Shown: one piece after another, positions 1 to 64,000 of the stretch
Numbering within the stretch: the stretch's first letter is position 1
Layout of the letters: each line of letters opens with the position of its first letter
Source of the DNA: an uncultured Bacteroidales bacterium
Lineage (GTDB): Bacteria > Bacteroidota > Bacteroidia > Bacteroidales > SZUA-534
Assembly: GCA_902790595.1 (NCBI GenBank)
Contig: CADASL010000011.1
Span: 35,861 to 99,860, forward strand
Direction of reading: 5' to 3'
DNA length: 64,000 nucleotides
Position numbers and translations under genes: made by a program
The notes under the pieces: model-generated
Databases searched by the model: none
Told to the model about the DNA's origin: nothing
The model's input: only the letters and a program-made list of their open reading frames with translations

Positions 1-2098
1 TTCCATCGCTCCATTGGTAGAAAACGTAACCAGTCTCGGCGTTTGCCTGAATAACTGCATTTTCACTACAAGTGGGTTCTTTTTTTATTTCTATAGTACC
101 CTTTGCCTCATCATCCGATTGCGCACTAAACACATACGAGAAATCTTCCGTATAATTACCAAATGTTCCCCAATATGCGGCTGACTTATAATTATTTAAC
201 GAACCACACGGTATGTGAATAGAAGTAACAGACTGCAAAGCATTGATATTGCTTAAATTTGGCACTGTTTGGCTCTTCATTATTAAGGTAATAGACGAAG
301 CACAATCGCTAAAAATATTTTCTGCAATATCAGTAACTACATATTCTACATCCTCTGATACCACAGTTTCTGGTATTTCTACAGAAGAACTGTTTCCAAT
401 GTATTTGCAAACCTTAACTGTATATGGTTCTTCCGAACTTGTTATTTGGTAAATCAAACTGTCTTTAAGAATGCAATTCAATAGGACCTCGTGCCAAGGA
501 GATGTAACTCCTTGTAATTGTTTATAATACCATCCTCTTTCCCATTTATTATAAACCGTGTCTTGGCAATAAATTATTGCTTCGGAATCATTAAACGATG
601 GGTTAACTCCATTTATAAATGAGACCGAATTTGGTATATAAACGGTTTTTAAACTACTACAATCTGCAAACGCACACCCACCAATAGATTTAAGTGAATT
701 TGGGAAAATAGCCATTTGTAAACTAGTGCAATAGTTAAACGCATAATCTTCAATATATTTAACTGATTTTCCAAATTTGACAGATTCCAAGGAACTACAA
801 TAGTAAAATGTTGCATATTTAATACTTAAAACCTTATCGGGAATTTCTATTGAAGTAAGATTACTGCAACTATTGAATGCTCCACCAAAAATGAATCTAC
901 AGCCGTTGTTTATTTCACACGAAGTTATAGTTGCATTTCTCGCCCTAACTAAACATAAATAACGGTTTTCTTCATTTCCTAAATAAAAAGCATTGTCGTA
1001 TCTATTGTATTGCAAGTTTTCGCAATGAGAAAACACTGATTGGTTAATGGTTTGAACTGAATTAGGAATATTTATGATTCTCAAACTGCTACAACCATCA
1101 AATGCATTATCACCTATGGTTATAAGAGAATCAGGAAGAATTACTTCTGTCAAACCACTACATCCATAAAATGCTTCTTTACCAATGTTTTTCACTGTTT
1201 CAGGTATGGTTATCTCCGTCAAATCTTTGTTTTGGAACACTGCTTCGCCAATATCTGTAACTTTATACTCATTTCCATTAAATGTCACAACAGAAGGAAT
1301 AGACACATCAAGTCCGTTGCCTAAATACTTGCGTACAGATACCGTATTGTCGCCAATAATCGAATATGCAAAATCACCCACAATAAATGACAATCCCCAA
1401 TAAGTGGTACCTTGACAGTTATTCCACGTTCCGCTACAATAATAAGATGCGTAATCACCCCAACCTTGAGGTTTGCTTTGCGCCTCGCAAACAAATATAG
1501 TGTTATCGCAATTAAAAGCCTGTGTGCCTATCGTTATAACAGATATTGGAATAGTCACGGATGATAATCCACTGCAATTATTGAAAGCATAATGCCCGAT
1601 ATCTACAACAGAATTTGGAATGACTATCGCTGTTAATTTGTCACAACCATCAAATGCATTTTCTGCAATATGCTTACAATTGTTGTTTATTCCACACGAA
1701 GTAATGCCCTTCGATTTTGCCTTTATCAACCACAAATACTTGTTTTCATCATTTCCTAAATACAAAGCATTATCATACTCAATATACTGTAAGTTTTCAC
1801 AACCACTGAACGGAGTTCCCCAGATGTATTGTACGGAATTAGGAATACTAATGGTTTGTAAATTATTGTGGGATAAAAATGCATCGTATTCGATACCAGT
1901 AATAGAATAGGTTACACCTTCATAATCTACTGTAGATGGAATTGTAAGCGCAGTTTTGTCTGTTGAACCTTTAATTGAAACTTCGTTATAGGTCCCATAC
2001 AATTTGCAGTATGTAAAATCTCCTCTTTCAAAAGTTTGTGCCGCAGCATTTACTGTGGATAAGACTATAAATGAAATGGTTATGAGTGTGCGTTTCAT
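1..2098 (-). CDS. Secreted BspA-type leucine-rich-repeat (LRR_5) surface protein, 3'-partial (runs off the left edge)
   Basis: Absent from the ORF track because no stop lies in the window. ATG at 2098 gives MKRTLITISFIVLSTVNAAAQ (signal peptide), then repeats such as ...SIPNSVQYI and ...HIAENAFDGCDKL. Spot-checked stretches of this frame are open, and it ends ...AVIQANAETGYVFYQWSDG (InlB-B-repeat-like) at the edge. Confidence 0.85.
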   Translation of the reverse strand, partial: MKRTLITISFIVLSTVNAAAQTFERGDFTYCKLYGTYNEVSIKGSTDKTALTIPSTVDYEGVTYSITGIEYDAFLSHNNLQTISIPNSVQYIWGTPFSGCENLQYIEYDNALYLGNDENKYLWLIKAKSKGITSCGINNNCKHIAENAFDGCDKLTAIVIPNSVVDIGHYAFNNCSGLSSVTIPISVITIGTQAFNCDNTIFVCEAQSKPQGWGDYASYYCSGTWNNCQGTTYWGLSFIVGDFAYSIIGDNTVSVRKYLGNGLDVSIPSVVTFNGNEYKVTDIGEAVFQNKDLTEITIPETVKNIGKEAFYGCSGLTEVILPDSLITIGDNAFDGCSSLRIINIPNSVQTINQSVFSHCENLQYNRYDNAFYLGNEENRYLCLVRARNATITSCEINNGCRFIFGGAFNSCSNLTSIEIPDKVLSIKYATFYYCSSLESVKFGKSVKYIEDYAFNYCTSLQMAIFPNSLKSIGGCAFADCSSLKTVYIPNSVSFINGVNPSFNDSEAIIYCQDTVYNKWERGWYYKQLQGVTSPWHEVLLNCILKDSLIYQITSSEEPYTVKVCKYIGNSSSVEIPETVVSEDVEYVVTDIAENIFSDCASSITLIMKSQTVPNLSNINALQSVTSIHIPCGSLNNYKSAAYWGTFGNYTEDFSYVFSAQSDDEAKGTIEIKKEPTCSENAVIQANAETGYVFYQWSDG

Positions 2099-2991
2099 AG
2101 ATATTCGTGTTTAATTGATTTCTTGTACAAATTGTCACGGGTTACATTGTATTTTTTTGATAAATAAAAGAATCCATAAACAAACATTTTCTTTCCTTCG
2201 ACAAGTTCTGTTTCAACCAAATTCGCGAAGTCGTCAAATGCCTCTGTATCAGAAATATATTTTCTACCATTAAGAAAAATATCATACAAAACCCACCATT
2301 CTGGTCTTGTAATTTGTGAATAAAAGAATTCAACATAAAATCGTTTGCCGTTATGTACTATTAAATATTTAATAATCTGGCAAATACAGTTAAACCAATT
2401 AGAATAAAAATACTTTTCGAAATACTTTAACTCTTCTTTAGGGCGGCGCAGTTTATCAAATTCCGAGCACATTGCAGATTCTCCTTGCAATTGTTTTTCA
2501 GTGAAATACTCCTTATAATCCTCAAATTCTAATTTGTCATTCATATACTTATCCCATAAGTCAGTCGCATCCATACCGTCAGTATCGTTATCTATAACAG
2601 ATTGTTTGATGCAGGGATTATTGTACTGTATGGCTTCCAAACATTCTTTATGAATGCGTATAAGATTGAAAAAAGAAGATTCAAACTGCTGCGTTTCTGC
2701 TGTTTCGCTTTGTCTTTTGTATGTTAAAAAAACCAAAAAGCAAGCGATACCAGCAACTACAGTTCCAATAACGCCACCAACAAAATCTCCCAACTCATTA
2801 TATGACAAACCATCACTTGCACTAACATTTATTAAATGATAATCAGAAAACACTTTTTGGCCACTAAACCAACTATTGTAAGGAATTACCAATGCAATAA
2901 TTGCTATCAGTAGAAATACTAATGCCAACATCCAGTCTTTTATTTTTTCTTTTCCTTTCATACCTATCATATATGCATTTTCAATCATCAT
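2095..2991 (-). CDS. Membrane-anchored protein resembling the putative phage abortive-infection (putAbiC-like) family
   Basis: 298 aa with two N-terminal hydrophobic helices. Motif LGDFVGGVIGT...QQFESSFFNLIRIH and C-terminal YF...QIIKYL...FYVEFFYSQITRPEWWVLY match the pattern I recall for putAbiC. Its stop overlaps the LRR start (ATGA, 2095-2098). Confidence 0.6.
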   Translation of the reverse strand: MMIENAYMIGMKGKEKIKDWMLALVFLLIAIIALVIPYNSWFSGQKVFSDYHLINVSASDGLSYNELGDFVGGVIGTVVAGIACFLVFLTYKRQSETAETQQFESSFFNLIRIHKECLEAIQYNNPCIKQSVIDNDTDGMDATDLWDKYMNDKLEFEDYKEYFTEKQLQGESAMCSEFDKLRRPKEELKYFEKYFYSNWFNCICQIIKYLIVHNGKRFYVEFFYSQITRPEWWVLYDIFLNGRKYISDTEAFDDFANLVETELVEGKKMFVYGFFYLSKKYNVTRDNLYKKSIKHEYL

Positions 2992-3050
2992 TTTTTTCGG
3001 TTGCCACGGTGTGACAGCCCTACAGCCAAACTTTATGCCCTATCGCCCAT

Positions 3051-3085
3051 AATTGTTAATTGTTCACTGTTAATTATTAATTGTA
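3051..3085. repeat. Degenerate heptamer tandem repeat (AATTGTT-like x5)
   Basis: aattgtt aattgtt cactgtt aattatt aattgta, overlapping the stop of the Fn3-like gene. Confidence 0.6.
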
Positions 3086-4326
3086 ACAACCATTATCTCC
3101 TCGCCATACACAGTACCCACGGCATTTGTCGCGTAAGCGCGCACGTAATATGTGGTGTTGCTCTGCAAGCCAGTTATGCTGCTACCAAAAGAGCCTGTTC
3201 CGCTGCCATCGGTGGTGTGCTGGTTGGCAAGTTTGGGGTTGGGCTGCGTGCCATAGCAAACGCCGCGAGCCGTAACTGCAAATCCGCCATCGGCTTCCAC
3301 CGTGCCGCCAATGGTTATGCTGGTGGCTGAAACTGCTGTGGCAGCGGCAGTCGCAACTGTTGGCAGTCCGCTCTGTGTGGAGAACGTGCGCTGCTCGCCG
3401 TAGGCTGTGCCTGCGGGATTGGTGGCATAGGCGCGCACGTAGTAGGTGGTGGCGGGCTCAAGGCCAGTCAGACTGCTGACAAACGGGCCTAAGCCAATGT
3501 TGTCGGTGGTGTGGTTGTTGCTAATGGTGGGCTGCGCCGATATGCTCCAGCAAACGCCACGAGCCGTAACCGCAAAACCACCATCGGCCAGAACCTCGCC
3601 GCCGCAGGTGGCTGTGGTGGCCGCAATGCTGGTAACGCTGTCGGTGCGCAATGTAGGCAGACCATCGGCTGTGCGGAATTCAAACTGCTCGCCATAGGCC
3701 GTGCCAATGCTGTTGGTGGCGTAGGCGCGCACATAATAGACGGTGTTCACGCTCAAACCTGTCATCTGGCTGGTGTACTCGCCTGGGCCGCGGCCGTCGG
3801 TGGTGTGCGGGTCGGCAATGGTGGGCAGTTGCAGAGTGCTCCAGCACACACCACGGCGCACAACGGCAGAGCCGCCAATAGCCGTGATGTTTCCACCCGA
3901 AGCGGCTGTGTTGGCCGCAATGGCTTGCACGGCAGCGGTTTGCACGGTTGGCGGCACTGGTCCTTCAACCTGCACCACGCCCAAACTGAACATCTGCCGC
4001 CCGTATGGGAATTTTTCGAGCGTTACGCTGCGGCTGCCGTAGAGCGAGTCGGCCTCCACCCACAGATAGTAGTTGTAGTGCACATCTTCGGGTGTCACCT
4101 CAATGCTGAAACTGCCGTCGGCGGCTGTCTCCACCACCGTGGCAATGGTTTTGCCGTCGGTTTTGCTCACCCGCATCCCCGCCACTGGCTGGCTGTTCTG
4201 GTCGTTGATAATGGTTCCCGTGCAGACAGTGCTGTCGTAAACACCCTCATCTTCAAGACTTTTTATGCAGCCGCTCAAGGCGAAAATCTCGCACAGAACA
4301 CACAGATAACACAGATATTTTTTCAT
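3070..4326 (-). CDS. Lipoprotein with an N-terminal beta-sandwich domain and three ~98-aa fibronectin-III-like repeats
   Basis: Lipobox LSG-C. Three repeats PTxxT...GGxxVxxRGVCW...YYVRAYATNxxGTxYGE start at about 3951, 3657 and 3363 (294-bp period). Confidence 0.8.
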   Translation of the reverse strand: MKKYLCYLCVLCEIFALSGCIKSLEDEGVYDSTVCTGTIINDQNSQPVAGMRVSKTDGKTIATVVETAADGSFSIEVTPEDVHYNYYLWVEADSLYGSRSVTLEKFPYGRQMFSLGVVQVEGPVPPTVQTAAVQAIAANTAASGGNITAIGGSAVVRRGVCWSTLQLPTIADPHTTDGRGPGEYTSQMTGLSVNTVYYVRAYATNSIGTAYGEQFEFRTADGLPTLRTDSVTSIAATTATCGGEVLADGGFAVTARGVCWSISAQPTISNNHTTDNIGLGPFVSSLTGLEPATTYYVRAYATNPAGTAYGEQRTFSTQSGLPTVATAAATAVSATSITIGGTVEADGGFAVTARGVCYGTQPNPKLANQHTTDGSGTGSFGSSITGLQSNTTYYVRAYATNAVGTVYGEEIMVVTINN

Positions 4327-4466
4327 TGCTTTATTCGTTTTATCGCTTTGCGATGTTTTGGGGTTTTCGCTTCGCGAGAAATTTCACAAAATCGTTTTAA
4401 AAATTTTAAAAAATTGATTTTCAATATTTTCTATAAATTTTCGTTCAAATTTTCTTAAAATTTCTG

Positions 4467-4558
4467 CCCGTCAGGGCATACCATAAAATATATTTACCAT
4501 TCGTTCTGTCCCTTATGGCGGATTCCATCCGTCCTCACCAACAATTCCCGTCAGGGCA
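4467..4558. repeat. 12-bp direct repeat CCCGTCAGGGCA (4467-4478 and 4547-4558)
   Basis: Two identical 12-mers 80 bp apart in the intergenic region; possible REP-like remnant. Confidence 0.45.
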
Positions 4559-4564
4559 ACCCCG

Positions 4565-5413
4565 CTAAAACCTCACTCTCATCGCCACTCCAGGCGCCAC
4601 CTTCGCCTTCTCATCTTGCAGAATTACAGGGTTGAGCGAAATGCCGTCTTTGTATTTCGGTTGCATAGTGTAGGCGCGGAAAAGATTGAAAACGTACAGT
4701 CCAGCCGCCGCGCCCCAAATCACATAACTGGCGTCGCGCAGGCGGTTGTAGGTTGTATGGGCGTCGTTGTAATCTGCGTACGAAACGCCTTCCGACTTCA
4801 TCACATCCAGTTTGTTTTGAGCCTCAACGTAGCAATACGCACCAGCACCAACCAACGCCACCTCACCAGCCAATGTCAGCAAACCTTCGCCAACGTGCCG
4901 CTTTCCAATCTGGCCTAAACCTGGAATAAACATCGATTTCAGCAATGCGTTGCCGTCTTTAAACTCCTGAGCCGTATAACAATCCCTGAACTCGGTGAAG
5001 TGCACATCGATGTTACCACTAACCGCCACCTGACATAATACATACACTAGAACATAGCCGTTTTTCTGCCGTTCGGTGTATTCGCACACTTTGTTTATCG
5101 GGATGTTGAATGTTGATGAAATGACATCGAAACTCTCGCCACGCTGCACTGCGCTGTTGATTTCCTGCGCATTAAACGGAACGCCAATCCGCTGGCAAGC
5201 CGTCATCAGGACTTTGGCAATGGCTTGGTTGCGCGCATCGCTTTCCGAATAGCAAAGCCCCGATTTCTCAACAACATACACGTATGTGTCATTCGCTCTT
5301 TTGGGCTTTTTAGTAATCCACTGTGGCTGAGTTTGCGCAAATGCTCCAACCGATAGCAACAACGTGCAAGCCATCAGCGCAAAATAGCGTTTTATGCGAT
5401 ATAAATCATTCAT
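4565..5413 (-). CDS. Exported hypothetical protein (LPP20-like N-terminal part, C-terminal SxFIPGLGQ membrane segment)
   Basis: The track ORF 4565..5497 probably starts at ATG 5413 (MNDLYRIKRYFALMACTLLLSVGAFAQ, signal peptide), overlapping the upstream stop by 8 bp. Motifs QPQWI...DARNQA and ALLKSMFIPGLGQ. Confidence 0.65.
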   Translation of the reverse strand: MNDLYRIKRYFALMACTLLLSVGAFAQTQPQWITKKPKRANDTYVYVVEKSGLCYSESDARNQAIAKVLMTACQRIGVPFNAQEINSAVQRGESFDVISSTFNIPINKVCEYTERQKNGYVLVYVLCQVAVSGNIDVHFTEFRDCYTAQEFKDGNALLKSMFIPGLGQIGKRHVGEGLLTLAGEVALVGAGAYCYVEAQNKLDVMKSEGVSYADYNDAHTTYNRLRDASYVIWGAAAGLYVFNLFRAYTMQPKYKDGISLNPVILQDEKAKVAPGVAMRVRF

Positions 5414-5966
5414 TTTCAAATTCTTTTTCAAAGATTCTGCGGAAGTCCTCACGATGCTGCTCCACGCCGAGACGGCTGTTTTTGGCCGCACTTTCAATAA
5501 TCTGTTCTTTCATTTCGCGTTTCGATACCTGAATGGCGATAAACACGTTGAAGTTGCCAGCATTGTCTTTCGTGGTTCGTTCGCAGGTCTTTTTCGAGTC
5601 GCCCACCAGTCGGTCAACCACCATCTGCATATCCGATTCCAGAATCTGCGCCACTTCTTCGGCGTTGCCCACCGCTATCGAGCGAGTGTAGAGTTCCGAC
5701 ACAGAGCGCATTTTGCCCCCGAACCGCTGTGCCAGCATTGCTTTGGCCGATTCGTATGCCGCTGTTCTGGCACCTTGCAGATTGACAGCCATTCCGGTGC
5801 CAAGCGCTCGGAAGTTTTCGTTGTCATCGTATGAGTATTCGGTGCACGGCACAGTTATCTCCGCCCCAAACGGATTTGATTGATTTGTAGTAACTTGTTT
5901 TTGTGTTCCACACGATACCATTAATGCTGCCATTGCAACCACCGAAATAAACTGTTTCACTCTCAT
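5406..5966 (-). CDS. Lipoprotein, LPP20-like
   Basis: 186 aa, lipobox LMVS-C, FRALGTG...ARTAAYESAKAMLAQ pattern. Confidence 0.75.
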   Translation of the reverse strand: MRVKQFISVVAMAALMVSCGTQKQVTTNQSNPFGAEITVPCTEYSYDDNENFRALGTGMAVNLQGARTAAYESAKAMLAQRFGGKMRSVSELYTRSIAVGNAEEVAQILESDMQMVVDRLVGDSKKTCERTTKDNAGNFNVFIAIQVSKREMKEQIIESAAKNSRLGVEQHREDFRRIFEKEFENE

Positions 5967-6067
5967 AATCTTATCTTTAATTTGTTAATTATTAAATATT
6001 TATCTCTATTTTTAACAGAGACGTAATGAATTTCGCCTCTACAATATTTCCTTCAATTTTTGACAAT

Positions 6068-6099
6068 AAAAAAAGCATAGACTGAAACTTTATCTATGC
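6068..6099 (-). terminator. Intrinsic terminator / attenuator at the 3' end of the leader
   Basis: Minus strand GCATAGA-TAAAGTTTCAG-TCTATGC followed by T7. Confidence 0.55.
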
Positions 6100-6214
6100 C
6101 CTGAGGTCCTAGGAAAACCCACCCAACCAGATAAGTACAACCTATGCATCCTGCATAAGTGCACTACTTGTTCTGGTTGGATTTTTGCCATAAAATTTCC
6201 TAGGTTCCAGGGCA
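6068..6214 (-). ncRNA. Candidate structured cis-regulatory leader RNA (nested stems plus overlapping terminator)
   Basis: Plus-strand pairs: TGCCCTG 6097-6103 / CAGGGCA 6208-6214; CCTAGGAAA 6108-6116 / TTTCCTAGG 6196-6204; CCAACCAGA 6123-6131 / TCTGGTTGG 6172-6180; inner TATGCA-tcc-TGCATA. It lies about 100 nt upstream of the lipoprotein cluster. Confidence 0.6.
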
Positions 6215-6401
6215 ATCCAAATAAGTGACTAATGTCAATATGTCTTTAAATCAAAATTTTATCTACTTTTTCAAAACTTCTTTTTAACGTATTAATAAAA
6301 TAAAATCAACTATCGACAAGACGCTTTGGCACAGCCGATAGTTGCGTAAATGTAAATAAAATTGTTTTTGAGTGTGCAGTGGGAAAAATACGATGTGTAG
6401 G

Positions 6402-7262
6402 TTACAATCTCGCCATAATATCGGCAATGAAACTGGAATCGAACACATCGAAAGCAAAACAACGCTTGCCCAAATCTTTGAGTGAAGCGCCAATATGGTA
6501 GAGCGTTTGGTTGTCGATAATCAGAAAGCGGTCGTGCATAGCGGTGGTGTGTTTCACTTCGAGCAACGGGTATTGCGCATTGAAACGTTGGACATCTTGC
6601 TCTGTAACAGTTGTTTGCGGATTGGTGTAAATGGTTACCTGCACGCCAGCGTTCTTTTTTGTGAAACGTTCAAGAACCGAAAGGTCGATATAATTATCAA
6701 TCAAAACAATAGACTGTCGCGCTTGCGCAATGAAACTTTCAAATTTTGCGTAAGCGTCGAAAATCTGCCCTTGAAAGAATATGCCTTGCGTGTCGTCAAT
6801 GGCATAGCGGTCCATACGGTCGAAAAGTTCGTCGATGCGTTTGTCGGATTCAATACGGTGCATTTCAAGCGAATCGAGCCGTTGGAATATCTGAGCGTTG
6901 GATAAAAGGAACTTACGCATTGATACAAAGGCTCTCATAATCTTGATGTTAACATCAACAGCGGTTTGGCTTTTCAATACAGATGAAAGCATAGCGACAC
7001 CTTGTTCAGTGAAAGCATTAGGCATAACTGTTGAATGTTTCAGCGTGTTGAACCGGTCGCAATTTGCGACCAGTTCGTCTTTCTCCGCTTTATTTAGGGC
7101 AAACATAAAATCCGCAGGAAACCTTTCAATGTTTCGTTTCACTTGTTCGTTTAAGCGTTTCGTCTCCACTCCATACAACTCGGCAATGTCGCGGTCAATC
7201 ATAACTTGTTGGTTACGAATCACCAATATCTTATTTTGTATGATTGCTATTTCGTTTGCCAT
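6402..7262 (-). CDS. ORF6N-domain DNA-binding protein with a C-terminal PLD-like domain
   Basis: ORF6N motif IRNQQVMIDRDIAELYGVETKRLNEQVKRNIERFPADFMF...AFTEQGVAMLSSVL and C-terminal IDNYID...HDRFLIID...YHIGASLKDLGK. Start moved to ATG 7262 because a -7 element lies at 7284-7291. Confidence 0.85.
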   Translation of the reverse strand: MANEIAIIQNKILVIRNQQVMIDRDIAELYGVETKRLNEQVKRNIERFPADFMFALNKAEKDELVANCDRFNTLKHSTVMPNAFTEQGVAMLSSVLKSQTAVDVNIKIMRAFVSMRKFLLSNAQIFQRLDSLEMHRIESDKRIDELFDRMDRYAIDDTQGIFFQGQIFDAYAKFESFIAQARQSIVLIDNYIDLSVLERFTKKNAGVQVTIYTNPQTTVTEQDVQRFNAQYPLLEVKHTTAMHDRFLIIDNQTLYHIGASLKDLGKRCFAFDVFDSSFIADIMARL

Positions 7263-7283
7263 TGGTTTAAACGCAGAGCAAGA

Positions 7284-7291
7284 CAAATGTA
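7284..7291 (-). promoter_or_regulatory. Bacteroidota -7 promoter element (TACATTTG) for the ORF6N gene
   Basis: Exact TAnnTTTG about 20 bp upstream of the ATG. Confidence 0.55.
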
Positions 7292-7402
7292 TAAAAAGTC
7301 GAATGGAAAAGGGGAATGCTTAATTCTCGAAAAAGTTTTGGTTTTCCCGCACAAATCGCCTCTAAAAAACTCTACGCCTTCGCCGTTGGTGCACAGAAAC
7401 TT

Positions 7403-7609
7403 CTATTTGGAAGTAGCCTGCAAAAGTTCGTAATTGTAATATTTGCTTTGCAGATAAAGACCAGTTTCGGGGTCGGAAAGTTGGTCGTAGAGCGAAGAAT
7501 TATAGAGAATGTCCAACGCTTCGGGCAGAGTTCGGTTCTGCTTCTCCATAATCAGCGTGGTGAGCCCGGCCAGCACATAATCAGTCAGATATTTCTGTTC
7601 ATCGCTCAT
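7403..7609 (-). CDS. Small DUF3791-like protein
   Basis: 68 aa, EALDILYNSSLYDQLSDPETGLYLQS motif; ATGA overlap with the DUF3990 stop (7606-7609). Confidence 0.7.
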   Translation of the reverse strand: MSDEQKYLTDYVLAGLTTLIMEKQNRTLPEALDILYNSSLYDQLSDPETGLYLQSKYYNYELLQATSK

Positions 7610-8085
7610 AATAATGTCAAATATTTAATGGCTCTTTCTGTACCAAAGTAATATTGGTTGTTAAGTTTGCGGTAGCGTAACTCGTCAACAAGTTGTTGCA
7701 GAGTGATTTTGCCCATTTCGTAGCGGTCGAGTTGCATTACCACGCCATCGTCGGCCACTGGTCCAATAACAATATCATAGTTGTGATGGAATCCTGTCTC
7801 CGACGCTCGGCGGTTTTCAAAAATAAATGCCGCCCACTCTTCCGACACCCCATCAAATATTTTTACATTCAACTCCTTGTCATTCAGGCTCGAATCATCG
7901 AAAATAAATTCGGTAACAATCGGCACGGCATCAATAAACAATCTGGCCTTTCGTTTGGCCATAGCCTCCGCCTGCTCCTTAATAGTTGTCAGATAAAAGC
8001 CTTTGCCGAAATCTTTGTTTATGTGTCCGACAGAAAGGTCGATGCGCTCTATTCGGACATTTGAGCCGTGATAGAGTTTAAGCAT
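7606..8085 (-). CDS. DUF3990 family protein (predicted ADP-ribosyltransferase-like fold)
   Basis: LYHGS...KDFGKGFYLTT...EEWAAFIFENR...YDIVIGPVADD...QYYFGTERAIKYL. Confidence 0.85.
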   Translation of the reverse strand: MLKLYHGSNVRIERIDLSVGHINKDFGKGFYLTTIKEQAEAMAKRKARLFIDAVPIVTEFIFDDSSLNDKELNVKIFDGVSEEWAAFIFENRRASETGFHHNYDIVIGPVADDGVVMQLDRYEMGKITLQQLVDELRYRKLNNQYYFGTERAIKYLTLL

Positions 8086-20124: not shown

Positions 20125-21309
20125 TTAATCAAGAATCTTGGTAATCTGACCAGCACCTACTGTACGGCCACCCTCGCGGATTGCGAAACGAAGACCTTCG
20201 CTGCAAGCAACTGCTGTAATCAGTTCAACGGTGATTGTCAAGTTATCGCCCGGCATTACCATCTCAGTTCCTTCCGGCAACTTAATCTCACCGGTAACAT
20301 CCAGAGTACGGATGTAGAATTGAGGACGATATTTGTCGTGGAACGGAGTGTGACGACCGCCTTCCTCTTTCTTCAGGATATAAACCTCAGCCTGGAACTT
20401 CTTGTGAGGAGTTACCGAACCCGGTTTTGCGATAACCATACCACGTTTAACCTCGTCTTTGTCGATACCACGGAGCAACAGACCAACGTTGTCACCTGCC
20501 TGACCTTCGTCAAGAAGTTTGCGGAACATCTCAACACCAGTTACAGTTGATTTCTTGTCCTCGCCCAGACCAAGGATCTGAACTTCATCACCTACGTGGA
20601 TAACACCAGTCTCGATACGGCCAGTGGCAACAGTACCACGACCAGTGATTGAGAACACGTCCTCAACCGGCATCAGGAACGGTTTATCAACGTCGCGAAC
20701 AGGCAGCGGAATGTACTCATCAACAGCGTTCATAAGTTCCATTACCTTCTCAACCCATTTCGGCTCACCGTTCAATGCGCCAAGAGCAGAACCCTTGATG
20801 ATTGGGGTGTTGTCGCCATCGTAACCGTAGAATGAGAGAAGTTCGCGAACTTCCATCTCTACCAGCTCGAGCAACTCTGGGTCGTCAACCATATCGACTT
20901 TGTTAAGGAACACAACGATTTTCGGAACGTTTACTTGGCGTGCCAAAAGGATGTGCTCGCGAGTCTGAGGCATCGGGCCGTCAGTAGCGGCAACCACCAG
21001 GATTGCACCGTCCATCTGGGCAGCACCAGTAACCATGTTCTTTACATAGTCGGCGTGACCCGGGCAGTCAACGTGCGCATAGTGGCGTTTTTCTGTTTGA
21101 TACTCTACGTGAGCGGTGTTGATGGTGATACCACGCTCTTTTTCCTCTGGTGCGTTGTCGATAGAGTCGAATGAACGCAACTCAGAAAGACCCTTCTCTG
21201 CCAATACTTTGGTGATGGCAGCTGTCAAAGTGGTTTTGCCATGGTCAACGTGACCGATGGTACCAATATTAACGTGAGGTTTGGTTCTTTGAAATTGTTC
21301 TTTAGCCAT
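20125..21309 (-). CDS. tuf: Elongation factor Tu
   Basis: [27 protein letters not shown] motifs. Confidence 0.99.
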
Positions 21310-21349
21310 AATAACCTATTATTTACAATTAGACAATAAATCCCAGTCT

Positions 21350-21424
21350 TGGAGCCGACAATGGGAATTGAACCCATGGCCTCTTCCTTACCAAGGAAGT
21401 GCTCTACCCCTGAGCTACGTCGGC
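21350..21424 (-). tRNA. trnT: tRNA-Thr (GGT), CCA encoded
   Basis: GCCGACGTAGCTCAGGGGTAGAGCACTTCCTTGGTAAGGAAG...GTCGGCTCCA. Confidence 0.97.
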
Positions 21425-21431
21425 CTGCTTG

Positions 21432-21504
21432 AGCGGGAGACGGGATTCAAACCCGCGGCCCTCAGCTTGGAAGGCTGATGCTCTATCGACTGAGCTACTC
21501 CCGC
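21432..21504 (-). tRNA. trnG: tRNA-Gly (TCC)
   Basis: GCGGGAG TA GCTC AGTCGATA GAGC A TCAGC CTTCCAA GCTGA GGGCC GCGGG TTTGAAT CCCGT CTCCCGC T. Confidence 0.95.
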
Positions 21505-21518
21505 TTAAACACGAAAAG

Positions 21519-21601
21519 TGGGAAGAGCAGGATTCGAACCTACGAAGCGATGACGCAGCAGATTTACAGTCTGCCCCAGTTGGCCACTTTGGTATCTTCC
21601 C
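21519..21601 (-). tRNA. trnY: tRNA-Tyr (GTA)
   Basis: GGGAAGATACCAAAGTGGCCAACTGGGGCAGACTGTAAATCTGC..., long variable arm. Confidence 0.97.
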
Positions 21602-21623
21602 AAAACAATCAATAAGACAAATG

Positions 21624-21697
21624 AGCCGATGGAGGGATTCGAACCCACGACCAGCTGATTACAAATCAGCTGCTCTGGCCAACTGAGCTACATCGGC
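21624..21697 (-). tRNA. trnT: tRNA-Thr (TGT)
   Basis: GCCGATGTAGCTCAGTTGGCCAGAGCAGCTGATTTGTAATCAGC...CATCGGCT. Confidence 0.97.
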
Positions 21698-21740
21698 AAA
21701 CATTTACAGAACGTCTTTTCCTCTCTCGGAAAATGGTGTG

Positions 21741-21748
21741 CAAATGTA
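21741..21748 (-). promoter_or_regulatory. -7 element (TACATTTG) for the tRNA-tuf operon
   Basis: Exact TAnnTTTG upstream of the first tRNA. Confidence 0.6.
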
Positions 21749-21794
21749 GACATATTTTGATAAATAAAAACCCTTCGCGATATTTTTTTTGAAA

Positions 21795-22094
21795 TTATAA
21801 TCCGCGCAGCCTTTCTTTGGCCTTCTGCAACTGCTTGCGAAGTGCGTCAACTGAAAGATCCACAGCTTCTTCAAACGATTTGGCCTGGCGGCTGCAGAAC
21901 ACGTCGTCACCTGGTATTTGCACCCTGATTTCGGCTATTTTGTTCTCCGAAATGTCCGATTTTTCGAGTTTCAAGGTAACATCGGCGGCAATAATTCCGT
22001 CATGGAAGGTGTCAAGCTTGCTTACTTTCGCGTTCACAAAGCCCAAAAGTTTCTCGCCGGCATCGAAGTGCAGCGAATGAATGTTTATCTTCAT
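21795..22094 (-). CDS. hpf: Ribosome hibernation factor HPF/RaiA
   Basis: MKINIHSLHFDA...K...KL...SFEEAVDLSVDALRKQLQKAK; rpsU-xerC-hpf synteny. Confidence 0.93.
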   Translation of the reverse strand: MKINIHSLHFDAGEKLLGFVNAKVSKLDTFHDGIIAADVTLKLEKSDISENKIAEIRVQIPGDDVFCSRQAKSFEEAVDLSVDALRKQLQKAKERLRGL

Positions 22095-22310
22095 AATATC
22101 CTCCTTTAAAAAATTAGGTGTTTCATTTAAAATCTTTGAGTCAAATATATCGATTGACTGATAATAAAAAAAGATTTTTCATCGTTTTTGAGCCTCTTTG
22201 TGCATTGTGGCTGATTCACACATTATTACGGAAACGATATTGTTTCGGGCGGAAAACGGGCGAATGGCTGCGCAAAAAAGGGATTACGCTATCAATCAAA
22301 TGCTAACGCA

Positions 22311-23189
22311 CTATGCGCGAGGATGGGCCTGATTGTAAATATTCCTCAGTTTTTCGAAGGTTGTGTGGGTGTAGATTTGCGTGGCGGCCAGATTTGCGTG
22401 GCCGAGCAGCTCTTTTATGGCGTCAATTTCGGCGCCATTGTTAAGCATATGCGTGGCGAATGTGTGCCGAAGCACGTGTGGACTTTTTTTATCCAAAGTG
22501 GTTACAGCGCCGAGGTACTTGTTGACCACGCGATAGACGAGCTTGTCGTAAACCGGTTCGCCTTTGTCGGTAACAAACAGCATATCGTTGTCGATGGCGA
22601 TCTTGTCACGCTCTTCGATATATGATTTGAGGCAAGCCTTGAGCTCAATGCCGAAAGGTATAATCCGCTCCTTGTTGCGCTTGCCCAGCACCTTCAGCTG
22701 CGAGCTGTAAAAATCAATGTCGTATGTCTTCAATCCGCACAGTTCGGCCAGACGCATACCTGTGCAGTAGAATGTGAGCATAATGGCGTGGTCGCGGTGG
22801 CCCTCAAAATCATCAGGGAACTGAAAAAAATCGAACAACTCCTGCATTGCCTTTTTATCGACAAAGTACGGCAGGTTTTTCTCGGTTTTTGGTTTGATAA
22901 TCCTACGCGTTGGCAGCTCATCAATCAAACCCTCACGCATTAGATATTTATAATAGGTCTGAAGGGTGGTTATTTTGCGATTGACGGAACGCGATTTGTC
23001 GCCGTTCTCCATCAAAAAAACAATCCACTCACGAATGACCGTATGGTCAGCCGTGAGTGGATTGAAGTTTTCGTTGGCACTTTGTGCGAAATCGAAAAAC
23101 TGCCGCAAGTCGCTTTCGTAGGCACGAAGTGTATGTGTTGAATAACGTTTTTCGTTTGCTAAATAGTTGGAAAATCCGTTGTCAAACAT
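22311..23189 (-). CDS. xerC: Tyrosine recombinase XerC
   Basis: Catalytic motifs YCTGMRLAEL, VLGKRNKERIIP, SPHVLRHTFATH, LGHANLAATQIYT. Confidence 0.93.
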   Translation of the reverse strand: MFDNGFSNYLANEKRYSTHTLRAYESDLRQFFDFAQSANENFNPLTADHTVIREWIVFLMENGDKSRSVNRKITTLQTYYKYLMREGLIDELPTRRIIKPKTEKNLPYFVDKKAMQELFDFFQFPDDFEGHRDHAIMLTFYCTGMRLAELCGLKTYDIDFYSSQLKVLGKRNKERIIPFGIELKACLKSYIEERDKIAIDNDMLFVTDKGEPVYDKLVYRVVNKYLGAVTTLDKKSPHVLRHTFATHMLNNGAEIDAIKELLGHANLAATQIYTHTTFEKLRNIYNQAHPRA

Positions 23190-23236
23190 AGCAACACTTT
23201 GCCGGAAATCCCCCGATGAATGGGGTGAAAGCCAGA

Positions 23237-23434
23237 TTAAATCTCCTGGCTTGCGTCCTGTAACTGCTGGATGTAGGCAGCCTTGATGATTTCCTTACGA
23301 CGCTCAACAGAAGGTTTTGTAAAAACTTGGCGTGCTCTTAACTCTTTAACCACACCTGTTTTCTCAAATTTTCTTTTGAATTTCTTCAAGGCTCTGTCAA
23401 TGCTTTCGCCCTCTTTTACTGGTATTACAATCAT
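23237..23434 (-). CDS. rpsU: 30S ribosomal protein S21
   Basis: VKEGESIDRALKKFKRKFEKTGVVKELRARQVFTKPSV. Confidence 0.98.
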   Translation of the reverse strand: MIVIPVKEGESIDRALKKFKRKFEKTGVVKELRARQVFTKPSVERRKEIIKAAYIQQLQDASQEI

Positions 23435-23587
23435 AATAAAGTGTTATTGTTTAACATTTCTAAAACAAGGCGCAAATTTAGAAAATGATATGCAATTACA
23501 AAATTTGTCCCCAATTTATTTTTCAAACTTTTTTTTGACAAGACGCAGCTCGCATTTTTTCGCCGGCACACCTATAATATATATATG

Positions 23588-24517
23588 TCAATTCGCTTCG
23601 AGATACGGCGATATTTTCTGATAAGTGAGCGTATCGACGAGTTTGTGCTTCAGCAATTCGTCGACAGATTTGAATCGGCCCATCAGCCGCCGGTAGTTCA
23701 TTATTGAGTTCAACTGAGCTACGGGCATATACGGATGCCGTTTCAGTTCCTTGTACTCGAAATTGTTCAGGTCAATCTTCCGGATTTTTGAGGAATCGAT
23801 GGTGAACTGGATATAAAGGTCGGCGTAGGTTTCGGCTGAGAGATTGCGGATTTCACGCAGCTGCTCAACCGTGTGAAATCCGCCCAACATCTCACGATAG
23901 GTGATTATGCGCTTGGCCAAGACCGGTCCGATGCCGCGAAGAGCGTCGAGTTGCGCGGAGTCGGCGGTGTTCAGCTCAACAACTGGTAACTCGGCCGGCT
24001 GATAACGCGACTTTTTTGTTTCGGGTTTGGCCGATTTCGATGCCGTAGCCCGCTTGGTTTTGGATGCAGGCTTGGCGGCGGTCGTAATCTTGATATACGG
24101 CAAAAGCGCCGCATAAACGGAATCGGTTATGCCGTAAATCTTCGAAAAATCAGCCGGAGTTTTGAACGTTCCGCCCGATTTCCGGTATTTCACAATGTTG
24201 GCCGATATGCGCTCGGAAAGGCCGAGACAGAGAAAATCGTCGTAAGTGGCTGTGTTTGGGTCGAATGTGAATATGGAATCGGGAGCAACGGCAACTTTTT
24301 TGGGTTGCTGCGCATATGATTCGGCGGGCATCGGCTCGTAACTTGCCATAATGGAATCGAACTTGGCAAAATCGGGCTGATGGCGGTTGGATTTGTAAAA
24401 AGCGACAAATCGCGGAAGCAAAGCCACTATGATTATCAAGCACAAAAGAACAATTGTGCCGCTTTGCTGCATCTTGTTCATTGTGAAATACTCGATAAAA
24501 AAACGCTTGATTTTCAT
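23588..24517 (-). CDS. ComEA-like helix-hairpin-helix repeat protein
   Basis: One TM then HhH motifs FDPNTA...LGLS...NIVKYR, LNTADSAQLDALRGIGPVLAKRII, IDLNNF...HPY; probable ATG at 24517. Confidence 0.85.
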   Translation of the reverse strand: MKIKRFFIEYFTMNKMQQSGTIVLLCLIIIVALLPRFVAFYKSNRHQPDFAKFDSIMASYEPMPAESYAQQPKKVAVAPDSIFTFDPNTATYDDFLCLGLSERISANIVKYRKSGGTFKTPADFSKIYGITDSVYAALLPYIKITTAAKPASKTKRATASKSAKPETKKSRYQPAELPVVELNTADSAQLDALRGIGPVLAKRIITYREMLGGFHTVEQLREIRNLSAETYADLYIQFTIDSSKIRKIDLNNFEYKELKRHPYMPVAQLNSIMNYRRLMGRFKSVDELLKHKLVDTLTYQKISPYLEAN

Positions 24518-24528
24518 CGCTTTGCGGA

Positions 24529-26835
24529 TTAGAATGGATAACCGATACCAAACTGCCAAGTTATGCTTTTGAATTTGAACCTGTTATGGAACAGCACCCA
24601 ACTGTCGGGGCCTTCAATTGAAGGATTTTTCACTTTTATTCCGGCATCGAGGCGGATGACGGCAAAGTTCAAATCGAGACGGAAACCAGTACCGGTACCA
24701 ATCGCCAACTGCTTGTAAAAGTTATTAATATCAAATTCCGCACCCGGTCGGTCATCGTCTTTTTTAAGCGCCCAAATGTTGCCGGCATCGACAAACAAGG
24801 CTCCCTTGAAATTTTTGATAATTGTGTATCGGTATTCAAGATTGAACTCGAGCTTGACATCGGCAGTCTGGTTTGGGTACGACGACGCTGTATCGCGATA
24901 GGTGCCGGGGCCCAAATCGCGGACGTTCCAAGCCCTGATGCCATCGGCGCCGCCCGAATAATACTGGCGCACAAAAGGCACGGCTGTAGCGTTCCCGTAA
25001 GGGATTGCAATGCCCGCAAACACGCGCCCCACCAACTGGTCGCGCTCGGAGAAATAATGATAGCGGCGGAAATCGACATCGGTGCGCAAAAACTGAGCAT
25101 ACTGCAAATTGGCAATCTCGTAGTAGCCGCCGGCCACGGTGTCGGCCGTTGATGTGTTTTTGTGCAGAAGATGAAGCAGATTGCCGGCCAAATCGAGATT
25201 CCAACGGAAATATGAGAAGTCAGTATTCTTCGAGGCATCGCGGTCTTGATAAAGAATGCTATAACGACTGCCGATGATAAAATAGTCTTTGTAACTGTTT
25301 TCGATGTACTTGCCGCGGATTCGGTTGTCGAACGCCTCGGTGCGCTCAGGGATGCGGACGGTGTTCAAATCGACAGGGCTGACAAGGAACCGTAAATGGT
25401 CGCCGCGCTTCCACGAATAGGTGACGAGCAGCGATGTGATTTTGCGGGTGTAATCAGGCCGGCGCTGATAGTTGTAGGCCACGGTGAACATTGTTCGCGG
25501 CTCGCTGCGCTTGTACCAGTTCGATGTGCGGAACGGCAGCACAAATGACGGGGTTTCGAGCGAAGACTCGGCACCAAACTCAATGATATTGAACGCCTCG
25601 GTTGTCTCGGTCTCGGTCTGGCGCTGCAACGAACCCGACAGCTTGATGTTGAAAATTTCGGCTCCGTGAAACAGATTCTTGTGCTGATAGTTGAAGTTGC
25701 CGCCAACGCCCAGATTGCCTTGCGTGTTGGTGGCCTCAAGGTTGACGGAATAGTTCTGATAGGTGGACGGTGTGAGCAGCACGTGGCAGTCGAGAAGCGT
25801 GTCGTTGCCAGGCACTTGCGTGAAATTCACGGTGTTTTGGCGGAAAATCCGCAACGAGTTGATGTGGCGGCTCGTCTGCTCAACCTTTCTGACATCGTAG
25901 AGTTGCCCCGGCTCCAAAAGATTGGCTTTCAGAATTGTACGCGGTGTGATTTTCCGCTTGCCGGCGAAAAGAAACACGTACGGGTCGCGGTACAAGGTGT
26001 CGAGGTTTGCATAGTAAGCTGTTTTGTTGCGCAAAGCCTCCTGCGGATTATAGTCAGGGAAAAACGCCACACTGTTGATACGGAACTGACGGGCGTTCGA
26101 TTTCTCGAGATAACCATCGGGATTCTGCACCACAGGACGCTCGACAAGCACCTCAACGTCAGCCAAATAGTTGCTGGTATCGACACTGTACCGGACCAAA
26201 TCGGGACTGAACTGATAATACCCCTTGCTGCGCACCAAATTGACAATTCGGTCGCGCTCGGCCTGCAAGACATTGAGTGTGAAAGGGTTGCCCTTATGCA
26301 GTAAAATGCTGGCCGAATCGGCCTTGATGATTGGCTCAAGAACCGTGTCGCGGATGGTGTAAAAAACTGTGTTTATGTGTGTTTGCCGCCCCAGCTCGAC
26401 ATTGTAGGTAACCTTCGCCTTTTTCTTTTTCCGGGCAATGCTATACGATGCCGACGCGTTGTAATAGGCATTGTTTCTGAGAATTATGTCGAACTGCTTG
26501 AGCGTGCGGTCGGCCAGCGACGTGTCCAAAATCACAGGCTCCTCTCCCACAACCCTGGCGAGCCAGTTTTTCCAACGGCGTTCGTGACCGATGTGGGCAA
26601 AATTGTAGGTCGTCAGGAAGAACGGATAATACCCGAACACGTTGCGGTTGGCTTTTTGGCGGTAATACGACGTCAACTCCTCCTTGTCGAAGCCGCTTTC
26701 GCTGATTTTGGTCTTGTTCCGGCGCAAAAGATACTCATCCTCGGGAACCATACGGGTGATGTTGCAACTCGACATTACGAATGCGCATAATGCTGCAAAT
26801 AAAACACTTATATGGATTTTTCGCCCCAAATTCAT
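24529..26835 (-). CDS. tamL: Omp85-family translocation/assembly module lipoprotein (TamL-like)
   Basis: Lipobox VMSS-C; POTRA region; barrel motifs YYSGGADGIRAW and FKGALFVDAGNIW; ends in QFGIGYPF. Probable ATG at 26835 because a -7 element lies at 26853-26860. Confidence 0.88.
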   Translation of the reverse strand: MNLGRKIHISVLFAALCAFVMSSCNITRMVPEDEYLLRRNKTKISESGFDKEELTSYYRQKANRNVFGYYPFFLTTYNFAHIGHERRWKNWLARVVGEEPVILDTSLADRTLKQFDIILRNNAYYNASASYSIARKKKKAKVTYNVELGRQTHINTVFYTIRDTVLEPIIKADSASILLHKGNPFTLNVLQAERDRIVNLVRSKGYYQFSPDLVRYSVDTSNYLADVEVLVERPVVQNPDGYLEKSNARQFRINSVAFFPDYNPQEALRNKTAYYANLDTLYRDPYVFLFAGKRKITPRTILKANLLEPGQLYDVRKVEQTSRHINSLRIFRQNTVNFTQVPGNDTLLDCHVLLTPSTYQNYSVNLEATNTQGNLGVGGNFNYQHKNLFHGAEIFNIKLSGSLQRQTETETTEAFNIIEFGAESSLETPSFVLPFRTSNWYKRSEPRTMFTVAYNYQRRPDYTRKITSLLVTYSWKRGDHLRFLVSPVDLNTVRIPERTEAFDNRIRGKYIENSYKDYFIIGSRYSILYQDRDASKNTDFSYFRWNLDLAGNLLHLLHKNTSTADTVAGGYYEIANLQYAQFLRTDVDFRRYHYFSERDQLVGRVFAGIAIPYGNATAVPFVRQYYSGGADGIRAWNVRDLGPGTYRDTASSYPNQTADVKLEFNLEYRYTIIKNFKGALFVDAGNIWALKKDDDRPGAEFDINNFYKQLAIGTGTGFRLDLNFAVIRLDAGIKVKNPSIEGPDSWVLFHNRFKFKSITWQFGIGYPF

Positions 26836-26852
26836 TCGACAATGGAATTGCA

Positions 26853-26883
26853 CAAATATAATACGTTGGTTTGATTACTTTTG
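26853..26883. promoter_or_regulatory. Back-to-back divergent -7 elements: TATATTTG (minus, 26853-26860) and TACTTTTG (plus, 26876-26883)
   Basis: Two exact TAnnTTTG matches facing tamL and the methyltransferase. Confidence 0.6.
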
Positions 26884-26898
26884 CGAAAAACATTGATT

Positions 26899-27660
26899 AT
26901 GCTTACCAACAACAAGATAAAACTGATAAAATCGCTCGACAAGAAGCGTGAACGCATTGAATCGGGCTGCTTTGTGGTTGAAGGCGAAAAAATGGTTCGC
27001 GAACTTCTGATGAGCCGTTTCGAAACCATCGAAGTATTTGCAGTTCAACAATATATCGACGAATTGCCGGCAAATTTAAAACGTAAGGCCGAAATCTCCG
27101 CCATTAGCGAGCACGACCTTGAGCGCATCAGTTTTTTGAAGACGCCAAACAAAGCCGTTGCTTTGGCCAAACTTCCCGAAAAACGCACCCCGGCCGACTT
27201 GCGCGGCCTGAGCATTGCGCTCGACAACGTGCAAGACCCTGGCAATCTGGGAACTATTGTACGCACGGCGGCGTGGTTCGGAATCGCGAACGTGTTCTGC
27301 TCGCCCGACACCGTCGATGTTTACAACCCGAAAGTCATTCAATCGACAATGGGCGCCATTTTCAAGGTCAACGTCACATACTGCGACCTTGCCGAATTGG
27401 CCGCCACCGCCCGCAATGCTGGCATTCCAATGTTTGGCACAAGGCTCGACGGCGAGAATCTTTACGCCGCAAAACTGCCGAAAGACGCCATTGTGGTTAT
27501 GGGAAATGAGTCGAAAGGTTTGTCGGCCGAGATTAGCGCACTGATGGACAGCAACTTAAAGATCCCATCGTACGCGCCGCCAACATCTGATATGGAATCG
27601 CTCAACGTGGCTGTGGCAACGGCCATTGTGTGCGCCGAATTTCGCCGGCAAAACGGCTGA
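26899..27660 (+). CDS. TrmH/SpoU family RNA 2'-O-methyltransferase
   Basis: LDNVQDPGNLGTIVRTA, VMGNESKGLS, ESLNVAVA SPOUT motifs; ATG at 26899. Confidence 0.93.
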   Translation: MLTNNKIKLIKSLDKKRERIESGCFVVEGEKMVRELLMSRFETIEVFAVQQYIDELPANLKRKAEISAISEHDLERISFLKTPNKAVALAKLPEKRTPADLRGLSIALDNVQDPGNLGTIVRTAAWFGIANVFCSPDTVDVYNPKVIQSTMGAIFKVNVTYCDLAELAATARNAGIPMFGTRLDGENLYAAKLPKDAIVVMGNESKGLSAEISALMDSNLKIPSYAPPTSDMESLNVAVATAIVCAEFRRQNG

Positions 27661-27698
27661 AAGGCGCTGCTAGAATTTATCAATCAACAAAATAGGAA

Positions 27699-28160
27699 TT
27701 ATTCGGCTTTGCCAGGGTTGAGTCGGACTTTGACCACAACCTTTTTCACAACCGACGGATTGCCGTTTTTCAGGCACGGCAGATGCAAATCGTTGGGGTA
27801 AAAAATAACGAACTCGCCAGCATTCAGGATAATAGGCTCATAATCACCCTCATAGAAGGCAATGTCGCGCTCGTTAGAGTATGGGATTGTCTCTTTCTGG
27901 CCATTTTTCGGCGCAAAGCCAATAATTTCGGTTCCTTTCAGAATATACTGAATATCAATGTATTCCACGTGACCTTCAAGTTGACCTTCGCTTTTGGTGA
28001 CGTACTCACTGATTGACGCGTACATATCGTTGCCGTCAATCGGGTATTTACCCTCGTCGTAATCAATCAAATCGGCCGATTGCAAGTACTCGAAAGCCTT
28101 TGCGAACAACGGATGCAGCGAATCGTACTTTGCGTGATTGGTGAGACTATCCTTAATCAT
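27699..28160 (-). CDS. YhcH/YjgK/YiaL (DUF386, NanQ-like) protein
   Basis: LEGHVEYIDIQYIL, DIAFY, FVIFYPNDLHLP; probable ATG at 28160. Confidence 0.88.
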   Translation of the reverse strand: MIKDSLTNHAKYDSLHPLFAKAFEYLQSADLIDYDEGKYPIDGNDMYASISEYVTKSEGQLEGHVEYIDIQYILKGTEIIGFAPKNGQKETIPYSNERDIAFYEGDYEPIILNAGEFVIFYPNDLHLPCLKNGNPSVVKKVVVKVRLNPGKAE

Positions 28161-28305
28161 ACTCTCTGTTTTTAGCGGCACAAATATAAGGTTGAGTTCG
28201 ATATCTTCTTCGATATTTCGCGCCAATTTTCTTGAGGTTTTTCGGTGACCCCGATATAGTGTTGATTGTCAATCAGCAGCAAAAAGTGAATTAAAATCGA
28301 CACTG

Positions 28306-29862
28306 TCACTTACGTAAAAACTCAGCCGCCTTTTCGGCGCAACGCTGTCCGTCGAGTGCCGAAGAGACAATGCCGCCCGCATAGCCCGCGCCTTCACCAC
28401 ACGGGAAAAGTCCTTGAATCTGAACGTGTTGCAGAGTTTCAGGGTCGCGTGGAATGCGCAAGGGCGAACTGGTGCGGCTCTCGACGCCAATCAGCACGGC
28501 ATCGTTGGTGTAGAAGCCGCGCATTCGGCGGTCGAACTGGCGAAGACAGTCCTGCAGGCGCTGGCGGATAAAATCGGGCAACCACTGGTGCATCGGCGAC
28601 GAGATTATGCCTGGTGTGAACGACGTGCGCGGAAGCGAACCCGACACACGCCCTTCGACAAAATCGGCCAACCGCTGCGCTGGCGCAATCTGGCCCGCAC
28701 CGCCATTGTTGAAGGCAAGCCGCTCATATTGCATTTGAAACTCGAGCCCTGCCATCACGGGGTCAGCGCAAGGCGGAATATCATCGGTGCGCAACTCAAC
28801 CACAATGGCCGAATTGGCCCACTGGCTGCCACGCGCCGACGGCGACATTCCGTTGACAACCATCTCATTATCAGCCGTTGATGCGGGAACAATAATCCCG
28901 CCTGGGCACATACAAAACGAGTAAACCCCGCGCCCACCCGACTGCTGCACAAGGCTGTAGGCCGCGGCAGGAAGATACGGTCCGCGCTGGCGGCACGAGT
29001 ACTGAATACTGTCAATCAAACTCTGCGGGTGCTCAACGCGAACGCCCATCGCAAAAGCCTTCGGTTCGAGCGCAACGCCTTGACGGTGAAGCGAATAATA
29101 GACTTCGCGCGCTGAATGGCCTGTGGCCAGAATAACGGCATCGGAACGTATTTCGTCGCCTGAAGTGGTGCGGATTCCGCGAACGCGGTCGCCATCGAGA
29201 ATCAGACTGTCGAACGACACGCCAAAAAGCACCTGGCCGCCGTGCTCGATTATGGTTTTGCGGATATTTTCGATAATGCCTGGCAGTTTGTCGGTGCCAA
29301 TGTGCGGGTGTGCATCGACCATAATGTCGGGATTGCCGCCGTTGGCGTAGAGAATGCGCAGAACTTCGGAAATGTCGCCGCGTTTTTTCGAACGGGTGAA
29401 AAGTTTTCCGTCGGAATAGGTGCCAGCACCACCTTCGCCGAAACCGTAGTTTGAGTCGGGATTGACGCCCTGGTTGCGGTGAATGGCGGCAATGTCGAGA
29501 CGGCGCGAGTGCACGTCTTTTCCGCGCTCAACAATCACCGGCTTCAGCCCCGACTGCAAAAATTTGAGCGCGGCAAACAGCCCAGCAGGCCCCGCCCCCA
29601 CTATCACAACTGGCTGACAGTGCTCAACATTCGGATAATCAGGCATTTGCCACTCATCGGGCTTCGGCAGTTCATCGATATAGACATCGAGCCGCAGATT
29701 GATTAGCACACGGCCGTGACGCGCGTCGATTGACCGTCCGCGCAAGCGACAGAACGAGATTTGCTCGGTGGAAAGGCCCAACTTTGCGGCAGCGGCGGGC
29801 AGATAGAATTTCTCTGACGACGCCTTTTCGGGCGACAAGGCCAAAGTGATTTCCTTAATCAT
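28306..29862 (-). CDS. NAD(P)/FAD-dependent oxidoreductase
   Basis: VIVGAGPAGLFAA, FGEGGAGTYSDGKL, FCMCPGG, GEGAGYAGGIVSSALDG. Confidence 0.9.
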   Translation of the reverse strand: MIKEITLALSPEKASSEKFYLPAAAAKLGLSTEQISFCRLRGRSIDARHGRVLINLRLDVYIDELPKPDEWQMPDYPNVEHCQPVVIVGAGPAGLFAALKFLQSGLKPVIVERGKDVHSRRLDIAAIHRNQGVNPDSNYGFGEGGAGTYSDGKLFTRSKKRGDISEVLRILYANGGNPDIMVDAHPHIGTDKLPGIIENIRKTIIEHGGQVLFGVSFDSLILDGDRVRGIRTTSGDEIRSDAVILATGHSAREVYYSLHRQGVALEPKAFAMGVRVEHPQSLIDSIQYSCRQRGPYLPAAAYSLVQQSGGRGVYSFCMCPGGIIVPASTADNEMVVNGMSPSARGSQWANSAIVVELRTDDIPPCADPVMAGLEFQMQYERLAFNNGGAGQIAPAQRLADFVEGRVSGSLPRTSFTPGIISSPMHQWLPDFIRQRLQDCLRQFDRRMRGFYTNDAVLIGVESRTSSPLRIPRDPETLQHVQIQGLFPCGEGAGYAGGIVSSALDGQRCAEKAAEFLRK

Positions 29863-30578
29863 TCGAAGCAGAGCACTAAAGTGACCATTTTTGAGCCCAA
29901 ACGGCGGTAAGCGCGGGTGTATTCGGAGCCGTCCTGCTTGACCATATCGAGCAGTCCGTAACTGAATTTCAGTTCGGTAGAATATTTGAAATACTTCAGA
30001 TAGTTGTCGAGTCCGATACCTATTTCGGCATAGACATCCAACTTGTTGAGCCGGATTTTTGGCCGTTCTTCTGGCTTGACCTTTTTACGCGCAGCCAAAT
30101 CGATGGCGGGGTTCAAACCGAAATAAATGTAAGGCCGATAGTTGCTCTCGCGCGTCGAGCGGTACTTGATAAGCGTCGGGAACTGCAACAATGTGGTCTC
30201 GATTTTCATATTGTGCGAACGCAGCAGATAGCCAAGTTCAACTTGGTCATCATCAAGCAAATAGGTTAGCGTGCGCTGACTGAAAGCAAGGCCAGGCAGT
30301 GTGCGCAAATCCCAATTGTCGGCCAACTTCAGGTTGAAGACCATACTGGCGCCGAACAACGCGCCGCCACTATATTCAATGGAATAAACAGTATCGAGCC
30401 GGTTAAACTCGTCGGAATGGCTGATGCTGAACGACATCTGCCCCAACGAGAATGCAAACCCGAAATGGTAAGGCTCGGCATCGTAGAACGGCTTGCACCA
30501 CGGACGCTTTTTCTGCGCCGAAGCACCTCCCGCCACCGCAAAGACTAAAAGAAATATGATTAGCAGCTTTTTTGCCAT
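29859..30578 (-). CDS. porT: T9SS outer-membrane beta-barrel PorT/SprT
   Basis: YD...HFGF...LRTLPGLAF...IETTLLQFPTLIKYRS...GIGLDNYLKYFKYSTELKFSYGL...FE; ATG at 30578 with -7 element TACTTTTG at 30594-30601. Confidence 0.8.
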   Translation of the reverse strand: MAKKLLIIFLLVFAVAGGASAQKKRPWCKPFYDAEPYHFGFAFSLGQMSFSISHSDEFNRLDTVYSIEYSGGALFGASMVFNLKLADNWDLRTLPGLAFSQRTLTYLLDDDQVELGYLLRSHNMKIETTLLQFPTLIKYRSTRESNYRPYIYFGLNPAIDLAARKKVKPEERPKIRLNKLDVYAEIGIGLDNYLKYFKYSTELKFSYGLLDMVKQDGSEYTRAYRRLGSKMVTLVLCFE

Positions 30579-30697
30579 ACCGTTTAGAGAACGCAAAAGT
30601 ATCAAAATTATTTGATTGAGGGTATTAGGTTTTCGGAATGTGAATTACAGAATTTCATAATGAACTCACAATTCATCACAGCCTATAAACACCAATA

Positions 30698-30728
30698 AAA
30701 AACCGCCCCAGAATCTGAGACGGTTTTT
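30698..30728 (-). terminator. Terminator after oadB
   Basis: Minus strand CCGTCTCAGA...TCTGGGGCGG followed by T6. Confidence 0.65.
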
Positions 30729-30752
30729 GCATATCTGTCTAACAATCAAATC

Positions 30753-32000
30753 CTAACCAAGAAAGGCAATCAGAATGCCTGCGGCCACAGCCGAACCAAT
30801 CACGCCCGACACGTTGCTCGACATACAGTAGTTGAGCACGTGGTTGCGCGGGTCGTATTTCAGAGCAATGTCGTTGGCCACACGCGATGCCATTGGCACG
30901 GCGCTCAAGCCAGTTGCGCCAATCAGCGGGTTGATTTTCTTCTTCGAGAACAGGTTGAAAATCTTCACCAGCAGAATGCCTCCAAAGATTGACAGGCCGA
31001 AGGCGAAGAATCCGCCAACCACAATGCCGATGGTCTGAAGGTTCAGGAAGGCGTCAACAGTCATTGTGGCACCGACTGACAAGCCCAAGAAGATTGTGGC
31101 AGAGTTCATTATGGCATTTGAAGCAGCGTCGAAAATGCGCGATGTGTTGGCTCCAACTTCCTTAATCAGGTTACCGAACATCAGCATACCAACAAGTGGA
31201 ACGGCTGTCGGAACCAGGATGGCCACAACGGTTGTGGTGGCAATCGGGAAGATGATTTTCAGAGCACGCATATTCTTGAACTCTTTGGCGTTCGGATAGA
31301 GTTTATCCTGCTCTTTCATATTGATTTTCAACTCTTTCTCAGAGCAAGTCAGTTTCACAACCAGCGGAATAATCACAGGCACAAGCGCCATATAAGAGTA
31401 GGCTGCAATGGCAATGGGGCCGAGCAAGTGCGGCGCAAGTTTGATGGTGGTGAAGATTGCCGTCGGACCGTCGGCACCACCGATAATGGCCAGTGAACCA
31501 GCCTCTTGCATTGTAAATCCGCAGTAGCTTGCGATAATCAGCACAGCAAAGATTCCGAACTGTGCGCCTGCACCGAAAATGGCAAGTTTAAGGTTACGCA
31601 GCATCGGACCGAAGTCGGTGAGAGCACCCACGCCCATAAAGATGATTGGCGGCAGTAATCCGCTCTTAATCAGGGCGTAGTAAATGAAGTTCATAATGCC
31701 AAGGTCGTGCGCGATTTCGGGCAGCGACATCTCATAGACATTTTTCGCCATCTCAACGCCGTCTTTGGTGTAGTGCACAAGGCCTTCGCCGTCGGCGCCA
31801 AGCACGCCCATACCGCCGCCAGGGAAGTTGGCAATCAGCACGCCAAAGGCGATGGGGATGAGCAGCAGCGGCTCGTATTGTTTCTTGATGCCCAGATAGA
31901 GCAGCAGAAACGCGAGCGCGTACATTATCAGAAACTGCGGTTCAGCAATGATGTTGCTGATAGCAGTCATATTGTATATTCTTTCAAATATCTCGCTCAT
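30753..32000 (-). CDS. oadB: Na+-translocating decarboxylase beta subunit
   Basis: YEPLLLIPIAFG, IIGGADGPTAIF, AAYSYMALVPVIIP, GLSAVPMASRV. Confidence 0.96.
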   Translation of the reverse strand: MSEIFERIYNMTAISNIIAEPQFLIMYALAFLLLYLGIKKQYEPLLLIPIAFGVLIANFPGGGMGVLGADGEGLVHYTKDGVEMAKNVYEMSLPEIAHDLGIMNFIYYALIKSGLLPPIIFMGVGALTDFGPMLRNLKLAIFGAGAQFGIFAVLIIASYCGFTMQEAGSLAIIGGADGPTAIFTTIKLAPHLLGPIAIAAYSYMALVPVIIPLVVKLTCSEKELKINMKEQDKLYPNAKEFKNMRALKIIFPIATTTVVAILVPTAVPLVGMLMFGNLIKEVGANTSRIFDAASNAIMNSATIFLGLSVGATMTVDAFLNLQTIGIVVGGFFAFGLSIFGGILLVKIFNLFSKKKINPLIGATGLSAVPMASRVANDIALKYDPRNHVLNYCMSSNVSGVIGSAVAAGILIAFLG

Positions 32001-32006
32001 AACCAA

Positions 32007-33854
32007 TCACTTAATTTTCATCAGAACATCGTCTTCGGCCACGCTTGCGCCGCTGGTCAGGCAGATTTCAACAACGGTGCCGTCGCATTCGGCTGCAATG
32101 GCGTTGAAGGTCTTCATTGCCTCAACGTAGCAGACGGTCTGGCCTTTCTTCACGGTGTCGCCAACCTTCACAGCGGTGTCGCCCGACGATTTCACAAGGT
32201 AGAATTTGCCTTCGAGCGGCGATGTGAGATCTTTTGCTCCAGCGGTGTCGCCGGCGGCTGCAGGTGCGGCTGCGGCGTGTTGTGCAGGTGCTGCCGAGCC
32301 GTTGTTCTCCCCAATCACAACTTTATATTTCTCGCCATTTACATCGACTGTAACTGTCTGTGGCAGAGTGATTCCTCCCTTGCCAGCACATTTTTCGGCT
32401 TTGCGTTTTGCAAGGTCGGCCTCGAAATCGGCTTTGGCCTTGCCGCTCTTGTAAGCGCGATACTGCTGCGGGTGCATAGCCAACTCGAAGAGTTCCTCCT
32501 CGTCCTCGCCAAGTTCCCAACCGTTCTCCTGCATCTCCTTGCGGAAGGTGTCGAGTTCGTCGGGATATTGGTCTTGCGGATTGCCAGTGAAGAATTCGCG
32601 GCCTTGCTCTTTGGCTTTGGCTTCGAGTTCAGGTGCGATTGGGCCAGGCAGTTTACCAGCCTTGCCGAGCAGCATATTCCAGATGTCGTCGGCAATGAGC
32701 GACCAGCGTTCCTTGCCCTTCTCCATCTGAATAACATTCATCAGCGCCATATTCTTTACATACTGGCTGAAAGGCGTAACCAGGCAGGGGTAGCCCATCA
32801 TCGGCCAAACGTATTTAACCTCGTCGAACAACTTCACAAGCAGTTGGTCCTGAGAGAGTTTCGGCTGATTATTTTTCTCTTTCCATTTGTTCAGGCTTTC
32901 CAGATTTGTCTCCAAATCGGTCATCAGCGAGCCCATCATTCCGCCCGGCAGACCCGGTGCAATCAGCAGCGAGTTCATCTGGCGGTTGCGAGCCGGAATG
33001 TAGTAGCCAAGGAAGTCGTCCATCATCTCCTGAATCATTGTGCGAACCTCCATATAGGCGTCCATATTGATTTCAGGAACGTCGAAACCAGCGTCCTTCA
33101 GCATTGGCTGGACGGCCAGAATATCGGCGTGACCTGTGCCCCACGAGAGCGGCTCCATACCAACGTCAACATAGTCGCAACCAGCCTTGCAGACCTCCAG
33201 AATGGTTGCCATTGAGAAGCCCGGCCCTGCGTGTCCGTGGTATTGGATGGTGATTTTCGGATATTTAGCCTTTATGTTTTTCACAATCTCGCCAAGCGAT
33301 ACGGGGCGTGCGATTCCGGCCATATCCTTCAAGCAGATTTCGTCGGCGCCGGCCTCGATGAGTTCGAAAGCGAGTTTTGTGTAATATTCAATTGTGTGAA
33401 GCGGTGAGAAAGTGACGCAAAGGCAGCACTGCGAAATCATTCCGCCGTCGTGCGCGTAGCCGATTGACGGGATAATGTTGCGGGTGTCGTTCAGGCCGCA
33501 GAAGGTGCGGGCGATGTCGGTGCCTTGTTTTTTCTTCACCTTGTAGAACATACGGCGAACGTCAACCGGAACCGGGTTCATACGGATGCCGTTCAGCGCA
33601 CGGTCGAGCATATGTGTCTGAATGCCAGCCTCGTGGAATGGTTTTGTCCACTGGCGTACGGCCTTGTTGGGATTCTCGCCGTAAAGCAGGTTCACTTGTT
33701 CAAAGCCACCGCCGTTGGTCTCAACGCGGTCGAAACAACCCATTTTGATGATTGCGGGCGCAACTTTTACCAATTGGTCAACCCGCGGCACGTATTTTCC
33801 GGCCGACTGCCACATATCGCGGAAGACCAGACTGAATTTTACCTTTTTACTCAT
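32007..33854 (-). CDS. oadA: Oxaloacetate decarboxylase alpha-type subunit (carboxyltransferase fused to biotin carrier)
   Basis: RDMWQS, ICLKDMAG, HGHAG, PGGM, LVTPFSQY, biotinyl motif EAMKTF. Confidence 0.9.
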   Translation of the reverse strand: MSKKVKFSLVFRDMWQSAGKYVPRVDQLVKVAPAIIKMGCFDRVETNGGGFEQVNLLYGENPNKAVRQWTKPFHEAGIQTHMLDRALNGIRMNPVPVDVRRMFYKVKKKQGTDIARTFCGLNDTRNIIPSIGYAHDGGMISQCCLCVTFSPLHTIEYYTKLAFELIEAGADEICLKDMAGIARPVSLGEIVKNIKAKYPKITIQYHGHAGPGFSMATILEVCKAGCDYVDVGMEPLSWGTGHADILAVQPMLKDAGFDVPEINMDAYMEVRTMIQEMMDDFLGYYIPARNRQMNSLLIAPGLPGGMMGSLMTDLETNLESLNKWKEKNNQPKLSQDQLLVKLFDEVKYVWPMMGYPCLVTPFSQYVKNMALMNVIQMEKGKERWSLIADDIWNMLLGKAGKLPGPIAPELEAKAKEQGREFFTGNPQDQYPDELDTFRKEMQENGWELGEDEEELFELAMHPQQYRAYKSGKAKADFEADLAKRKAEKCAGKGGITLPQTVTVDVNGEKYKVVIGENNGSAAPAQHAAAAPAAAGDTAGAKDLTSPLEGKFYLVKSSGDTAVKVGDTVKKGQTVCYVEAMKTFNAIAAECDGTVVEICLTSGASVAEDDVLMKIK

Positions 33855-33857
33855 ATT

Positions 33858-34106
33858 TTAAATTTTTTCGATTGATTCAACTTTGCCTTTGCCTGCAGTG
33901 ATGGTGTTCACGGCCGACTCAATGGCTGCTTTGATGTTCGGGGCGACAGCGGCCACTGCGGTTGCGGCCTGCGCCTTCGGTTCCTCTTCGGGGAAGAATC
34001 GGTTAACCACGCTGATGAGCAGGTTTCCCATACCTATTATTAATAGAAGCGCGCAGAACACCGTTCCGAGCCCCACTACCAATAATGTCCATACTGAAAT
34101 TTCCAT
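33858..34106 (-). CDS. oadG: Decarboxylase gamma subunit (OadG family)
   Basis: N-terminal TM VGLGTVFCALLLII, Ala/Pro linker; position in operon. Confidence 0.88.
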   Translation of the reverse strand: MEISVWTLLVVGLGTVFCALLLIIGMGNLLISVVNRFFPEEEPKAQAATAVAAVAPNIKAAIESAVNTITAGKGKVESIEKI

Positions 34107-34536
34107 TTATCGCTATTTTTTAACTCAATAATCAAAAACCCGCGTTGCCTTTATTAACATAAACTCTTAAAAACCAATTCTTTGGTCAATTTAGTATATT
34201 TTAAAAACAACCGTGCAAAAATAGTTTTTTTAGCGCACCGTTATTCAAAAAATATGCCACAAGTGCGATTTTATCGCAGTTTGATTTTTGTCGGCACATA
34301 AAAAACTGGAAATAAACATATTGCATAAACATAACGATGGCATTTGCAACAATTTTATCGACAACTTTTCTGTTTTGCAGGGCACAAATCCGATTCAAGG
34401 CAATATTGGCTCACAAATGTTCGTTTGGCTTTTGCAGCTTCGATGAAAAAAAGCATTTCAACGCACCTTTATCAATATAACACCGTTGTTGCCGTAAAAA
34501 AATCGGGTGATGCAAGCGAGTAAGAAAATAATTTTT

Positions 34537-34544
34537 ACTTTTGG
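34537..34544 (+). promoter_or_regulatory. -7 element (TACTTTTG) for the PorG-like cluster
   Basis: Exact TAnnTTTG about 30 bp upstream of the ATG at 34577. Confidence 0.5.
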
Positions 34545-34576
34545 CCTCTTGTTAAAAAGAGTGTTTTGACTTTTCT

Positions 34577-35515
34577 ATGAAACATCATATAGTATTATTG
34601 GTTTCGTTGCTGATGTTGGTGTCAGAATTTGCCGACGCCCAGGCTACTCGTTGGAAACGAATGCGTTATGAGGCGGTTGGTGGTATTGGATTGTCAACAT
34701 TTGTGGGTGAGCTTGGCGGTAGAGACTCCGGTCACGGACACTTCCTTGCCGACTACGATTTCACCTCGCAACGCGTTATGGCACAAGTCGGAATGCGCTA
34801 CAAGATACTCAATCCGCTGGCCGTGAAAGGCACGGTATCGTATGCGTGGCTTTCAGGTAGCGATGCCAAAACCGACGAAGCCTACCGTCGCGACCGCAAC
34901 CTCAGCTTCCGTACCAACTTGTGGGAGTTAGGCGTTCAACTCGAATACTCGATAATTCCGGAACCCATCAACTACAGGTCGCGCCGACGCCGCAAATTCA
35001 CATTCCGCAGTCTGCTCGACATAAACACCTACGTTTTCGCCGGTGTTTCGGCATTCTATTACAACCCGAAGGCTAAAGATGACGGTCCGGAAGGTACTGG
35101 CAAGTGGGTTGCCTTGCGGAAATTAGGCACCGAAGGCCAGGGCTTGATGGAAGGCCGAAGAAAATACAGACGAATTGCAATGGGATTCCCGTTCGGTATC
35201 GGTTTCAAATACCCGCTGTCGCGCGAATTGGGCATCGGACTTGAATTTGGTCCGCGCTACACCACAACCGACTACATCGATGATGTGAGCCGCTCGTACG
35301 TTGACAATGAATGGCTTGCACGCAAAAATCTGCAAGCAGCCCGTATGGCCGACCGAAGCATAAAAACCGACGATGAAAAAGACCCATTACCAAATGTAAG
35401 ATATGCTCCAGGTGAGCAACGTGGCGAATCAAAATTCAATGATTTCTATATGTTTACTGTAGTATCTGTTTCGTATAAGCTGAAAACTGGCCGAAGCGGA
35501 TTACCAAAATTCTAA
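34577..35515 (+). CDS. PorG-like (DUF6089) outer-membrane beta-barrel, copy 1
   Basis: Signal peptide; GxSTFVGELGG, RNLSFRTNLWELG, FPFGIGFKY, FTTTDYIDDVS-like, D-x-YMF motifs. Confidence 0.8.
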   Translation: MKHHIVLLVSLLMLVSEFADAQATRWKRMRYEAVGGIGLSTFVGELGGRDSGHGHFLADYDFTSQRVMAQVGMRYKILNPLAVKGTVSYAWLSGSDAKTDEAYRRDRNLSFRTNLWELGVQLEYSIIPEPINYRSRRRRKFTFRSLLDINTYVFAGVSAFYYNPKAKDDGPEGTGKWVALRKLGTEGQGLMEGRRKYRRIAMGFPFGIGFKYPLSRELGIGLEFGPRYTTTDYIDDVSRSYVDNEWLARKNLQAARMADRSIKTDDEKDPLPNVRYAPGEQRGESKFNDFYMFTVVSVSYKLKTGRSGLPKF

Positions 35516-35528
35516 CACAATACCAATT

Positions 35529-36359
35529 ATGAAAACAAATACATTCCAAAGATTAGCGATAATATTATTATTGGTGTTGTGTTTCAACGGAGCATCAGCA
35601 CAGAAATGGAGCAAACGCAATTATGAGTTGCACGCAGGTGTGGGTGTAACAAACTTTATGGGTGATGTCTGCTCTCCTAGAGACCCTGAAAAAATGTTGT
35701 GGATTCTGCCATTCAGAACAACAGGACTGTTAGCCGACGGAATGTTGAAATACAATGTTAAAGGACGGCATTTTGTCAGCACAAGTTTGAACATTGGCTA
35801 TATGGCCGCCCGTGAGACCATCGAGAAACAGACAAATTATTGGTATCGCCACGGTATCGCTTTCCGGTCAGGTTTTGCCGAGTTGGGTTTCCGCTACGAG
35901 TTTGAATTCATCAAAGAGCGTGTTCACAAAACAGTTTACCGCAAATTGGGCGAAACAAAACTTAAGAACTTCACTATGCCGTCGTACCTGTTCGCAGGTG
36001 TGGGTGCATATTACAGTTACGGTCTGTTCTACTGGAACGACACTCCGGGTCGCAACAGATACTCTAAATCTTATCACAGCTTTGCGCCTGTTGTTATGTT
36101 AGGTGTGGGTTCGAAAGTCAGAATCGCACGCAATATGTATGTGGGTGCTGAGTTTGGTTTACGCGAGGTTATCGGCGATAATGTCGATGGTGTTGACGGC
36201 GGAAAAGACAGACAATCTCAAACACCATCCGAATTAATTAACGGCAATTACAAATTCGGCAAATGGATTGACCAATACCAGTTTGTGTCAGTGAACATTG
36301 CCTTCAAGTTCCGCGAGAAACGCAACCACTTGCCTAACTTCAAAACAATCAGGAACTAA
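35529..36359 (+). CDS. PorG-like outer-membrane beta-barrel, copy 2 (divergent)
   Basis: Signal peptide; GVTNFMGDV, FRSGFAELG, GVGSKV...EFGLR...DNVDGV, DQYQFV. Confidence 0.7.
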   Translation: MKTNTFQRLAIILLLVLCFNGASAQKWSKRNYELHAGVGVTNFMGDVCSPRDPEKMLWILPFRTTGLLADGMLKYNVKGRHFVSTSLNIGYMAARETIEKQTNYWYRHGIAFRSGFAELGFRYEFEFIKERVHKTVYRKLGETKLKNFTMPSYLFAGVGAYYSYGLFYWNDTPGRNRYSKSYHSFAPVVMLGVGSKVRIARNMYVGAEFGLREVIGDNVDGVDGGKDRQSQTPSELINGNYKFGKWIDQYQFVSVNIAFKFREKRNHLPNFKTIRN

Positions 36360-37046
36360 ATGCACGTTTGCTTCCGAATTCTTTGTTTGACTGCGCTTTC
36401 GCTTTCAATGGCGTGCGGCTTGCAGGCGCAAGAGTTCCCATACGGCGAGGTTGGCTTGCAGTTGGGCGGAGGCTACTATTTGGGCGACATTAACAAAGTT
36501 CCGTTCAAAAGCACAAGACCGGCCGCGGCTGTGATGTACCGTCACAATCTCAACAACAGATACTCGGCCAAAGCAATGCTTTCATACGGCAAAATCACCG
36601 CTTCCGACTCTAAATACAAAAGCGATTATCAGCACGACCGCGACTACTCATTCAACCGCAGTCTGGTTCATTTCAACATAATGGGAGAGTTCAACTTTCT
36701 ACCGTTTGTTTTAGGAAAAAAAGATGTGCCATACGCCACCTATCTGCAAGGCGGCCTCGGCTTTGGCTTTTTACCCGGCGACAACAAAACCGACAAGTAT
36801 CTTGTTGACATTCCGTTCGGATTCGGTGTAAAATTCAACACCCCGTACCGGAAACTATTGTACGGCGCTGAGTTTCTGATGATTAAAACCTTCAGCGACA
36901 ACATCGATTTTGTGTCGCCCCGGCCATCGGATGTGAACAATATGAAACAAAGATATGTCGCGAGCAATAAAGACTGGCTGTCATATTTCTCAATTTATTT
37001 GGCATATAAAATAGAATATCCTAAGAAATGTCCGACGTTTGACTAA
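36360..37046 (+). CDS. porG: T9SS protein PorG (DUF6089)
   Basis: GGGYYLGDIN, YRHNLNNRYS, EFNFLPF, IPFGFGVKF, TFSDNIDF, NKDWLSY; directly upstream of uppS-bamA-skp-skp as in the Porphyromonas porG locus. Confidence 0.75.
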   Translation: MHVCFRILCLTALSLSMACGLQAQEFPYGEVGLQLGGGYYLGDINKVPFKSTRPAAAVMYRHNLNNRYSAKAMLSYGKITASDSKYKSDYQHDRDYSFNRSLVHFNIMGEFNFLPFVLGKKDVPYATYLQGGLGFGFLPGDNKTDKYLVDIPFGFGVKFNTPYRKLLYGAEFLMIKTFSDNIDFVSPRPSDVNNMKQRYVASNKDWLSYFSIYLAYKIEYPKKCPTFD

Positions 37047-37071
37047 ATTTGCGCGGAAATAAAGCAAGGGG

Positions 37072-37821
37072 ATGTCTCTTAAAGAAAGTATCATAAAGGA
37101 AAGATTACCAAGGCATATCGCCATAATAATGGACGGTAACGGCCGGTGGGCGAAAAAGCAGGGCAACGTGCGCATTTTCGGGCACAAGAATGCCTTGAAC
37201 GCCGTGCGCGCCGTGTGCGAGGGCTGCGCCGAGCTTGGTGTGGAGTATCTGACTCTCTACGCCTTCTCGACTGAGAACTGGAACCGCCCAAAGATGGAAG
37301 TGTCGGCCTTGATGGATTTGCTGGTTTCGGCAATAAATACGGAAACCGATACACTAATCAAGAATAATATCCGTTTAAATGCAATAGGACGGCTCACCGA
37401 CCTGCCCGAAAAGGTTTGTGCAAACCTGCGCGAGGCCATCGAACGGACAAAAGCAAACACCGGCCTGACACTCACGCTGGCGTTGAGCTACAGCTCGAAG
37501 GTGGAGATAATTGAAGCGGTTAGGCGGATTGCCAGCAATGTGGCCGACGGCAAAATTGCGGCCGACAGCATCGACGGCGACACGGTGAGCCAGAACCTGT
37601 ACACTTGCGGCATCCCAGACCCCGACTTGCTCATCAGAACAAGCGGCGAGTACCGGATTAGCAATTTTATGCTGTGGCAGCTGGCCTACGCTGAGCTTTA
37701 TTTCACGCCAACGTTGTGGCCGGACTTCGACAAGGAGGAACTCTACAAAGCCATTGTCGATTATCAGCAACGCGAGCGCCGGTTTGGTATGACAAGCGAA
37801 CAGTTAGGGCAGAGCATTTGA
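37072..37821 (+). CDS. uppS: Undecaprenyl diphosphate synthase
   Basis: HIAIIMDGNGRWAK, YAFSTENWNRP, DLLIRTSGEYRISNFMLWQ. Confidence 0.97.
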   Translation: MSLKESIIKERLPRHIAIIMDGNGRWAKKQGNVRIFGHKNALNAVRAVCEGCAELGVEYLTLYAFSTENWNRPKMEVSALMDLLVSAINTETDTLIKNNIRLNAIGRLTDLPEKVCANLREAIERTKANTGLTLTLALSYSSKVEIIEAVRRIASNVADGKIAADSIDGDTVSQNLYTCGIPDPDLLIRTSGEYRISNFMLWQLAYAELYFTPTLWPDFDKEELYKAIVDYQQRERRFGMTSEQLGQSI

Positions 37822-37833
37822 AAATTACAACAG

Positions 37834-40374
37834 ATGATGAACAAAGTAATAGTTGCGGTTTTACTGGTGTTGAACACTGTTATGGCAGTGGCGCAATCGG
37901 GAGGCGGCGACAACATTAAGATAGATTATTCGAAACCAAAGAAATACACGATTGCCGACATAACAGTCACCGGCGTCAAATATTTGAACACAACAACACT
38001 TGTCAACCTGTCGGGATTGCAGGTGGGGCAGGAAATAGAAGTGCCTGGCGACGCCATCTCAAAATCGCTCGAAAAACTTTGGAAGCACGGCCTTTTCGGC
38101 GACGTGCAGATTTACGTGACAAAAATCACCGATGACAAAATCTACCTCAACTTCGAGCTGAAAGAGCGCCCGCGACTTTCGAGAGTTGAGTTTTCTGGAA
38201 TCTCGAAATCGCAGGCCGAAGACCTGAAAGACGAAGTTAAACTGGTGCGCGGAATCCAGATTACCGACGATATGGTGAGCTCGGCAGTCAAACGCATCCG
38301 CGAGTTTTACGTGAAAAAGGGCTTCCACGATGTGAAAGTCAACGTAAAACAGGAGGAGGACACAATGATGGCCAATACCGTCATTCTGCACTTCAACGTC
38401 AAGAAAAACAGCAAGGTTAAAATCAAGCACATCGAAATTGAAGGCAACGAGGTTTTCAGCGACGGCAAGATTCGCAGGGCAATGAAGGGCACCAAGCAAA
38501 AAACCTGGTACAACATTTTCAAGCCATCGAAATACATTGAAACCAAGTACGAGGAGGACAAAAAGAAGATAATTGAAAAGTACAACGAGCGCGGCTACCG
38601 CGATGCCAAGATTGTTTCGGACACGGTTTACCGCAACGAGGACAATATGTTCAATATCGAAATCCGCGTGTCGGAAGGCGGCCAATACTTTTACCGCAAC
38701 ATTGAATGGATTGGTAACACAAAGTACCCGGCCGAAGTACTTAACGCACAACTAAATATAAAGAAGGGCGATGTTTTCGACCAGGCTCAGCTCGACAAGA
38801 GGCTTATGGCCGCCGACGATGCCGTGGCCTCGCTTTACGTCGACCGAGGCTACCTTTTCTTCCAGGCGATTCCGGTTGAAGTTCAGGTAGATAACGATTC
38901 AATCGACTTACAGATAAGGATTTACGAAGGCAAGCAAGCCCGCATCAACCGTGTGACAATCCACGGCAACGACCGCACAAACGAGCACGTTATCCGCCGC
39001 GAGATTTGGACGCACCCGGGCGACCTTTACAGCAAGTCGGACATTATGCGAACCATCCGCGAACTGGCGTCGCTGAGCTATTTCGATGCCGAAAAGTTCG
39101 ATGTGAAACCAACACCGAACCAAGCCGACGGAACGGTTGACCTTGACTACATTGTGGTGGAGCGTCCGGCCGACCAGATTGAGCTCTCAGGCGGCTGGGG
39201 CGGCGGTATGGTCATCGGAACGCTGGGCCTTTCGTTCACAAACTTCTCTGCAAAAAACATCTTCAACCTCGACTCATACAGTCCGCTGCCATCGGGCGAC
39301 GGCCAGCGACTCTCAATACACGCGCAGACCAGCGGCAAGCACTACCGCTCGCTGAGTTTGTCGTTCACCGAGCCGTGGCTTGGCGGCCGCAAACCAAACT
39401 CGTTCACGGTGTCGTTCTACCACACGGTGCGGTCGAGCAGCAACGTTTACAAGTCGAACATTTCGCAGTTTATGAAGATTACCGGCGCGTCAGTGGGTTT
39501 GGGACGCCGTTTGGAGTGGCCCGACAACTACTTCACTATCTACAACGAAATCAGTTATCAGCGGTACAACATCCAGAACTACGCCATCCTGAACGAGTTC
39601 TCGACAGGCATATCAAACAACCTGAGTATCACAACGGTAATTGGCCGCAACTCACTCGACCAGCCGCTCTATCCGCGCCGCGGCGCCAACATATCGCTCT
39701 CGCTGCAGCTGACTCCGCCCTACTCGCTCCTGCGCGAATGGGAATTCTGGAAACTGGACAAAAACGAGAGGAAATCGCTTGACGACAACCCAACAGCCGT
39801 CCGCGAGGAGGAAGCCCGCCGCAAATACCGGCTCATTGAGTTCCACAAATGGAAATTCAAAGCCGACTGGTTCAACGCCATCTACCAGAATCTAGTGTTG
39901 CGCACCAACTTTGAATTCGGCTTGTTAGGCTACTACAGCCGCCGATGGGGATACTCTCCGTTCGAGTCGTTCCAGGTGGGCGGCGACGGTATGCAAGGCG
40001 GCAACTACTACTACGGCTACGATGTTATTCCGCTGCGCGGCTACGACAACGGCCGGAACGGCAACGGCTCGTTGACAGCCTATCCGCAAGGCAACATCTA
40101 TCAGAAAATATCGGTAGAGCTGCGCTACCCGTTGGTGATGAAGGAATCGTCAACCATTTGGGCGTCAGCGTTTTTTGATGCCGGCAACTCGTGGTACGAA
40201 CTGCAGGAGTACAACCCGTACAGCCTATACCGCTCGGCGGGTGTGGGCGTGAGGTTCTACTTGCCGATGCTTGGTCTGCTCGGACTTGACTGGGGTTACG
40301 GATTCGACAACAACCCGCGCAACCCAGGCTCCAACGGCAGCCAGTTCGCGTTCACCATCGGCCAGGCGTTCTAA
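37834..40374 (+). CDS. bamA: Outer membrane protein assembly factor BamA
   Basis: POTRA repeats, barrel PLRGYDN, ends FTIGQAF. Confidence 0.96.
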   Translation: MMNKVIVAVLLVLNTVMAVAQSGGGDNIKIDYSKPKKYTIADITVTGVKYLNTTTLVNLSGLQVGQEIEVPGDAISKSLEKLWKHGLFGDVQIYVTKITDDKIYLNFELKERPRLSRVEFSGISKSQAEDLKDEVKLVRGIQITDDMVSSAVKRIREFYVKKGFHDVKVNVKQEEDTMMANTVILHFNVKKNSKVKIKHIEIEGNEVFSDGKIRRAMKGTKQKTWYNIFKPSKYIETKYEEDKKKIIEKYNERGYRDAKIVSDTVYRNEDNMFNIEIRVSEGGQYFYRNIEWIGNTKYPAEVLNAQLNIKKGDVFDQAQLDKRLMAADDAVASLYVDRGYLFFQAIPVEVQVDNDSIDLQIRIYEGKQARINRVTIHGNDRTNEHVIRREIWTHPGDLYSKSDIMRTIRELASLSYFDAEKFDVKPTPNQADGTVDLDYIVVERPADQIELSGGWGGGMVIGTLGLSFTNFSAKNIFNLDSYSPLPSGDGQRLSIHAQTSGKHYRSLSLSFTEPWLGGRKPNSFTVSFYHTVRSSSNVYKSNISQFMKITGASVGLGRRLEWPDNYFTIYNEISYQRYNIQNYAILNEFSTGISNNLSITTVIGRNSLDQPLYPRRGANISLSLQLTPPYSLLREWEFWKLDKNERKSLDDNPTAVREEEARRKYRLIEFHKWKFKADWFNAIYQNLVLRTNFEFGLLGYYSRRWGYSPFESFQVGGDGMQGGNYYYGYDVIPLRGYDNGRNGNGSLTAYPQGNIYQKISVELRYPLVMKESSTIWASAFFDAGNSWYELQEYNPYSLYRSAGVGVRFYLPMLGLLGLDWGYGFDNNPRNPGSNGSQFAFTIGQAF

Positions 40375-40424
40375 TTGTAAAACAGACAATCAATATTGTG
40401 TAACATACTTAATACCACACGATT

Positions 40425-40937
40425 ATGAAAAAAGCACTTTTTGCCGGAATGTTTGCACTGCTTGCAACATCGGCTTTTGCACAAAAATTTGCGTACGTCG
40501 ATACCGACTACATTCTGAAGAGCATACCGGCCTACGAGTCGGCGCAGGAGCAGCTTGAGATTATGTCGAAAGACTGGCAGGCTGAAATTGAGACCAAGTA
40601 TGCCGAAATTGAGAAAATGTATAAAGAGTATCAGGCCGAGAAGGTTCTGCTTACCGACGAAATGAAACAGAAACGCGAGGAGGAGATTGTGCAGAAAGAG
40701 CGTCAGACAAAGGAATTGCAGAAAAAATACTTCGGCACCGACGGCGATTTATTTAAAAAACGCCAGGAGCTGATTAAGCCAATTCAGGACGATATTTTCA
40801 ACGCAATCAAAGAGATAGCCACATCGGGCAACTATGCGTTCATATTCGATGCCGCCGGCGGAGCCTCGTTCCTCTACTCCGACCCCAAGTACGACAAGAG
40901 CGACGATGTGCTGCAGAAACTGGGCTACAAGAATTAG
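40425..40937 (+). CDS. skp: OmpH/Skp periplasmic chaperone, copy 1
   Basis: QKFAYVDTDYIL...LIKPIQDDIFNAIK...YAFIFD. Confidence 0.93.
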   Translation: MKKALFAGMFALLATSAFAQKFAYVDTDYILKSIPAYESAQEQLEIMSKDWQAEIETKYAEIEKMYKEYQAEKVLLTDEMKQKREEEIVQKERQTKELQKKYFGTDGDLFKKRQELIKPIQDDIFNAIKEIATSGNYAFIFDAAGGASFLYSDPKYDKSDDVLQKLGYKN

Positions 40938-41017
40938 GCGCGTTTTTTCGCAAAACTTGCATCGGCAAAACCAATTTTAATATATTTGCATTCAAACAAT
41001 AACAAATAAAACTTTTA

Positions 41018-41536
41018 ATGATGAAAAGATTCTTAACACTTGTTGCCGTTTTGACCCTTACAGCAATGGCGACAGTTTCAAATGCACAAAATTTCAAGTT
41101 TGGTCATATAGATTCGGGACAGTTGCTTCAGCAGATGCCCGAGCGCGAGCAGGCACGTGCCCAACTCGAAAAATATGCCAAACAACTCGAAGACCAGATG
41201 GCCGCTATGCAGAGCGAGTTAGAGAACAAATACCAACAGTATCTTGAGCAACGCGACTCACTGCCGCAGGTTCTGCTTGAAGCTAAAGAAAGTGAGCTGA
41301 CCAACATCCAGCAACGCTTGCAGGCTTTCCAGCAGACAGCACAGAAAGATTTGAGCAACAAAGAGGGCGAATTGCTTCAGCCAATCATCGACAAGGCCAA
41401 GAAGGCTATCGACGAAGTGGCCGCCGAGAACAATTTCACCTACGTTTTCGATATGAGTATGGGCGCCATTCTTTACCACTCAGAGCAGAGTGTTGATATG
41501 CTGCCATTGGTTCTCAAAAAATTAGGGATAAAGTAA
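41018..41536 (+). CDS. skp: OmpH/Skp periplasmic chaperone, copy 2
   Basis: KFGHIDSGQLL...LLQPIIDKAKKAI...FTYVFD; -7 element TATATTTG at 40981-40988. Confidence 0.93.
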   Translation: MMKRFLTLVAVLTLTAMATVSNAQNFKFGHIDSGQLLQQMPEREQARAQLEKYAKQLEDQMAAMQSELENKYQQYLEQRDSLPQVLLEAKESELTNIQQRLQAFQQTAQKDLSNKEGELLQPIIDKAKKAIDEVAAENNFTYVFDMSMGAILYHSEQSVDMLPLVLKKLGIK

Positions 41537-41560
41537 ATTCTTTAAAATGAATTGATATGA

Positions 41561-41590
41561 CAATATCCAGCGGCCAACCGTTGGATATTG
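41561..41590 (+). terminator. Terminator after skp
   Basis: CAATATCCAGCGG-ccaa-CCGTTGGATATTG then TTGTTTT. Confidence 0.65.
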
Positions 41591-41608
41591 TTGTTTTAAG
41601 CAAACACA

Positions 41609-42427
41609 ATGAGTAACAATCCGATAGGCATATTCGACTCGGGGCTTGGCGGACTGACAGTGTGGCGCGAGGTGCGCCGGCAGCTGCCAAACGAGGACAT
41701 TGTGTACTTTGCCGACAGCCGCAACTGCCCCTACGGACCCAAGTCGCCAGATGAGATTGTGCGGCTGGCCCGCACCATTGCCGACGGACTGCTCGACGCC
41801 GGCTGCAAGCTGATTATAGTGGCCTGCAACACCGCCACCGCCGCGGCCATCGACGAGCTGCGCGCCGCATACTCTGTGCCGTTTGTGGGAATGGAACCGG
41901 CTATCAAGCAAGCCGCATTGCACACCCGCTCGGGCAAGGTTGGCGTTCTGGCCACCAAAGGCACCTTCAACGGCCGCCTCTACAAAGCCACAAGCCAGAA
42001 ATATGCCCGCAACATCGACGTGATGGTGCAGATTGGCGACGGCCTTGTTGAACTGGTTGAGGCCAACGAGTACAACGGCCCGAAAGCGCTTCCGCTGCTC
42101 CAGAAATACATCGGTCCGATGCTTGAGCACGGCGTTGACCAGATTGTTCTGGGCTGCACCCACTACCCTTTTTTCAAGCCGCAGATTGAGGCTTTGGCCG
42201 GCCCGCAAGTCACTGTCATCGACCCGGCTCCGGCAGTAGCCCGGCACGCCGCCGACCTGCTTGCCGAACACAGCCTGCTCAACACCGACAGCCGCTGCGT
42301 CACCGATGTTTTCGCGTCGTCGGGCAGCACCAGCACAATGGCGGCACTGCTCACATCGATAACCGGACGAAAATACAAGCGCGGAATGTTGCAAATGGGC
42401 GGCAATCAATACGATTGTCTGCGATAG
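41609..42427 (+). CDS. murI: Glutamate racemase
   Basis: IGIFDSGLGGLTV, ACNTATA, VLGCTHYP. Confidence 0.97.
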   Translation: MSNNPIGIFDSGLGGLTVWREVRRQLPNEDIVYFADSRNCPYGPKSPDEIVRLARTIADGLLDAGCKLIIVACNTATAAAIDELRAAYSVPFVGMEPAIKQAALHTRSGKVGVLATKGTFNGRLYKATSQKYARNIDVMVQIGDGLVELVEANEYNGPKALPLLQKYIGPMLEHGVDQIVLGCTHYPFFKPQIEALAGPQVTVIDPAPAVARHAADLLAEHSLLNTDSRCVTDVFASSGSTSTMAALLTSITGRKYKRGMLQMGGNQYDCLR

Positions 42428-42489
42428 AAAATGCGAATTATATTTTTATATTTGCGGTTCATACTGCAAAACAATATGAAATATTGGTT

Positions 42490-44049
42490 ATGTCATTGAA
42501 TAAGTTACTTTTAAGCATTACAGCGGTTCTGATGCTTACGGTTACGGCCTCAGCGCAGAACGATGATATCATCTTAATAAAAAAATACGCCGAAAACGCC
42601 TTTAAGAAAGGCGATTACGAGTATGCACTCCAAAACTATCTGGAGCTTTACAAGTACGACAAGGATAACCTCGACCTCAACTACCGCATTGGCGTCTGCT
42701 ACACTGAGACCAATGTCGACAAAGAAAAATCGGTTCCGTTTCTGGAATATGTGGTGAGTTTCAACAACTACCCCATCCGCACAAAATTCTTCCTTGGCAA
42801 GGCCTATATGTACAACTACCGGTTCACCGAGGCCATCGATGCGTTTTACGATTACAAGATGGTTGGCGTTGACGAGAACGATTTGTTTGAGTCGGACCGG
42901 ATGATTAAGATGTGCGATTACACCAAGGAGCTTATGAACAACCCTATAAACGTGACTTTCACACGCCTCGACACAACCATCAACTCAGAATTCGACGATA
43001 TGTGCCCGGTGGTGACTCCCGACAACAATCTGCTCTATTTTTCGAGCAACCGCCACTACATAAAGGAGTATGAGGCATACATCTACAGCGGCCAATACAG
43101 CGAACGTAAGAAAGGCTTTTGGCAGCCGGCCGTGCAAATTCCGATAAGCAGCTACGATGACGAGAATGTGGTGGGGTGCAGCCCCGACGGCAACAAAATG
43201 TTGGTTTACGCCAATGGCGATTATGCCACACACGACATTAAGATGTATATGCGCAAAGGTGCGAAATTCACCAAAGCTCCAGCAACAGACTTGCCTGCCG
43301 ATATGAACACCGACGATATTGAAATGGGCGCCTGCCTCACCGCTGATGGCAATACAATTTATTTCGCCAGCAACCGTCCTGGCGGACGCGGTGGCTTGGA
43401 TTTGTATGTGTCGCACCGTGGCCCTGACGGGAAATGGGGGCCGTCGGAGAATATGGGCACAACCATCAATACCGAATACGATGAGAATTATCCCGCTTTA
43501 AGCCCTGATGGTAAGACGCTGTATTTTGCATCGAAAGGACACGACAGTATGGGCGGTTATGATATTTTCAGGGCATCGTTCAATGAAGATGCCGGCTCTT
43601 GGTTTATGCCAATGAATATGGGGTTCCCATTGAACACTCCGCTCGACGACACAAAATTATCATTTACGGCCGACGGCTCGGCATACATTGCAGCCAAACG
43701 CAAAGAAGGCGTCGGCAATCTCGACATTTACCAGGTTAATTTCATCAGCGATGATGCTGCCCAACCATCATTCTACCAGGGAGTTGTTTTTGTGGGCGAG
43801 AATGAGGATACCGCCCTGCCGCATAATGAGCGAATGCCTAAGGCTTATGCCTGGGTGTATGACGAATATGGCAACATTATCAGGCAGATAAATGTCGACG
43901 AAGGTGAGTTCTTTGCTCAATTATTTGCCGGCGATTACACGGTTGAAGTCAAATTCGAAGGACAGCAATCGGGATACAAAGAAAAACTTCATATCGCGGG
44001 AAGCGACGAATATATAGCTAGAGAAATCTATCTGAAACCTATCAAATAA
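42490..44049 (+). CDS. Exported TPR + PD40 (WD40-like propeller) protein, copy 1
   Basis: Signal peptide from ATG 42490 (-7 element at 42447-42454); TPR helices; repeats YFASNRPGGRGGLDLYVS and YFASKGHDSMGGYDIF; short C-terminal beta domain. Confidence 0.85.
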   Translation: MSLNKLLLSITAVLMLTVTASAQNDDIILIKKYAENAFKKGDYEYALQNYLELYKYDKDNLDLNYRIGVCYTETNVDKEKSVPFLEYVVSFNNYPIRTKFFLGKAYMYNYRFTEAIDAFYDYKMVGVDENDLFESDRMIKMCDYTKELMNNPINVTFTRLDTTINSEFDDMCPVVTPDNNLLYFSSNRHYIKEYEAYIYSGQYSERKKGFWQPAVQIPISSYDDENVVGCSPDGNKMLVYANGDYATHDIKMYMRKGAKFTKAPATDLPADMNTDDIEMGACLTADGNTIYFASNRPGGRGGLDLYVSHRGPDGKWGPSENMGTTINTEYDENYPALSPDGKTLYFASKGHDSMGGYDIFRASFNEDAGSWFMPMNMGFPLNTPLDDTKLSFTADGSAYIAAKRKEGVGNLDIYQVNFISDDAAQPSFYQGVVFVGENEDTALPHNERMPKAYAWVYDEYGNIIRQINVDEGEFFAQLFAGDYTVEVKFEGQQSGYKEKLHIAGSDEYIAREIYLKPIK

Positions 44050-44055
44050 CAGACA

Positions 44056-45582
44056 ATGAAAAAGTTAATACCAATAGTGCTGGCAATATCGGTTATTGCG
44101 CCGTTTGCAACCAAGGCACAAGACGTGAGAGAGGCTAACTTCCAATTCAAGCAAGACAACTACCCGACAGCGCTCAAGTTGTATCTGCCTGCATATAAAA
44201 AAGATACTGGCAATGTTGATATTGCTTACGCGATAGGAATCTGCAAAATCCGCACCAACGCCGCTCCGGCCGAGGCTCTGCCGTATCTGCTTAAAGCTGA
44301 GCCGAAATATGGCCAGACTGAGGATTTTCAAATGGCGCTGATACGCGCATATCTCTACAACCAGCAGTTCGACAAGGCCCGCGAGCTTTGCTCGAAAGCT
44401 GAGGCGAAATTCAAATCGTCGATTGAGATTGACGCGCTCAAAGCATACATCGGCAATGCCGAAAAAATGATAAAAAAGCCGCTCGATGTCACTTTCGTGA
44501 ATCTGGGCAAGGGCATCAACAGCGAGATGGACGAGATAACCCCGATGCTCACCATCGACAACGAGCTGCTGCTCTACTCATCGAACCGCAAGTATGACAC
44601 TGAAGTTAAGGAGTTTACGTGGGACGTACTCCACTCGGCCAGCGATGCGGGCGATTTCAAGAAGAACCGCGCGGCCACAGGAGTCAACACCGTTGAGAAC
44701 GAGATAATGGCCGGCTTGTCGGTTGGCAGCGGCGAGATTTATTTCCAACAGGAAGCCTACGGCATTGAACGTGACATAATTATGTCGGGCATCGAAAACG
44801 GGACTCTGAAAGGCAAGAACATTCTGCCGCCAACCATCAACACTCGCAACCTTGAGCAGGGCGCCACATCGACGGCGAGCGGCGACACAATGATATTCTC
44901 GAGTGCGGGACTGGGCGGCCAGGGCGGCCTCGACCTGTTCTACTCCGTTCGTCTGCCCAACGGCGACTGGTGCGCCCCGACTAATCTTGGCAGCCTGAAC
45001 ACCAAATACGACGAGTCGTACCCGATGCTCTCTGCCGACTGCAAGAAACTCTATTTCTGCAGCAACGGCCTCAACTCGATGGGCGGTTACGATATTTTTG
45101 TCTGCGACATCGACTTGAAGACGTTCAAAACCGGTGAACCCAAAAACATCGGCTACCCGCTCAACGATATGTACGACAACCTGACTATCAGCTACACGCT
45201 CGACGGCACCTACGCCTATGTTTCGGCCATCCGTCCCGACTCGTACGGCTACGCCGACATCTATCGCGTGGTTTTCAACGAGAAAGACCCGATGGTTAAA
45301 ATGTACATTGTCAAGTTGGTAACTCAGCAAGGCGACCAGAGCGTTGATTTTGGTGAAACCGACACCAATTTGAAGATTTCGGTGCTTAAAAACAAAACGC
45401 TCTTTGGCACTTACAACTACAACCCCGCCGCAAGCAACGTGGTGGTGGCCCTGCTGCCAGGAAACTACACGCTTGAGATTGAGGGCGCCACGATTGAGCC
45501 GTTCACAATGAAAATCAACGTTCCGAACGCTCCTGGCAAGAAGATAGAGAACACAAAAGCTGTTCTTAAAATCAAGAAATAG
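44056..45582 (+). CDS. Exported TPR + PD40 protein, copy 2
   Basis: Signal peptide; TPR; GGQGGLDLFYS, YFCSNGLNSMGGYDIF, YGYADIYRV. Confidence 0.85.
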   Translation: MKKLIPIVLAISVIAPFATKAQDVREANFQFKQDNYPTALKLYLPAYKKDTGNVDIAYAIGICKIRTNAAPAEALPYLLKAEPKYGQTEDFQMALIRAYLYNQQFDKARELCSKAEAKFKSSIEIDALKAYIGNAEKMIKKPLDVTFVNLGKGINSEMDEITPMLTIDNELLLYSSNRKYDTEVKEFTWDVLHSASDAGDFKKNRAATGVNTVENEIMAGLSVGSGEIYFQQEAYGIERDIIMSGIENGTLKGKNILPPTINTRNLEQGATSTASGDTMIFSSAGLGGQGGLDLFYSVRLPNGDWCAPTNLGSLNTKYDESYPMLSADCKKLYFCSNGLNSMGGYDIFVCDIDLKTFKTGEPKNIGYPLNDMYDNLTISYTLDGTYAYVSAIRPDSYGYADIYRVVFNEKDPMVKMYIVKLVTQQGDQSVDFGETDTNLKISVLKNKTLFGTYNYNPAASNVVVALLPGNYTLEIEGATIEPFTMKINVPNAPGKKIENTKAVLKIKK

Positions 45583-45591
45583 AGCACGTTA

Positions 45592-46281
45592 ATGAGTTAC
45601 AAGTGGCTGTATTTCGATTTGGACGGCACGCTTTGGGATTTTGCCGCCAATTCCGAATACACACTGCGGTTCATTATGCGCCAAATGCTGCCCGAGCTTG
45701 TGCCTCACGAGCAGGAATTCCTTGATTTATACCACCATTACAACGATATTCTCTGGGTAGAATACGGTCTGGGAAAAATCTCCAAAGAGCTTCTGCGCTG
45801 GAAGCGTTTTCACGATGCGCTTGTTCCTTTCGGCATCACCGACAAAGCTGTAGCTGAGACATTTGGTGAACGTTACATTGAAATGTCACCGCACCAGACG
45901 CGCGTTGTGCCGCACACATTCGAAGTGCTCGACTACTTGAAAGCGAAAGGTTACCATCTTTATCTGCTGACCAACGGATTTATTGAAATTCAACATATTA
46001 AGACAACCGAATCGGGGCTGGCGCCTTATTTTGAGAAGGTTTTCACGTCGGACGAGATGGGCTACAAAAAGCCGCACAAGCTGGCGTTCGACTATGCGGT
46101 GAAATATGTGAACGCCCGTAAACGCGAGTGCCTGATGATTGGCGACGAATGGCCAACCGATATTGTTGGCGCCCGCCAGGCCGGCATCGACCAGGTTTAC
46201 GTCAATCTGCGCAACAAACCTGCCGAAGGACCGGTGACTTATGAGATTCACAATTTGCTGGAATTGAAGGAGATATTGTAG
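45592..46281 (+). CDS. yjjG: YjjG family HAD pyrimidine nucleotidase
   Basis: FDLDGTLWDF, LTNGF, KKP, MIGD...DIVGA. Confidence 0.92.
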   Translation: MSYKWLYFDLDGTLWDFAANSEYTLRFIMRQMLPELVPHEQEFLDLYHHYNDILWVEYGLGKISKELLRWKRFHDALVPFGITDKAVAETFGERYIEMSPHQTRVVPHTFEVLDYLKAKGYHLYLLTNGFIEIQHIKTTESGLAPYFEKVFTSDEMGYKKPHKLAFDYAVKYVNARKRECLMIGDEWPTDIVGARQAGIDQVYVNLRNKPAEGPVTYEIHNLLELKEIL

Positions 46282-46351
46282 AATTCAGTTGTTGAAAATC
46301 CCAAAAAGTATAGTGCGAAAGATTTCGCCCCTACGCGTTTTATACCACGCC

Positions 46352-46513
46352 CCGTAGGCGAAAATTGTCCCGTTAAGGACAACAGATTGGTAGAAATATG
46401 TCCCAAGAAGAATGGCGTGCCGTAGGTACGCCACATAAAAAATGTTGTTGCGTACCTACGGCACGCTCAATCAATAATGAAAGCCGGTTTCTACCAATCT
46501 TTCGCGCCTACGG
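46352..46513. mobile_element. REP/MITE-like element with three nested inverted repeats
   Basis: CCGTAGGCG 46352-60 / CGCCTACGG 46505-13; AGATTGGTAGAAA 46384-96 / TTTCTACCAATCT 46488-500; GCGTGCCGTAGGTACGC 46415-31 / GCGTACCTACGGCACGC 46450-66 (all perfect). Confidence 0.75.
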
Positions 46514-46793
46514 CGCATTTCATTGGCTATTTTTCAAGATTTCTCGCGAATCGATACCCTAAACCCATTATCCGCCTACTGAAACCGATTCGAATATTTT
46601 TGTTTTCATTTGGTTAGAGACAAAATTTTACCCGAATCATTAAAAAAAACGGGTAGTCCGTTCAAAAAAGCGATAAAAATCGCTAATCCCCATATAAAAA
46701 TTAGGGGTACATTCAAAATTTTATAAGAAAATCACGTACAGAATACCATTTTTGCCATATCTTTGTGCCGAAATCTTAAAAAAGCAGACAACA

Positions 46794-48986
46794 ATGTCAA
46801 CAATCCGTTTCAAGGCTTTGGAGCAACTGATGAACCGTCAAGCGGTGAAGGTTGAGATGCCCGACAAAAAAACGTCGGAGTATTATGCCGAAAATGTTTT
46901 CGACAAGAGCAAAATGAAAGAGTTCCTGTCGCGTGAGGCTTACGAGTGCGTCATCGACTCAATCGATAACGGCACGCGCATTCCGCGCCGCATTGCCGAC
47001 CAGGTGGCGTCGGGGATGAAGGCGTGGGCGCTGGGCAAGGGCGCAACGCACTACACGCACTGGTTCCACCCGCTCACCGGCTCAACGGCCGAGAAGCACG
47101 ACGCTTTCTTTGAACCGAATTTCGACAGCGCAACCGGCATTGAGGCTTTCGATGGCGGCAAACTGGCACAGCAAGAGCCTGACGCTTCGAGTTTCCCGAG
47201 CGGCGGATTGCGCAACACTTTCGAGGCGCGCGGCTATACGGCCTGGGACCCTTCGTCGCCAGCCTTCATATTGGAGAAAACACTTTGTATTCCAACCATT
47301 TTCATATCGTACACGGGCGAGGCGCTCGATTTCAAAACACCGCTTCTGAAGGCCACTTCGGCTTTGAACGATGCGGCTGTCGGCGTTTGTCAGTATTTCG
47401 ATAAAGACGTCACGAAAGTGGTGACCACGCTGGGTTGGGAGCAAGAGTATTTCCTTGTCGATTCGGCGCTGTTCCTGGCCCGTCCCGACTTGCAGCTCAC
47501 CGGCCGCACCCTTATGGGGCACGCTTCGGCCAAAGACCAACAGTTGGACGACCACTATTTTGGCACCATTCCAAGCCGCGTGAGCGCCTTTATGCGCGAT
47601 TTTGAGGTTGAGGCCTATCGGTTGGGAATTCCTGTCAAGACACGTCATAACGAGGTGGCACCCAATCAGTTTGAGTGCGCACCGGTGTTCGAGGAAGCCA
47701 ATCTGGCAGTCGACCACAATATGCTGCTGATGGACCTTATGAAGAAAGTTGCACGCCGCCACAACTTCAATGTGCTTTTCCACGAAAAGCCGTTTAAGGG
47801 AATCAGCGGGTCGGGCAAGCACAACAACTTCTCGATGGCCACCAACACAGGCGTCAATCTGCTGTCGCCGGGCAAAAATCCGAAGAGCAATATGCAGTTT
47901 TTGGTTTTTCTGGCCTGCACAATCAGCGCAGTCTATGAGTACGGCGACCTTTTGCGCGCCAGCATAGCCACTGCCGGCAACGAGCACCGTTTGGGCGCAA
48001 CCGAGGCGCCGCCGTCGATTATGTCGGTGTTCCTTGGAAGCTATCTGTCTGGCATTCTTGACGATATAGAGCAACGCGTGAGCGACAAGAAGATGACGCC
48101 CGACGAGAAAACCGACATAAAATTGGGCATTGGGCGGATTCCGGAGATTCTGCTCGACAACACCGACCGCAACCGCACGTCGCCGTTTGCCTTCACGGGC
48201 AACCGCTTCGAGTTCCGCTCGGCCGGAGCCAGCGCCAACTGCGCCGCACCAATGACGTTCCTTTGCCTTGGCGTGGCCGACCAGCTGCGCAAGTTCAAGC
48301 AGAAGGTTGATGCAAAAATCGATGCTGGCGTGAAGAAGGACGAAGCAATCTTCCAAGAGCTGAAAGAGTTGATAGTTTACTCAAAACCAGTGCGTTTCGA
48401 CGGCAACGGCTACAGCCGCGAGTGGGAAAAAGAGGCCGAGCGCCGCGGACTGTCGAACCCCAAGGGCGCCATTGCCGCACTGGAGGCTTTCCGCGACCCG
48501 AAGAATATCGACCTTTGCACAAGTGCTAAAGTGTTCACTGAGCGTGAGATAGAAGCGCGCCACGAGATTCGCGTCGAGAACTACACCAAGAAGATTCAGA
48601 TTGAGTCGCGCGTGTTGGGCGATTTGGCCACAAACCACATTATACCAACCGTTTACAAGTATCAGAACCAACTGATTGAGAATGTGCGCGGCTTGAAAGA
48701 AGTGCTTAGCGAGGCCGATTTCAACGAGGTTGCCGAGTTGCAGTTGGAGACTATCAAAGACATTTCGAAACGCATAACAGCCATAAAATCAATGGTTACT
48801 GAAATGACCGAGGCCCGCAAGCACGCCAACGCCATTACCGACATTTTTGAGAAGGCACGGGCCTATTCCGACAATGTGAAGCCTTATCTGGACAGCATTC
48901 GCGAGCATATCGACCATTTGGAAATGATTTCGGACAACGAGATTTGGCCGTTGCCGAAATACCGTGAGCTGCTGTTCTCGCATTAA
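46794..48986 (+). CDS. glnA: Glutamine synthetase type III
   Basis: ATHYTHWFHPLTG, EPDASSFPSGGLR, HNEVAPNQFE, HEKPF...GSGKHNN, DRNRTSPFAFTGNRFEFR; ATG at 46794 with -7 element TATCTTTG at 46758-46765. Confidence 0.97.
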   Translation: MSTIRFKALEQLMNRQAVKVEMPDKKTSEYYAENVFDKSKMKEFLSREAYECVIDSIDNGTRIPRRIADQVASGMKAWALGKGATHYTHWFHPLTGSTAEKHDAFFEPNFDSATGIEAFDGGKLAQQEPDASSFPSGGLRNTFEARGYTAWDPSSPAFILEKTLCIPTIFISYTGEALDFKTPLLKATSALNDAAVGVCQYFDKDVTKVVTTLGWEQEYFLVDSALFLARPDLQLTGRTLMGHASAKDQQLDDHYFGTIPSRVSAFMRDFEVEAYRLGIPVKTRHNEVAPNQFECAPVFEEANLAVDHNMLLMDLMKKVARRHNFNVLFHEKPFKGISGSGKHNNFSMATNTGVNLLSPGKNPKSNMQFLVFLACTISAVYEYGDLLRASIATAGNEHRLGATEAPPSIMSVFLGSYLSGILDDIEQRVSDKKMTPDEKTDIKLGIGRIPEILLDNTDRNRTSPFAFTGNRFEFRSAGASANCAAPMTFLCLGVADQLRKFKQKVDAKIDAGVKKDEAIFQELKELIVYSKPVRFDGNGYSREWEKEAERRGLSNPKGAIAALEAFRDPKNIDLCTSAKVFTEREIEARHEIRVENYTKKIQIESRVLGDLATNHIIPTVYKYQNQLIENVRGLKEVLSEADFNEVAELQLETIKDISKRITAIKSMVTEMTEARKHANAITDIFEKARAYSDNVKPYLDSIREHIDHLEMISDNEIWPLPKYRELLFSH

Positions 48987-49023
48987 TTGAAGAATTGAAT
49001 GTGTGAATGATTGAATAATTGAC
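48984..49023. repeat. Degenerate octamer tandem repeat (TAATTGAA-like x5)
   Basis: taattgaa gaattgaa tgtgtgaa tgattgaa taattgac, beginning at the glnA stop. Confidence 0.5.
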
Positions 49024-49035
49024 TAAATTGGAGCC

Positions 49036-49662
49036 GTGAAAGAGTTGGAAAAATATCCAGTTAATCTTGACGGGCTCCAAGTCCTGGCAAAACCCGACGC
49101 ACGCAAGTACGCCGAGTGTTGCGCGTTGGCCTATCGCCCGTATCCGCTCACCGACTGGATGCTGGACAAATATGTGCCGACGCTGCAGTTTGCCGATGTC
49201 TGGCACACCAATTTTCTTTGCACAATCAACAACTCGATTTCAATTGCCGACTCGCCCGAATGTAACGCCGTGGCGGTGTGGCTGCCTCCCAAGAGCTCCG
49301 GCCTCGACACATTCAAGTACATTTGCTGCGGAGGTTGGCAGTTTGTAAGCCGCTGGCCGAGGATGCTAACCTACGAGAATTTTGCGAAAAAAATGAAGGA
49401 ACGCCTGGCGGGCGACAATTGCTGGTATCTGAACAACCTGGCAACCAGACCTTTGTGGCAGGGACGCGGGCTCGCCTCTCGCCTCGTGAGTCCGTTTCTC
49501 GATTTGTGCGACGCAACCGACACTCCGGCTTTCCTCGAAACTCACATCGAAAAGAATATTGTGATGTACGAACACTTCGGATTCCGTATTGTAGGAACGG
49601 GCATTATACCCGGAACCAACATCAGGCATTACGCAATGATGTATGGGCACAAAAAGATGTGA
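49036..49662 (+). CDS. GNAT family N-acetyltransferase
   Basis: WYLNNLATRPLWQGRGLAS, FLET...N...YEHFGF. Confidence 0.88.
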   Translation: MKELEKYPVNLDGLQVLAKPDARKYAECCALAYRPYPLTDWMLDKYVPTLQFADVWHTNFLCTINNSISIADSPECNAVAVWLPPKSSGLDTFKYICCGGWQFVSRWPRMLTYENFAKKMKERLAGDNCWYLNNLATRPLWQGRGLASRLVSPFLDLCDATDTPAFLETHIEKNIVMYEHFGFRIVGTGIIPGTNIRHYAMMYGHKKM

Positions 49663-49688
49663 AAAACAGACTCATTTATAACGCATAG

Positions 49689-49721
49689 AAACGGCCGGGA
49701 ACCTTCGCTCCCGGCCGTTTT
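49689..49721. terminator. Bidirectional terminator between convergent genes
   Basis: AAACGGCCGGGA...TCCCGGCCGTTTT. Confidence 0.75.
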
Positions 49722-49762
49722 CTATTGAAGGCAGACGGTTCACCGCCTCTCACCAATTACTC

Positions 49763-51970
49763 TTATTTATCCTTCATCAGCACCTCAACCATCTTACGAA
49801 GCTCATCAACCTGCTTTTGCAAATCGTCTTTCTCGGCTTTCAGTTCTTTAATGGCCTCGATGAGGACGGGTGCGATGCCAACATAATCCACCGATTTGAA
49901 ACCTTGGGAATCGGTGTTGACAAGCTCCGGCAAAACCTCCTCAAGTTCTTGGGCAATTACGCCAATCTGTAGATTGTCGCCATATCCATAAACCAAACTA
50001 TCCGGATTTTCACCTTTAGCAGCAGCCATTTCCTCACGATTTTTCCAGTAATAAGTTACACCGCGCAACCGCAGCACCTTGTCCAAAGCTCCGTTGATGG
50101 TGGTTATCTCTTTTTTCAAGCGCACATCGGAATCTTTGGTAAGACTTCCTGTATATCCAAGGTTTCCATTTACTTTCAAAAGACTATTATCAAACTCTCC
50201 ATATATCAACGGGGTTGTAGTTCTGCTGTTAGCGATATAAAGTTTGTTGTCGCCTGTTGCGTTCATACCAGCCTCATTTCCGATAAATATATTGCCAGAG
50301 CCTACAGTGAAGTTTTCACCAGCACCTGCGCCTATAAATATGTTGTTAGAGCCCTGTTCAAAAGACCAACCTGCATAATAACCGAAAAATGAATTTCTTC
50401 GACCGGTTGTTGTTCCTGATGCACCATCTTTTGCTGTACCTGTATAATCACCTACAAAAACATTGCCTCCTCTGCCGCTGCCAGCGGTCGACTTATCGTC
50501 GTAGTTTAATCCGGATTGGTATCCAATAAATATGTTGCTCTTAGATTGCGTGTTACTATAACCTGCACGATAACCGATAAAAATGTCATTCGTTGCGGAG
50601 GTATTGTTGTCGCCTGACTCGGAATAACCATAGCCCGCATAATAGCCGATAAACACATTATTAGAACCAGTTTTATTGTATGAACCTGCTCTAGAACCCA
50701 CAAACGTGTTGTTATCGCCACTTTCATGCCATTTGCCCGAGGTTTGTCCTAAGAATGTATTATCATCTCCACTTTTATGAGCATAACCCGCATAATAACC
50801 AAAGTACGAATTATGATGCCCCGATGATGTTGCTGTGCTACTTTGGTTTCCTTCTGCCGGCCCACAACCTGCCATATCGCCCACAAACACATTACCTCCT
50901 TTGCGGTAATCGGTATTAGTCTTGTCATCGAAACTAAAACCCGCTGTATATCCGATAAAAACATTATGCATTGATTGTGTGGTTTTATAACCTGCTTGAT
51001 TTCCCAAAAACGTATTGTTAGTTCCGTATTTTTGGTTATATCCTGCTAAATATCCTATATATACATTATTTACACCCAAATCTCTTTCTTTACCACTGAT
51101 AGTTGTTTTTCCGCCAATATTGCTGTGACCTGCATCATTACCAATAAACACATTGTTAAAGCCTTCTGTATTAGCCCAACCTGCTTGGTAACCCATAAAC
51201 ACGTTATTCTGGCCAGTGTTATTGACTATGCCGGCGTTGTTTCCTACGAATGTGTTATTCTTACCAGAAGTTACTTTCTTTCCAGCATCATATCCAGCAA
51301 AGAAGTTTTGTGCTGTAACATTCATATAACCAGAGTTGCCATTTGCACCTTTCTCCGTTACAGCAAAACCACTCTTGTCTCTTGAGCCAGCCTTGCCTTC
51401 AACTCCGAAGCCGCTTTTGTTGCTGCCACCGTCAACATAAACGCGGGTACTGTCGCGGGTAACCTCAAGCACATCGGAATCGGCGCCCTTGGTTGCATCG
51501 CGGCCGGTTACCACAAAACCACTTCGACGGGCTTTCGATTCATCTGTATCGAATTTCACCTGAGTGCCGTCGGTGGCCACCCTCAAATAATCGGTCGGGG
51601 CGTCCTTAGTTGCGTCGCGGCCCGTTACCACGAATCCGCTACGGCGGGCCTTGCTGCTGGCGGTATCATCGATAAAGACTTTTGTGCCCTCTCCATCGAC
51701 TGCTAAAATACTATTTGTGGCGCCGCCCTTGGTGGCATCGCGGCCAGTTACCACGAATCCGCTCCGACGGGCTTTACTATCTCCTTCGTCGACAAACACT
51801 TGCGTGCCTTCGCTGTTGATTGCAAAATAATCGTTGCTCTCGCCGCCTTTCGTCGCATCACGACCGGTTACTACGAATCCGCTACGGCGGGCCTTGCTGC
51901 TGGCGGTATCATCGATAAAGACTTTTGTGCCCTCTCCATCGACTGCTAAAATACTATTTGTGGCGCCGCC
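49763..51970 (-). other. C-terminal reading frame of the fibre gene (repeats, ~17 N-x-F-x-G-x-x-A-G beta-roll units, Peptidase_S74 domain from about 50131)
   Basis: NNTFVGNNAG, NNVFMGYQAG etc.; S|DVRLKKEI...LRGVTYYW...IGVIAQELEEVLPELV...VDYVGIAPVLIEAIKEL. The track start at 52075 is out-of-frame sequence of the upstream half. Confidence 0.75.
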
Positions 51971-52270
51971 CGAATCCGCTCCGACGGGCCTTGCCATCTC
52001 CTTCGTCAACAAACACTTGCGTGCCTTCGCCGTTGATTGTGAAATAATCGTTGCTCTCTCCGCCTTTCGTCGCATCGCGGCCGGTTACAACGAATCCGCT
52101 CCGACGGGCCTTGCTGCTGGCGGTATCATCCACAAACACTCTCGTTCCCTCTTGGTTCACAGCAAAATAATCGTTGCTGTCGCCATTCTTTGTGGCATCG
52201 CGGCCGGTAACCACAAATCCGCTGCGGCGGGCTTTTGCCGATTCATCGACATAAACGCGCACGCCCTCGG
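51485..52270 (-). repeat. Seven tandem ~40-aa coding repeats (KARRSGFVVTGRDATK core), including a perfect 99-bp direct repeat (51630-51728 = 51873-51971)
   Basis: Direct alignment of copies; 243-bp offset between the identical segments. Confidence 0.9.
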
Positions 52271-53339
52271 GATAAACGGCAAACACCAGGTTGCCATTAC
52301 GGTCTTTCACCGCAAACAGCGGCTCGTCAATGCTGTCGTTGGCAGCGGAACCTGGCTTCACGTCGAGTTTCTTAACCGAAATTTCATCGGTAGCAACCCA
52401 GGTTGTGCCGTTGTGAACCAACGTCTGCCCTTTGCTTCCCGACACCTGCATACCGTCGCGGCCGGGTTCGCCCTTATCACCTTTCTCTCCCTTTAAATTA
52501 TATGTGTACTTCTGTCCGTTGGTCATTGTAAACGTCAGAGCACCCGTTGAGTCCTGAGCGACATTGGCAATTCCGTTGCCGGCGGCGCCTGCCGGTGCCT
52601 CAAACTCAACCCAGTTGCCGGCATCGTTTCGCGGTGCGGTGGCGCCGGTAATGTTGTCGTTCTTTGCAATCCACATTGTGTTGAAAGTTGAGTCTCTCCT
52701 ACCCGGAGCAAACACATAATCGCCGGTACTGTATGTCGAGTCCAACGCCCACGCGCCTCTGTTGGTAAGCCCCACTCCGGCATCGCCCTTGTCGCCTTTA
52801 TCTCCCTTCGGGCCTTGCGGGCCGACACCACCTTGCTCACCCTTCTCGCCTTGCAAACCCTGCGGGCCCTGAATACCTTGCTCGCCTTTGTCACCCTTGT
52901 CGCCTTTCGGGCCTTGCGGACCTGGTTGGCCGCCGTTGGCTGCATAATACGCGTACGGAACCGACTGCAGTTTGGTTCTTCCCATATCGGTATAGTTTGT
53001 GCCGCCCTTCGTGTCCAACTCAACACGCATCCACACGTTGCCGGAGCTCCAGTCAACACTGGCCATCGACATATTATTGAGCGGAGTTCCTTCACCTACG
53101 GTTACCGACAGCACTCCGTATCCGTTAGTTGTTGTGGTATGCGTCTCGCAGTACATCAACTGCGCGCCGGTTTCATCGGTAAGCGTAACGCGAAGACCGA
53201 CATTGGCGTCTGCCACCAGCGCACCTTCAGAATCTCTCACCACAGCCTGATAGCTGAAGCCGCCCGACTGGGCAATAGCTGTTGCAGCAGTCAAAAACAT
53301 TGCCGCCAGAATCATTGTTTGCTTAAAAAACTTTCTCAT
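51954..53339 (-). CDS. N-terminal fragment of the fibre gene (signal peptide, FSYQAVVRD domain, collagen-like Gly-X-Y, first repeats)
   Basis: MRKFFKQTMILAAMFLTAATAIA-Q; GPQGPKGDKGDKGEQG... at about 52770-52932; ends prematurely ...KARRSGFGRRHK*. Confidence 0.75.
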   Translation of the reverse strand: MRKFFKQTMILAAMFLTAATAIAQSGGFSYQAVVRDSEGALVADANVGLRVTLTDETGAQLMYCETHTTTTNGYGVLSVTVGEGTPLNNMSMASVDWSSGNVWMRVELDTKGGTNYTDMGRTKLQSVPYAYYAANGGQPGPQGPKGDKGDKGEQGIQGPQGLQGEKGEQGGVGPQGPKGDKGDKGDAGVGLTNRGAWALDSTYSTGDYVFAPGRRDSTFNTMWIAKNDNITGATAPRNDAGNWVEFEAPAGAAGNGIANVAQDSTGALTFTMTNGQKYTYNLKGEKGDKGEPGRDGMQVSGSKGQTLVHNGTTWVATDEISVKKLDVKPGSAANDSIDEPLFAVKDRNGNLVFAVYPEGVRVYVDESAKARRSGFVVTGRDATKNGDSNDYFAVNQEGTRVFVDDTASSKARRSGFVVTGRDATKGGESNDYFTINGEGTQVFVDEGDGKARRSGFGRRHK

Positions 53340-53552
53340 TTTACAACGGTTTTTGGTTATAATTCACAGATAATCAATTCGGTTTCGGTTAAAATTCTTT
53401 CAAAGGTAAGAAATATTTCCATTGGTTAGACCATCCGCCAGCCAAATACTAACAAACTCATTATCAACCAATATCTATTTTTCTTAGGCGCCGAGCGAAA
53501 AATTGCCCGCTTTTTGCTAATGAATTGCCGACTTTATCAAAAAACTGCAATT

Positions 53553-54017
53553 ATGAAACATATCATCAACAACTACGAAGAACTGAAGGCCCTTGAGGGC
53601 AAAGAGATTGGCACCTCGGACTGGCAGCAGATTACGCAAGAAATGATTAACCAGTTTGCCGATGTGACGCTCGACCACCAATGGATTCACACCGATGTTG
53701 AGCGCGCCAAAGTGGAGTCGCCGTTCCATAGCACCATCGCCCACGGCTACCTCACAACCGCGCTGATGCCCTACCACTGGGAGCAGGTTATCGATGTCCG
53801 GAATCTGAAGATGCAGATAAACTACGGCATTGAGAAACTGAAGTTCGGCCAGCCGGTTCTCTCGGGCAGTTTCGTCCGTATGCACGCCGATATGCTCTCG
53901 GTAACCAACCTGCGCGGCGTTGTCAAGGCTTGCATCGCCATAAAAATGGAGATAAAAGACTGCCCAAAACTGGCGTTTGAAGGAACAATTGTGTTCGTTT
54001 ACCACTTCAACAAATAA
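53553..54017 (+). CDS. MaoC family dehydratase
   Basis: SDWQQITQEMINQFADVTLDHQWIH, TIAHGYLT, INYGIEKLKF; ATG at 53553. Confidence 0.92.
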   Translation: MKHIINNYEELKALEGKEIGTSDWQQITQEMINQFADVTLDHQWIHTDVERAKVESPFHSTIAHGYLTTALMPYHWEQVIDVRNLKMQINYGIEKLKFGQPVLSGSFVRMHADMLSVTNLRGVVKACIAIKMEIKDCPKLAFEGTIVFVYHFNK

Positions 54018-54119
54018 AATTGCAAGGCGAGTGTTGCACATAATGAAAAAATGTAAATATTTGGTGCCGATAGCGACTGTTCGTTATCGGCATAATTTTT
54101 AACAGAAAAACAACAATAT

Positions 54120-54461
54120 ATGGGCAGCACAAACAAACCACGCGTTATTAAAGACTTTGACAAAATCAGCGACGAGATGCGCGACCAAGTCAAGGCAATG
54201 TATCCCGACGGGTTCAACGCGTATCTTATTTCGTTCACAAACAAAGACGGCCAGCTCTGCTGCGGTCTTCCGTTCGAGACCGAAGACCGTATGTATCTGC
54301 TTCGCATTAACAACGAAGACACCGGAAATATTGACGACGACGACTTTTTCGGCGATGACAGCAAGGGCGATGATTTGGACGACAATGTTGATTTCAGCAG
54401 CATTTCCGATGACTCAGAACCTGAAGACGACAGCGCATCGTCGCTCAACGACTCGTTCTGA
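54120..54461 (+). CDS. Conserved Bacteroidota hypothetical protein with a strongly acidic C-terminal tail
   Basis: KPRVIKDFDKI...YPDGF...ISFTNKDG...PFETEDRMYLLRI followed by a D/E/S-rich tail. Confidence 0.8.
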   Translation: MGSTNKPRVIKDFDKISDEMRDQVKAMYPDGFNAYLISFTNKDGQLCCGLPFETEDRMYLLRINNEDTGNIDDDDFFGDDSKGDDLDDNVDFSSISDDSEPEDDSASSLNDSF

Positions 54462-54540
54462 CGCGCCCGAACCAACAATCGATACTCAAAGGCGCGGCAC
54501 ACACCGGCGCCTTTTTCTTTTTACCAATAATTAATTGAGT

Positions 54541-55860
54541 ATGGAAAACAAAGATTTTATAGTCAAAACACTGGGCAAAGGCAACGTGGAGTCGCCTTTG
54601 GTTCAAACGCTGGCGAAGACGGCCTACGACTTCACCACCGACAACGACCGTATTCTGTACGACAACTCGCTTGAGAATTTCAAGAAATGCGGCAGCAGCA
54701 AAAAGGAACCACTGTCGCTCGAAAAGGCCGGCCCGCGCAAAAATCTCTTTTTTGAGCCGGCAAAAACCAAAGTGGGCATTGTAACCTGCGGCGGCCTCTG
54801 CCCCGGACTCAACAACGTGATTCGCAGCCTTGTAAACCACCTCTACTACCGCTACGACGTGAAGCGCATCATCGGTTTCAAGTATGGCTATGAGGGCCTT
54901 GTGCCGAAATACAACCACGAGGTTGTGGAGCTCACCCCGCAGCTTGTCGATTACATCCACCAGTCGGGCGGCACCATTCTGGGCTCGTCGCGCGGCAACC
55001 AGGATGTAGTGCAGATTGTTGACACTCTCGACATTATGAACATCAACATTCTGTTCTGCATTGGCGGCGACGGCACCTTGCGCGGCGCTCACGCCATTCA
55101 CGAGGAGATTGAGCGGCGCGGACTGAAAATCTCGGTGGCCGGAATTCCAAAGACCATCGACAACGACATCAGTTTCATTGAGCGCTCGTTCGGTTTTGAG
55201 ACGGCTTTCTCGGTGGCCAACGACATCATCAACTCGGCTCACAACGAGGCCAAAGGCGCCTTCAACGGCATCGCACTTCTCAAACTGATGGGCCGCGACT
55301 CGGGCTTTATTGCCGCCAACGCCGCTCTATCAACGCAAGAGGTGAATTTTGTGCTGGTGCCCGAGATGAATTTTGAGCTCTACGGCCCGTACGGATTCCT
55401 GAAATGTCTGCGCAAGCGCCTCGAAACCAAGCACCACGCGCTGGTTGTGGTTGCCGAGGGCGCCGGACAGAACTTCTTCGACGTTAAAGAGCAGCAGAAA
55501 GACGCTTCGGGCAACATCAAGAAACAGGACATTGGCGTTTTCCTCCGCGACAAGATAATTGAGGAGTTCACGGCCAAGAAATTCCCGTACGCCCTGCGCT
55601 ACATCGACCCGAGCTACATCATCCGCAGCGCGCCGGCCAACGCCAACGACAGCAAATTCTGCAACATTCTGGCGCAAAACGCCGTGCACGCCGCAATGGC
55701 CGGCAAGACCGACTTTGTGGTGGGCTACTGGAAGCACCAGTTCACCATTGTGCCCATTCCGATTGCCGTTGCCGAGCGCAAGAAAATCAATCTCAACAGC
55801 GATTTCTGGTGGAACGTTTTGGAAGCCACCGGCCAGCCGCAGTCGATGGTGAATCCGTAA
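54541..55860 (+). CDS. pfkA: ATP-dependent 6-phosphofructokinase (long clade-X type)
   Basis: TCGGLCPGLN, GGTILGSSRG, GGDGT, PKTIDND, LMGRDSGFIA, IDPSYIIRS. Confidence 0.92.
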   Translation: MENKDFIVKTLGKGNVESPLVQTLAKTAYDFTTDNDRILYDNSLENFKKCGSSKKEPLSLEKAGPRKNLFFEPAKTKVGIVTCGGLCPGLNNVIRSLVNHLYYRYDVKRIIGFKYGYEGLVPKYNHEVVELTPQLVDYIHQSGGTILGSSRGNQDVVQIVDTLDIMNINILFCIGGDGTLRGAHAIHEEIERRGLKISVAGIPKTIDNDISFIERSFGFETAFSVANDIINSAHNEAKGAFNGIALLKLMGRDSGFIAANAALSTQEVNFVLVPEMNFELYGPYGFLKCLRKRLETKHHALVVVAEGAGQNFFDVKEQQKDASGNIKKQDIGVFLRDKIIEEFTAKKFPYALRYIDPSYIIRSAPANANDSKFCNILAQNAVHAAMAGKTDFVVGYWKHQFTIVPIPIAVAERKKINLNSDFWWNVLEATGQPQSMVNP

Positions 55861-55887
55861 ACCGGCGTCAAAACGACACTATAAAAG

Positions 55888-55928
55888 AATCCGCCGTACC
55901 AAATATAATTGGTGCGGCGGATTTTTTA
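55888..55928 (+). terminator. Terminator after pfk
   Basis: AATCCGCCGTACCAA-atataa-TTGGTGCGGCGGATT followed by a T tract. Confidence 0.7.
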
Positions 55929-55946
55929 TTGCAGACGTGCGGGCAC

Positions 55947-55976
55947 AAAAAAAGCAAACCGGAAAGGTCTGCTTTT
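55947..55976 (-). terminator. Terminator after rpmH
   Basis: Minus strand AAAAGCAGACC-TTTCC-GGTTTGC followed by T7. Confidence 0.6.
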
Positions 55977-55997
55977 ATTGTATTGTCGAGTTTCGTA

Positions 55998-56156
55998 TTA
56001 TGCCTTGTGCAACTTCTCGTCAGAAACTGTGAGTTTCTTTCTGCCTTTTGCCCGACGGGCAGCCAATACGCGACGGCCGTTTTTGGTGGCCATTCTCTCA
56101 CGGAATCCGTGTTTATTCCTACGCTTTCTCTGAGACGGTTGGAATGTTCTTTTCAT
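55998..56156 (-). CDS. rpmH: 50S ribosomal protein L34 (52 aa, below the ORF-track cutoff)
   Basis: Manual translation [52 protein letters not shown]; -7 element TACTTTTG at 56208-56215. Confidence 0.97.
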
Positions 56157-56257
56157 TGCCATAATATATACCCTTTCTTATGTTTTATTGTCATTTTTAT
56201 AGGACTGCAAAAGTATGTATTTTTTTGAATGGAGCAAACCTCAGACGAAAAATCATT

Positions 56258-57334
56258 TCAATTTTCGACAGTTTTGTTCCGGCTGTCTTTCTCGCAAACC
56301 AAAGCATCTCTGTAACAATCACTTAGCAATTCGCCTTGAACCATACAAATATTCAGTTGCATAGTTGTGAACTGACTGACGACCGTCACAAGGGGCAAAT
56401 TGTAGAAGTGCTGCCGCTCCCAATCGCGGTTGTAGATGCGGTTGTTGAGTTTCAGAACGTTGGTGTTGAGGTTGGCGCGGACAAAATCGGCGAGCCATTT
56501 GTCGTCGGGTTTAACCTGCTCCAGCATAGCGCCGCGATAAACATCGAGAGCCTCGTGCAAACCCTTGGCCTTCATACGTTTGCGGCCAAGCATAAACCGC
56601 CGCACCGAGTTAATCTCAACATTCGACTGAATTGGCACCAGATTGACAAACAACGCTGAATCCTGCAGCACCTTCTTCCCCTCAACATAGGCCACAAGGC
56701 TGATTTTCAGGTCGTCGATGTATCGAATCATATTATCGCTCTCGGTATTGATAATATCGGCTTTTTGCTTGATTACCAGCAGAATGGAATCGTTGGCGCA
56801 GAGACTGTCAATCTGGGCGGAAATGTGCTGGTTGCGCTTTTGCAGCGACACAAGCTGAAGCAGCGCCTCACGGTCCGAGACGGTGAACGAGCGCAGTATC
56901 GGACGGTGAACCAAGCTGGTGAGCATCCCGATAACGATGAACACACTAAAAAGAACTATCGGGAACCACGAGTCGATGCTGGTCTCGTAGAACCTCCGGC
57001 GCATAAAAATCATCAGCAGCATTGCCAGCAGCAGGAACGAGCCGCCGACATAAATCAACACCTTGTTGCCGCCCCAGCTCACCATAAAGAACGTCACTCC
57101 CATCAGGAAAATGAAGAATCCGAGAATGCTCAAAACAATTATCAGCCCGATGCGGTTCTCCTGATGCTCCTTGAAAATCACAATGAAAAGCGGAATGAGA
57201 TAGCCCAGATTGAAGGTGAAAAAACCGACAAGGAACAGCACTTTCCCGGCCACAAAATCCTGATTCATAAATATCGCGCCAAGCAGCAACAGGAGCGATG
57301 ACAAGTATCCCCAAACTAAAGTGTTGTGTTTCAT
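56258..57334 (-). CDS. Inner-membrane protein: GldL-like TM hairpins fused to a GldM/PorM N-terminal-like helical domain
   Basis: About five TM helices (LGAIFMNQDF...; MGVTFFMVSWGGNK...) then SDNMIRYIDDLKISL...FMLG...KAKGL...YR...WERQHFYNLPLVTVVSQFTTMQLNI. Confidence 0.65.
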   Translation of the reverse strand: MKHNTLVWGYLSSLLLLLGAIFMNQDFVAGKVLFLVGFFTFNLGYLIPLFIVIFKEHQENRIGLIIVLSILGFFIFLMGVTFFMVSWGGNKVLIYVGGSFLLLAMLLMIFMRRRFYETSIDSWFPIVLFSVFIVIGMLTSLVHRPILRSFTVSDREALLQLVSLQKRNQHISAQIDSLCANDSILLVIKQKADIINTESDNMIRYIDDLKISLVAYVEGKKVLQDSALFVNLVPIQSNVEINSVRRFMLGRKRMKAKGLHEALDVYRGAMLEQVKPDDKWLADFVRANLNTNVLKLNNRIYNRDWERQHFYNLPLVTVVSQFTTMQLNICMVQGELLSDCYRDALVCEKDSRNKTVEN

Positions 57335-57488
57335 AAATTTGAATATCGTTTAAACGTTTCAAAAGTAGTGCAAAAATGCGTATGTGAAAATAAAAATACA
57401 AACTGATTGCGTTTTAACCGCCAAACAATATATATTTGAGGTTGCGTTGGCGCGATGAGCGCCGCGGGAATTTTAAATTATTTGAAAT

Positions 57489-58709
57489 ATGAATTCAGTA
57501 CTTGTATTCGCACTTATTGTAATATTCGGCATTGTGCCGTTCGGCGTTGTGATTCTGCGCCTGCTTTACAAAAAGACCATTGTTTTCAAGATTGCGATGG
57601 TGACTTTTCTGTCGGCAATGTTCTGCGCCATTGTGGCGTATGCAGTCTGCCACTACGGGCTTAAATCGGTTTTCTGGGCCATTCCGCTCTGCTTAGCCGT
57701 GCTGCTGTCGGGCAACTTCTTCATTAAAAAGTACATTCAGTGGCCTATTGTCAGGCTGCGCGAGAAGATTGACGAGATGGGCCTGGGCATTTTCGCGGCA
57801 AGCAAGAAAGACTCGAAACACAAGCAGGACGAGATTGGCGACATCTACCGCTCTTTCAAGAAACTTGCTATGAATCTGCACAATACAGCATTGTTTGCCG
57901 ACGCCATCGCCAACAATAATTTCGATTTCGAGTACACAATGGCGAGCGATAACGACGAGCTTGGCATTGCCCTGACCAATATGCGCAACGAGCTGAAAAA
58001 AGCCAAGGCTGCCGAAGCACAGCAAGCCGAGGAACAGGAAAAAGAGGCGTGGACGGCTAACGGCATCGCCATATTCAACGACCTTCTTCGCCAAGAGACA
58101 TCGAACCTTGAGGCTTTGAGCCGCACGTTCATCAGCAAACTGACCGATTATATAGGTGTTGTGCAGGGCGGCGTGTTCATCCTCAACAACGACGACCCCG
58201 AGCACCTGAAATACGAGCTGAAGGGCGCCGTAGCCTACAAACGCATCAAGAACAGCGAGAAGGAGTTTGAAATGGGCATTGGGCTTGTCGGGCAGTGCGC
58301 CTACGAGAAGGCCCCCATCTATCTGAACGAAATTCCCGACAACTATATGGAGATAACATCGGGCTTGGGCGAGGCCAATCCGAAGTTCGTCCTGCTGATG
58401 CCGGCCATTATGAACGACACGGTTTACGCCGTTATTGAGCTGGCGTCGTTCTCGAAAATCGAAGAATACAAAATCAACTTTCTTTCGAAAATTAGCGACG
58501 CTTTCTCATCGACAATCTCGATGGTGAAAATCAACTCGAGCACCGCGAAACTGCTTGAGGAATCGAAAGACAAGGCCGATATGCTTGCCGAGCAGTCGGA
58601 GGTTCTGAAGCAGAGCTTCGAGGAGCTGCGCGCCACACAAGAGGACCTTGCCCGCAAAGAGGCAATGATACGCGAACTGGAAGAACGCTACCACATCAAC
58701 CAAGAATAA
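57489..58709 (+). CDS. Membrane sensor with HAMP and GAF domains and a terminal coiled coil, no output domain
   Basis: Two TM helices; DEIGDI.../DELGIALTNMR HAMP; GLVGQCAYEK...ITSGLGEANPK...VIELASF GAF; -7 element TATATTTG at 57431-57438. Confidence 0.8.
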   Translation: MNSVLVFALIVIFGIVPFGVVILRLLYKKTIVFKIAMVTFLSAMFCAIVAYAVCHYGLKSVFWAIPLCLAVLLSGNFFIKKYIQWPIVRLREKIDEMGLGIFAASKKDSKHKQDEIGDIYRSFKKLAMNLHNTALFADAIANNNFDFEYTMASDNDELGIALTNMRNELKKAKAAEAQQAEEQEKEAWTANGIAIFNDLLRQETSNLEALSRTFISKLTDYIGVVQGGVFILNNDDPEHLKYELKGAVAYKRIKNSEKEFEMGIGLVGQCAYEKAPIYLNEIPDNYMEITSGLGEANPKFVLLMPAIMNDTVYAVIELASFSKIEEYKINFLSKISDAFSSTISMVKINSSTAKLLEESKDKADMLAEQSEVLKQSFEELRATQEDLARKEAMIRELEERYHINQE

Positions 58710-58745
58710 CGGCGAACGTAGCGCATTGATTATCATACAAAAAAC

Positions 58746-58780
58746 AAACCCGTTGCAGCCAGATTAGGTGCAACGGGTTT
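58746..58780. terminator. Bidirectional terminator
   Basis: AAACCCGTTGCA...TGCAACGGGTTT between convergent genes. Confidence 0.75.
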
Positions 58781-58804
58781 TTATTTTACCACCTTGGCGG
58801 CAAA

Positions 58805-59782
58805 TCAGCGCTTGCGCGACAGAGCGTCGTCAATCAGTTTGATGTACAAATCTTTAAGCGGCAGGCCGTAAACAACTGTCTGCTTCGGTATTATTGATTC
58901 GCGGCTCATTCCGGGCACAGTGTTAATCTCCATAAAGTAGAACTTGCCCTCTTTTTGCAGATAGTCGATGCGGACAACGCCCGTGCAGCCGAGCAGGTCG
59001 TAGATTTTCGAGGTGAGCGACTGGCACTCCTTCATATCGGCCTCCGACAGGCGCGCCGGCGTAATCTCCTCCGACATTCCCGGTGTGTACTTGGCCTCGA
59101 CATCGAAGAACTCGTTTTTGCTGACAATCTCGGTGGGCGGGAACACAATCGACTCAGTGTCAGTCTTGAACACACCGCAAGTAAACTCGCCGCCCTTGAT
59201 GAACGGCTCGATGATTATCTCAGTGTCTTCGGCGAAAGCCTTCTCAATGGCCGGCTGCAAATCGGCCGGCTGCTTAACTTTTGTGACTCCGAAGCTTGAG
59301 CCGCCGTTGTTGGGTTTCACAAACATCGGATAACCACAGCGTTTGCTAATCTCGTCGAGCGAGTAAGGTTTGTTCTTGCGCAGCAGAACGGCGTCGGCTG
59401 TCAGAATTCCGTATTCCTTCAGGAAAACCTTGCAGGCGAACTTATTGAAAGTCAGCGCGGAAACAAAAGCGCTGCACGTTGTGTAAGGGATGTTGAGCAT
59501 ATCGAAATACGACTGCAACATTCCGTCCTCGCCCGGAGTGCCGTGAATGGCCATAAAAACGGCATCGAAAACAATCTTCTGCCCGTTCAGGTTGAAAGTG
59601 AAATCGTTACGGTCAATCGGATAGAGATTCTCGCCGATTTTTGCGTTCCAGCTCTCGCGAGTGATGTAAACCGTGTAAATGTTGTAAACGGAGTCGATAA
59701 CCGAGGCAATCTGCTCGGCGCTGCGCAGCGATATGACGCTCTCTTTTGAGTATCCGCCGCAAACTATTGCTATGTTTTTCAT
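58805..59782 (-). CDS. ddl: D-alanine--D-alanine ligase
   Basis: GGYSKESVISLRS, IHGTPGEDG, FVKPNNGGSSFG, EINTVPGM. Confidence 0.97.
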   Translation of the reverse strand: MKNIAIVCGGYSKESVISLRSAEQIASVIDSVYNIYTVYITRESWNAKIGENLYPIDRNDFTFNLNGQKIVFDAVFMAIHGTPGEDGMLQSYFDMLNIPYTTCSAFVSALTFNKFACKVFLKEYGILTADAVLLRKNKPYSLDEISKRCGYPMFVKPNNGGSSFGVTKVKQPADLQPAIEKAFAEDTEIIIEPFIKGGEFTCGVFKTDTESIVFPPTEIVSKNEFFDVEAKYTPGMSEEITPARLSEADMKECQSLTSKIYDLLGCTGVVRIDYLQKEGKFYFMEINTVPGMSRESIIPKQTVVYGLPLKDLYIKLIDDALSRKR

Positions 59783-60073
59783 CAGATATTGATATTTATC
59801 AAGTTGATTATGTGCGGTTTAATCAATACACCATCGGCATTGAACCGCAAGCGAAAGGTATGCTTATCGCAGAATTATTCAAGCTTTTTTTGGCAAAAAA
59901 TCGGGACCGGCTCTCCCCCGCCTTTTGCCGGCGAATTTGAACTACAAGTTGTGTTTTGCGGCAAAAAAAACAATTATCTGTCATAATTCTACCGTGCCAA
60001 CAAAAGTCTTTCGGGTTTACAATCGCATACAATAATTGTTACCTTTACAATTGCAACTAATAACACAAACGCA

Positions 60074-60514
60074 ATGAAACGAATAGCCTTAATGTCGCTC
60101 TGTCTGGCGGTTTGCGGACTTTTACAGGCGCAAGAGCCAGTTGTGATTCAAATGAGCAAAGCCGAATTCCTGCAAAAGGTGATGAACTACGAGCAGAACC
60201 CCAACAAGTGGGTTTTCCTTGGCGATAAGCCGTGCATCATCGACTTCTACGCCGACTGGTGCCGCCCGTGCAAGATTGCGTCGCCGATTATTGAGGATTT
60301 GGCCAAGGAATACAAGGGCAAAATCGATTTCTACAAAGTGAACACCGACCACGAGCAGTCGCTGGCAGCCGCGTTTGGCATTAAAAGCATTCCGGCGTTT
60401 TTGTACTGCCCGCTCAACGACAACCCTCAAATGTCGGCAGGCATAGCGCAATCGCCCGAAGAGACCAAGGCTGTCTTCAAAAAAATCATTGAGGAGTTTC
60501 TGCTCCGCAAATAA
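60074..60514 (+). CDS. Exported thioredoxin family protein
   Basis: Signal peptide; IIDFYADWCRPCK (CxxC). Confidence 0.9.
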   Translation: MKRIALMSLCLAVCGLLQAQEPVVIQMSKAEFLQKVMNYEQNPNKWVFLGDKPCIIDFYADWCRPCKIASPIIEDLAKEYKGKIDFYKVNTDHEQSLAAAFGIKSIPAFLYCPLNDNPQMSAGIAQSPEETKAVFKKIIEEFLLRK

Positions 60515-60516
60515 GG

Positions 60517-64000: not shown

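Follow-up and report, generated by a model that had tools for sequence, protein, structure and literature searches.

Nested inverted repeats between positions 6214 and 6068 (minus strand) of the 64,000-nt stretch of Bacteroidales DNA analysed here, hereafter called the window, lie directly upstream of a lipoprotein gene and raise the question of whether they form a regulatory RNA and, if so, how such an RNA would act on the gene that follows. An earlier note, made from the sequence of the window, had read them as three nested stems with an intrinsic terminator and a competing pairing, together forming a leader specific to a downstream lipoprotein/Abi/LRR cluster. We found that these hairpins are one copy of a large Bacteroidota RNA family that is absent from Rfam. 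We propose that the element is a transcription attenuator working in cis, one copy of an uncatalogued 5' leader RNA that is multicopy and phylum-wide, a reading to which we assign a probability of about 0.6.

A base-by-base check located the three stems, the terminator and the alternative pairing on the minus strand exactly where the earlier note had placed them. P1 (stem 1) pairs TGCCCTG (6214-6208) with CAGGGCA (6103-6097) over 7 bp, and P2 (stem 2) pairs CCTAGGAAA (6204-6196; P2 5' strand, CCUAGGAAA) with TTTCCTAGG (6116-6108) over 9 bp. Stem 3 joins CCAACCAGA (6180-6172) to TCTGGTTGG (6131-6123), also over 9 bp, and was lengthened by folding to P3, whose 5' strand AUCCAACCAGA (6172-6182) has 6131-6121 as its partner. 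The 3' strands of P3 (6131-6121), P2 (6116-6108) and P1 (6103-6097) follow one another within 6097-6131, and conserved unpaired GGG (6120-6118) and ACC (6107-6105) lie between them. Folding also revealed an apical stem that the earlier note had missed, made of AGUGCACUUAUGCA (6165-6152) and UGCAUAGG/UGUACU (6148-6134); the stretch 6147-6138, previously taken for an internal loop, is actually in the 3' strand of this stem. The two apical strands constitute segment 2 (X; 6151-6170, CAAGUAGUGCACUUAUGCAG) and segment 3 (X'; 6128-6148, UGCAUAGGUUGUACUUAUCUG). Segment 3 is able to pair with segment 2 or with segment 4 and contains GCATAGGTTG (6147-6138), which is complementary to CAGTCTATGC (6084-6075) through 10 pairs, two of them wobble.

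Segment 4 (X2; 6075-6099, GCAUAGAUAAAGUUUCAGUCUAUGC) covers the whole "terminator" region. It self-folds as the terminator hairpin (GCAUAGA/UCUAUGC, that is, GCATAGA at 6099-6093 and TCTATGC at 6081-6075, then T7) or pairs over its full length with segment 3, and the U7 tract directly 3' of it (6068-6074) is kept in nearly all members of the family. The 5' arm of the terminator shares 6099-6097 with the closing strand of P1, or 6100-6097 when an extra G.U pair is included, and the competition between terminator and P1 over these four nucleotides is real. The element also reaches about 30-70 nt further 5' than had been noted, to about 6245-6286, and a fourth complementary segment lies there. 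This segment 1 (X'0; 6217-6243, ACAUAUUGACAUUAGUCACUUAUUUGG), about 26 nt directly 5' of the rod, is complementary to segment 2, resembles segment 3 (ACUUAUYUGG is common to both) and contains a small covarying hairpin, P0 (GAC-AUUA-GUC, 6236-6227); the three-way competition described earlier had overlooked it and was not the full layout. Folding of 6240-6055 gave a minimum free energy (MFE) of -65.2 kcal/mol versus -41.9 +/- 4.0 for 200 dinucleotide shuffles (z -5.9, 0/200 as good), which, together with the extensive covariation described below, bears out a structured minus-strand RNA. A 33-codon ORF, MAKIQPEQVVHLCRMHRLYLSGWVGFPRTSGHR, opens on the minus strand (6090-6191) at an AUG within the first internal loop and closes at a UAA in the loop of the terminator; since the family does not conserve this ORF, it is probably fortuitous.

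At the level of BLAST, the element is present as a single copy in this genome, with orthologues in 8 of 15 genomes of the genus and nothing beyond the genus, and phage and plasmid collections yielded no BLAST-level match to the leader RNA. Among the orthologues, conservation extends about 60 nt upstream of the rod but not to the sequence 3' of the U-tract, and compensatory changes are already seen at 11 pairs in eight orthologous sequences. A covariance model built from these orthologues (R1) detected copies in all 16 genomes of the genus (2-10 each). A second model (R2), built from 47 copies, detected 24 copies in this genome, 6-29 in the other genomes of the genus and 5 in one sister genus; none was found with R2 in six other sampled genera of the same taxonomic family, some with genomes of 4-6 Mb. 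Independently of the covariance models, nhmmer reported 22 copies in this genome, dispersed and not in arrays, and five partial nhmmer hits, when read through, were full members with large apical insertions. The element is therefore not a leader specific to the lipoprotein/Abi/LRR cluster, as had been suggested, but belongs to a set of more than 20 paralogous leaders per genome that precede unrelated genes.

Outside the genus, true members were identified in records named Prevotella, Prevotellaceae, Paraprevotella, Segatella copri, Paludibacteraceae, Tannerellaceae, a Flavobacteriaceae isolate and Pedobacter panaciterrae; these came from a pattern of 14 specified bases whose matches were mostly chance hits, and were kept only after re-scoring with a covariance model. 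In an even sample of the phylum, copies were found in 29 of 301 genomes and 20 of 143 genera, which is an undercount because the search filters were strict. The earlier note had suggested checking Rfam and collecting homologs for a covariance model, and both were done: a scan of window positions 5000-7500 with Rfam 15 (E <= 10) gave nothing overlapping the element, its three weak matches lying elsewhere, and 14 diverse members gave no hit at E <= 1, while the homolog collection yielded many members. No description of the family was found in a literature search. Members are about 180-200 nt long and rod-shaped. In one subfamily in this genome, the apical stem is enlarged by an extra hairpin, an insertion of 40-70 nt that lies between segments 2 and 3 (C4:424549-424746, C2:395038-395256, C2:128014-128203, C10:79877-80042 and C6:77042-77270).

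Covariation was analyzed in 84 aligned members. For the rod and terminator, 89% of cells were paired, with 1069 double-change cells versus 316 +/- 18 after shuffling and a covariation score of 0.72 versus 0.22 for shuffled and at most 0.11 for slid controls, a massive signal relative to both. Double changes occurred in 7/7 pairs of P1 (96.6% of cells paired), and 9/9 pairs of P2 and 10/10 pairs of the P3 helix covaried; in P1-P3, pairing was always kept though the sequence varied from copy to copy. The conservation of G.U pairs indicates that the folded strand is the sense strand. Conserved unpaired positions are AA after P1, GGG opposite an AUUUU loop and CC before the P1 3' strand. When MAFFT and RNAalifold were applied to the 5'-extended sequences, the variable rod was misaligned and the conserved hairpins alone were recovered.

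The complementarity of successive segments was also found throughout the family. Family-wide pairing energies were -16.0 kcal/mol for 1:2 (-7.9 shuffled, z -3.3), -21.7 for 2:3 (-9.9 shuffled, z -4.5) and -21.8 for 3:4 (-8.8 shuffled, z -5.1; 99% below -2), and a separate test of X':X2 over the whole region preceding the U-tract gave -20.3 versus -9.2 kcal/mol for shuffled sequences (z -4.4). Family-wide pairing of 1:4 was not significant (-7.7 versus -7.0 kcal/mol shuffled, z -0.29; -5.65 versus -5.39 in an earlier test), and the like-with-like controls X'0:X' and X:X2 gave z values of about 0. Cognate partners beat non-cognate ones by 5-6 kcal/mol in 1:2, 2:3 and 3:4 alike and, for 1:2, 55 of 83 copies had their cognate partner ranked in the top 10%. 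The 1:2 and 3:4 helices are as well supported as the undisputed 2:3 helix. The core of the alternative helix in the terminator region, GCGUGGGC with GUCCACGC in most copies and GCAUAGG with UCUAUGC here, was 89% paired, with double changes in 8/8 pairs, whereas slid controls were at most 60% paired; it showed 24 double-change cells versus 6.3 +/- 2.2 after shuffling (0/500), and private compensating versions were present in at least six lineages, that of the window copy included. In many distant members segment 4 is unable to self-fold and segment 3 is its sole partner; in this genus a local segment 4 hairpin of -7 to -8 kcal/mol is found in most copies. The spacer between segments 1 and 2 is complementary to that between segments 3 and 4.

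The position of the element directly upstream of a same-strand gene, proposed for the window, also held in its relatives. In the window, a 101-nt spacer (5967-6067), non-conserved and without a Bacteroidota -7 promoter box, separates the U-tract from the start codon of a gene (5406-5966, minus strand) encoding a 186-aa lipoprotein whose signal peptide ends in ...MVSCG and in which no Pfam family was found. Each of the 22 copies examined in this genome is followed by an ORF on the same strand, 14-181 nt away and in most cases at 49-107 nt. Family-wide, such an ORF was present at 60 of 69 distinct loci, compared with 23 of 69 for the divergent-direction control, at a median distance from the U-tract of 60 nt (IQR 49-66). 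The TAnnTTTG -7 box was absent from all 19 spacers of this genome that were searched (1531 nt). Orthologues of the RNA (85-99% nucleotide identity) precede the same lipoprotein family (41-99% amino acid identity) in seven species; the spacer at these loci varies in sequence and in length (67-102 nt), and only the first gene, the lipoprotein, is conserved beside the RNA.

The products encoded downstream of the copies are diverse. Pfam assigned type ISP and type I (HsdM) methylases, DUF2971 proteins, lipoproteins, BspA-type LRR proteins and RHS-like repeat proteins with T9SS sorting domains; judged by their N-terminal sequences, others look like Dcm-type and MmeI-like methylases, an SNF2 helicase, ECF sigma factors and response regulators. 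A -7-like promoter box, TAAAATTTTG, may lie upstream of segment 1 at 6252-6261 (minus strand), where a motif resembling TAnn(n)TTT(G/A) is conserved in alignments of the upstream regions. Strict TAnnTTTG boxes occur in another subfamily of this genome, about 83 nt upstream of the rod, and members of the flavobacterial type have a promoter-like TTTG...ATTATTTG close to segment 1.

Transcriptomes showed that the leader is transcribed. In three rumen metatranscriptomes, contigs cover about 6019-6267 only and leave the ORF uncovered; they end 14-49 nt past the U-tract at a depth of 2.6-3.6, as contigs without end resolution, and at 6254 and 6267 on the other side, one with 32 further unlike bases. 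In other metatranscriptome contigs only the conserved helices match, and these contigs are therefore taken to be expressed relatives. An isolate transcriptome, whose organism name is coded in the run table, was compared with a Segatella copri record and contained a contig that starts about 100 nt 5' of the rod and extends 470 nt into the downstream SNF2 gene. Since leader and gene lie in one contig, read-through occurs. The depth of this contig was about 90 versus 5-10 beside it, contig depths having no local resolution, and paralogous cores in the same transcriptome reached a depth of up to 279. Terminated and read-through products are both plausible. The anatomy of the element, its covariation, copy number and gene linkage, and the transcription of the leader were thus demonstrated.

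An attenuator is the best reading of these data because the covarying structure is stranded, the element is linked to genes, the alternative pairing is conserved and Rfam has no match. The earlier note had proposed an attenuator or riboswitch-like switch; the first part was retained, whereas a riboswitch was not supported, because the genes downstream are not coherent with one metabolite: they encode R-M methylases and a helicase, T9SS cargo and lipoproteins, and sigma factors and response regulators. Which fold terminates, which state is the default and what the trigger is are inferred. Four segments, one 5' of the rod (1), two forming the apical strands (2 and 3) and one before the U-tract (4), would act in series and, because they are serially complementary and their spacers pair, two folds, R and T, are possible. 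Fold R would be one long rod made of P1-P3 and 2:3, and is predicted to be the thermodynamic ground state; it should allow read-through, because segment 3 is sequestered in it and the base of the terminator is also sequestered through P1. Fold T would consist of the hairpins 1:2 and 3:4, the second abutting the U-tract, and should terminate transcription.

In the window copy, the rod state was calculated at -64 kcal/mol versus -42 for a nested fold with 3:4 enforced; fold T, 22 kcal/mol less stable, would thus be only kinetic or factor-stabilised. The duplexes of this copy amounted to -13.0 (1:2), -17.2 (2:3, X:X') and -15.7 kcal/mol (3:4, X':X2), and the self-hairpin of segment 4 to -9.6 kcal/mol including G6100, with 6100-6097 overlapping P1. 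MFE folding of successive prefixes placed 1:2 in the nascent transcript through segment 2, after which it was displaced by 2:3 and the rod zipped up. During transcription, 1:2 could form first and segment 3 would have to displace it; the outcome would depend on what stabilises 1:2 or the rod, for which a protein, the kinetics of elongation or a small molecule recognised by the conserved internal loops could be responsible. The pairing of 6147-6138 with the 3' arm of the terminator, reported in the earlier note, proved to be conserved, to covary family-wide and to span the whole terminator region; among the alternative helices of the family it is the best conserved. However, it had been assigned to an antiterminator and, since segment 3 is the sole partner of the strand preceding the U-tract in many distant members, 3:4 is more likely a helix of the terminating state. 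In this genus, the self-complementary segment 4 would add a local terminator hairpin competing with P1.

Some properties of the element temper the attenuator reading. The local hairpin of this genus could make termination constitutive, and the 1:2 pairing would be impossible if transcription started 3' of segment 1. A 3:4 terminator helix with a loop of 35-45 nt is unusual, and the heterogeneous downstream genes offer no clue to the signal. The segments and loops shared between copies suggest that one global factor lies behind them. An extension of this idea, which is conceivable although we regard it as doubtful, is a phylum-wide gate for accessory genes in which one trans factor would read the loops or segments 1-4 and flip about 20 leaders per cell at once. 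In that case a peptide-free, rod-locked form of attenuation, not known to be described from any phylum, would control in concert the genes for R-M and defence, for T9SS surface proteins and for regulators. Such a factor might be an RNA-binding protein dedicated to these leaders, a NusG-like paralog, or a small molecule serving as a global signal.

The same observations were weighed against other functions. The element might be a stand-alone multicopy sRNA whose transcription invariably stops at the U-tract and which works in trans, through base pairing or as a protein sponge, its position before genes being incidental or reflecting a dual function. The conserved promoter region and U-tract terminator would suit such an RNA, as would the metatranscriptome contigs restricted to the RNA, the high expression of paralogues in the Segatella copri-matched isolate transcriptome (depth up to 279), and a conserved 5' motif, AACAUAUUAUUAAU, antisense to an AUG-containing AU-rich start region, which recalls the seeds of FopS/GibS (PMC11697453). 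A constant same-strand ORF at a tight 49-66 nt, behind spacers without a promoter box, would be unexpected for it, however, as would the contiguous leader-plus-gene contig, and three serial copy-specific complementarities would have no obvious role; we consider this reading unlikely. Less likely still is a 5' module that does not switch, whether a constitutive insulator or terminator, an mRNA stabiliser, or a site for loading a polymerase modifier (put/EAR-like, or the target of a NusG paralog), with the alternative pairings as by-products of internal duplication. The rod is indeed far more stable than any alternative fold, the conserved unpaired AA, GGG and CC could be a protein site, and the downstream genes are of accessory or horizontally acquired types, which in other phyla are controlled by processive antitermination. 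Against this, segments 1 and 4 track lineage-specific changes in segments 2 and 3, even where segment 4 cannot self-fold, which argues for selection on the alternative helices themselves.

An element acting at the level of DNA, either an invertible phase-variation switch or an attC-like recombination site built from inverted and direct repeats, appears very improbable. R-M and surface-protein genes, typical of phase-variable Bacteroidales loci, do lie downstream, and the X/X2 and X'0/X' repeats are present in the DNA; yet all 84 aligned members and the five partial nhmmer hits have the same full-length orientation, with no flipped form, and no strand-changing joints were seen in the transcriptome contigs examined. 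Moreover, read from the other strand, many of the conserved G.U pairs would become A.C mismatches, the RNA is transcribed with its U-tract, and the copies are dispersed and not in arrays. The most improbable reading is a 6S RNA or a 6S-like rod that binds RNA polymerase. The rod shape with internal loops is what such an RNA would show, and neither RF00013, the general 6S model, nor RF01693, that of the Bacteroidales 6S RNA, detects a 6S RNA elsewhere in this genome: a search of the whole 98.6%-complete genome with both models gave no match, the RF01693 control does find Bacteroides thetaiotaomicron, and RF01685 gave none in the all-Rfam scan of window 5000-7500 (E <= 10). Either the 6S RNA of this lineage has diverged or the assembly lacks it. 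The element itself matches neither RF00013 nor RF01693, and more than 20 copies per genome, each a gene leader, effectively refute a 6S identity. In addition, Segatella copri, which has a Bacteroidales-1 6S RNA (bioRxiv 10.1101/2024.04.05.588293), carries copies of the leader family as well. Two sRNA candidates were discarded on their published descriptions, namely SrcF of Segatella copri (272 nt), which does not fit, and FopS/GibS (65-70 nt, another architecture).

Returning to attenuation, the leader family shares with the trp/his/pheA attenuators four serially complementary segments with a U-tract after the last, a 2:3 helix that excludes a 3:4 terminator, and a 1:2 pairing that would form first on the nascent RNA. 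Unlike them, it has no conserved leader peptide or regulatory codons and occurs in more than 20 copies per genome, before unrelated non-biosynthetic genes; in addition, because the 1-2 and 3-4 spacers pair together, 2:3 is the tip of a rod of about 45 bp. Leader-peptide attenuation was rejected, as no ORF is conserved: an ATG ORF of at least 8 codons was present in just 43 of 83 copies, with scattered starts and stops. Another parallel is offered by the zipper-type attenuator cATT of the Bacillus subtilis plasmid pLS20 (Gonzalez-Alvarez et al. 2026, PMC13401043). There too the leader peptide is absent and a long stem is the antiterminating conformation (PMC13401043), as it would be here, and an imperfect long stem lies between an upstream weak stem-loop (here P0) and a downstream terminator, all of which are present in the leader family. 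The complementarity of the 1:4 flanks that defines cATT is, in contrast, not significant family-wide here (z -0.3), and zipper pairing was rejected at that level as not exceeding shuffled controls, although 1:4 pairing is present in the MFE of the window copy. In the leader family it is the apical stem that competes for the terminator strand, and the family differs further in being multicopy, chromosomal and from another phylum.

The family resembles riboswitches and the PyrR, TRAP, BglG/SacY RAT and T-box leaders in being a structured 5' leader whose terminator and antiterminator folds exclude one another, and its conserved unpaired nucleotides could serve as a ligand or protein site; it differs from them in lacking an Rfam match and in that the downstream genes have no common pathway. 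FopS/GibS of Bacteroides thetaiotaomicron are likewise multicopy paralogous Bacteroidota RNAs with their own promoters and terminators (PMC11697453, PMC7366714). However, FopS RNAs are described as about 65-70 nt long, acting in trans via a 5' seed and not fixed upstream of ORFs (PMC11697453), and this description sets them apart from a rod of about 180-200 nt that is always a gene leader. Bacteroidales-1 RNA (RF01693) is also a rod-like non-coding RNA of Bacteroidales, but the leader family does not match its model and is multicopy and gene-linked. Under the proposed mechanism, the family is best filed as a new and widespread variant of the terminator/antiterminator leader.

Post-initiation control of gene expression is poorly understood in Bacteroidota and, to our knowledge, Hfq, ProQ, CsrA and classical Shine-Dalgarno use are absent from the phylum. 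If the proposed mechanism is true, the family would amount to a major layer of regulation in dominant bacteria of the gut, the rumen and the environment, with tens of copies per genome placed before defence systems, surface or secreted proteins and regulators, and would extend peptide-free attenuation of the zipper type to a new phylum and a new geometry. It also provides a ready alignment for Rfam, a handle on the trans factor and an aid to annotation; many Bacteroidota "intergenic sRNAs" belonging to the family are probably terminated leaders.

Further motifs were observed around the leaders. The most conserved upstream motif, (U)AACAUAUUAUUAAUCA (about 6237-6243), is antisense to an AU-rich, AUG-containing translation start region, and if it is transcribed and exposed, terminated leaders could act in trans too. 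A second conserved motif, GGGGAGUCGCAAGCAC ... GUUGCGCACGACAC, lies in the 5' UTR past the U-tract, about 25-60 nt before the start codons of LRR/T9SS genes; in this genome it was found in the spacers at C4:37436, C3:109176, C9:110144, C5:172662 and C4:424549 and is absent from that of the window copy. This motif might serve as an alternative promoter or as an additional regulatory element. On the same strand upstream of the window copy lie rpoC (8821-13158), a DUF3467 gene, a DUF3990 gene flanked by small ORFs, and an ORF6N-domain gene (6402-7286), and these neighbours (7403-8713, 8821-13158) place the leader locus in a small accessory island directly after rpoBC. After the ORF6N-domain gene sits a terminator-like hairpin on the minus strand, CAACTATCG (6344-6336) with CGATAGTTG (6315-6307), followed by a T-rich run (window 6294-6344), which would insulate the leader from upstream transcription; the same 6294-6344 region underlies a weak, spurious rli60 match on the plus strand.

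Follow-up and report, generated by a model that had tools for sequence, protein, structure and literature searches.

A gene whose product resembles a phage tail fibre but which lies among housekeeping genes in a bacterial chromosome raises the question of whether it is a captured phage gene or a cellular surface protein. The gene in question is carried on the minus strand of a 64-kb window (the whole stretch of DNA analysed, 64,000 nucleotides) from a Bacteroidales bacterium that is probably of rumen origin. Its immediate neighbours are chromosomal genes for GNAT, glutamine synthetase III, MaoC and PFK; further along the window lie rpoBC, ribosomal protein and BamA-size ORFs, assigned solely from their size and N-terminal sequence. 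The window showed no phage genes. A preliminary description of this DNA had placed the gene outside any prophage with housekeeping flanks, and this placement was borne out; the features that it listed (signal peptide, FSYQAVVRD domain, collagen, ~40-aa repeats, NxFxGxxAG units and a Peptidase_S74 C-terminus) are all present (Table 1). The gene order PFK, 113-aa gene, MaoC, fibre, GNAT, GlnA is kept in relatives by synteny comparison, and the MaoC-GNAT slot is syntenic across strains and one sister species, where intact fibre alleles encode 1129-1300 aa (n=7 orthologues). The gene is of the type annotated as 'tail fiber domain-containing protein', and it is broken in the present assembly. The account that we consider probable as a whole is that of a Bacteroidales mosaic adhesive trimer (MAT) fibre of the S74 subgroup, with an exchangeable tip and a reading frame broken by a 26-nt deletion.

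MAT fibres were described in Bdellovibrio as a prey-recognition kit (Caulton 2024, Nat Microbiol, PMC10769870). They are defined by a signal peptide, a conserved ~130-aa beta-rich N-domain, a trimeric fibre and a tip that is S74 (SDxxxK) or of another kind; in Bdellovibrio they were shown to lie at the surface, no PDB homologue of the N-domain was reported, and members from the Bacteroidota/FCB group were already included, among them Salinivirga and a collagen-like Saprospiraceae protein (PMC10769870). The signal peptide of the present fibre, with its n-, h- and c-regions, was read from the sequence; it lacks a lipobox Cys, and signal peptidase I is predicted to cut before Q24 (AIA/Q). This pattern is kept in the 28 relatives of alignment A1, in which 'AQ' at the cut position is nearly invariant, and residues 3-22 form a helix in the AF2 model. 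The domain directly after the signal peptide matched NCBIfam NF053851 (Bdello_MAT_N) with an E value of 1.2e-12 and 47.9 bits, against a subfamily cut-off of 60. The match spans profile positions 3-106 of 162 (scores 43.3-47.9 bits), and NF053851 was the sole family matched in 28/28 aligned relatives. NF053851 models a domain of a Bdellovibrio subfamily, and a score below 60 bits marks the fibre as a relative of that subfamily and not a member of it; the cut-off was reached in 0/201 Bacteroidota genomes. AF2 modelled the N-domain as a 7-strand beta-sandwich (pLDDT 88.8) that had no real match among PDB folds (best E 1.5e-3, TM <=0.40).

The shaft that follows is composite. The collagen-like tract, found as a Gly-X-Y run by regex, matched Pfam Collagen PF01391 above the cut-off (E 6.8e-9, aa 137-188), and its length differs between strains (polymorphism versus L027 at 52919-52854). 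The knob-like segments matched no family in the Pfam scan; their motifs reappear in relatives, and aa 137-305 can be aligned with the PHROG tail/tail-fibre families phrog_819 and phrog_6320. The neck is kept across the relatives compared and had no family match in Pfam or PHROG searches. The KARRSGFVVTGRDATK-type repeats beyond it are present in seven copies of 40-41 aa each, and intact orthologues carry 7-9 copies of the ~40-aa unit. Variants of these repeats were found throughout the family, and the earlier view that they are novel did not hold.

Table 1. Features of the fibre locus, in order from the N-terminus (positions in the window)
Feature	Position	Strand	Basis or detail
Sec signal peptide MRKFFKQTMILAAMFLTAATAIA, aa 1-23	53271..53339	-	read from sequence
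Constant N-domain, aa 24 to ~135, GFSYQAVVRD...LQSVPYAYYAA	52935..53270	-	NF053851 match
Collagen-like Gly-X-Y tract, aa 137-190, 18 triplets	52770..52931	-	Pfam PF01391
Two small knob-like segments (GAWALDSTYSTGDYVF...WVEF; GIANVAQDSTGALTFTMTNGQKYTYNLKG), then short Gly-X-Y run, aa 284-298	52446..52769	-	
Conserved neck QTLVHNGTTWVATDEISV...EPLFAVKDRNGNLVFAVYPEGVRVYVD, entering the repeats	52236..52445	-	
Seven KARRSGFVVTGRDATKGG..N..L.V...GT.VF.D repeats, ~40 aa; third truncated	51404..52235	-	periods 123 and 217 nt
Frame break, 26-nt deletion versus repeat unit	51954..51990	-	junction 51970/51971; ORF1 stop TAG 51956-51954
Beta-roll 'cassette A'	50240..51320	-	homology break versus G014 and L027
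Conserved junction motif NKLYIANSRTTTPLIYGEFDNSLLKVNG	50158..50258	-	
Peptidase_S74 chaperone/self-cleavage domain	49919..50131	-	Pfam PF13884
C-terminal coiled-coil-like helix LIEAIKELKAEKDDLQKQVDELRKMVEVLMKDK and stop codon	49763..49918	-	

At the C-terminus, Peptidase_S74 (PF13884) matched above its gathering score (E 1.4e-15, 57.8 bits versus a cut-off of 22), and the match starts exactly at the S of SDVRLK. This hexapeptide contains the S-D-x-x-x-K dyad motif, with the Ser at 50131-50129 and the Lys five residues on, and the cut site is predicted to lie after the Ser. Sequence matches in the PDB were 6f45 (1e-7) and MyRF 7dc3 (3e-5). By fold (Foldseek), the best match was again the MyRF ICA domain 7DC3 (E 6.7e-5, TM 0.54, 30% identity), followed by 3gw6 and 3gud. 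MyRF, the eukaryotic myelin regulatory factor, has a trimerising, self-cleaving S74-type domain, as is predicted for the fibre, but is a membrane-bound transcription factor and forms no fibre. AF2 placed the C-terminal helix at residues 511-545 of the model. A collagen Gly-X-Y tract and an S74 domain each imply trimers.

The locus is one of a set. About nine N-domain loci occur in the same genome (four S74, four non-S74 and one remnant), and these paralogues have a common base module with tips that differ; non-S74 relatives were also found. The N-domain profile recovered 31,532 cluster representatives (50% identity), with the domain at residues 1-140, and the domain was found in 32/201 Bacteroidota genomes. 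The locus belongs to the MAT superfamily, which was already described, and is no isolated case of an unrecognised kind of 'domesticated' phage gene; its homologues are overwhelmingly signal-peptide-bearing cellular proteins rather than prophage genes without signal peptides. These results add evidence that the MAT design of constant base, long shaft, swappable tip and self-cleaving chaperone is common among ordinary Bacteroidales that are probably not predators (nine copies here, >31,000 clusters and ~1/6 of the sampled Bacteroidota genomes). Since the host is probably not a predator, the prey-recognition function of Bdellovibrio is not simply transferable.

Like the Bd3182-type MATs of Bdellovibrio bacteriovorus (S74 subgroup), the fibre has a signal peptide leading directly into a ~130-aa beta-rich N-domain (by HMM). 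It is also, like the Bdellovibrio MATs, at least ~1000 aa long, has SDxxxK in a C-terminal S74 domain, and belongs to a multi-gene S74/non-S74 repertoire in which tips have been swapped in evolution. S74 release in Bd3182 was examined by expression with a Ser-to-Ala control (PMC10769870). The collagen tract, knobs and 40-aa repeats of the Bacteroidales shaft, in contrast, are not described for the Bdellovibrio proteins, and the tip here is a 17-residue NxFxGxxAG beta-roll, whereas that of Bd3182 is a beta-helix with capping loops; a motif search found the Bd3182 capping-loop motif VG(G/N)..P...L to be absent from the fibre. Further differences are the Bacteroidales, probably non-predatory host, the N-domain score below the subfamily cut-off and the broken frame of the present allele. 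The FCB homologues in Caulton Supplementary Table S3 (Salinivirga cyanobacteriivora L21SP5_00641, a Saprospiraceae collagen-like protein and a Dokdonia S74-like protein) are examples from predator-associated lifestyles, none of them studied (PMC10769870). They come from the same phylum, and collagen-like and S74-like tips are given in the table descriptions. Database relatives of the fibre are named Salinivirgaceae/Tenuifilaceae 'tail fiber domain-containing protein'.

Strains differ in the tip. Cassette A contains 18 NxFxGxxAG-type units at 50267-51307, mostly with 17-residue spacing (about 17 units had been noted earlier), and an internal duplication of ~140 aa. When the locus was compared with G014 and L027, similarity was lost at ~51306-51320 and regained at ~50258-50240. 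Cassette A has no DNA similarity to the sister-strain cassette across ~51320-50240, and outside this interval the locus is 92-98% identical in the closest strain. An unrelated cassette has replaced the usual one between strains with near-identical flanks, in agreement with the exchangeable tip proposed in the preliminary description. The AT-richness that it reported was likewise confirmed by windowed G+C (0.35-0.44 for 50150-51350 versus 0.53-0.59 upstream) and by a GC3 of 0.32 in cassette A versus 0.52-0.61. At the protein level, the closest relatives of the cassette are only 32-42% identical. Mosaic change extends beyond the cassette: just past the junction motif, at ~50169, sister strains have, in both DNA and protein comparisons, an extra 281-nt (94-aa) tip domain that is missing here, and the P0002 ortholog has a different S74 domain. 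In the AF2 monomer of the tip half (overall pLDDT 65), beta-roll strands recur every 17 residues with pLDDT 70-88 over part of the roll; the roll in this mediocre model gave no significant PDB fold match with Foldseek, and Pfam YadA_head (PF05658) did not match the fibre at E 0.01, so that a YadA-head-like beta-roll was not confirmed for cassette A. The locus is a clean natural case of tip exchange between near-identical strains and is therefore useful for mapping the part that sets binding specificity.

The span had been read as one gene, with the break merely alluded to by mention of a 'frame-restored construct'. It comprises two minus-strand ORFs, ORF1 at 53339-51954 (461 aa) and ORF2 at 52075-49763 (770 aa), which are in different frames because of the 26-nt deletion in the third ~40-aa repeat. 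Alignment with the closest strain has a 26-column gap at the break, 7/7 orthologues in the same syntenic slot are open at this position, and in a database search the exact 461-aa product was on record from the present contig only. Provided that the sequence is correct, the strain could make no more than a secreted 461-aa stump that lacks the tip and the chaperone, so the allele is probably a pseudogene. A less likely reading, though one that deserves some weight, is that the gene is intact in the organism, encoding the full 1200-aa fibre with cassette A, and that the deletion arose as an artefact of assembly or polishing, in a tandem repeat that is nearly perfect. The break does sit within 120-nt repeats that are ~90% identical, adding 26 nt gives exactly 1200 codons, and all seven orthologues are intact; moreover, contig ends hold two fibre genes, and a second fibre gene, on contig C2, shows odd non-triplet indels in repeats of this kind, with 20 nt deleted and 35 nt duplicated. 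Against an artefact, much longer and more repetitive paralogues were assembled without a frame break (C1, 3156 aa; C7, 4289 aa; C6, 3590 aa), and C1 remains in frame through 15 of these repeats and 675 collagen residues. The deletion junction shares <=1-2 nt with the intact unit, which suggests that it is unlike a k-mer-graph join made without supporting reads.

Phage ancestry of the locus, as a remnant or domesticated prophage or tailocin tail fibre and possibly a phage decoy, would account for the C-terminal 770 aa, which match many PHROG tail families as well as genes for tail fibres or tail spikes in 1011 phage records. S74 domains are well known as modules of phage tailspikes, that of the fibre is common to phage fibres and tailspikes by sequence and fold, and K1F endosialidase (3GW6), T5 pb1 (4UW8) and S16 gp37 (6F45) have such a C-terminal intramolecular chaperone. 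The beta-roll and S74 domain align with phage tail fibres (e.g., Pelagibacter phage HTVC112P) at 26-34% identity over ~65% of ORF2, the collagen/knob segments have a counterpart in the PHROG tail families, and tip-half GC3 is below that of host genes. The phage-like parts are nevertheless confined to the collagen/knob, beta-roll and S74 segments, at identities of <=34%, and the N-terminal 461 aa had no match in the phage record search. The signal peptide, N-domain and 40-aa repeats are without phage counterpart and define a cellular family of >31,000 clusters. Phage fibres lack a signal peptide and have their N-terminus on the baseplate, in contrast to this chromosomal gene in its syntenic MaoC-GNAT slot, in a window without phage genes. 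On the grounds of the syntenic housekeeping flanks, the signal peptide and the unmatched N-terminal 461 aa, a prophage tail fibre was rejected, and we regard phage ancestry as highly improbable; the 'phage decoy' idea is unsupported by any evidence. Just as improbable is cargo of a known display route, either a type Vc trimeric autotransporter adhesin or a type IX secretion system (T9SS) adhesin. Repetitive Gly/Asn-rich beta-roll heads are shared with YadA-type adhesins, sister family members and the C2 paralogue carry true YadA_head repeats, a few relatives have a Por_Secre_tail domain, the genome contains T9SS cargo, and a GldM_1st-like gene lies 3 kb away. The fibre itself, however, had no match to YadA_anchor (PF03895) or YadA_head in Pfam at E 0.01, and its C-terminus is S74 plus a helix, so that a YadA-like adhesin was rejected. 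T9SS cargo was rejected as well, since no sorting domain was found (Por_Secre_tail PF18962 in Pfam at E 0.01; TIGR04183/TIGR04131 in NCBIfam at E 0.1); PF18962 fires at E 3e-12 on two other proteins of the genome, a positive control. The lack of an autotransporter barrel and of a T9SS C-terminal signal had been anticipated in the preliminary description. In addition, the polarity is reversed relative to autotransporters, with the variable head C-terminal and the constant part N-terminal, there is no membrane anchor, and cleavage is predicted to remove the C-terminus.

A MAT fibre of this design, by homology with the Bdellovibrio proteins, would be exported by Sec with removal of the signal peptide before Q24. 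The S74 chaperone domain would register three chains from the C-terminus and then release itself by cutting behind the Ser in SDVRLK. The resulting long fibre would have its constant N-terminal beta-sandwich at the cell surface, and its shaft of collagen, knobs and 40-aa repeats would project the variable beta-roll tip, which may act in adhesion by binding a ligand, probably a glycan. A more speculative and rather doubtful extension is that MAT fibres are not confined to predators but are a general, strain-variable surface system of Bacteroidota, rumen Bacteroidales among them, with the N-domain as export handle, recombining tips and a repeat-inactivation switch. Under this extension, strains would swap tip cassettes by homologous recombination in the conserved flanks, and frequent inactivation in the 40-aa repeats would amount to a crude on/off switch when phages or hosts exert pressure. 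The N-domain would be the handle for a route that places the folded trimer on the outer membrane, and small partner proteins delivered by the T9SS may be what it docks onto. In this genome, 2/9 fibre genes have a 155-161-aa Por_Secre_tail gene directly upstream.

The fibre gene consists of two overlapping ORFs that are read in different frames on the minus strand (53339-49763); ORF1 encodes the N-terminal part of the protein and ORF2 the C-terminal part (see table). Conceptual read-through yields a product of 1191 aa, and restoration of 26 missing nucleotides, described below, gives exactly 1200 codons. Every feature listed in the preliminary description, from the signal peptide to the C-terminal Peptidase_S74 (S74) chaperone domain, was recovered by sequence reading and a Pfam scan. 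The AT-rich stretch that it had reported in the beta-roll was also real: windowed G+C was 0.35-0.44 over 50150-51350, versus 0.53-0.59 upstream. Across the entire gene (49763-53339), GC3 was 0.32-0.61, below that of the housekeeping neighbours (0.63-0.75). The Bacteroides -7 promoter consensus is TAnnTTTG, and the TACCTTTG motif at 53408-53401, 62 nt upstream of the fibre-gene ATG, fits it, as a consensus match only.

Features of the fibre gene and N-domain loci of the source genome
Feature	Location	Strand	Description
ORF1	53339-51954	-	461 aa
ORF2	52075-49763	-	770 aa
Signal peptide		-	MRKFFKQTMILAAMFLTAATAIA, cut before Q (sequence reading)
N-domain		-	starts GGFSYQAVVRD (sequence reading)
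Collagen (Pfam)	aa 137-190 and aa 284-298	-	Gly-X-Y runs, E 6.8e-9
KARRSGFVVTGRDATK-type repeats		-	seven, 40-41 aa each
NxFxGxxAG-type units		-	18, spacing mostly 17 residues
Peptidase_S74 (Pfam)		-	E 1.4e-15, 57.8 bits vs cut-off 22; first residues exactly SDVRLK
Fibre gene studied here	window 53339-49763	-	S74-ending
C1 paralogue	C1:160033-169503		S74-ending, 3156 aa, intact
C12/C4 paralogue	C12:93741-94169 with C4:1-6270		S74-ending, split by contig gap, at least 2089 aa
C2 paralogue	C2:467125-471017		S74-ending, YadA-head-type cassette, broken
Two C8 paralogues			non-S74, 772 aa and 1329 aa
C7 paralogue	C7:115148-128014		non-S74, 4289 aa, intact
C6 paralogue	C6:35416-46185		non-S74, 3590 aa, intact
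Remnant	precedes C2 S74 fibre gene		180 aa, signal peptide and N-domain

The N-domain matched NCBIfam NF053851 ([quoted passage not shown]) with E values of 3.2e-11 for ORF1 and 1.2e-12 for the isolated domain, and this was the only family matched by all 28 of the 28 aligned relatives. The score of 43-48 bits lies below the curated 60-bit cut-off of the Bdellovibrio subfamily model; thus, the protein is a superfamily relative and not a member of that subfamily. Mosaic adhesive trimer (MAT) proteins comprise a signal peptide, an invariant ~130-aa beta-rich N-domain lacking a PDB homologue, a long trimeric fibre and variable tips, and the fibres are located on the cell surface (Caulton et al. 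2024; PMC10769870). The B. bacteriovorus tips terminate in S74 domains with SDxxxK in 13 of 21 cases and have other endings in 8 of 21 (PMC10769870). Here, the N-domain was predicted by AF2 to form a seven-strand sandwich (pLDDT 88.8) with no real fold match in the PDB (best E, 1.5e-3; TM, ≤0.40), in agreement with the absence of a PDB homologue noted by Caulton et al. The fibre protein is a member of a family already described in 2024. The preliminary description of a self-chaperoning trimeric surface fibre with an exchangeable tip holds in outline and with respect to the tip; it needs correction in that the family had been described and this copy is broken.

The abundance of the MAT-type family in (probably) non-predatory Bacteroidales is of value in itself. 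Among 5.8 billion proteins searched, relatives numbered in the thousands; those with names were annotated as "tail fiber domain-containing protein" from Salinivirgaceae, Tenuifilaceae or Bacteroidales, and nearly all complete relatives had a signal peptide followed by an xYQAVxR motif at about residue 25. When 1.84 billion proteins were searched with an N-domain profile, 31,532 representatives of 50%-identity clusters matched, 13,577 of them at E ≤1e-30; in almost all of the 150 matches listed, the domain occupied residues 1-140. Among 201 evenly sampled Bacteroidota genomes, 32 had NF053851 matches, representing 28 of 110 genera. Supplementary Table S3 of Caulton et al. includes FCB-group MAT examples, among them Salinivirga cyanobacteriivora and a collagen-like Saprospiraceae protein (PMC10769870); we found no literature on Bacteroidota members beyond that paper. 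Relatives of the fibre protein also carry precomputed Pfam annotations PF28096 and PF26696, neither of which was reported by our own Pfam scan on two relatives, P0008 and P0038.

The source genome itself contains nine N-domain loci (four S74-ending, four ending otherwise and one remnant), a repertoire that mirrors that of Bdellovibrio in having both S74 and non-S74 endings. One of these genes is split across two contig ends, indicating that repetitive fibre genes account for some of the assembly gaps.

The fibre gene is flanked by genes for a GNAT protein, type III glutamine synthetase (GlnA), MaoC, an acidic 113-aa ORF, a PPi-type PFK, a protein with only a GldM_1st domain and a GAF protein. 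Farther off in the window are ORFs that resemble rpoB/rpoC, ribosomal proteins, EF-Tu and a BamA-sized protein, as judged by size and N-terminal sequence only, and no phage genes were seen in the window. The slot (PFK, 113-aa gene, MaoC, fibre, GNAT, GlnA) was kept in the sister species (G014, MAG CAMJCK01), in GCA_016648615.1 and in two ENA metagenome scaffolds. This synteny marks it as a vertically inherited chromosomal gene rather than prophage cargo and, together with the housekeeping flanks, upholds the proposal that the gene lies outside any prophage. The 113-aa ORF (54120-54461, plus strand) has a very acidic, Asp/Ser-rich tail and matched no Pfam family; in three relatives, an equally long gene was called at this syntenic position, with MaoC on one side and PFK on the other. 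The GldM_1st-type gene (56258-57334, minus strand) encodes a 358-aa membrane protein that matches nothing but the N-terminal domain of GldM (PF12081, E 1.8e-17). The gene stands apart from any gldKLMN operon, and its position is conserved in relatives.

Resemblance to phage proteins was confined to parts of the protein. ORF2, which carries repeats, the beta-roll and the S74 domain, matched 1011 phage records at ≤34% identity, mostly tail fibres such as that of Pelagibacter phage HTVC112P, and ORF1 matched none. PHROG tail families aligned with aa 137-305 (collagen and knobs), the beta-roll and the S74 domain, leaving the N-domain and the 40-aa repeats uncovered. By sequence, the solved relatives of the S74 domain were phage S16 gp37 (6f45, 1e-7) and MyRF (7dc3, 3e-5); by fold, 7dc3 (E 6.7e-5, TM 0.54) ranked ahead of the endosialidase chaperones 3gw6 and 3gud. 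In the AF2 monomer model (pLDDT 65), the beta-roll showed short strands at 17-residue steps with only moderate confidence. Because this part of the model had no significant PDB match and the fibre protein no match to Pfam YadA_head, a "YadA-like" label for its beta-roll is unconfirmed. Some members of the family, and the C2 paralogue, do have true YadA_head cassettes.

The tip of the fibre differs cleanly between strains. Seven intact orthologues occupy the syntenic slot (P0001, P0002, P0137, P0138, P0139 and the alleles of G014 and of the closest strain, L027/L028). All seven share a beta-roll (cassette B) other than the one found here (cassette A). All but P0002 have an additional tip domain of 94 aa; P0002 instead differs in its S74 domain. 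Identity to L027 was 96.7% upstream of the fibre gene and 92% within it as far as ~51320, fell to noise level from ~51320 to ~50240, and returned to a high level across the 101-nt LYIANS...KVNG junction; a gap of 281 nt then corresponds to the tip domain, which is absent from the fibre gene, and identity was 98% across S74, GNAT and GlnA. The breakpoints relative to G014 were the same. GC3 was 0.32 in cassette A, 0.52-0.61 in the N-terminal half and 0.63-0.75 in neighbouring housekeeping genes, so the dip in composition is not just an effect of amino acid composition. The best protein matches to cassette A in the search of 5.8 billion proteins were only 32-42% identical, and its DNA had no match in 30 related genomes or in the genome's own paralogues. 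Thus, the proposed exchangeable tip module was substantiated by two cassettes in the same slot between flanks 92-98% identical to L027, and this strain-level swap is a second point of value. Programmed inversion (a shufflon) was rejected as the source of variation, as no meaningful inverted repeats surround the gene; their absence points to recombinational replacement of the tip and not to an invertible switch.

Other variation was seen along the gene. The tip-domain insert of the sister species has a GC3 of 0.27. In-frame length polymorphism is typical of collagen Gly-X-Y tracts, and the tract at 52854-52919 (minus strand) varies in length among strains: the 54 aa found here are exceeded in P0001, P0138 and G014. 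Within the N-domain, ~120 nt (53040-53159, minus strand) are 80-83% identical to the closest strain in a 5' part that is otherwise 95-100% identical, and may represent a small second recombination patch.

The reading frame of the fibre gene is broken in the third copy of the 120-nt repeat, which lacks 26 nt relative to neighbouring copies (junction 51970/51971). The ORF1 stop codon (TAG) follows 14 nt past the junction, and the rest of the protein is encoded in the ORF2 frame. Records of the exact 461-aa ORF1 product come from the source contig alone and those of the identical GNAT neighbour from 13 contigs, so the break is private to this assembly. The C2 S74 fibre gene has further indels within 40-aa repeats of this type (20 nt deleted and 35 nt duplicated in tandem), which may reflect either a technical fault tied to the repeats or genuine decay. 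A general technical fault is countered by paralogues that are much longer and more repetitive yet have uninterrupted frames, and we consider an assembly artefact unlikely. Programmed frameshifting was rejected, as no slippery heptamer occurs in the stretch from the junction to the ORF1 stop. ORF2 by itself lacks a signal peptide. If the break is real, the strain would be limited to a secreted 461-aa stump (N-domain, collagen, knobs and about two repeats) that has neither the tip nor the folding chaperone.

How MAT-type fibres are exported and anchored is an unsolved problem, and the fibre gene is of value for this as well. Pfam and NCBIfam scans found neither a T9SS sorting domain nor an autotransporter anchor in the fibre protein, and the T9SS domain model matched other proteins of the genome. 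No recurrent neighbour that could be a candidate exporter was found beside the fibre gene; recurrent neighbours occurred at other paralogues only. The surface route is likewise open for Bdellovibrio MAT proteins, the N-domain of which is presumed to bind a surface element (PMC10769870). The unexplained export noted in the preliminary description is thus an already known, family-wide question. Two small secreted Por_Secre_tail proteins, which are paralogues with 31% identity, are encoded at G000:C8:13346-13831 (161 aa, E 3e-12) and G000:C8:95610-96077 (155 aa, E 4e-12) in the source genome, each directly upstream of one of the two non-S74 MAT-like fibre genes on that contig (772 aa and 1329 aa). 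No such gene lies beside the fibre gene studied here. The two small proteins are candidate T9SS-delivered partners or anchors of fibres. Three database relatives (P0166, P0174 and P0192) combine the same beta-roll with a precomputed Por_Secre_tail annotation (PF18962), and P0174 also has S74, suggesting that some family members may use T9SS directly.
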